Part shown: in pieces, positions 1 through 64,000 of the stretch | Position numbering within the stretch: position 1 is the stretch's first letter | Layout of the letters: every line of letters begins with the position of its first letter | From: Orbicella franksi | Lineage: Eukaryota | Length of the DNA: 64,000 nucleotides | Assembly: GCA_964199315.1 (NCBI GenBank) | Contig: OZ116709.1 | Location: 2,728,001-2,792,000 of the forward strand | Direction: 5' to 3' | Notes under the pieces: model-generated | Seen by the model: the letters and a program-made list of their open reading frames with translations, nothing else | Database searches by the model: none | What the model was told of the DNA's origin: nothing | Made by a program: the position numbers and the translations under genes

Positions 1-25712: not shown

Positions 25713-26724
25713 AGTGCCTATAACCCCAAAACATTTTTTTCGCCTAATCAAATCTCTGTATGGAATTGGGAAAAATGTCGCAAAAATTTTTGAATTCGGT
25801 TAAAACCCGAATTTTTTACGAATTTTTAAAGTTGGCGCTGTTAAGAGCACGACCGAGCATTCGGGAGAATGGGACTAGTGACGTCATTCCAGGCCATTGC
25901 CAGCGTCGCTCCAGTATAAACTCTCACGTTGTTTTGTGTGTGGGATAGAGTACTGAGGGTTAGTTTTTCGTCAAAAGAACTTTTATTTGACTCAACAAAA
26001 GTTTGAATATTCAAACGTACTTATAATGTCGTCCAGCGATTCTAGCTATGACTCTAGCTCGGACTCTGAGGCCGCAGAGGTCGAGGTCGAGTACGACTTA
26101 GAAGTCGAGGGTTCATCAAACCCGAGCGAACACGAAACCTCAGATGATGAACCAGATGCCTATGCGAATGAGCCGATGGCAGACGAGGAATGGCTGGCTC
26201 AATATGAAGAGGAAAGAAAAACGGAGGAAGAACTAGAGAAGAATCTTCAAAACCGATTAAGTGGATCAGAGGAAATCAAAGAATGGTTAGTTGGCATTGT
26301 TTTGCGTTGCTAGCGAAGTCAACCCATTGCTTTCTTCTTTTTCGCTTCTGCGGTTCATCAGCCCCTTCAAAAGGTATGGGATGAAGCGAAATACCTTCTG
26401 CCTTACTTGGCTTATTATTACAGCCGAAAACAACGCATTTATCTGGCATTTTCAAGATTTCTGACCTTCCGAAGCGAAGCAAACGCGGTTCCAAACAAGA
26501 AAGCGATCAATGGCCTGGAATGACGTCACAAGTTTCGCTATACCCAGACCCTTTTCAGTGACTCTGTGACTCGGTCGTGTTTTGAAAAAGTGCCATTTTT
26601 CCGATCTTTAAAAAATCATAAAAAATCGCGGTTTGAACCGAATTAAAAAATTTTTGCGACATTTTTCCCAATTCCGTACAGAGATTTAATTAAGCGCAAA
26701 AACTTTTTTGGTGTTATAGGCACT
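25713..26724. mobile_element. Internally deleted Kolobok transposon keeping the 5' ends of KolX (+) and the THAP transposase (-)
   Basis: TTAA at 25709-25712 and 26725-26728. Imperfect ~100-bp TIR starting agtgcctataac. Plus-strand acidic ORF from ATG 26026 (..EPMADEEW..RLSGSEEIKEW|gttagt) resembles a KolX N-terminus. Minus-strand ORF from ATG 26449 (MPDKCVVFGCNN..GISLHPIP..RRKQWVDF) is a THAP N-terminus. Confidence 0.85.
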
Positions 26725-26887
26725 TTAAGACCCGGGGGTTTCAGCAATTTGCTCCCTTGAGCAATGTCCTAACCTCAGGTGCGCGCGTGAACACCCGCGT
26801 GCGGCGCGTGGACCGCATCACGCGGGCGACAGTCATCACGAAAACGAGGCCAGCGCCATATTGGAAAGTGCTGAACTCAAAAGAATC

Positions 26888-29800
26888 ATGCCAAAGCGAA
26901 AAGAAGCGAGTGAAGAGGACACTAGAGGTGGGTAGTAGTTGCTAACTTATGCCATTGTAAGCGTGAGGAAATATTTAATACGGCGTGTTTAATGATCAAG
27001 AGTTCACACGATATATGCGTCCGTAACTCAAAACGTTCCTCCGAAACAAGAATGAAACTCCGAGCGAGGTTGTAGAATGAGTTATCTTGCATTAAGGTTC
27101 CGCTTTCTTATCTTATCTGCTTTATCACATACTTGTACTGTGGACATGTAGTGATCTGGGTCGATTTCAACCGAGTTGTGTTTCGTTAAACTTGCGTTCA
27201 GAAGGGAGAGGTTAGCTTTTGATCAGGATGTAAGCTTTGAATCGAATATGCAAAATGTAACTATGGCTTTTTTGTTAATAAAAATAATATTCCTCTAAAA
27301 AATATATAAACCTCAATTAGGTAATGATTAGGATAAGGGGTAACCAGGTCAAATCATTTGAATAACTAAGCAAAATAAGGTTATGGTAAACTTAAAAGTG
27401 GAGCATTGTATTGTTTTGCTTACGTTAGATAACTGAGTATCAGGTTAACATGATGACCATATATATTATCTTATTTATATTATGAATATTCCCTCACGGA
27501 AAATAGAATGTCAAGTAAAATATTCTGATTGGAAAGGATGCAACATACTAAGGGTGTTAATTTATGCCCTTCATTTCTCTCTTCATAGAGTCTTCTTCTA
27601 CATCCCCTAAAAAGAAACACAAGCACAAACATAAAAAGCACAAGAAAAAGAAGGATCATGGACCTGAGGGTTATGATGAGGAACGTAAAAAGGAAAAGAA
27701 CAAAGACAAGAGCAGATCAAGAGAGAAAGAAAAAGACAGGGACATGAACAAAGATGAAGGAAAAGCTGTGACCCTTAAGATAAAACTCAGGGGTGAAACT
27801 TTAGCAACAACACAGTGAGTTAACAAATAGCTGAAGTCATGTAATGTGACACTGTATCTGGGATTAAAATTATAGTAAAGGAGAATAGGATTGCTTAGTG
27901 CCATGGTAACATTGCTTGTGGAGCAAGTGAATTCTCCTACATCATCCCTCACAGACCTATTATTGTAATAAGAAAATTGACACCCAGTTTCAAACTGGTG
28001 AGCTGGTAATGACAGTTGGACATCAGTTGCCATACATTTGTGAGCGAGTATGACATGCTCATTAGGAAAGCTTGAATGTGTGGTTGACAAAAGTTATGCT
28101 TGTCAAGAGGGCTCATTTCATTGACAAATTATATAATTCATATTTGTACAGGCAATTCTTTTCTATTTCTCTCACAAAAGTAGCAGCAGCACCATTTTAC
28201 ATTTACTTGTGTGTTTTTAGAATGGCCAAAATAGTTCCAGTTAAATTACCAGAGCCTGTTATAACCAGTGGGGAGGAGGAAGAAGCTGAAGAGGACAGTT
28301 ACCAGCCATCTTGGCAAGGTTAGTACTGAACAAAAACCAATATAATATCTATAGATACTGAAGTACTACTATATCTAAAGTATACAGGCAATAATATTAT
28401 GTAAAGTTCTACATGCTGAAATGTCTCTACATATGTTAGTTATAAACCAAGGCACAGTGAGTCCAATACTGTTTATCTAGTGTGACACTGGCAGATTTAT
28501 CCAAGAGCAAGCATTAATTTATGAAAGTTTTGATAATGCAATAATAAATATGGGTTATTGACCAAGTGTGAGGTCAAGATGGCTGGATATTGGCCAAGTT
28601 CTTTTTTTGCGTGTTTATGGACCAAGATGGAGTTGAGGTCCATAAACACGCAAAAAAAGAACAAGGCCAATATCCAGCCATCTTGGCTGAACAAGGTTGG
28701 TCAATAAAGGATTTATTATATGGCTTTCGGGGAAATTTTTCTTGCAGGACACGGTGGGTAGTCCTGAGTGGGCAAGATAGCTCCATCTTGCCCACTCCGG
28801 TAGCTAATCACAGCACAGGATTTGATTCATCTTGCCCGCTCACAGAGCTAGCCATATAATAATAGGTGTTATTGGTGACTATTCCTTTAGGAAGTGAAAA
28901 AGAAGAACCTGAAGTTGCAGAGAAACATCATGGAGATTCTGATGAGTATGTCACAGTTTCCAGTATCTTATTATTCTAATGGCAATCAGGTTACATGTTC
29001 CTTGATAGACTGCAAGATAAGTACAGTAAATTCCAAGCTACAGTCTCATAAAAGTTAGAGCTGAATATTTTTGTATCGTTCTACAGACAAGAAGAGCAGA
29101 AGTGGTTAGACGCTTTAGAGAAAGGTGAACTGGATGACTTTGGGCGGGTCAAACAGGACAAGGATGTGAGCATGATGACTGCGAGACAGGTATGATCCCT
29201 ACAAGATGTGAAATTCTCGTTTGCGCTTTTTGTGCATTGCAATTTCCTGTGGCAGTTTGGTGATATCAGTAAGTGTTGCTAGAAAAAATTATTACCCATG
29301 TGCCAACTTTCACTCTACTTGGAAATTAAAGTGATGGCAGATGGTACGTACACTGTTAGTAGCAAAATAACTACAGCATTAGCTGTGTTGAATCAACTCT
29401 CTTTCTCTTGGCTTGGAAGTAAGACTTCCTTTCATAAAGTGAGAAATTTATTTTGCCTACATTTTTTCAGAGAGCCATGCTTGGACATGAAATAGAGGGT
29501 GAAAATCAACTTTTGGAGCTTCCAACAGGTATTTGAAAGAATTGATTTGCTAAGAGAATTTCCCATTATAATAATTTATTATATACCAGTACTACATGGT
29601 TTTATTTCAATGTTTCACCATGTTTGATAATTTCAGAACCAAGGCGAAAAAATGAAGACACTGAAGAAGCTCAGAAGAGACGAAAGCAAAGAGCCAAGAA
29701 GAGAAAACAGCAAATGCAGAAAAAAATTGAGGAAAACAAGGTAAATGTTAAAATATAATTTAAGTCATTACAAAAGATCTTTATAATTCACTCTTGTTTT

Positions 29801-30581
29801 CAATTTTGAACAGACTCAAACCGTGAAGAAACTGCTGGATAGAGAAGCTACAAGATCACGCAAAGAAGAGGAGAAGGTATAATATAGAGGAGTCTTTCAT
29901 TGAATCCAAATTTGGATCATATTTTGCATTATCACTGAAAGTAACATGTGACATTTCTTACTGCAGGCCCGGAAAAGGAAGCAAGAAGTACCTCACATTA
30001 GGTACATCAGTAATCACACAGGATTCGCTTTGTCCTTTTCTAAAGGGTTGGAGTTTCCATTACAAGTGCAATCCACTCAAGGGTAAGTTATTAATTTGAT
30101 ATTTGGAATAAAATTAGATGGGTGGGATTGAATTTCAAGGTTTCTTCTGTTTGTGTTTGGTCACTTCTTATCACCCTTTGAAACCACTGTATCACAAAAG
30201 TCTTGAATTTGATAAATGTGACTGTAATCATAAGGATACAACTGTAAAAGCTAAATGGTGCAATCAATGCACCAGTGACCCATTTAGGGCTACTGTATGG
30301 ACATAAGCAAGAAACTATCTCTACTGTAAAACCCAGCTGGATCATATTGACTTTGTGTGGTTTGTATTGTTTATTTGTCATGATTTTTGTTCCAGTAAAC
30401 AACTGATGCATGAAATGTTTGGTACTTTCTTAGATCTCCAAAGCCAAAGCCGACATGTTCAGCTCAAGGATGTAACAATTTGAAGAAATACTCATGTTCC
30501 AGCAATGACCTGCCAGTTTGCAGTATGGCATGTTACAAGAAGGTTCAACTCATTCCTGGGAGAACAGAAGCTGTTGTATAA
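26888..30581 (+). CDS. INO80B: INO80 complex subunit B (PAPA-1 domain, C-terminal HIT zinc finger), ~336 aa
   Basis: Exons 26888-26927, 27589-27814, 28221-28318, 28891-28945, 29087-29189, 29471-29528, 29637-29740, 29814-29876, 29967-30082, 30434-30581; total 1011 nt. Motifs KKKHKHKHKKHKK, LKIKLRG, KWLDALEKGELDD, MTARQRA, TQTVKKLL, CSAQGC..KKYSCS....PVCSMACYK. Confidence 0.93.
28542..28863. repeat. Interspersed repeat with a central 48-bp hairpin (INO80B intron 3)
   Basis: Termini taataaatatgggttattgaccaag / gccatataataa. Stem arms 28576-28623 and 28637-28684 with 2 mismatches and a 13-nt loop. Confidence 0.75.
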
Positions 30582-31842
30582 CAAGTCAAATCAACTAAAT
30601 GCAGTATTATTTTCCCATGGATTTCAGACTCTAGATTATAATGTCAGATCTGAAAGACTGAACATCCTGAAGAAAGTGAAACCACTGGTATTTTTAATCT
30701 CCATAATGTGTAAATTTGCATGAATATTTTGTCTGATACCTTTTTCAGGCCAAATCCCTTTTTTGTCCAAAATGGTATTTTTGCCATTGTATTTGTTTCA
30801 TTTTGGTTACCCCTTCTTTATATAATTATTATATTGTATACTAAAGGGAGTGAAACGTTTGTCAGTTTTTGAAAAATTGGAATGTTTTTTTCAAGTAACT
30901 ATTTAATGGAGACTTGAGGAGTTTCAAAGTTGCTCAGTTGTTAATACATGACAATAATATTTTATTACAAGCTTGAAGATTATAATTGAAGTTGACAACG
31001 ATTTATCAATACAAACAAGGCAGGTTTCAAGTTACAATTGATTTTCTGTCAGTTGTCAAGACAATTTTGCTATGGGCTGGGATGAGCAGTTCATTTATGA
31101 ACTCCAATCTGATAATATTATCATTAACACTACTAACAGTTTTCTAATTGCCCATCTACTGATGTAACACAGCAATTTGTTTTTCTGGGGTTAGTTTGTG
31201 ACAAAACTGTACAATAATAATCTCAAACTTGACTACTGCATGTATGTTATATTTATATAACTATGTAATATCAGGGTCTACTGCAGATTGCCTATATAGA
31301 GTAATCTGATGAAAAGTCATTTCTCTCTAAAATAGCCCTCAGGGTAGTAGTCAATTGTATGCTTTGTGGCTATAAAATTCAAAACTTGGTGAGCTATCTA
31401 TGCCAACATTTTTTGTTTATGAGGTAGACGGGGTGGGGGTGGGGGGTGGGCTCCATCATATGGAATGGAATATTTAAGACATAAAGAACAATACCAGCAC
31501 ATTACTTTTCATAAGTGTTGATTGCTATCTATCTTTCTCTTACAGCTCACATTTAATATTAATAAGATCAAATAAAAATTACCCTAATTGAAGGTTGTTT
31601 TAAATCTAACAGGAACATTTCACAGGAACCAAACACCAAATCGGTCTTTCTAATATAGTACAGAAAAAATACACAATAATATTTAGTTTTGTTGTACAGT
31701 ACATGTTGTACAGTACATGTAAGTTATTTTTTGTTCATTAAAAAAGACATTCAGTTATGTTGTGAAAGTGGTTCACTTGTTTGTTCACAAATGCTTAATA
31801 ACATTTGTGCATAACAGGCTCAATATACTGTATTGTTTCTCA

Positions 31843-33565
31843 TCAGAGATTAGCATCATACCATACACTGAAACAAAGAAAAAAGTTAAAAAGTTAACCC
31901 CTTGCAGTTCCAAAAAAAAACACTAGCTACTTCTTTGATTAACCTTAAACATGTCTTTATGTAGATGTACCGAAGCCATGCCTGAAACATCTACCTATCC
32001 AAGCTTATGTCTTGACAATGAACTGCTGATATCTGCACTACCCTAGAATTCCGAAAGTAAAAGTCACTGTTACTTTTTGATTTAGTAGGCAAAGGGGGCC
32101 ACTACTTTTGGGTAGCTGTTACTTTTGGATGGTTAAAAAAATGTTCGTACGGCACATGTAATTCACAGTCACTTCAGACAAAGGGGACACATAACACATG
32201 AAATTAAAAGTTCCATTTGTGTATGTTTCTAACTACCCACATAAACAAAGCAGAATGTATAAACAAAAAAGGCTCTCAATGTTGGTTAGTGGTACCGTAG
32301 GGTGAACGTATAATGGTCGCATCATATTGCAGAACAACTAATTACACTGAGTGTATCATTTGACGTCACTAACAGACAAATACAGCCTATAAATCATAGT
32401 TTCAAGAAACATTCAGTTAAGTTCGAAATAAAATCACAAATAACTCCTGAAAGAAGTTCAGTCCTGCAGTCAGGCTTTTTCATTCACATTGCGCTTTCAA
32501 GAGATCAGAGAGTTTCTCTTCTAGTGACTTCTTGAAAGAGCCGCTACTTTCGGATGGGCCGTTACTTTCAGGGAGACCGTTAATTTCAGGGTTCAATAGG
32601 AAGGTAAAAATTTAATGTTACATTCAGGGAGCAGTTATTTTCAGGAAGGGGTGCGTTACTTTTGAAATTCTATGGTAATATCTATCAACATAAATCAATG
32701 TGATTTGTCCATCTTCCACTCAATATTACTGATGTGTCTGCAAAGCTGAGTTTGAGATGTGTCCGCCTGTGAGACCCAGTTTAAACTTCACGTAGTCAAA
32801 AATGTGTAAAAAAGAGCTTCTTAATGTCACTCCACCAATAGAAAAACTGATTAGAATAGATGCATGATGGTACAGTGTGATCAGTCCAAGTCTGGTACTC
32901 TCTCTGTCATGTCTAGCCTGTCAGAGAGAGAGCCAAACCGGACTACTCTCAGAAGTGTGCAACTCTCAGAAGCAGAATTTGTTTACCATTCAGTGAATGC
33001 TGTGTCATCAGGGTGTTTCAAAATGATTTCTTTAACCTCCTCGGGAGGGTAGAGTCCATATTCCTTAGCTCGCTCCCATCTCTGTAGCCTGGTAATTCCT
33101 AAAAAGTAAATATACCAAACCAGTAAATAGCCTGGTGGAGTCCAAGAGACTAAGAACTTCCTAATAGGGCCTCAAGTATTATTGAAACGAGACAAAAGTT
33201 GAAACAAATATTTCACTCTTTTTAATTCATTCTTTTTATGAGTAATAAACAACAAATATAACATACCAATACATGGTCCAAATTCGGAATCTAAGTCGAA
33301 TTCTTTTAAGACCGAGAGCTCCTCTGTGAGGTCCGAAGTTTGATCCTTCAAAACTTCGGCATCTGTGCAACATTTTTGAAACAAAGTAGAAACTTTACAG
33401 ACCTTTACACTTCGCACCAGATTAATTCACAGCGAATAAAAACAGCTTAAGGTTAACCTCACCGTTTTCGCTTAAGGCTGAAGTTTTTTTTGGCTGTTCT
33501 TTTTGGTTAATCGGCCTGTCCTTCTTGACTTTCGGAAAGGCATCAGTTATAAGTTTGGACGCCAT
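31843..33565 (-). CDS. POLD4: DNA polymerase delta subunit 4 (p12), ~111 aa
   Basis: Exons (-) 33565-33463, 33362-33267, 33098-32987, 31867-31843; total 336 nt. PIP-box-like KLITDAF. Core LKEFDLDSEFGPCIGITRLQRWERAKEYGLYPPEEV. C-terminus ECVWYDANL. Confidence 0.9.
32041..32675. mobile_element. Tc1/mariner-type MITE (TA target site) in POLD4 intron 3
   Basis: TA|ccctagaattccgaaagtaa ... ttacttttgaaattctatgg|TA; internal cgttactttc-like subrepeats. Confidence 0.65.
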
Positions 33566-33901
33566 GTTTCAGTTAGGCAAAAAACACAGCTGAAAAGAAA
33601 ATGCGAAGTCCTGGAGCAACACTCCGATTGGTCAAGGGGACGCACAAACGCGCAACCAAGCGACAGGAAAATTAGGAATCGGTGATCCGTAACCTGAAAT
33701 TTAGGATCTTGGAATATCTCTCTGTACACTTACTTTTGTGGCTAGCAGGTTACCCTTCACAAGTTTTAGACACAAATTATGAGCAATAAATGAAATTAGA
33801 ATAATTTGGGTGAAAAATAAAACATTCAGCCAATCTTTTTCTGCTTCATTAAAATGCTCATAACCAGGGCTCCTGCCATAATCAACATATTAAGAAAATT
33901 A

Positions 33902-34116
33902 TAGACTGTTCACAGCCCTCTATTATCTCATATTTTAATTCGATCACTGAGCAGGCAGATAGAATCGCGAGAGAACTGGATGCCAGTGCAAAGTGAGAGA
34001 CTTGAGGGAGGAGGGGGTGGCTTGCTTCCCTGCCCCTACCCCCTTGTGCTTCTCACTTGCTTAGCTTGCTTTTTCTTTTGCATGTGATGAATAATAGAGA
34101 GACTGTGAACAGTCTA
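33902..34116. mobile_element. MITE
   Basis: 14-bp perfect TIR tagactgttcacag / ctgtgaacagtcta. Confidence 0.75.
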
Positions 34117-35248
34117 ATTTACTAGTAATAAAATCAAAGCAGTATACAAGTAGCTTCTTCATGCACAGTTCTATAAACTGTATCATGCTTTGGTTTAGGC
34201 TCTGATAACCAGGGCAGGTTCCTCGAGCAAGGCCAGCTCTCCCTCCCCCCTCCCTACAAACAAAAAAAGAAAACAATAACTGTAATTAAGTTTTTTCTGT
34301 AGAAAGCCTAAAAACTATCATTTGCCACAAGAAAAAAGAAGAAATCTGTGGCGAGACTCATTTTCCTTTGCTTGCAGGATTGTTACCGAGCATAATGTGG
34401 GATCTCATTGTTTGCTTTGTCCCCATTAATGGTCCCACTAGCCTGCACAGCAAGTATTCTGAGGGAGAGGGTGAACAAATAAAGTTTAGTTGTGTTAAAA
34501 TTGGGGCAAGAGTAAATAATAAACAAATACAGTTCTTTAATTGCTGCCGTGGTTATGTACCAGACGTGTGAGTGCGAGGTCTATATCCTTTCATCGTCCT
34601 TCACTGTAAATGTGTCACCTGAGCACCCCGCTGACCACCATTGCTGGATTAGCAAGCTAAAGATAATTATATTAAGTAAAGATTAAAGAAGTGGGGTGAG
34701 AAAGCGAGCAAATGCAACCTAATAAGCACCCTAGGTATCTTCTCGTTTCTATTAAAAGTGGAAAATATGCACTTTTGTTTCAACCGGTTATGCTATAATT
34801 GCTATAATAATGTGGCAGCAAGTTTTGCTATCTTTTCTACTGAGCTTTTTGAGACAAATACACGTTATAATATTTTGCTAATCTTATAGTAATTACCAGT
34901 ATCAGAAGCTTAACACCTTGCAGAGGTGATATGCTTCTGCCAGTATATAGTAGATAGCGAATAAAAAGGAAACAAACACTGGCTTTGTTTGACTTAAATA
35001 GAAAGCTCCCATTGCATCTAATGATGTGGGCGGGCTTAATTCCACATTTTGTACATGTAAATAAATTAAAGTACTGAGTTTTATAAAGTAAAGCTAAGTT
35101 ATCACTCTGTTTTAAACACGATAAAGTTAATGATTTTTAAAAGTTCTGATAGCTTCACCAGGTAACAAATCCATACTTTTATGGAAATTGATGATTCTTT
35201 AGTTACCACTGACAATGAACATTTGAGATAGCTTAGCTTTACAAAGGG

Positions 35249-37061
35249 CTACTTGAAAAGTGTTTTCAATCTATCTCTGTCTTCTGCATCATGTTCTTTG
35301 GCAAGCCTTTCTAGTTCTACAAGCTCTTTCTTGACAGTTTTTGTGAGTGATGGATCAAGAACTGCTACTCTATTGAAATCCTCTCTGGCTTCCTTAGGAT
35401 TCCAACATTTCACATGAGCCTTGGCACGTCGATATAAAGCCTTGACATTGTCTTTATCTTTTTCAAGCACTGTCGTTGTATGCTCAATAACTTCATAGTA
35501 ATCACCAAGAAAAAGCTTACACTGAGCATAGTTCAATAAGAAAGGAATTTTCATTCTGTCAAGGTTAAGCCAAGGTGTGTCACCAGGTTTTTCATGCAGA
35601 CAAAGCTGTTCCAAGCAACCCAATGCCTCGGCATACTTTTCTGCAGCTTCTTTGTACCTTTTCTGTTGATATAGTCTATTTCCAGCTTCTTTTAAGCTTG
35701 GTACATTGGACAATTTCTCATCAGCATCCATCTGCCAAGTTTCCTTCTGGAACTCACCAGGTTTCTCATATTTTAAAAGTTCTATTTCAAAGATAAGATC
35801 TTGTTCATTGACAAGCAAGTCGTCTAAGTCTGGATAACCAGTTGATTTCATGGCAGACAAACTGCAAGAATGTTCATGATGATTATGTTCTTCTGTTAAT
35901 TCTCCTTTTGCTTTCTTTGCAACTGTACGGAGACTCTTGGAAACTATTGCATAGCCTCCTACAAGCTAACAACACAAGTGTTAAGTTAAAACTGCGTATC
36001 ACTATTAACAAAAAGAAATCATAACAGTGGCCAGCTTTCACATGTTCACAATTTGGCCAACGCATCAGGCAAAATCCTCTTATTTATGTATATTTCCAGC
36101 ACAAATTAAGGCGTTTCATTATAATGAATGACTTCTAAGAGCCATTTCATTCACGATCTTCAGAGGAGGGAGTATAAGTGGAATGGCACAGATATCTGCT
36201 TTAGGAGGGATAGGGGTTTCATTGAGGGTCAGACACAGGATAAATTGACTGGTTGTGAGGTGACTTTGCCAGCCTGGTTTGACCATGTATGGAAAAGTGT
36301 TTCTTAATATAAAGAAAATAAACACTGCACCACTTATTAACCAATATTGAGGTCTTTACTGGAAAATCTCAAACTGAGACCTTGCAGTATTGACTGAGCA
36401 ATAGTGAGGTCAATACTGGAAGGCTGAGTTTTGAGATCTTCCCATAAAAACCGAAAGTTTGAGGTTAATAAGTTGTTTATTATATGGCTTTTTGCTTTGT
36501 TTTTGCAGGCCCATAATCGGCCTGTGGGCATTACAGGATAACAATGCCCTACAATTAGCCAATCAGAGTGCACGTTATATCGGCTAGAAACACAAGCCAT
36601 ATAATAAAAGCTAGTAAAACGTAGCTAACGTACAAAAAAAAAATATAAGCTTAATAAGATTTTAGCTGATCTTACCGATTTATCACAAGTGAAACGAGCG
36701 ATTTCTTTTTCTCTCATTGTTTTTATAAGTTCCTCCCAAACTTCCAGCTTGAATTTCTTCCCGATAAGGAGCTCAAAGGGCTGTCCAAGATCACGACTGC
36801 AGTCTATCGGCGTCTTGTCCTCATCGTTTTTGAACGTTTTGAAATGAAAAGTAGCCTAAAAATCCAAAGGATTTGTGAGTATATCTACTTTTAATTTATC
36901 TTATGTCTCGCGAGACCATTTAAATTTACCTACAAGAAGTCTTTATGAGTAGTTAATTTCACCTTAGATCCGTGTTCAAATAATGGTATTTCCCCTTCTC
37001 CAGCGTAAAGAACGTTTTTTGTGATCAAAGCTTGAGATTTTAGCTTGTTCGCTCTCGCCAT
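35249..37061 (-). CDS. AIP: Aryl hydrocarbon receptor-interacting protein (FKBP-like domain plus TPRs), ~331 aa
   Basis: Exons (-) 37061-36963, 36855-36676, 35965-35249; total 996 nt. Motifs GSK|ATFHFKT, PFELLIGKKFKLEVWE, SKSLR, LIFEIELL, GNRLY..K.Y.EA..KY, LLNYAQCKL, KALYRRAKAH, EAREDF. Confidence 0.95.
36334..36607. repeat. Hairpin-containing interspersed repeat (AIP intron 2)
   Basis: Termini ttattaaccaa / gccatataataa; central imperfect inverted repeat around gac...ggtc. Confidence 0.65.
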
Positions 37062-39595
37062 TTTGACAGCGCACCTGTGTAGATAACCGAGAGAGACTGG
37101 GTATCAGTAACCACTCTCTGCGCAGGAAAAGGGCTAAATCAGGCGTTTATTACTTTTTTTTTAGAAGAAGAAGCTCGCGGGAAAGGGTAAGAAAAGAACG
37201 CTTGATCGCAGGCTAGAAAAGAGCTTTCCCTACAGCTCTCAGTGAACTCTATTAAAGGCCGGTCGCTAATCAAAAGCTCAGTTTAGTTGGGAAACTTGGG
37301 GCCATTAGAAATCACTTGAGCCACTGGTATAGAAGGTCGTAGAAACGTCTTAACCGGAATTGGAATTATCAACAAACTTTTAGGCGCTGTTTCATGCAGT
37401 CAATATGACTACAGTGTGACATTTCTGTCACCGAAGAGATAAATTTGAGATTTTATGAAAAAGAAAAAAAAGAAGAGAAGCGATAGTTTTTTTCCGGTTC
37501 AGACAAAGCTATCCCTTTGAAATCTCCCCATGAAGCCGCTGACGTATTTAAAAGTAAATTGATCTGTCGTCTCTAATTATGTTTCAGTTCTTGATTACTG
37601 TATGATCCATTAGTAAGTAAAATGCGGAGCGCTGATTTACTGTTGTTAATACTGTTGTATTAAAGCACTATAAGTTTGAATTAATTATTTATTCCCCTAT
37701 CAGCTGCAGTTTTCACTCACCGAGCTTAAATCCGATTCCAAATCGAAATCGGCTCACTCAATCAAGCCGAAATGAAAAAAAGCAAAACAAAACCAAAAAA
37801 GCAATTTTTTTCTCCGTCAGTTGTGTACGTATGAAGTATATAGAGAAGTTACCGAGTAACTATATCCACAAGGAATAAAACACAAATAGCGGTGATAAAC
37901 ATATTAAACTTACGCATTTTAATAACTTGACGTTTCGTATGCTACGATGGCCCAAGAACAAAAGCCTTTATGAAACTATATCCACGCTATATTTTTAACA
38001 TGAGATACCTACCTTGAGATAACCTGAAATGCAAAGGAATCGCTCGGAGCCGTTAATCTGAGTTCGGTGCTTGTATCGAGGTGTGTACATGGGGTCATTT
38101 TTTCATTATTAAACCTGGGGATCTCGACTTTGACTAACTAAGAAACTTCATGGATAAATAGAACTCTCCTTACTAACAGCTAGCTCAAGCCAAGTCGAGG
38201 GAAAGCAAATACCATACTTGACTAGACAAGACAGGTGAAAGCCTGCATACTAATTCAGTGTTCATACTCAGTAACAATAGACCTATAAACGTTTTTTCAA
38301 TCTGACGCGCAAACCTTTTATTGATTTTTGTAACAAGAGGAGATTCTTTGATTTCAAAACCGAGAACCATTGATCAATGCAAGCCGAAGTGAAAATTGAA
38401 TCATGATTTGTGATATACAACCAAAAGCAATTTTTTTTGTTCATTTTTCTATTAATCAGTGAAATTCACTCAATAGCTAGACTTGAAATGTTTTTAAAAA
38501 ACTTCAACGTTGTATGCAAAATAAACTTGTTTGGTGCCACTGAAGATCCACTAAAAAACTTAAAATCTATTAAGACGAGTTTTTGTTTCCATTTAAAATT
38601 CTCAGCGGGAGAGATCCAATACTGCAAAGAAACAAACTAATGATATTTGTACGATATACTGTTATTGTGCGAGCCTTGTTTGGCGACTAGTAATAGTTTT
38701 ATCTTGTGTTACTAATTCTCAAGGCACGTGCCACACTTAAGTAGCTCAAAGTAAGAGAGTACCCTTTTCAATATATCACACGGCAATATCCTTTTTACAG
38801 ACTGTAAAGGCTATAACATGCAATCCTAATTAAACGCATTGAATACCAGACAAATAAAATAAGCTTGTGTTAGTTGAATCAATGATGTTTTCAGGCAGTT
38901 TCATCAAATCCGACGCGCTGATTTCCGCGTTAAACGTTTAAAATTCTCAAAACCATCTAGAAACTGAACCGAAAATTTGCATGTTAAGACGCTTTCCATA
39001 AACTTCTTTTGGTAACCCAATAACCGAAATCTCGTAATATCATTTTGCTTGATGGATAGTGTCTGCTTGAGAGCACATAATAGTTGCAGAGTCCATTTTA
39101 TTTGCTGTTATCGTTAACCATGGCCACACGAGACTAAATAATTAATTTGATTTGATTTTCCACTCAGCAGCCTGCGACCCACGCATCTGCTTTATCCATA
39201 ATTAGCTTGTTGGTTGCGCAAAATAACTGGTGGCAATTTGTAAGCACACCTACAACTGCGCGCGCGCCTTATAACACACAAACTAGCGCAGCCGACATTG
39301 GCCGAATGCCAGGGTATAAAGCTTTCACACAACCTGCTATCTGGCTGTTTTAAATTCATAATTTCAACGCCACGCTACTTTACGCTGAATTACGGAACTA
39401 GAACTTCAACTGCTCAAGTTAAAACGAACGTCAATTTATGAGTTTGTATAAATTCCAGTAGCTAGCGCAGGTCCGTTTTATTTCATGTCTTGAGAAGGTT
39501 GCTATAGTTCCACCTAGTATTTAGTCCTGGCTGCAAGCGGGGATACAGGCGTCGTGCGAAGGACCAGTATAAAAATTCAAGTAACAGGAACTAGC

Positions 39596-39707
39596 ATGCC
39601 TAGCGTTACCCATCCGCTACAGGCTGCCTCCTTGTCAGGACATGATGCTTTTGTAGAAGGAGTTGAATTCAGCAGTAATGGAAAATACATAATGTCAAGT
39701 TCTTCAG
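39596..39707 (+). CDS. TBL2: Candidate upstream alternative first coding exon of TBL2, lacking the TM anchor
   Basis: Encodes MPSVTHPLQAASLSGHDAFVEGVEFSSNGKYIMSSSS and ends at phase-1 donor CAG|GTGAGC, compatible with the exon at 42050. TATA-like tataaaaa near 39568. Confidence 0.65.
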
Positions 39708-39951
39708 GTGAGCTAATTCAATGCTACGCAAATCATTGTTTTTTTTTTTCCGCCGCTAAAAATATAGAATCTTTACAAAGGTTTATCTCATTTAATCGAA
39801 AAATTGTGTTCGTTAAAAAAACGTTGCTTTGAAGAGTAGTACTGTATGAATCGAGCTTATGCAGCGTTTTGCGCGCGTGAAAAAGCGCGAAAAAAAAAAA
39901 GCGTGAAGTGAAAACGAGGCTCCCATACATGTGCTGTAATCGTTAGGAAAC

Positions 39952-42900
39952 ATGGCGGGCGTCGAGGTCGCCACTCTTGGGACAATCATAGCAACCTCTT
40001 TAATTGCTGCTGCTGTGTTAGTAGTTATTCTGTTTATCGGCTTCAAGAGTAAACAGAGAAAGGATGACAGTTCTGAGACTGTTAAAAGTGAATTGGAAGA
40101 AAAACAGGCGATCAGCGGAGAGAGAAAAGACAAAGCAAAGACTACGAAAGGCAAACGAGGGAACGCGCCAGTGAAGAATCATCGAAGACAGTTTGCTATT
40201 CTGAAAGGCCACACAGGAGATGTTTTCGATTTGGAGTTTAGTTTGAATGGAAAATACATGGCCTCAACTTCGCAAGGTTGTCACAAAGAAATATAAATTC
40301 AATAAGTTTTCTTTTATAATGTAGCCGCTTGCATGCTTAGAGATGTGTCCACGTACACAGAGGATATATCACGTGAAGGAGGGCATTAAGCTTGTTATTT
40401 TTTATTTAGACGTTTATCTAAAACGTATTTTTACGTAAACAATTTATTATTTATACAATTCGTTAGCGCAAATTTGTGAAATTTTATTGCATTTGAGTCG
40501 TAGATTTTCAAGTCTGTTTTGGTAAAGGATTAATACTTGTCACAACTACTTGAATCTTTCCCCGGTGGAATCCCCCTCACATACAAACTCAACAATCCAG
40601 AAAATTGAGTTAGTCAATTTGTAGCTTATCTTATTAAGCATTGTTTTGTTGATAAGTGTGAGGCTGGAAGTATCAAGTGGCATATTCATTTTTAATATAC
40701 ACAGGATGAAGTACACAAACATGTTCTGAAGTTTGGGTTCATAATGTAAATTAATTTTTTTATAGTCTCATTGTGTAACATAGGTTTTTTGGTTTATTTT
40801 CAATACCATTGTTACTCAGGTCTAGTTTCTCAAAAAGTTTTTTTCAAGGGAAAGGCCAGAGAAATGTTCTTTTCCATGATATTTTTCAAAGTTGTCCCAA
40901 AATGAGTTTCTCTTCAATTTGTTGATTTCAAAATACATCTTAATTGGCAAGGGAGATAAATGCAAGCTTAATTAAGTTAAATAATTAACTATTATTTTAA
41001 AACATACATCTTCAAAATTCATTTCACAGATTTATTTAAAGAAAGCAACCTGGCTTAACAAGTTTTAAAATTCTTTGGTTCTTGAATTGGAAACCTGAAG
41101 ATGAACTTTCATGGCTGGCATACCATTTGTGGGACTTCCTTTGTCTCATATGTCATTTTGATTGATTTGATCAGCTCATGGGTATAATTGGCAACCACAC
41201 ATTACAAAATAATGTTTATTACTTTATGGATACTTTATGAAGCTGATCACCATCTGCGTGGCAAAACAAAAATATTTTCTTGAATTGCTATGTTGGCCAA
41301 ATACTTTGCATTCAGATCAGGACTTAACTACACTGTGTTTGAAAAAAATATTTCCTCATAATTTTGTACACTTAAAATCAGCGTATGATCACTTCAAAAA
41401 ATCTCTGTGTATTTTTTTTTTTTTTTAAAATAGAGTCCTAAATTGTGACGTCACAAAAGAACAAATTTGAGAAATTATGGGATTTGGCACCATTTTCGAA
41501 TAGAGGGTCCTTAGAAAAGGGTCCTTGCCAAAAATTACCTCTTAATTGTAATTCCCAGCCGAAATATAAAGGATGAAAATTTGCTACTGCCCCATATAAA
41601 TCTCTCTAATTTTGAGTCAGTTGAAGGGTTTGTATGGGATGCTATCAAACTTTGATCCCTTATATCTCTATCGGGAATTGCAATTCAGAGCTAATTTTTG
41701 GGATGAGGGCATCTTTTAGGATCCTCTATAAGAATATGACATCATATCCCATAATTTCAAAAATTTTGTTTTTGTGACGTCATCACTTTAGGACTCTATA
41801 ATTAATTTATCATTCATGAGTAGCATACACTAATTACATTTTTCCAGATCACTCCCAAAATATGTTAGAAGAGAAAAGAAGGCCTTCTACTGACTACAGA
41901 AACTAAAAGAATCTTGTATTTTGCCCTTCAATCAGCCTTACCCAGCTTGTAACTTTCACATTTACATCCTACTTGGACCACAAAATTAATGTAGTGAATG
42001 AAAAAAGAATAATACTTGAACTTAAATTATTTATTTATGTGTATTTCAGACAGGACAGTAAGACTATGGAGTGTAAAAGATTTCAAAGAGAAAGAACATA
42101 AGTAAGTTATGTTGTGGATTTATTTACTGTAGTCTGTGAGCAGTCAGTCTTTTCTGCAGGTCCCCTGAATGAATGGAAATTGCAGTTTATTGTTTTTCCT
42201 TCCTGTGTCTACTCATTTCAGACCTCACTGTTCCCCCATTCACCACTTGACGAGTCACTTTGGATACACAACATTATGAAAAGAAAGTGGCTGCCTCATT
42301 TTAGAAGTATTGTTCAAACTTGAAAAATAATCAAATGTAAAGAGTCTGTTGTCTTTGTTCATTATCTTTTATCTTATATTGTTGCAGTGGGCATGCACTA
42401 CAAATACCCACCACTGGAGTGAAATTAGTGCAATATGTCTCAAATGTAAATCACCATCAGATGTGAAAATGTTTGAATCAGTGAAATCTAGAAAAAATAC
42501 AATCATCAAAAATTAATAGCATGATACATTGATGTTTAGTTTTTATTCAAATAGGGGTGGCAAATGGTCCTCCAAAAACCAAGGGTCTCGCAAAATTTTC
42601 ACTGAATTTCACGGGTCTCGCAGTCGCATTTTTTAGCAGTTATGTGTGTCTCGCAGTCTTGATTTTTCTCCCAGAGCTCTCTTGCGGTCTCGATTTTTGT
42701 CAAGGCTAAGAAAGTCGCGAAGTACCGATTTGTTTATTTTTTTTTTCAGTAAAGTTAAATGGCATCACAACATCTTAGAACCTGAACATCTTGAGTTCGC
42801 ATTTAAAACACTTTAAAGTCTCGGTCTCGCAATTGAAGAAATCAAAATGTCTTGGGCTCGCAAAGAAAAATGCTAATCTCGTCGTCTTGCAAAGTCTGGC

Positions 42901-45900
42901 ATTTACCATTCTCCACCCCTTCAAATGCCAGTGGCACAAGGTGATGTCCTCTGGAAGGCTAGTCTGATGTATTACCTTTGCTGAAAAACAGGGAACAAAA
43001 ACTTTAAGCCACAGGCATGAAAATGCACTCATAAGAGCTGAACAATATTTTAAAATAACAGTCCTTCCTTTCCTTTAAAGAGTGGCCAGATGTTGACCTC
43101 ATGTTTACAGAGGGCAAAGGTTCTCAGACTCAGTGGGTTGATTATTGTACCCTTGGACTAGTTGTACTCCTTTGTGGTTCTCTTGCACAAAACATTTTAC
43201 ACACTGGCATCTTAAGCCAAGGAAATAAAATAATGTAGAATAGCAAATTCTCAGAACATTTAGACAGTGATAAAATGCTGATACAGGAGAACTTCAAGAC
43301 AGATCCATTAGACAAAAAAAGAAAAAGATATCAAGAGTTCTTTGAAAAAAATGGTTAGAGTGACATCAGTGACTGATTTTATCGTTTGATTTTCTTATAT
43401 TTTACCGTTAGATATGTAAGAGCAAATGTCGATTTTGATCATGGAACAAAGGTCAACTTCAGCCCTGATACAAGGTAAGAACACTTGTCAGTATTTTGAC
43501 AGATCTGTTATCATATACAGCCACAACTGCAGCTTTAAGTCAGGTGTCAGGAGATAAAATTCCCATGAAGCTTATAAACTGTTTTAAACATCAATCCTGG
43601 AAGCCTGTAAAAAAAAAGCCCTTCACTTACTGGTGTATAATGTAGGCTCATCAGGGTGAGCTTGGGTTTTTTTCCAAGGATGTGCCCTTTACTGCAGGGA
43701 ATTTGGATGATATTTTACATCCAAAGCATTTCGAGACCAGATCAGTGAGATGTCTGCATTTTGAGTTAAGCTAATAGGCTGGAAAGCTACGTTGCTGTTA
43801 TATTATTATCATAATGTTAACCATGCATGGCTGCCGTATTGGATACATGTTGTCCTTGAGAAATTAGAAAATCATTAATTTTAGATTTAAAAACATAATA
43901 CTGTTTATCATCTATTGAATGTCATCTAGCATTAATTTCATGTACATTATTGCTTTTTGACACTTTCTAAAGCTAATAATCTCACCATTTTGTCATTTTC
44001 CTATTAATTTTTAATTTCCTAGTTTCTTTTTTCCACTCTTCTCCATTGAAATCATTTTATATCCTCAGCACAAAATTTACTAATTAATATATCACATTTT
44101 TTGTTTTCATTATTGTGGCAATGTCATCCATTTCATTGTATCATCCCATGTCACATCTGGCATTTCTGATTAAGAACTTTAAATTTAACTTTTGTCCCTG
44201 AATAATGATTTTTTTAATTAATTTGAATCACTTTTATATGTCATTTCCATTAAACAATGATTAAACTTGAGCTGTTTTAACTTCTTAAATCGTTCTTTCT
44301 TGTCCTACTGTTTTGCCGACAGTGAAGATACTAAGCAACAACAACCAGTTCGCTTCAGGTTTGTTGAAATGCAACTAAACCTAAAAGTGCATGGAGATAT
44401 AATATGTAACAATGTACTTTAAACAAGAAAAAAATGATAAATCTGAATGTTCATATAATTATTATTAAAAAATTAGTATATCTGATTAAATTTGATTTTG
44501 TCTAAGTTTCTAAGAAGGCCCTTTGCTACATAATACTTTGTAAACCTAATTTATAAGTAACTCTTTCTTTGCTAACCCAAGATTGATGTGTTAATTCTCT
44601 TTACTAAGTCATGCACATTCTTTTTATGTTTGTCCTGATTTTAAAAGGCATTTAAATAAAATAATAACCTTAATCATAAAAATCAACAAAGATACAAAAA
44701 AATTTTATATTTTATCCCCAAAATAATTTAAATTAGAGTGGAAACATTGCCACTTGTAAAGCTGGCTCTTTGAGATTAGCGAAAACTAGGTATAAAAAAT
44801 TGTTCAAATCAAAAACAAAAAAATAGTCTCATTTTGGCATCAGGACTTCAACTCTAAATTATCCTGACAAAAAAGCTCCTAATCCTATCTGAAACAGCTG
44901 GACACAGACTTAAAGATACCATGCCGTTGCCTATCATTAGAAGTTCTGTACTCTTTTTAGCACTCAACTTGTTAGAAGGGCAAATGAGGTTCCTCCTCGT
45001 TTTTTCTATTCGAGTAAATCCCCTGTCATCTCCATCCATGTAGCATTGATTTTAATGCTGATTGTAGAACGTAATTTACTGTGTTTCAGGGCATTTATTA
45101 CAGCTTTGGCTAATGGCAACACAATCCGAGTATTTAAAGTGAACAAGAAAAAGGATGGATCTGGAGCTTCCATTACTGGTGAATTTGATTTTCCTGTCAA
45201 ACATTCGGCAGAGATCATCAACATTGCTGTGGCATCCAGTGGCAAGTTCATTATGTCATGTTCCAGTGATACAACGATAATCTTGTGGAATTTAAAGGGT
45301 ATGCTTTAGCTGCTAACTGTTGGGAAGAGGGGTCTAAAATGAAAGTAAAGATCTTTGGTAACCTCTATCCATTTTAAACTCAAACTGGACACAACCTTCA
45401 AGAGCTGCTGTTGTTGCCTCTAACAAATTTGGCCAGTTCAACCCTCCACACAGACACCTCCATGAAGGCTTTTAGCCAGGATTTGAAGAGTGGGTGTCCA
45501 AAATGTGCTATATAAGGGCCTGCTCAAATGAACAATTTATAAGGCAACATATCAAAAATAAAACAATTTTCTCTAATAAGCGGCCGTCCACAGGATGCCT
45601 GGATGCCCATCTGGCTAAAAGCCTGCCTCCATGATGTAGACACATTGATAATATTCTAAACAGTTCAGTAACACTCCCAGAGAAACCAGAACTCATATTT
45701 TTAACTCTAACAGGCAAATCAATCCACAATAAATTAAAACACTCACCTCTCTCACTTTGGAGTCTGTATTGATGAGGCTATGACTGGACACTGTTTATCT
45801 GTTGTAGGTGAAGTACTGTCGATAATTGACACTCGTCAGATGAACAACAGCTTTGCAAGTATATCTCCTTGTGGGAAATTTGTTGCATCTGCAGGTAGGA

Positions 45901-46843
45901 ACATTAAAATCTTAACAACCTTAAATTCTCCAGAGCATTCAATTTCTGGTTATGTATCACCAAATTCTCAGAACTGTCACTGGATTAGCAATTTACTGAT
46001 TAACCAGCAGCTGGCAAACTTTATTACATGCACTGTGTCAAATGTTGCACTGACAAATAGTCAAGGGCTACTCACAAGTGATCAAGTAAATGAAGTTTAT
46101 AAAATAAATGTACTTTTTTAGGGTAGTGAAACCTGTTTGCTAATGTGTCTTGTTCTTGAGAGTGTAATATATTTCAGTTCTTAAACCCTGCTGGCACATC
46201 TCGGTCTTAGGTTAAGCTGGTAATCTTTCAGGTTACTTAAGGGTTAGACTGGTTTAGTGGTGGGAACATTTGATCAGCATTTGACACACCTGTCATTTAC
46301 ACCTCAATTGAAAACTGGCCATTTGTCAGCTGTAACTACTGTACCTTTACATGTACAGTTCATATCATTAGGTACCAATATTTCTCTTAGGGTTCACCCC
46401 TGATGTTAAACTTTGGGCCGTGGAGTTCACCAAGTCTGATGAATTCAAGCAGGTAACATATTACATATTACATGTCTGTTTACAAGCCTTTTAATTACAT
46501 TAATAACATTTCCTTACAGTATATCTATTATGAAGTGCATAATTTATTTTACTTGTTGCAGGTTTCAAGAGCAATGGAGTTGAAAGGCCACACTGCTGGT
46601 GTTTATCATTTTAGTTTTTCAGCAGACTCCACAAGGTACTAGATAATGATGTACTACTGTTCAGTCATGACTAAGTAAGTTACTATTTCCTTTCATGATA
46701 AATGGCGTCACTCTAAATGTCAGCTTCCCAAATATAGCCTACATAGCTGGCAGTTTTGGTGCTATTTTGATGGAGTTTTGTGGTGCCAAACAAGCAGAAA
46801 GCTGCAAAAAAAAAAAAATGGCGAGAAGAGAATGAGGGAGAAA

Positions 46844-46917
<74 letters not shown>

Positions 46918-49257
46918 ACCATTCTTCTCGCAGCTTTTCCTTCACTGTTTATCTGCACCATGAGAGCCTATAGAAAAAGCCCACATAAACCACCAGCCAC
47001 ACAGGTTACCCAAATACAATTTTACTCAACATGGTTGTTTTAAAATTTGCATTATCAACCTTCAGTAAATAATGTGTTATGCATTTTACTGGTGCCTTCT
47101 TTTAGATAACTGCAATTTCTTACAAGCAGTTTAAGAGCATTGATGAAGGACTTTGGAGGAGTCTGTGGGCAGCTCTTTAAAGTTTACACTGGTGTATAAG
47201 TTTTTGGTTGAAAAAGATGTGAAAATCATCCTGCATCTTTACTTCCTTTGTTGTTTTTATTAGGATGGCAACTGTATCAAAAGATGGAACGTGGAAAATT
47301 TGGGACATTGATGGTGAGTTTTCTTTACTACAATGAGATTTGAGCTGTATGTAGCTAATGAGAGGGTTATATTTGGGGGAGAGTTGAAACATCACACTAA
47401 AAGTCCCTTCTTCTCTTTTCCCTTCGTGTCCCTTTGCTGCACTTCTTCCTTTTTTCAGGCCCCTTCCTCAACTGGGGGACTCACTTGTGGGAACTGTTTG
47501 TTTTGGTTTTAAAGTAATTGTGGCTTAAAATGTAGTTTCAAACCAATTTTCTATTTCTGTCTTATTCAGTGGAGTACACCAAGAAGCAAGACCCTCATCT
47601 ACTTATAACAGGGATCTATGATGCTTCGTTTGGCGTTTACAACAACATGCTCATCAGCATGTCCCCGGATGCTTACGTCACGGCTGTAGCTATGGGACGA
47701 TCCGTAGGAATTTTTAATACAGAAAATGGGAACTTAGAAGAACTACTAGAGGAAGTACACGGAGGTAATATAAATGAAATAGTTCTGGTACCAGGCTTCC
47801 CTTTTTTCCGGTATCTCGCACTGCTTGTCTTGTCAGCCACATAATTGACTTGTTTTGGTTAAGACGAATTCCGCTCAAAGTTCGAGCAATAAGTGCAAAA
47901 ATTGTTTACCAAAAATCTGCTCATAGTACGGTAACGTTTTGAATGCTGTTCTAAACTTCTCACGTTAATTCATTTCTGTAAGTGACCCCGCGATTAGATT
48001 CTCAAGCATTCTCGGGAAAATTAGTTTCAAACCTTGTAAGACGGCTTAAAGCGAGCGTTACTGTATTTTGAACTGATGTGAAATGTCTGTTTTTATAAAA
48101 ATATGGATGACTTCAAATTCAATTTTCTCTCGCGGGGTCAGCTTGAGAGCTTAAGTCTCGATAAGTTCTTCTTAACTGTATTCAAAATATTGCCATGCTC
48201 TGAGGTTTTTTTGGTAACTTGATTTTTGCCATTATTGCTCGAATGTTCCGCGGAAATCATCTTAACTCCTCAGTTTGCTAACTAAGCTCCTAATCCTTTC
48301 CTTTCTTAGCATTTTTTCGGTTATTTCTTTTGAGCGACTCTATTAGCCCTCTATATTACAGAGATTACTGTCTGAACTTTGATTATCAAAGACAAACACC
48401 TTCTGAGCTCATGCAAGTTTTTGTCTCCAGAAATCAGTTTTTAAAATTTACATTTTCCTTGATGTGATTAGAATAACTTCACTTAGGGTGACTAGTAAAG
48501 TAACATATCAGTACTGCTCGTGACACTGCCAACACACATTTGTTGTTGTTGTTGTTGTTGTTTCTTTCAGATGATATCACAGCGATCGCGTGGCACCCAA
48601 GCTCTCGTTACCTGGCCACCGCAGGAGGCGCGGACCGTCAAATCCGCGTGTGGCATAATGCGGCTGGGATCAAGGTTCAGATTGAAGATCTAGAGGGGCG
48701 AATAAACCGTGCCAGAAACGAAAACGTTAAGGTAAAATTGCAGCACATTTGGATTACTGAGCATTTTACAAGCGAGGTTTGCTGGGGTAGAGAAACGGCA
48801 TGTTAAATTCACACCGGAGTAGAAGATTTCAGACGACTTTTTAGGAAAATTTTGCGGATTCTTTGCGTAAATAGATATAAACAGTGGTTTTCCAGTGAAT
48901 GAAATATAATACAGTACAGGGAGTATATAGCGTGTTCTTTATACAAACAAACTAGTTATTTAAATTTTTATCTTTTCCTAACACAGGAGAGATTGGAACA
49001 ACAGGTTCTTGAAGCAAGGTAGAGTGGTTTTTTTTCATGTTCTATAGTTCTATATTCGCTACGTTTTCTTGTTCAATGTCAAATTAAATTGCAATAAACA
49101 TTAATGTGGGCATATTTTCTCACTTTCTTTTTCATTTACTGCTGTCCTTTCAGCTGTTTGTCTGTTCGTTTCATTCAACATTCGCTGTCTCTCTGCTAAT
49201 TCGTTCTTCTTTTTAATTTTTAGAGCGTCATTAGACAAGTTGAACCTCATTGGCTAA
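39952..49257 (+). CDS. TBL2: Transducin beta-like protein 2 (N-terminal TM plus WD40 repeats), ~447 aa
   Basis: Exons 39952-40276, 42050-42101, 43412-43474, 45090-45298, 45808-45894, 46391-46452, 46562-46635, 47264-47313, 47570-47764, 48571-48731, 48987-49018, 49224-49257; total 1344 nt. Motifs LKGH, FSLNGKYMAS..DRTVRLWS.KDF..KEHK, ANVDFDH, FTPDVKLW, ELKGHTAG, SKDGTWKIWDIDVEY. Confidence 0.93.
41431..41798. mobile_element. MITE in TBL2 intron
   Basis: TIR tagagtcctaaa / tttaggactcta plus subterminal inverted tgtgacgtca..ttatggga blocks. Confidence 0.75.
42554..42919. mobile_element. MITE with GG...CC termini and near-perfect 8-bp TSD
   Basis: Imperfect TIR ggggtggcaaatgg / ccattctccacccc. 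Flanks ttcaaata / ttcaaatg. Internal (gg)tctcgca subrepeats. Confidence 0.65.
46846..46913. repeat. (CT)n microsatellite of ~34 units, inside a tagcct...aggtta MITE-like repeat (~46735-47010)
   Basis: Read directly from the sequence. Confidence 0.9.
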
Positions 49258-50431
49258 AGAAGAATTCGATTTATTGTCCAGCAAACAACATTTAAATTCT
49301 CAAACAAAAAATATCAACAAAAGGGACAAGACGCAAGAAATATTTAAAATTATCAACATCGAAGACAGAAAAACGTTTTTAACGCGGGACAGTAGACCAC
49401 GACGAAGCTTGTGTTTATGTCGACCAACAACAGAACAGTGAAGAAAAAAAGACCTTCAACACAGCATGCAAATATACAGAGTACAGTTAACAACGAAGAA
49501 ATGAACGGAATTAAGAATCAAATGTACAAATTGATACGAAACGAACTGATGGAGGAAACTTTTATTTTACCTTTCATGAAACTCGAGTCCTCCCTTCGCG
49601 TATCAATAAATGCAACTTAACTTGAAAAACAATATGGGTGATCTTGAAATGGCCCAGCGTTTTATTTGCTAAAGCTTTTACGTTATGATTTCTATTTTAA
49701 GAGCTTTTTAAGAACAATAAAGTTATTGTCATCAGTTACTGTTGTTTAAACAAGTACTTTACAGTAATCAACATCTTTCCAAAGCCAAATAATCAGAAAA
49801 AGGCTTAGGTCCCCGAATGAACCAATCAGATCTCGCAATAGAAGTGCAACCCGTGCTAACCCAATCCACCGTATATACGGCAGAAGATGGCGGCTGCACA
49901 TTTTACCATAAGACTTCCTTAACCTAACACAGATTAGCACGTAGAAAGCCATACTTTGCATACATATTTTTCCTGTGCTACGAAAACTGTGAAGACTAGA
50001 TATGAAGTTTAAAGAACCTTTCTGTTTGTTTTTATAAGCGTCAGAGTCTCGTTCGCTTAGAATTATGGGGAATCTGTTTTATTTGTTCCGGCTCACTTCT
50101 TTCACCCAACTTTGTGCTATTATTTTTTGAGGATTTATTTCCGTGAGACCTTGAACTGAGAGGTCAAAATAAGCTGTAATGGTCTTGATCGGGGGTGCAT
50201 GGAAGAGAAATAATTGAACTTCACTTATTCACTATTCCAAACCGTACATTTTTTCGAATTTTTTTTTTTTTTTCCAAAAAGTAGCTAATTCCGAAAGTAA
50301 CGGTATTCCGGAAGTTTACGGTACCCTCATTTGCGTTCGGTCAACCTCACAACATTATCCCACAGGATTGTTATACGGAATCGAAACAGAGTAGAATCGA
50401 CGCAGAAATCAAGATATTAAAAAAACAATAA

Positions 50432-50833
50432 GGGCCTCTTTATAAGGAGAGAGTGTTACACTAGAAGGCAGCTTACCCTAGCAAGCGGCCGGGTTACCCT
50501 AGCACTCACACATTTCCTCTTTTTTTCTTCGTCGTGTTTACAAGACAGCTAGGGTTACCTGGGTAGGCGGGTTATCCTATCTGCGTGCTAGGGTTACCCT
50601 GGCAGACGGGTTAACTTTTTCCCTTGTAAATACTCCAGGTAGGGTTAACCCGCCTCCCCGGGTTAACTTTCTAATTGTTTCCAGACCCTTTGACTGTAAC
50701 CGCACATTACATGTAAGTTGTCGTAGGGTTACCCTACCTGTAAAATTTTTCTTGTAAACCCGGGCTATCTTTTGCCCTCCAGCTAGGGTTAACCCGCTTG
50801 CTAGTGTAACCTTCCCTCCGCGTAAACAGGCCC
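50432..50833. mobile_element. PIF/Harbinger-type MITE with TAA target-site duplication
   Basis: TAA|gggcctcttta ... taaacaggccc|TAA; internal agggttaccct/agggttaaccc subrepeats. Confidence 0.8.
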
Positions 50834-51430
50834 TAAGTAACAAAATGCTGCTTATGGTGTGGATCAAGTCTTGAAGGCGCACGTAAGACGTGAGTTTCCA
50901 TTCCATATTGCAGAGCAGTTACCTGTTTTGAAAAATTCGTCCCTTCCCCGGCAAGTTCTCCCTGCCCTCCACACCCTTCCCAGGTCTTCCTATGGAACGA
51001 GAAGACGGAAAGCTCAAATTGCGCAGCACACTACAGCTTTGCTTGGTTTTTACGCTTACTGAACAGGTTGTAGGTTTAAATACACTCGCAACTTGCAGGT
51101 GATCAAAGCAGTAAGTGCATATATCTCATTTCCTACACCCATCGGATGCAAAACAAAACCCAATCGGGAATTGGTTCAAGATTTCTTTAGGCACTTCTCA
51201 CTGTTCACAAGCTGAATTTTCAGTGAGTTTACTTCATTTCCTGAAATATTCATTTGTGTTATTTTGTAATTTTGGGTTCAAATACCCCGCTCACGGCGAC
51301 GACCCCCTACCGCCGGTCAGCGGATTAGCACCCCGATATTACATTCTTCATGTAGCTGGAATCAAACACATGGAAGAAACAGTTGTCAGCTTCAGTTGCC
51401 GACAGTGGTGAAGAGTTTCTGCAGACAACG

Positions 51431-53293
51431 ATGGTAAGCCTTGAATTTTAATCTTCTCAAGGGTTGCTTAATTCTTTCAATCAAAAATCCATCGTTAATT
51501 CATCTGATCTGTTTTATTTCTTGTGGTTCTCTAACAGTCTGCGATCTTCAACTTCCAAAGTTTGCTCACAGTGGTTCTTTTGTTGATCTGTACATGTGCG
51601 TACATTCGCTCGATCTACCCAGCTCTCTTGGACAAGAACAAACACGGGTAAGAAACAGCAGCGTTCCGCAGTTTGATTCTGGTATTGTTTCTTTCCAGGC
51701 GGTTATTCGATAAAACGCTTTTGTATTATGAGTGGTTTTGTATGTGCTATGCTTTGATGACGTGGAACATCCGATGTACGATTTTGGAATTCGAAAACTG
51801 AGTTGGCTTATGGAAATTGAGTTTCTATTCACATTGTGACCTTCCTCATTGCGGTCAAGCTTTTTGGTTTCAATTGATGGCTCTTTGGTAGGAATTCATT
51901 TGTATGGGGCCTGGGGCTAATTTGATTATTGTTGAGACATGCTAGCAGCAACATAATCATGTTTGACCAGCTGTATTCAATCAACAGAAATCGATACTGG
52001 GAAATCAATTGACACAGTTGATATCAATTGAGGACTGCTATTCTTGTCTGTTGAAGCACCTTTCCCTATTAGACAGCGAGTTCTTGGCACAAGAAAAAGG
52101 TGGCTCTGAAGATGCATAAATTGATTGGCTAGTTTCTTGGAGTGAAATTTTCACTCATTTAAACTAATCATGACTAATAACTATTTTCTTTCTGAAATTA
52201 TCACTGGATCTGACTAAAACCATTTGAATTCAAGAAGTTTGAAACTGGTTTACAGGGATAATTTTCAGTGAAATCCTCCTTGATATTGATTGTTGACTAT
52301 TGGTTTATTGATTGACTATGCCTGGCCAGGTTGCTCGAAAGGTGGATAACATGCTATCCACGGGATAAATCACTATCCATCAGATAGTGTGGTTCTAAAA
52401 CTTATCCACCAGATGGTGATTTAAGCAATTGAGCCACCTAGCCTCAAGCAATTGAGGCTAGGTGTTCTAACATCAAAGAATCTTGCGCTCTGATCTTTGT
52501 CGAGGCTGTTTTCTTCATTACTTGTTACCAAATGATTAAAGCCAGGCAAGTTTTATTTTCATGGATAACTGTTAGTCAAAGAGCTTCACTGGCCTTTGTA
52601 TGGTTATTGTTTACTAGCCAACCCTGTCAGAAACAAGCCCTGTGCTTCGGTGTACCTGTCTCTTTTGTGACTAGTTGTCACATAAGGCCTCAAGCTCTGT
52701 TCTTGTCAGATATTGTTGTCCAGCATATCACATTGAACGGAATCAAATGAAGTTCCCCTCTTGAAGTGGACTGTTACTTGCAATATTTACTTCATGAAGA
52801 CTGTACGTACAAGGTATTATTCAAATACTTGGTACATGTAGCTTTTTACTGATCCTTGATTTTTTTTTTTCTACTTTACAGTTTATTAGGAATTTTTTGG
52901 AAAGCAGCAAGAATAGGTATAAAGAATTCCTGCTTCATTTCTGATATAAGTTGTAGCAGAATTTTCAGTTCAATGAATGTATGAGACTTAACAAAAGTCT
53001 GTAAATGCTTTAGGAAGTTAGAGACTTTGTATGGAAATGGTTATGATATTGACAACAGTTCATTTGGATAACTTCCTTGATCCAATGTAGCATGAATTTG
53101 TCTGACAACTCTTTCTATTTATCAGTTTACATTTCAAACCATTTGCTCCATTTATTACACATTTTTGTTTTATCAGCTCATTATATTGCACATTTCTAGT
53201 TAATTTTTTGCATCTCTCCTAGGTGAAAGAAAAAGTCCTTATGTTGCTATTTGTTGTATAGCCATGGCTGCCAGTATTTTGTTTTGGCAATGA
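51431..53293 (+). CDS. TMEM167A: Protein kish (TMEM167), 72 aa; absent from the ORF track
   Basis: Exons 51431-51433 (ATG|gtaagc), 51538-51647, 52882-52916, 53223-53293 give [72 protein letters not shown]. Confidence 0.95.
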
Positions 53294-54624
53294 GATGATT
53301 TAATATACGAGTCCAGTAATGAAACTCAAGCAGGGAAAATAAACCAGACGGGGAGCAGACCAAGTGTCAGAAGAAAAGGAGAAAATTATGGACAGTATAA
53401 ATTTGTAGAGACTCAAGAAAATAATACAGGAACATTACTGTGTACTATGCATTGTGCAAGTTTGTAAAATAGCTATGTAAATTTTGAAAAAAAAAGCCCA
53501 ACTAAGTTTCATTGTTGCTCAGAATTTACTATATCATGCATGTTGGCTTAAAAGTCACTGTGGAATTTCTTGAATTGCTTGTTACAGAAAGTGATTAACA
53601 CCAATACCAAGAGTGAAGCATTAGCTAATTTAATCAGCTTGATTGTATCAGTGAGTTTATGAAAGGAGTCTTCAATGTACATAGTACTTCCTAAAGAGTA
53701 GAATTTTAAAAGTCAGCCAAATAATCCTCTGGAAAGAAAAAATTGGCAAAACTCATCCTGACCAGTCACTAGGTTACCACCTTAAAACTAATAGTTACAG
53801 AGGTAAAATAATAACTAATAATAAAGATATCATAATTCTGTCTTGTTTGCATTTCATTTCAATACGTCTTGTCTTGAATCAACATACTTTTATGCTGACA
53901 GATTAACAAAAAGATTTCTTGTTGTGGAGTGTAAAAATGTGCTAAGAACAAAAAAGTGGCACATGAAGGAATAGCATGTTACAAAACCTGTACAGAAAAC
54001 ACGATGAAGCCAAAGCTGGGAATTTTATATTTGCATTTAGGACATTAAACTCACAGGAGAGAGGAAAAAAAAGAAAAAACTCTGGCAGACTAACTTGTTG
54101 GGACATTTAATTGAGAGGCATTTACTGATTCCTTGAAGAATCAATCACTTGTTATGATCCTGACCCATTTGTAGAGTGTACAATGATAACTCGGCTTGGA
54201 ACAGGTGACAAATAACCCTTGAAAGTGCATAGATCTGCTGTTTTAGCTGTAAAGGATGACATAAAAAGCACACAGAGGTTGAGAACTTATATAGATACAT
54301 TTTTATTCTAAAATTAAAACAGGTGGTTGTTTGTTAATTATGGTGAAAGAGAATACCATAATGTTTCAAAGTATCCATCCAAATACCAAACAATGACAAT
54401 CATTTACCACTGACTACAACTTAAGTATTATTACAATTTGCCAATCACAAGTTAAGCTCCAATGAGTTCTTTAAGAACAATTTATAGAAAATGATTATCT
54501 GAGAGGAAATAAACCCAACCAGTACGAAAAACGTTTATAAACTACTTTTCATGGAAAGCAATCCTTAAGTATGGTATGACGTGTAAAGAACTGTAAAACT
54601 AACATGGTCAACTTAACTAACTGA

Positions 54625-54915
54625 CATCAGTTTTTCATGCATCTGTCCTGTTATCGAACATGAATTTTGTCATTACATTGTCTGGTTCCACAGACTACTT
54701 TGACAATATTAAGACGAAATTCACTGTCAATAATAGGACAGACGTATTAAAAACTGAGATCAATTTGTTGCTTAGGATAACAACTTGTCAAATTGTCCGC
54801 TCTCACTTGTTGACGCACCACATAAATTATAATTTCATGTGCCTGTCCACTTATTGACAATGAAAATTAGCCGATGACTGTGCAAGAATTTCTGCAGTTA
54901 TCGTAAAAAAAAAAG
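54625..54915. repeat. Probable interspersed repeat fragment
   Basis: Recognised by resemblance to a common anthozoan repeat (cattacattgtc...ttattgacaatgaaaattagcc...gttatcgtaaaaaa); recalled, not database-checked. Confidence 0.45.
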
Positions 54916-55368
54916 TGGTGTGATTTATACTCATGGTTACTGCATTCTTACTGGTTATAACTAAAAGTCCAAGATGAAAATGGTTTGTGTTACAATCTGA
55001 GCATTTGCAATACTGTATATTGACCACTAAAACTTGCATACCTTAGATAAATAAATGTTACTACTGATCTTGATGTTAAACAATGCTGTATGACTTTATG
55101 CAATCAGCAATAGAGATCAAAGAAAAGTTTGACGATATGAGATGGTAATGATCTATAGGGGAGCTTCTTATACAAAATCATTCAACCCAACTATGCAAGT
55201 GACCTTTGTTGGGCCATCTGCCCTTTTGTACAAATTGTGTAAAAAGAGTAGTTCATACAGCAGTTAATTATCAACAATCAAACTGTTTTTTTTTTTAGCG
55301 CAACAATCTTGATCTCTGTCTTTTCTGGTCTTGCATCATGTCCTTGTACTGTTTCTCCATTTTTTCAT

Positions 55369-58010
55369 CTATGATGAGACAACCACTTCTGTTGAGAAAA
55401 CAACTTCCATTCCTTGAAACCAGTTCAGCTCTGTCTGCTTTTTGTACAAGTTCTCAAAGGTGCGGATGTTTTTCTGCACAACCTCCAACTGGTGTGTGAT
55501 GTCTACAATCATTTTGGACTGAACCGTGTTCCCCAGGATCCCCCCATCATTTTGTGACATGGTACACAGCCTGGCAAACTCTTTTGCGATATTCTCTGGA
55601 GTCAGTTCCAATCCGGCATGACTCATAGTAGCTATGAGGCACTCAAATGCCATTGAGTCAACTTCCAACCACTTGGAGTTCTGTGCATCACTTTTTGGCA
55701 AAGGGCTGGTAAAGGTTAGACTTGGAAAACGACTCTTGATCACCTGAACTTTGTGTCTTGGTCGGAAACGACGTACCTGACGAGCTGGCTTGGTAGCCTT
55801 TGCCGCTTGAGCAGTGCCATATGGATTGCAACAGAGGTAACAGCGGCATCTGTGAGAGCAACCAGATGCATTTCTATAACAGGCACAACGTGTAAGATAG
55901 CCACCCTCTAGTGTCAGGCAGAACTGGGTGCGCTTCAGATTCTTTCCACTTCCCCTACCACAGCTACAAGAGAATGTCTGTTTCTGTATGTTTACACCCT
56001 CCTGGAAGCTCAAGACCATTTCACTGTCAAGAACCGATGGCTTGCTCTTGGGGGTGAGTGGTTCAGCACTGCTTGCATCATTGCCAGCTGAAACAGGTTC
56101 TGGGGTCATTCCTTCTGCATCTACTTCCAGTGATTCTTTATCCTCCCCATTGATTGCTTGATTAATGACATCCTCTGCTATGGTTTCCGTTGCAACATCT
56201 GGTTCAGTGACAGCTTCAGCTGTACTTCCTTCGGCAATGCTTTTTGGAGATACTACCTCTGATGTTTCTCCAGCAGAAGCAATGGTTCCTTGAGACACCA
56301 CCTCTGTTGTTTCTATAGTATTGGCAACATTTTCCTGAGATACTATCCCTGGTGTTTCGTTGGGACCTGTGGTAATCTGCTCATCCTGAGGATCTGGGTT
56401 TTGCAAACAAGCCTGTAGGTCCTCCTTGGTTTCTTGGTCAGTTGCTGGTAAAATTTCACCCGTTACAGCACTCTCTGTAATAGACTCCTCCATTGTCTCC
56501 TCATTCATACCTGCCTCACTGTAAGCCATTTCAAGGAGGTTTGCTGCAGCTTCTACTCCTTCATCGATATCATTTACTACTGCTGATGACTCCAATGAGG
56601 TTTCCCCTTCTGATTCTTGCACTGATGCATCCATGGATTTGTCTTGGTCAGTTATATCAGCTGAAGAGACATCCATGGAATCATCATGTTGTGAAGCAAC
56701 AGAATCATCAGCCTCTGCCTCAGTTTTGCCATCTTCATGGTTCTCTTCCTGAGAACCAGCTGTTTTGGGCTTCTTTCCTCTCTTCTTTGCTGGTTGATTG
56801 ACCTTCAGCAATGCCATCTTCTCTCTATATCGTTTCCTGCTATCTCTGCGCCTTGCCACGGGATCAGTCATCAGTTTTGGAAGCACAATGGAACTGCTAA
56901 CATATGTGCCAACATCATAAAACCCTCCAAAGCCTGCTGCATTGTATGCGACATGTATGCAAGAACCAATAATGATGGCATCTGATGGTACAACTGGGAC
57001 AATAGGAAAATGTTGAAGGGAAGTGAAGACAATGACTGGCACTTTTAAAACCTTTGCTGCTGCAATTGGCAGGAGATTTGACATTTCAGCTGAAAAAAAA
57101 GTAAAAATAATCTTAACTAATGTCTTCAGCAACTACAATGTGGGAAGACAAATGAACAGCACTTACTGCCTTTCTTGACAGGTTAAAGAGGAGCAGGACA
57201 CCTGATGCAGGTCACAGGGCTTCCCTATCAACTACGTTTTCACTTTTTCTCCAAATTCAATCATGGCAAACCCAAGCAACCAAACTAATGTTTAACACTT
57301 TTTTGTCAAAATATGGCTATTGCAAATGTTTAGAGTGCTGTTTTTCAGCAGCTACTTCATTTTACTGACTCACAGTATATTAGTATAAATCTAATAGTGT
57401 TCTATAACGAATGCCATTCTCTGATTGGCTACACTACTCACAATCTATTCTGTGATAGATAGTGAGTAGCATAGCAGTGTGCCCTTGGTAACAAAATGAC
57501 GGCTGCTTCTTGGCGTTTTTGAAGCGTCCGTGAAGAGGATTTAGATAAAGTTTTGAATGACTAGTAGATGACTAGTAGATTTTGGCTCTCGATTTCTATT
57601 GCATGATAGTTGACTTGGGCTGCAGCCTTGTCAGCTATTGTGTGATAGAAATCTCCAGCTCATAATCTAATTGGTTAATAGTTATTGATAATTATGGCTA
57701 ATAATGATTAACAAACTACATTTAGGATTAACTGAATTATTGGATTGGCGAAAATAAGACGTTCATCGATTAACTTGACCTAACCCAGTTGCTGACTATT
57801 GCCATTCTAACAATCTTTCTGGCCACACACTGAACCATTTTTCTGTAATACCAATCAGTACATAAGATTTTCATGTGGTCATTGTCAATGATCAGCCACT
57901 GGCTGTGCTGAAACATAGTTTCTAGTGACTTTGATAGCTCCCTTATAGTTTAACCATTCCCCAGTGGTTGTTAGCATAACCGACTGGCTGAACAGCAGGT
58001 GAATGTGCAG

Positions 58011-58042
<32 letters not shown>

Positions 58043-60891
58043 CCTCTGTATTTGGGTAGCTGCACTATTGTAAACAACGCATTGTATATTCTTTAGGTAT
58101 AATTAGGCTACGATTAGTAATTATAATTTGTTGTATGTAATCTATTGTAGTTATGACGTATTGTAAGTATTGTAACTAGTGTTATGTCTTGTGTTGTATT
58201 GTATGTATTATAACCCAAAATGTTGAAAAAAAATAAAAATTACAAAAAAAAAAAAAAAAAAAAAAAGGTGAATGTGCAGTCTGATTGGTTACACAGGGGC
58301 TGTCTGACTATTTCAACAGATGGCACTGTCTGGTCAATCAATAATTATTTAATTTCACATTTTTGTTAAGTTCATGATATATTAATATTTTTGGTCATGG
58401 ATCAAACCTTGGGTTATGCCAAGACAATTAGATTGCTTTATCTCTGTTTATGTTGATGTAGAAGGCATCCTTGAGCTTGCTGTCCGTCTAATAATTTTAA
58501 ATAGTCTAGCCACAGGTAACCCTGCTTGCAAAATGAGCATCTGTAATGAGGTTTTGCAACATTTTGCCACTCTTTAAAATACAGTTGCAATGATTGACTC
58601 ATACCTTTGAAGTATCCTCTTTTCCTGAATGCCTGAGCTTCTTCTGCAAAACTTATCATGTGTGAGACCAGAAGTTTGCTGTATTCTTCTTCACCTGCAA
58701 GCCACTCATCGCTGATCAACTGTCGCAGCACAGAAACATTTTCCTCTAGGCTGCTTCCTTCATCAGTGTGATATCCAATAGAGGCAAGGTGCTGTTTCAC
58801 TGATTCAGTTTCTGGCAAATCACTTCTCAGAATGGAGTCAAGCCCTGAACTGACTGCAGTGAAAAATCCATCTGCTTCAGTGGTATCCTTCTTTACAGAG
58901 AAGACCATCAACTGATAATATCTCAGTGTTTCATTCAGCCGTGTTTCATGATTTGATCTGTCATCAATAGCACATTCATTTCGGCTGAATAGGATCAAAG
59001 AACATGCCATAAGATGCATTAGACGAGGATTGATGGACACTTCATGCACGGCCTGTGTCTTTAGGATCTCCCATACTGACAGCAAATTGGATGCTCTTGC
59101 AATAACTTTCTTCAGAGCAGCCTCACTTAAACAGGTTTCACTGCCTTTTCCTTGGATCTCTGCCTCTCTGTTTCTACCAAATGCATCAAGTATCAAGCAC
59201 TGCAAAGCTAGAACATCAAAGGAGTAATTGGCAGAAGAGGAGTCATCATTTTCATCATCTTCAGCCTTGATAATCCCAAATCTTTCAGGACTTGGTGTGA
59301 ACCCACTGACTTCCAGCGTTCCCCTGTACTTTGATATTGGCCGGACAAGGGCACCTTTGGGTAATGAATTTGCTCTCCTCTCGTTCCACACGTAGAGAAG
59401 TGTTGAAATAAGGGCTAAGGCCATGTCGGCATTTAGGAACTTCCTCTCCAAGACAGGCTTCAAAATGTTGTGCAGCTCATCAATATTTTCACTTCCTGGA
59501 GAGGCTGGGATTTCTGACAGACATCCTGATTCTATATGAGTTCTTAGCTGTACGATCTGTCTCTGTGCTGCCAGAGTTAACACCCGCTCATTCCCTTCAA
59601 TGATGTCTTTCCAACCATCCACAAAGGCATCAAGGTTTTCAGAGATGACATCTGGTGGAGGTGTTGCTTCATTGCGGATGTCTCCCCTGTCTGTTGGGTA
59701 ACGCAAGGCCAGGGCGAAGTCACGAACACAAGCTTTGGTCAGCGGATTCTCTTCTCTTTTCTTTGCAGGGATTTTCCTCACAACTCTGTGAACTGCTTTT
59801 GACAATTCAAGTTTGACTGGGACCTCTATGCCATATGTTGCATTAAATTGGTCTCTGGTTTCACAACATTCTGGCACAAGAGCCATCTCCAGTTGTCTGC
59901 CTTGCCTCTCAAAACGTTGCTGCAGTCCTGCCAGGATGTCTTTCACATCATTTAGATCTTTTTCTTTGGTAAACTTCCAGGCTATCACCTGACCCTTTTC
60001 ATTCATGACTGTGTACATGTTCTTAAAATGGGTGATCCATTTTCCAGCTGTCTCCAGTTTTTCACCGATTGTTGTCGCTACTTTAAAGTAGTATCCAGCA
60101 GTAATGCGTTTGGCTGGCCATTCACTCATTCTCTGTATGTAGAACTGCTCATTGCCTTCAAACATGTGCACTATGCTTGACATTGTTGTCTCCAAAGAAG
60201 GAACTTGGGAAGTCTTGAACTCAGGAAATGCTTCCACAGCTGACTGATTTTCTGGATTCTTTTCAAGATATGACTTGACTTCCGCATCAAACTTACATCT
60301 GCGTTCTTCATAAGCATCTCGGTGCCTTTGCATCAAAACCTCTTCAATCTCGTGAAAGGTCATACCAGCAAGCACACAAGAATGGACCCAGGTGGCTAAC
60401 TCATGGGTAAAACCTGTTCTGTGTAACAGATAAAATGGGACTTGATATGATGAGGGAATGTTCTCCATGAGTCGTGGATCATGAGATATTATCTTGTGGC
60501 CTTTCTTGCAGGTATACAAGCGACTCACCAACAGTGTACAGCCATCACAGCAGTAAAGGGCCCTGGGAATATCCTGTGTTCCTCTAGAAGCCTTCCACCT
60601 TCCATAATTACCCTTGTTACTTGTGTGTGCCCTAAGCACACAGACTTCATTATCATGGATTTCATGAGGACAGGCTAACTCTGTCAGATTTGGAACTTGG
60701 TTTAAAGGATCCCAGAGAATAACTGCAGGTACAAGGAACTCAGCGGGTGTTGGAGGACCCAACCTCTCTCTTGGAACTGGAACTGGTGGGAGAATGGCTT
60801 CAGCAGGAAGTCCACCATCTGTTGCATCATACCTCTGCAGGAGTGACGTGAGGTAATCTGCTGTCTCAACATTCATTCCTTCCCTTTGCAT
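55369..60891 (-). CDS. Intact ~1,335-aa protein: Zisupton/KDZ-like transposase fold, OTU-like domain, acidic linker and CXC zinc cluster; probable domesticated transposon gene
   Basis: Coding exons (-) 60891-58605 and 57089-55369, joined in phase 1 (AAAG|gtatga ... ttttcag|CT); total 4008 nt. Motifs LWDP..LACP, PR.L....LLVSRLYTC..GH, VPS, MNEKGQVI, ECC, VKLELSKAVHR, GSENIDELH follow the Zisupton-type order. OTU-like LRQL..DEW...Y, AKVL.VP.IVFTS, VAY...GFYD. CXC CSCG...C...RC.C...C..RCRC..C.NP. Confidence 0.8.
57398..57685. repeat. Interspersed repeat ending in ttggttaata (intron of the transposase-like gene)
   Basis: The terminus is the reverse complement of tattaaccaa seen at 36335. Confidence 0.5.
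58013..58266. mobile_element. Retrotransposed insertion with T30 at one end, A23 at the other, and a 15-17-bp TSD
   Basis: ggtgaatgtgcagtc at 57998-58012 and 58267-58281. AATAAA at 58232-58237 precedes the A tract. Confidence 0.85.
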
Positions 60892-61840
60892 CTTGGAGTG
60901 CACTGAAATATTAAAAAGCTGATTTCATACATGTACTTGAAGTAAATACATGTCTATTCCTTCCAAGACAAGTATATTGTTGGTAGGGTGCTATTCTGAG
61001 TGGAAGAGGGGTTGGTACAGGTGGGTGATGTGTTACCAGTAACTCTATACATGTGCTCTGAAAAAACCAGAATTTTTTGGTTGAAACTTCAATTTACATC
61101 ATCAAAGTAATGATAGTAGAGGGGGTTAAATGCATGGACAGCATTAAAATATGCATAAACCCCAAGATCACAGGGCTTTCCTAAGCTGAACTGAGATCCA
61201 ATTAAACTAAGTGCTTTGATCTATTTAGACTTGACCCTCTGCAGGCACTTTTAAAACATTTTCGACCATTCTTAACCACGTGAAACCGCACACCTATAAA
61301 CTAGAACCAGTAAAATATCTCAGCCGCGCTTGATTTTAAGAAACGCGCAAAACGGCTGAAAAACTGATATCTTCTAGCTTCGCTAGCGCTTTTAATCAAG
61401 ACGCAAATATATCTCAACACAGATAGGAGAAAAGCTTTCCATTGACATAATTTCAAACCATCGACAACAAGCCGCAACTAAAGTTCTGAAATTTTCCATA
61501 TTCCTGGCGGCAACAGCCACAATGAAAGGAAAATTTAGCATTAATTCGTTGGCTCCATGACAAATCTACTTAGCTAATAACTACTTTCTCATCCGGCGAC
61601 ACAAAAGCTTCCCAATAGCTACAAAATAAACGTGTAGGCAGATGAAACAGCGGACATGAAGCACTTGCCACGTGCGAAAAACTGAACCACTTTCATGAGG
61701 CCTACATGTTGGCTAGTTTGCATATCGGTTAACACCTTTTTTTCCACTTTTGCTCTCTCTTCACGAAAATGCCCGCACAAATCGATGAAAGATACTGATA
61801 AATGTTATTTTTTCCCATTTAAGAAGGGAACGGACCTTAC

Positions 61841-62011
61841 CTTAAGGTTATTTTTCACAAAATTGATCTGCTTATGGCGGAAACATCACGACTCCATGTG
61901 AAGCGTGAACGAAAGTTGCTCAAGGGGCGGATGCCAAGCAGGAGCGGCTGCTATGTCTCCAAATAATCACAAGTGCATAGCTATAACACTAACCTTTGCC
62001 ATGTCATCCAG
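61841..62011. promoter_or_regulatory. Candidate bidirectional promoter/5' UTR zone between the transposase-like gene (-) and GXYLT (+)
   Basis: Strong minus-strand donor AAG|GTAAGG at 61841/61840. YY1/ETS-like atggcggaa at 61874. Plus-strand branch site actaac (61988) and acceptor at 62011 immediately before the GXYLT ATG. Confidence 0.5.
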
Positions 62012-64000
62012 ATGGGATTTAAAATCATTTCTAAGATAGCAGTTGCTTTAAGCATAGTTTTAGTAATAGTAGTTCTACTGGAATTTGCGTTGCTGAATTT
62101 ATACGTAAAAGAAACAGATGCGAACTTTCCCAAGGGAGCACACCCAGAAAGTACACCGGAAAATAGTATCGATGGAGTTGTCAACCTTGTCACGAAAGAC
62201 CCAAGGAATATCATGGCAACTTCATCACGAAAAGAAACAGGAGTCGAGTGGGACAAAGTCAAAACGGACGAGACAAAAAGGTAACTGTTTCAGTTAGCAA
62301 TCAAGCAAGCTAGCTAGTCTGACAGTTTAATTCTCGATTTTGGATTTCACTCCTGTTAGGTATTAAAGTTGTAGACAAAACAGAAACAAAATTACCTTTA
62401 TTTTTCTATCGGGTAAAGTAGGTTTTGTTTTCTTTCACTGAAACATCTCAACTTATATAGAAACGTATGAAGGATAAAACAACAACCTTTATTATTCTTG
62501 TTTGTACTACCCGAGGGTACACCCGAGGGTATAAATGGGAGAACCAGTAAACTGTCAAGGCAACCATGGTAGCTAAAATTATATGGGGTGGGGGGATCTT
62601 ACTAAACAGGCACTCCGAGGAAGTTGCTTTGTGTTTTGGAAACCAGAGTTTATGAGCCATGTAAGCTTGTAGTCAGATGTAAACTTTCTATTCATCCAGT
62701 CTGAGGTAGGTTATTCAAAATAATGTACAGAAAAAGACCTATCATCCATTGAACTGGTTAAGGTCTTCTTTATCTTATGAAAAGACATTTGGTATTCTCT
62801 CCACAGAACATTCACACCAAATCCTGTTGTTCACGTAAGTGCTGTGGTATGTGGAGAGCGATCAATGGAAGCTGCAACGATGCTCAAGTCCACATCATTG
62901 CTCACGAATAGAACAGTTCAGTTTCACATTGTTGCCGAGGATCACCTTCATGGTGAACTCAAAGACATATTCAGTGAATGGCAGACTGTTCAATCTGGAC
63001 AAGTCAGGTTCAAACTGTACTCTTTGCACTTTCCTCCTGGAGAAAATGCTGGGGAGTGGAAACGACTTTTCAAGCCATGTGCAGCACAGAGACTTTTTCT
63101 TTTAGTGAGTATACTGCCAATGCACATGCCATACAAATTCCTAATTGAGACACTGGTGTAAAAAGTGAAAAGTTTAAACTAGCTTGCAGTAAAGGCTTAT
63201 ATTATGCAGGGGAATCTTTTCGAGTTTAAACTCATCCATATTAATTTGTTTAATCATGACCTTGGGAAAGGCGCATAAGGGATTGTGGAGCTGGTCGAGA
63301 AAAGAGTCTCAAGGTGAGCACGCAGGTATCCATGATAACCCACATACTTATTACAGCCAGCAAAGGGGAGGGCCAGAGGTGAGGGAGCAAAGGCACACTA
63401 CAAGCACAGTTGACAATCAAAGCAACTAGATTTCCTTACAAAGCTGGAAAGGAAACCACATAAGCCCTGCAAAACCTTGTATGACTCACCCCTAAGAGCT
63501 TGGGCTGTTGATTAGCATTAGCTTGATTCAAGCTTAGCCTAAATTTTATTCAATTAAATTAAAATTGCATTTCATTATTTTAGCTGCATATAAAAGTGGC
63601 ACTAACAATGTTTCCCAATCAGCCTCCAGTGCAAAATGGAATATTTAATGTTGTGCATTTTTATCTATAATCTTGAAATTACTAACTTACCGGTGCTGGA
63701 CAAGTAATCAACTACAGCTAGATTTTTAAGTAACTGTAGCATTAATTTTTTTAATCCCTACAGGATGTACTAGATTCTGTTGACAGCATTCTGTACTTGG
63801 ACACAGATGTTCTTTTGCTCAGACCAGTGGAAGATCTTTGGAACCATTTTAAACATTTTGATTCTGCGCAGCTTGCTTCCATGGCACCTGAGCATGAGGA
63901 GGCAGCACTGTCATGGTATCCGAGATTTGCACGTCATCCATTTTTTGGAAAAACTGGAGTGAACTCTGGTGTAATGCTCATGAATTTAACAAGAATGCGA
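62012..64000 (+). CDS. GXYLT1: Glucoside xylosyltransferase (GT8 family, type II membrane protein), 5' part
   Basis: Exons 62012-62280, 62807-63104, 63764->64000. N-terminal signal-anchor. Motifs VVCGERSME...[25 protein letters not shown] (DxD), APEHE....[32 protein letters not shown]1 and GXYLT2 cannot be distinguished. Confidence 0.92.

Follow-up and report, generated by a model that had tools for sequence, protein, structure and literature searches.

A coral TBL2 gene with two transcribed, conserved first exons that probably yield an anchored and an anchor-less product

The window analysed here, a stretch of 64,000 nucleotides of the Orbicella franksi genome (GCA_964199315.1, contig OZ116709.1, positions 2,728,001 to 2,792,000 of the forward strand), carries a gene for the WD40 protein TBL2, and its upstream neighbour is an AIP-like gene that is divergently transcribed. 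The parts of the TBL2 gene are given below with their basis in brackets, where RNA-seq stands for three polyA raw-read runs (X21, X23 and X24) and contigs from X14, the runs having been chosen by species label. Two alternative first exons, A and B, open the gene, and the products that begin with them are called isoforms A and B.

39596..39707, + strand: coding part of exon A, ATG, 37 codons and 1 base; no hydrophobic segment, start of WD repeat 1, phase-1 GT donor (junction reads and contig)
39952..40276, + strand: coding part of exon B, ATG, 108 codons and 1 base; anchor, basic linker and start of WD repeat 1, phase-1 GT donor (junction reads and contig)
39967..40044, + strand: hydrophobic stretch of exon B (membrane anchor), about residues 6-31; Lys/Arg-rich residues come next (kept across corals)
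40045..40176, + strand: charged linker from anchor to propeller, absent from isoform A (alignment)
42050..42101, + strand: exon 2, whose acceptor is common to both first exons; completes WD repeat 1
43412..43474, + strand: exon 3 (joint 42101->43412, with 11, 35 and 16 reads in X21, X23 and X24)
44323..44358, + strand: cassette exon of 36 nt, in frame and alternative, adding 12 aa between exons 3 and 4 (splice sites; loose ends at 43474)
45090..45298, + strand: exon 4 (loose end at 43475 in RNA-seq; coral conservation)
45808..45894, + strand: exon 5 (sequence)
46391..46452, + strand: exon 6 (sequence)
46562..46635, + strand: exon 7 (sequence)
47264..47313, + strand: exon 8 (sequence)
47570..47764, + strand: exon 9 (donor GAG|GTAATA)
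48571..48731, + strand: exon 10, last WD repeat and beginning of the C-terminal helical tail (sequence, WD40 profile match)
48987..49022, + strand: exon 11 with the TAG stop (AATAAA signal about 80 nt downstream)

Both reading frames are intact through this model, in which isoform B has 437 aa and isoform A 366 aa. An earlier note on this DNA had put the two products at ~447 and ~376 aa, about 10 aa too large, because exon 9 stops at its donor at 47764 and not further downstream. The cassette exon is conserved in five other corals, and its candidate use is based on the loose ends at 43474 (10 versus 17 reads in X23, 6 versus 10 in X24). Exons A, B, 4 and 10 match the WD40 profile, homologous ORFs have WD40 and beta-propeller Pfam matches, and the tail encoded by exons 10 and 11, at the place of the C-terminal coiled coil of TBL2, is charged and, by eye, helical-looking.

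Based on this domain architecture, on Atlas matches that remain below 0.9 and on likeness to the human sequence, the gene is probably the coral orthologue of TBL2. Of the ten top Atlas family sets for the exon-B peptide, six bear the name TBL2 (Arthropoda, Chordata and Streptophyta); their scores, 0.84-0.89, lie under 0.9 and make the name a lead. Shorter vertebrate models labelled 'isoform X3' also appeared in this search. Atlas gave only generic WD40 fragment clusters for exon 4 and exon A, and the exon-4 peptide matched only generic WD40 proteins, and no TBL2 chain, in the PDB. In a HMMER search with the same peptide, multi-repeat WD proteins dominated and TBL2 was represented by two unspliced coral ORF fragments only, while word-indexed protein searches found only unspliced ORFs of corals and their relatives, none of them named TBL2. 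The single N-terminal hydrophobic anchor typical of TBL2 (human residues 9-31) is present in exon B and is kept in all corals examined. In human, TBL2 is a WD40 protein of the ER membrane (type I) with phospho-PERK and eIF2alpha as binding partners; residues 1-31 form the ER anchor, phospho-PERK is bound through residues 32-74 and eIF2alpha through the WD40 domain, a protein deleted for residues 1-31 is diffuse and a 75-447 fragment loses PERK binding (PMC4231078).

The two first exons are interchangeable at the junction. Exon A ends in the donor TCAG|GTGAGC and exon B in CAAG|GTTGTC, both in phase 1, and the acceptor tttcag|AC at 42050 makes a GAC (Asp) codon with either of them. Positions 5-30 of the Pfam WD40 profile (39 positions) are matched by both peptides; hence A and B supply one and the same portion of WD repeat 1, and exon 2 provides the remainder. 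The hydrophobic anchor is limited to exon B: on the Kyte-Doolittle scale, the best 19-residue window scores 2.87 in isoform B and 1.07 in isoform A, which has no such segment, and in exon B all windows starting at residues 1-17 exceed 1.6. By its position, the linker that follows (40045..40176) would correspond to residues 32-74 of human TBL2, the phospho-PERK-binding region.

Both donors are in use. RNA-seq reads join exon A to exon 2 (39707->42050, GT..AG) 0, 7 and 3 times in X21, X23 and X24, and exon B to exon 2 (40276->42050) 15, 21 and 12 times, and each junction is also carried by one X14 contig (depth 38.7 for A, 93.8 for B); most RNA reads are at least 99% identical to the window. Together, the A and B junctions total 15, 28 and 15 reads versus 11, 35 and 16 for the joint of exons 2 and 3, and there is thus no sign of a third major first exon. 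At a threshold of 3 reads and 2%, RNA-seq contained no A->B joint, nor did it contain any joint or loose end entering exon A from upstream. Coverage of the A transcript starts at ~39360-39400 (in X23, depth is 0 before 39200, ~1 at 39200-39399 and ~10 at 39400-39599), one X14 contig runs colinear with the genome from 39363 to 39702, the A-B intron has almost no coverage, and depth rises again before 39952. Exons A and B are mutually exclusive alternative first coding exons, each with its own transcription start as judged from coverage. The earlier note had described, from the letters, two first exons with their own ATGs and phase-1 donors and with an anchor in the downstream one only, and this description is borne out by sequence, hydropathy and junction reads. 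We also considered exon A as an internal exon preceded by an upstream anchor exon, and rejected this arrangement: no joint or loose end leads upstream, the neighbour there is the divergent AIP-like gene, and the candidate AG acceptors are unconserved. Exon A accounts for 20-29% of junctions or transcripts in X23, X24 and X14 and has zero coverage in X21; with junction reads at 0/15 against 10/43, this difference in use reaches only borderline significance (Fisher p = 0.05-0.08).

Exon A is also strongly conserved. Its peptide is nearly invariant among 22 homologous ORFs, in which similarity ends at the donor, and in all coral loci examined (seven coral lineages) the exon precedes exon B by 130-250 nt. 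Its variable sites fall 10/4/30 on the three codon positions, and omega is ~0.03, compared with ~0.04 for exons 2-7 and, in exon B, ~0.10 for the part paralogous to exon A, at a between-species dS of 0.5-1.4, which is near-saturated synonymous divergence. Judged by this substitution pattern, exon A is a functional coding exon, and purifying selection holds its protein sequence as tightly as that of the constitutive exons. The A/B tandem with phase-1 donors also occurs in a more distant cnidarian lineage, and the differences in its exon A are again concentrated at third positions (8/4/26). In relatives, where the earlier note had proposed to look for both exons, exon A is thus neither degenerate nor absent, across the seven coral lineages and the distant cnidarian. 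In the tree, the A exons and the B exons form separate clades with 100/100 support, and since these clades include the distant lineage, the duplication is old. Two TBL2 products may have been kept since before stony corals split from this lineage, which is probably the hydrozoan Millepora.

How the pair arose is less marked in the sequences themselves. A whole-genome search (497 Mb) found exon A to be single-copy, and its best non-self match was exon B, at 49% over 35 aa and with a weak E-value; unrelated WD repeats reached 46% over 26 aa, only slightly below the match to exon B. Because the similarity between A and B is slightly above that to unrelated WD repeats, their paralogy rests mainly on adjacency, identical phase and identical position in the repeat. 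The exon duplication proposed in the earlier note is plausible as the origin of the pair on these three grounds, with the tree indicating an old split, and sequence similarity lends it modest support.

Taken together, the two transcribed, conserved first exons of coral TBL2, with starts ~0.5 kb apart, likely lead to an anchored product of 437 aa and an anchor-less product of 366 aa, and corals probably make both a tethered and a free form of the protein. Exon B would give the canonical protein, with anchor, charged linker, WD40 propeller and helical tail. Exon A would have been copied long ago from just the final third of exon B and have diverged since, with a short N-terminus in place of anchor and linker, and would supply the same first strands of WD repeat 1, resulting in a protein with a complete propeller and no anchor. 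Since the regions that serve as anchor and as phospho-PERK-binding segment in human TBL2 are absent from isoform A and the propeller is retained, we infer that this isoform is cytosolic, is unable to bind PERK and keeps its propeller-mediated interactions; calling it soluble draws on the absent hydrophobic segment and on the human deletion mutants (PMC4231078). The ratio of A to B promoter activity would then divide TBL2 activity between a pool coupled to the ER and PERK and a free pool, and isoform A might either have a role of its own or compete with B for partners of the propeller.

The region upstream of the exon-A ATG has features of its own.

39363..39595, + strand: 5' leader of the exon-A transcript (RNA coverage start ~39360-39400; no splice joint from upstream)
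39438..39461, + strand: upstream ORF 1, 7 codons and a stop, out of frame with the main ORF (sequence)
39485..39493, + strand: minimal upstream ORF, ATG TCT TGA (same nine bases in L011 and L013, implied in L015; absent from the L009/L007 clade)
39527..39595, + strand: in-frame block of 23 codons, candidate non-AUG N-terminal extension (comparative, translation inferred)

The last of these, a conserved in-frame extension, is missing from the earlier note. The first codon of the block is an invariant CTG in a context of purine at -3 and G at +4, and the block is open in seven lineages, with no stop in the frame and no ATG in any frame in any of them. Its variable sites fall 10/6/17 by codon position over the 23 codons and 4/2/10 over the last 13; this periodicity is significant (Fisher p = 0.002-0.004; p = 0.002 for the last 13 codons) and is not seen in the first 10 codons. 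Arg codons swap among CGA, AGG and AGA, and omega is ~0.21. No convincing conserved RNA structure was found in the block: the consensus fold is weak (-9.95 kcal/mol, covariation term -0.42), and RNA structure was therefore rejected as the cause of conservation upstream of the AUG. The comparison suggests that these 23 codons are coding and that the invariant CTG is a possible non-AUG start, from which isoform A would measure 389 aa.

This bears on what isoform A is. It is a real possibility, to which we give slightly less than even weight, that isoform A is not simply cytosolic and that its true N-terminus is the 23-residue extension from CTG 39527, which would give it a distinct property, whether a location, a partner or an extra propeller strand. 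A reading frame free of stops and AUGs in seven lineages, with codon-periodic variation and synonymous Arg switches, would be in line with this, as would a conserved block that begins right at a CTG in good context and has no conserved RNA structure to account for it; moreover, in the distant lineage the exon-A AUG lies 24 codons before the first propeller strand, and the longer N-terminus may be ancestral. However, constraint on the extension is far weaker than on exon A, its first 10 codons lack the periodicity, the analysis covers seven lineages, and all 23 sequences keep the AUG at 39596, which argues for a start codon at that place. Such an extension would add to the two-isoform explanation and does not exclude it.

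Other readings concern why exon A is transcribed at all. The earlier note suggested a possible stress-response switch in the exon choice; in this reading, heat or ER stress would shift the use of the A and B promoters. Exon-A usage does vary by sample, being nil in X21 and substantial in X23, X24 and X14, but the difference is of borderline significance and could equally be explained by tissue, life stage, genotype or library type, and we regard such a switch as rather unlikely. Transcription from the A start must cross the B promoter ~0.5 kb downstream, and this, together with the two upstream ORFs of the leader, would suit exon-A transcripts that are mainly regulatory, either because read-through dampens the exon-B promoter or because the mRNA is poorly translated, the peptide being irrelevant. 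Third-position variation and the very low omega over near-saturated synonymous divergence speak against this, and the retention of ATG, frame and phase-1 donor in two deep lineages is unexpected for an irrelevant peptide; we thus find it very unlikely. That exon A is a duplicate in decay, or a piece of some other WD gene included now and then as splicing noise, would fit its modest similarity to exon B, yet this is hardly credible for an exon that contributes 20-29% of junctions in X23, X24 and X14 and does not vary among lineages whose dS is ~1.

Under the preferred reading, in which anchored and anchor-less products are both made, the amount of isoform A protein could be small, because exon A was undetected in one of the three raw-read runs and its leader contains two upstream ORFs. 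One may speculate further, with little expectation of being right, that eIF2alpha phosphorylation, on which human TBL2 acts by way of PERK, decides, via the upstream ORFs and the conserved CUG, whether the PERK-uncoupled isoform is made and as which proteoform, the two products having been kept since before the split of corals and the distant cnidarian. If true, the integrated stress response and its adaptor TBL2 would be joined in a built-in feedback loop.

In human cells, TBL2 is known as an adaptor that is anchored in the ER and serves the PERK branch of the unfolded-protein response (PMC4231078). In its native form, it is unsuited to studying the role of the propeller outside the ER. A natural separation-of-function isoform, a propeller without the anchor or the PERK-binding linker, appears to be encoded in corals and to have long been kept by selection. 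This speaks for a role of TBL2 that either does not depend on the ER or competes with the anchored form. For coral stress biology, the ratio of the two junctions offers a simple read-out. There is also likely an annotation gap, as gene models with the anchored form only miss a conserved coding exon that possibly has a non-AUG start.

Alternative first exons and promoters can give membrane-bound and soluble isoforms of one protein, and tandem exon duplication can yield mutually exclusive exons. Coral TBL2 resembles these systems in having two starts, one shared acceptor, no A-B joint, the same phase and homologous coding content. It differs from them in that the copy takes in just the 3' third of the first exon and that anchor and linker are swapped for a short N-terminus, instead of an exchange of equivalent domains; compared with tandem-exon systems in general, the pair is very old and both copies are strongly constrained. 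N-terminally extended proteoforms that start at CUG or near-cognate codons are known for FGF2, MYC and PTEN-L. The exon-A extension is similar to these in being conserved, in frame and AUG-free, with an invariant CTG in good context downstream of upstream ORFs, whereas the CTG start proposed here is a comparative prediction. With human TBL2, coral isoform B shares the single N-terminal anchor, the charged linker, the WD40 propeller and the apparently helical C-terminus, at a similar size (437 versus 447 aa); yet in human there is one anchored protein, of which anchor-less forms had to be engineered (PMC4231078), whereas in corals a dedicated, conserved first exon encodes that very shape.

The window is coral DNA, present in coral RNA and DNA sequencing runs. 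Its probable TBL2 gene opens with two alternative first coding exons, A and B, and carries a putative cassette exon further downstream:

39596-39707, plus strand: exon A, a 37-codon ORF from the ATG at 39596, ending TCAG/GTGAGC
39952-40276, plus strand: exon B, a 108-codon ORF from the ATG at 39952, ending CAAG/GTTGTC
44323-44358: putative cassette exon, 36 nt, in frame, between exons 3 and 4, adding 12 residues

Both first exons end in phase-1 donors that fit the acceptor tttcag/AC at 42050; joined to its first two bases, the G left over from either exon makes up a codon for Asp. Exon B encodes an N-terminus that opens with a markedly hydrophobic stretch and continues into a linker rich in Lys and Arg; exon A lacks a hydrophobic segment of this kind. 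Positions 5-30 of the WD40 Pfam profile (39 positions) are matched by both, the remainder of the repeat being supplied by exon 2. The earlier note had described two first exons with their own ATGs, phase-1 donors, and an anchor in B only, and was right in each of these structural details; its protein sizes (∼447 and ∼376 aa) were too large because exon 9 had been extended too far. The sole in-frame GT donor at the end of that exon lies at 47764, and the rest of the gene model, assembled from splice sites and reading frame, has eleven exons per transcript, a TAG stop at 49020-49022, and products of 437 aa (isoform B, anchored) and 366 aa (isoform A, anchor-less). The cassette exon is entered by ∼37% of the reads leaving exon 3 (10 vs 17 in RNA run X23, 6 vs 10 in X24), and five other corals conserve the peptide it encodes. 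Between exons 7 and 8, the intron holds a long microsatellite of CT/GA dinucleotides at 46850-46920.

Three polyA raw-read RNA runs (X21, X23, X24) and one contig run (X14) were mapped against 38000-43999 for splice junctions.

Support for splice joints (reads for X21, X23 and X24; contig depth for X14)
39707→42050 (exon A to exon 2, GT..AG): X21, 0; X23, 7 (6 start positions); X24, 3 (3 start positions); X14, 38.7
40276→42050 (exon B to exon 2): X21, 15; X23, 21; X24, 12; X14, 93.8
42101→43412 (exon 2 to exon 3): X21, 11; X23, 35; X24, 16; X14, 99.1

The 39707 donor is thus used in X23, X24 and the X14 contig, so that the earlier note escapes the refutation it had set for itself, a lack of reads using this donor. 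The two isoforms that it proposed are real, as there are two transcript classes, differing only in their first coding exon, while its stress switch between them is a hypothesis. Reads over the A and B joints sum to 15, 28, and 15 in X21, X23, and X24, near the counts from exon 2 to exon 3, and therefore do not point to any further major first exon. These runs reported no joint from A to B within 38000-43999, nor any joint or loose end entering exon A from upstream; an X14 contig follows the genome without a break between 39363 and the exon A donor, and coverage from 39708 to ∼39900 is almost nil. Exon A, present as a single copy in the 497-Mb assembly, makes up about 20-29% of transcripts in three of the four runs; in X21 it was not detected. 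This difference between runs is borderline (p = 0.05).

Most RNA reads match the window at 99% identity or better. In exon B, every read departs from the assembly at two positions, 40008 (T>C) and 40111 (A>T), and exon 2 is polymorphic at 42093 (A>G); the probable cause is strain or allelic variation between the RNA samples and the individual that was sequenced. Within intron 1, reads over 41400-41800 match at no more than 95-99% identity and vary at many sites, the loose ends at 41799/41800 disagree between runs, and repeats at 41395-41437 were skipped in mapping. This signal resembles transcription of a dispersed repeat from copies elsewhere, not of TBL2 itself.

When the stop-free stretch around exon A was used as a protein query, 22 ORFs were retrieved from other corals, in which the peptide is nearly invariant from the Met to the donor Gly and similarity stops at the donor. 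Each coral locus fetched carries exon A 130-250 nt upstream of the anchor-bearing exon B, and the ATG and GT donor of each exon are retained. These lineages are deeply diverged (dS 0.5-1.4 over exons 2-7).

Variable sites at codon positions 1/2/3, and ω, among coral lineages
Exon A: 10/4/30; ω ∼0.03
Exons 2-7: 19/16/120; ω ∼0.04
WD part of exon B (paralogous to A): 9/6/22; ω ∼0.10

The flanking intron and upstream sequence show only 53-68% identity in a forced global alignment. Set against such flanks, the low ω and third-position variation argue that exon A is translated and functionally constrained, and exclude a decaying copy; judged by the same patterns, protein-level constraint is strong on both first exons. 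In the L013 lineage, exons 6 and 7 are contiguous (L013:16387-16518), the intron between them having been lost.

The reading frame of exon A also extends upstream. The 23 codons at 39527-39595 are in frame and without a stop in 7/7 coral lineages, none of which has an ATG in any frame within the block, and stop codons lie just upstream at varying distances. Variation by codon position is 10/6/17 (Fisher p = 0.004), or 4/2/10 over its final 13 codons (Fisher p = 0.002), Arg codons swap among CGA, AGG, and AGA, and ω is ∼0.21. The block starts with an invariant CTG having a purine at -3 and G at +4. A conserved RNA structure would be another explanation, yet the consensus fold is weak, with little covariation. 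We therefore consider the block a candidate CUG-initiated extension yielding a 389-aa proteoform, which we regard as nearly an even call. Since the exon A AUG is invariant across the aligned sequences, translation may begin at either codon. In the more distant lineage of L021 and L022, described below, exon A has an AUG 24 codons ahead of the first strand, and the sequence upstream of the exon is not conserved. The coral exon A leader holds two small upstream ORFs, including a minimal one:

39485-39493, exon A leader: ATG-TCT-TGA, common to four lineages (identical in L011 and L013, implied in L015, absent from the L009/L007 clade)

The exon duplication inferred in the earlier note is plausible, and the split between A and B is old. 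The distant loci L021 and L022, with 64-74% identity to the window in exon 4, have the same A/B arrangement; in L022, a minus-strand AIP-like gene is followed by an anchor-less exon (ATG, phase-1 GT donor), ∼350 nt, the anchor exon, and exon 2. Their A-like exons differ at 8/4/26 sites by codon position, amid unalignable flanks. A tree of 32 homologous residues sets all A exons apart from all B exons (support 100/100), which, with the shared arrangement, dates the duplication to before these lineages diverged. L020 and L022 stem from coral metagenomes of the Tara Pacific expedition, whose sampling covered Pocillopora, Porites, and the hydrozoan Millepora (PMC10235432); Millepora is thus a candidate for the outlier lineage, in which case the A/B pair would be ancestral to cnidarians.

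The upstream neighbour in the window is:

35252-37103, minus strand: AIP-like gene (PPIase_AIP and TPR, from Pfam hits on orthologous ORFs), divergent from TBL2

Exon A thus lies between two divergently transcribed genes. This head-to-head arrangement recurs in most related coral loci and in L022. It is missing from L019, which has a MENTAL-domain ORF in that place; there, a 1240-aa LINE-like reverse-transcriptase/endonuclease ORF (L019:13862-17584, minus strand) downstream of exon 3 displaces exon 4 beyond the stretch fetched.

Genes are well known to produce anchored and soluble forms through alternative first exons. Our literature search found no paper linking TBL2 to corals; new here are this particular TBL2 example, how old it is, how strongly the anchor-less exon is constrained, and the possible non-AUG start. 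As a lead, the nearest named Atlas clusters to the exon B peptide are TBL2 from several phyla (scores 0.84-0.89), and cluster names include shorter 'isoform X3' models of 395 aa in chordates, known by name and length.

In human TBL2, residues 9-31 form the ER anchor, and deletion of 1-31 gives diffuse staining; residues 32-74 are needed for phospho-PERK binding, and the 75-447 fragment loses PERK binding (PMC4231078). This key paper makes no mention of isoforms. The architecture of isoform B agrees with TBL2, and isoform A would be the coral counterpart of the 75-447 fragment: a free propeller with no tether to the ER or PERK, which might still engage propeller partners, either on its own or by competing with isoform B, and the A and B promoters would then set the balance between the two.

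Follow-up and report, generated by a model that had tools for sequence, protein, structure and literature searches.

A coral gene probably derived from the complete protein of a DNA transposon, with both enzyme centres lost

FHY3/FAR1 and MUSTANG are domesticated Mutator-like plant transposases, in which zinc-finger DNA binding and the core fold were kept and mobility was lost, and they act as transcription factors. HMGXB3 is reportedly a host gene made from a Zisupton/KDZ-type transposase, and Zisupton owes its name to its Ulp1 SUMO protease. A catalytic layout D ... D ... [C/D]xxH ... E is said to occur in Mutator-like and hAT-type transposases.

The window, that is, the whole stretch of 64,000 nucleotides of Orbicella franksi DNA that was analysed, contains a minus-strand gene comparable with these systems. 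It is very probably a single-copy host gene made from the whole protein of a cut-and-paste DNA transposon, captured before the split of corals and sea anemones and inactivated. As in FHY3/FAR1 and MUSTANG, a whole transposase was involved, but in a different kingdom and as an independent event; moreover, the role of the coral gene is putative, a second enzyme (OTU) has become a pseudoenzyme and a CXC domain is added. Like HMGXB3, it is a host gene derived from a transposase. No HMG box was found in the window protein and HMGXB3 was absent among the 30 AlphaFold/Swiss-Prot fold matches listed, in agreement with the preliminary description, which had considered the domestication possibly independent of HMGXB3. 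The nine-cysteine CXC zinc cluster is common to MSL2 and LIN54/tesmin, but here it forms the C-terminal module of a transposase family; the family CXC profile matched that of MSL2 (E 8.8e-8), and the top Foldseek matches of the domain were DNA-bound LIN54 and MSL2 CXC structures, not significant. Intact relatives match OTU/otubain profiles and solved structures of OTU deubiquitinases (OTUD2/3/5, A20, OTUB1/2), and the OTU scaffold is kept in the window protein, but its catalytic Cys is Gly and its His is Phe, and it is therefore a pseudo-OTU.

Gene structure and transcription

The gene consists of two coding exons (60891-58605 and 57089-55369), with a CDS of 4008 nt, 1335 aa and a single terminal stop. 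The underlying ORFs are of 821 aa (58438-60903, minus strand) and 587 aa (55369-57132, minus strand). The features are as follows:

60892-60904, minus strand: 5' untranslated beginning of exon A, immediately downstream of an AG acceptor (tttcag/TGCAC)
58605-60891, minus strand: coding exon A (ATG at 60891; codons 1-762 and base 1 of codon 763), encoding the N-terminal zinc module, the dead DDE core and the first portion of the pseudo-OTU
57090-58604, minus strand: intron, phase 1, GT..AG, 1515 nt
55369-57089, minus strand: coding exon B (remainder of codon 763 to codon 1335; stop 55371-55369), encoding the pseudo-OTU end, the basic NLS-like stretch, the acidic linker, the CXC domain and the helical tail
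61626-61931, no strand assigned: conserved block between the gene and GXYLT

The donor AAAG/GTATGA (58605/58604) is joined to the acceptor ttttcag/CT (57090/57089) as a GT..AG intron. The gene was transcribed and spliced in coral poly(A) RNA-seq, and the joint 57089 to 58605 was present in 9 reads of X23, 3 reads of X24 and a transcript contig of X3 (CT..AC on the plus strand, GT..AG on the minus strand), confirming the uninterrupted two-exon ORF of about 1,335 aa with canonical splice sites that had been read from the letters. Depth over the exons was approximately 5-15x, and the intron was without reads except in repeats; within it lie a dispersed repeat with abundant transcripts (about 57300-57700) and, bounded by a 17-nt duplication, an insertion of 252 nt. 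The transcript-derived orthologues P0008 and P0010 cross the exon A/B junction without a break.

A non-coding first exon beside GXYLT had also been proposed. The match of a transcript contig ends at 60904, at the AG acceptor, and its 43 further letters map elsewhere, implying an upstream non-coding exon. The block 61626-61931, located between the divergent genes and shared with coral locus L001 (~61626-61931) and partly with L002 (~61634-61931), is a candidate for a shared promoter and the untranslated first exon. The proposal is only partly supported; the upstream joint itself was not seen.

Domain architecture and replaced catalytic sites

The following domains and sites were recognised in the protein:

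60142-60744, minus strand: N-terminal module, aa 50-250, with a DUF6729 (Pfam) match in relatives
59332-60120, minus strand: RNase-H-like DDE transposase core with alpha-helical insertion domain, aa 258-520, pLDDT >90
60088-60096, minus strand: first catalytic site, on strand b1, family D-H-T replaced by G266-Y-Y
59872-59874, minus strand: second catalytic site, just after b4, family D of [VI]D[ND]CC replaced by P340
59797-59808, minus strand: D(2)H motif after b5, family D-L-F-H replaced by E362-L-S-K365
59479-59481, minus strand: third catalytic site, family E of N-E-x-x-H replaced by D471 and the preceding N by I470
56872-58959, minus strand: pseudo-OTU domain, aa ~645-835, interrupted by the intron
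56764-56853, minus strand: basic stretch with two R/K clusters, aa 842-871, similar to a bipartite nuclear localisation signal
56002-56763, minus strand: acidic Ser/Thr/Ala-rich linker, disordered-looking (residues 881-1125: 24% D+E, 3% K+R)
55819-55974, minus strand: CXC zinc domain, aa 1135-1186, all nine family-invariant Cys retained, homologous to the DNA-binding MSL2 CXC
55372-55665, minus strand: C-terminal three-helix domain, aa 1238-1320, and conserved hydrophobic/acidic tail, aa 1321-1335

Neither enzyme centre survives: the DDE core has substitutions at each of its three carboxylates and in the D(2)H motif, and the OTU domain at its Cys and His. The four replaced motifs of the core lie at the positions given for them in the preliminary description. 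In the AlphaFold model (overall pLDDT 86.7) the strand and helix order of the core is b1-b2-b3-a1-b4-a2-b5, and the lost residues map to b1, to positions behind b4 and behind b5, and to the helix that follows the insertion domain. Both Cys after P340 are retained. Position 471 is A or D in other coral orthologues, and the preceding Asn is gone in every orthologue. In the OTU domain the catalytic Cys loop D-G-N-C is E-A-D-G (G675 at 58869-58867) and in G-H-Y-D the catalytic His has become F (within 56934-56914). All hexacoral orthologues covering these sites have G or S for the Cys and F for the His, and no replacement Cys or His was found near the lost residues in the alignment.

Family-conserved sites were defined as those with conservation of 85% or more across 145 relatives, almost all of which have intact motifs; the window protein keeps 47 of the 63, and 13 of the 16 losses fall within catalytic motifs, the other three being F-to-I/Y/L. 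The N-terminal module, presumed to be a zinc/DNA-binding module, retains all six of its family-conserved residues (W60, P62, C74, R110, C128 and H132). The acidic linker was matched only by scleractinian orthologues among the proteins fetched, with no match found in the Nematostella orthologue.

The change from E to D at position 471 is conservative, although A occurs there in other orthologues. The earlier reading had overlooked that the ancestral OTU protease domain is dead as well, and that the C-terminal CXC domain and the tail are likewise inherited from the transposon.

Source family

The source is most likely a large, so far unnamed family of eukaryotic, putatively mobile cut-and-paste DNA transposons, with 3962 representatives (clusters at 50% identity) at E<=1e-3 and 590 at E<=1e-30. 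Its members combine a DUF6729 zinc module, a DDE RNase-H-like core, an OTU protease, a CXC zinc domain and a helical tail; in Pfam they carry DUF6729, OTU and MSL2-type CXC, together with weak ISL3/MULE/IS256 hits. Nearly all relatives retain DHTFK, [VI]D[ND]CC, KLD.FHA, NE..H and the OTU G[DN]C with the catalytic Cys/His; at these sites GYY, P, ELSK, D (or A) and G stand in the window protein and in its orthologues. Identity of the window gene to intact and distant relatives was 22-34%. Intact relatives of the same architecture occur in cnidarians (Exaiptasia, Dendronephthya, Paramuricea and coral metagenomes). On five contigs taken from different samples, one intact relative had unchanged neighbours throughout and no inverted repeats at its ends.

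The best solved or reviewed fold matches of the core were IS256/Mutator/ISL3 transposases, including the solved ISCth4 (PDB 6XGX), with which the RNase-H core and the all-helical insertion domain are shared. Several family members gave weak Pfam hits to DDE_Tnp_ISL3, MULE and Transposase_mut, and the family shows the D ... D ... [C/D]xxH ... E layout mentioned above. However, identity to these transposases is about 10%, all the Pfam hits are below threshold, the family adds the DUF6729, OTU and CXC modules, and the window protein is without any catalytic residue.

The Zisupton/KDZ transposases are likewise eukaryotic DDE transposases of large size, with clustered cysteines near the N terminus and in many cases an additional protease, which is Ulp1 in Zisupton and OTU in the family described here. 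Fungal proteins annotated as 'CxC5 ... associated with KDZ' matched model residues 8-714 in the AlphaFold cluster library (Foldseek E ~1e-19 to 1e-21); they are distant structural relatives only. Bona fide Zisupton transposases carry PF18758, the defining domain of KDZ, found also in the original Zisupton (PMC9297572). Pfam scans of the window protein, its orthologues and 10 individually listed relatives gave no report of this domain, and it was absent among the 25 listed of 65 Pfam families in a 59-member census; no KDZ CxC family was among the Pfam families reported. The Zisupton/KDZ name given in the preliminary description is not supported, as DUF6729, OTU (not the Ulp1 protease) and CXC are found instead of PF18758 and the fold is nearest to IS256/Mutator/ISL3.

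Orthologues, selection and function

Two neighbouring genes were used for comparison of the locus:

61973-63161, plus strand: first two exons of a GXYLT-like glycosyltransferase (GT8), head-to-head with the gene (exon 1, 61973-62284)
51535-53293, plus strand: TMEM167 (Kish), three small exons, tail-to-tail with the gene

In an unrooted tree the dead-site orthologues, comprising corals, P0013, Nematostella A7S9E4/XP_001631754 and P0019, form a clade with 100/100 support, flanked by intact members. This restriction to Hexacorallia agrees with the lineage-specific domestication suggested earlier. GXYLT is located upstream of the orthologue in L001 and L002 (corals), L003 (Nematostella) and L010, and TMEM167 downstream in L001, L002 and L003; the head-to-head arrangement recurs in two other corals, the host of P0013 and Nematostella. 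Syntenic orthologues, named beforehand as a check on a host function, are thus present, and a capture that predates the divergence of stony corals and sea anemones, with the position between GXYLT and TMEM167 held since, is the best explanation.

Overall dN/dS was 0.14, well below 1 as predicted for a host gene. The CXC domain was the most constrained part (0.01-0.02) and the acidic linker the least (0.35), with 0.03-0.10 for the pseudo-OTU and 0.11-0.13 for the dead core; all values are approximate because dS (~0.9-1.0) is close to saturation. Strong purifying selection preserves the CXC domain as well as the residues that define the fold or bind zinc. No inverted repeats flank the gene, as previously noted, and no further copy was found in the 64-kb window, copy number being assessed within the window and indirectly via the protein database. 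The dead-site clade reaching Nematostella, the fixed GXYLT/TMEM167 synteny and the low dN/dS strongly support domestication with inactivation. Since the catalytic sites are erased, the DNA-binding parts are under selection and the locus is constant, this is an old host gene and not a mobile element; motif replacement, purifying selection and synteny thereby uphold the proposal of a transposase-derived host gene with all DDE catalytic positions replaced.

A decaying or recently immobilised transposon copy, that is, a pseudogene or selfish element without host function, would explain that every domain derives from a transposon protein and that the family is huge, but is scarcely credible given the intact 1335-codon frame under the constraint described, the orthologues at the same locus from corals to Nematostella, the confinement of losses to catalytic sites except for the three F substitutions, the spliced and polyadenylated mRNA and the lack of inverted repeats. 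That the protein is still an enzyme, cleaving DNA via other residues or using the OTU fold for a different hydrolytic reaction, is very improbable: D471 and E362 are acidic, and D401 is retained and conserved throughout the family, but G266 and P340 replace the two metal-holding aspartates, position 471 varies and the Asn before it is lost, and the OTU sites have G or S and F with no nearby replacement.

Retention as a repressor of still-active relatives, in which the dead copy binds transposon ends or pairs with the transposase and blocks transposition, like the KP repressor for the P element, is unlikely, even though intact cnidarian relatives of the same architecture exist and the conserved parts are exactly the DNA-binding modules and the dimer-forming core. 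The gene is older than the coral/anemone split and far diverged from intact and distant relatives; because the ends of transposons evolve rapidly, a fixed repressor would lose its target before long, and competition for end binding needs no strong constraint on the pseudo-OTU or the tail.

For the domesticated gene, the most likely function suggested by the sequence would be that of a nuclear DNA- or chromatin-binding adaptor, and the basic stretch may act as a nuclear localisation signal. As one reading, which has about equal chances of being right or wrong, a protein no longer able to cut DNA or ubiquitin would serve as a nuclear scaffold. The N-terminal zinc module, dead RNase-H core and CXC domain would bind DNA, like MSL2 and LIN54, the pseudo-OTU would offer a non-cleaving binding surface for ubiquitin, a ubiquitin-like mark or a partner, and the acidic linker and C-terminal helices might bring in other chromatin or transcription factors. 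The C-terminal three-helix domain is common to the intact transposon relatives.

Gene structure and transcription

Two open reading frames were detected on the minus strand, one at 58438-60903 (821 aa) and the other at 55369-57132 (587 aa). A consensus donor (AAAG/GTATGAGT) lies within the first, and a polypyrimidine tract with an AG acceptor is located just 5' of the second (ttttttttcag/CT). Splicing of 60891-58605 to 57089-55369 yielded a coding sequence of 4008 nt, with 1335 codons and a single terminal stop, and the two-exon frame of ~1,335 aa with canonical splice sites put forward in the preliminary description could thus be assembled as claimed. The gene and its downstream, tail-to-tail neighbour are as follows:

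58605-60891, minus strand: exon A of the gene
55369-57089, minus strand: exon B of the gene
51535-51652, ~52880-52920 and 53219-53293 (51535-53293), plus strand: exons of TMEM167 (Kish), converging on the 3' end of the gene

The splice joint 57089 to 58605, CT..AC on the plus strand and GT..AG on the gene strand, was observed in coral poly(A) RNA-seq, being spanned by nine reads of run X23, three reads of run X24 and one transcript contig of run X3. The RNA depth in X23 was ~5-15x over both exons, and the intron was without RNA coverage except for two repeat-derived peaks; RNA-seq support, proposed earlier as a check on the gene, was thus obtained from poly(A) reads on both exons and across the intron. 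The transcript-derived orthologues P0008 (1320 aa) and P0010 (1283 aa) are continuous across the exon junction, and Acropora proteins annotated as 'uncharacterized' at NCBI belong to the cluster of P0010. A non-coding first exon had also been suggested; a transcript contig whose match to the genome ends at 60904, right after an AG acceptor 13 nt 5' of the ATG, and which carries 43 extra letters beyond that match, fits this suggestion, but the upstream joint itself was not seen.

Flanking inverted repeats were searched for and none was found, as the first reading of the sequence had stated, and no second copy of the gene was detected by DNA or protein within the 64-kb window. The lack of inverted repeats and target duplications around the gene is as expected for a domesticated copy.

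Within the intron, a perfect 17-nt direct repeat (AGGTGAATGTGCAGTCT, at 57997-58013 and 58266-58282) brackets a 252-nt insert that begins with a run of ~30 T and ends with a run of ~23 A on the plus strand. This repeat looks like the target-site duplication of a small insertion, and the insert is present in RNA contigs (piece 58054-58223). At 57300-57700 the summed depth of RNA contigs is in the thousands, vs ~40 over the exons, with many loose ends and an opposite-strand joint 57455/57533. This segment is a dispersed and abundantly transcribed repeat, outside the mRNA of the gene, and probably has an inverted-repeat structure.

The source family and its catalytic sites

No match was obtained in a Pfam scan of the two exons, and homology emerged only from sequence searches. 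With exon A as query, orthologues were recovered at graded identities of 99-78%, the family protein P0013 at 47% and distant relatives at 29-30%, and the intact members, which keep the DDE and OTU catalytic motifs, at E 1e-53 to 1e-58. A profile search against 1.84 billion cluster representatives returned 3962 proteins at E<=1e-3, of which 590 reached E<=1e-30, and a family of this size (3962 representatives) is that expected of a transposon family. In the relatives, Pfam recognises an N-terminal DUF6729 (PF20499), OTU/otubain behind the core and, close to the C-terminus, a CXC domain of the MSL2/tesmin type; as the family is unnamed, DUF6729-DDE-OTU-CXC transposase family is used here as a working name. 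In a Pfam census of 59 intact members at E<=10, with 25 of 65 families listed, OTU PF02338 was found in 24, otubain PF10275 in 18, MSL2-CXC in 15 and TCR in 10. Their central core showed weak, sub-threshold matches to DDE_Tnp_ISL3 (9/59, best E 0.0031), MULE (2/59) and Transposase_mut (2/59).

The window protein shows significant full-length homology to this family and the identical domain order, and is placed in it on these grounds. By local iterative search, more than 50 members have C-termini homologous to its C-terminal module (CXC and ~130 further residues; E 1e-22 to 1e-53), so that every structured part of the protein stems from the transposon protein. The acidic linker (~aa 872-1125), matched among the fetched proteins only by scleractinian orthologues and without a match in the Nematostella orthologue, is the sole addition.

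One intact member, P0017/P0194 (796 aa plus a downstream ORF of 297 aa), was observed on five coral metagenome contigs (L005-L009). The neighbours of P0194 are identical in these contigs, which come from different samples, and it is thus probably a single locus; its ends showed no terminal inverted repeats in the five contigs. It may represent a fixed, still catalytically intact copy that is not mobile, and the mobility of the intact relatives is inferred only from the family size and the conserved catalytic residues.

The motif columns were read from all fetched proteins aligned to the family profile. Nearly all of them keep D-H-T-F-K, [VI]-D-[ND]-C-C, K-L-D-x-F-H-A, N-E-x-x-H and the OTU motif G-[DN]-C; the alignment of the 59 intact members shows no variation at the second Asp, the D(2)H pair or the Glu, and a conservation of more than 90% for DHTFK. 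The window protein departs from the family at each catalytic site.

Table. Catalytic positions in the family and in the window protein.
Site; family; window protein
First Asp; D-H-T; G266-Y-Y
Second Asp; D; P340
D(2)H; D-L-F-H; E362-L-S-K365
Glu; N-E; I470-D471
OTU Cys loop; D-G-N-C; E-A-D-G (Cys = G675)
OTU His; G-H-Y-D; G-F-Y-D

The catalytic replacements proposed earlier (G-Y-Y, VP, LELSK and D) were borne out by the family alignment, each at the exact coordinates at which it had been placed. In 145 relatives, almost all of them motif-intact, 63 positions show a conservation of 85% or more, and the window protein keeps 47 of these. Among the 16 lost, 13 fall in the four DDE motifs or in the OTU Cys loop, and the other three are changes of Phe to Ile, Tyr or Leu. 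The residues kept include the N-terminal Cys/His (C74, C128, H132), the CC pair beside the lost second Asp, D401, R406, T410, H452, the G-C-L-S motif and all nine family-invariant CXC cysteines. Since the losses are clustered in the catalytic motifs and the remaining conserved sites are kept, they were targeted at catalysis and do not reflect general decay. The replaced DDE residues make the window protein a derived, inactive family member, and the loss of the OTU Cys and His, with the fold and flanking motifs kept, makes that domain a pseudo-OTU. At the level of sequence, these replacements demonstrate that the protein cannot use either the DDE or the OTU chemistry of its family, and a still-active enzyme was rejected for the same reason.

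Predicted fold and family placement

Exon A was modelled with AlphaFold from an alignment of 95 sequences, with a mean pLDDT of 86.7. In this model residues 262-361 follow the RNase-H-like order b1-b2-b3-a1-b4-a2-b5, with position 266 on b1, position 340 immediately after b4, positions 362-365 after b5 and position 471 on a helix behind an all-helical insertion (376-454). As modelled, these positions are the canonical places of the DDE triad and of the D(2)H motif. The best solved match was the IS256-family ISCth4 transposase 6XGX (E 9.6e-8, TM by target 0.49-0.54), and among reviewed proteins the fold matches were IS1081, IS905 and IS256 (E 7e-9 to 1e-7) and IS1001, followed by P element and hAT. 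By shape, the ESM Atlas gave DUF6729 clusters first and then Transposase_mut, MULE and ISL3 clusters (TM by hit 0.54-0.63), with no KDZ proteins among the matches listed. The top match in the AlphaFold cluster library was LOC116308079, an uncharacterized protein of 1054 aa aligned over nearly the whole model at 33% identity, which is probably an orthologue. The same library contained two fungal 'CxC5 ... associated with KDZ' proteins matched by Foldseek at E 9.5e-21 (query 8-714) and 4.5e-19, as well as uncharacterized proteins of fish and Ciona at ~15% identity. By language-model features, KDZ clusters scored 0.78-0.79 and Mutator-like clusters higher, at 0.81.

The gene had been described as Zisupton/KDZ-like, a label that was not sustained. 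According to PMC9297572, the KDZ domain PF18758 is present in Zisupton proteins, that of the original element among them; the target duplications of Zisupton/KDZ elements are of 8 bp (PMC12730594). PF18758 was not found at E<=1 in the window exons, nor at E<=1 in the orthologues and three intact relatives, nor at E<=0.1 in nine further relatives, and it was not among the 25 of 65 families listed in the 59-member census at E<=10. None of the KDZ cysteine clusters (Pfam CxC1-CxC6) was among the Pfam families reported, the N-terminus matching DUF6729. Bohne et al. are said to have named Zisupton, in 2012, after a Ulp1-type SUMO protease; Ulp1 was not among the Pfam families listed, and whereas Zisupton reportedly carries Ulp1, the protease appended in the window family is OTU/otubain. 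As PF18758, CxC and Ulp1 were missing from the Pfam results, the gene is not filed under Zisupton/KDZ, a verdict based on Pfam scans and fold searches. The likeness to KDZ lies in the overall fold: KDZ-associated fungal proteins match the model, but the best solved and reviewed matches belong to the IS256 family.

The defensible statement is that the source is a distinct large DDE family of the structural class of IS256/Mutator/ISL3, of which the KDZ-associated proteins would be, judging from the models, distant structural relatives. With these groups the family has in common an RNase-H-like core and a helical insertion domain, superposable on solved members, but the matches of the relatives to PF00872, PF10551 and PF01610 are all sub-threshold, and therefore a common structural class, not membership, is indicated. 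No HMG box was matched by Pfam in the window exons, orthologues or relatives, and HMGXB3 was not among the 30 Swiss-Prot structure matches listed. Consequently, the gene stands apart from HMGXB3, as had been anticipated. Zisupton/KDZ membership was rejected on the missing PF18758 and CxC, the OTU protease and the absence of HMGXB3 among the fold matches listed; an HMGXB3 orthologue was rejected on this last absence, the missing HMG box and the finding of orthologues only in Hexacorallia.

Conservation of the locus, proposed function and origin

For the core, an unrooted maximum-likelihood tree (LG+C20; 72 proteins, 487 columns) recovered a catalytically dead clade with a support of 100/100, flanked by intact members. 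This clade comprises the window protein, six orthologues from corals, P0013, P0018 from Nematostella (A7S9E4/XP_001631754, 1040 aa) and P0019. Each of these members has Gly in place of the first Asp and Pro or Ala in place of the second, which indicates that the inactivation is older than the divergence of the clade. The Nematostella gene is head-to-head with a GT8 glycosyltransferase gene, and by tBLASTx the exons of GXYLT, the head-to-head neighbour in the window, lie in collinear order 5' of the orthologue in two further corals (L001, L002), in the contig that hosts P0013 (L010) and in Nematostella (L003). The three small exons of TMEM167 are located downstream in the window, L001, L002 and L003. 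The synteny anticipated with GXYLT and TMEM167 was thus recovered, with both neighbours, in corals and Nematostella. MYG1 lies beyond GXYLT in L001, and no gene is called in the gene table at the TMEM167 site of L003.

The Scleractinia/Actiniaria split is early Palaeozoic or older, and the gene, whose locus is conserved across it, has therefore been fixed in the host for several hundred million years. Against two coral orthologues with 81-84% protein identity, the overall dN/dS (Nei-Gojobori) was 0.139 and 0.140, values that are approximate because dS is ~0.9-1.0; at ~0.14 it is well below 1, in line with what had been foreseen for a host gene. Every structured domain was at or below 0.19.

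Table. dN/dS by region of the window protein (approximate, as the overall values).
N-terminal module: 0.09-0.11
Dead core: 0.11-0.13
Pseudo-OTU: 0.03-0.10
CXC domain: 0.01-0.02
C-terminal domain: 0.12-0.19
Acidic linker: 0.35

A decaying transposon copy was rejected, since the losses are targeted at catalysis, selection is purifying and the locus is conserved. The central claim of the preliminary description, a domesticated transposase with an inactivated core, holds in view of the conserved locus, the purifying selection, the spliced mRNA and the lack of transposon ends, and we consider domestication with dead catalysis very probable.

Regarding function, the strongest selection was found in the CXC domain, the pseudo-OTU, the N-terminal zinc module and the core scaffold. 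CXC is a DNA-binding module in MSL2 and LIN54. The window protein resembles the MSL2/tesmin-type domain in its nine conserved cysteines in CXC spacing, and in a sequence comparison the family profile matched the CXC of MSL2 (E 8.8e-8). The model of the C-terminal part (pLDDT 79) showed a compact zinc-knot region and a three-helix domain; no match in the PDB was significant, that domain included, and the top ones, DNA-bound LIN54 and MSL2 CXC, are only suggestive. A basic bipartite-like stretch is present at aa 842-871. Unlike OTU deubiquitinases, the window protein has G675 for the Cys and F for the His, with the fold kept. A mechanism that has about equal prospects of being right or wrong would be that of a nuclear, DNA- or chromatin-bound scaffold, in which the protein would be held on DNA by the CXC and by the DNA-binding parts of the transposase, the pseudo-OTU would serve as a surface for binding ubiquitin or a related modifier without cleaving it, and the acidic linker and helical tail would recruit partners. 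The alternative that the protein represses related active elements is considered quite improbable.

Transposase-derived host genes have repeatedly become regulators or recombinases (RAG1, FHY3/FAR1, CENP-B, PGBD5), and catalytically dead domesticated transposases are a well-known kind; to our knowledge, few transposase-derived host genes are documented in cnidarians. In the literature searched, neither a paper on DUF6729 nor a domesticated transposase from this family was found, nor any relevant publication on a comparable domestication in cnidarians, and the orthologues are listed at NCBI only as uncharacterized proteins. New here is a well-supported domesticated case from an undescribed source family, together with a second dead enzyme. 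It is an unusually clean case, in which the whole five-module transposon protein was kept and the losses were aimed at two active sites, with a locus that is fixed in both corals and Nematostella, a species amenable to knock-down, ChIP and localisation experiments. The gene further points to a very large family of eukaryotic transposases for which Pfam has a model of just the N-terminal DUF6729 piece.

Three proteins on long branches, among them LOC135687599 of the jellyfish Rhopilema, likewise have neither the DDE residues nor the OTU Cys where these align, and they retain DUF6729, CXC and the tail. The jellyfish locus is as follows:

10001-13669 of L004: Rhopilema-type family protein, 1222 aa, with DUF6729 and CXC

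In this protein the first two DDE residues, the catalytic Glu, the D(2)H His and the OTU Cys are all replaced at the aligned positions; its gene adjoins an LSG1-type GTPase gene, and one public gene model fuses both. LOC135687599 and its relatives could be fast-evolving orthologues of the gene, and the hexacoral and jellyfish proteins may derive from a single pan-cnidarian capture. In the best tree the three proteins do not form the sister group of the hexacoral clade, but a tree forcing them together was not worse (p-AU 0.74), its likelihood being even above that of the quick free search. Against a single capture, the GXYLT synteny is not kept in the jellyfish, whose locus is not beside that gene, and the grouping may be due to long-branch attraction. 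The widest reading, in which a very old, possibly pan-cnidarian event that captured a whole transposase of a large DDE superfamily, itself undescribed in the literature searched, and turned both enzymes jointly into pseudoenzymes would have produced a DNA-anchored chromatin reader of ubiquitin or ubiquitin-like marks, is regarded as rather unlikely.

Additionally, Nematostella P0076 (LOC5514795/A7S029), with P0054 and P0078, forms a second lineage of the family in which the DDE motifs are degenerate (CDSSFS, LDPNCC, KMGIVHA) and the OTU catalytic Cys is intact; going by these motifs, it may be an independent domestication retaining the deubiquitinase.
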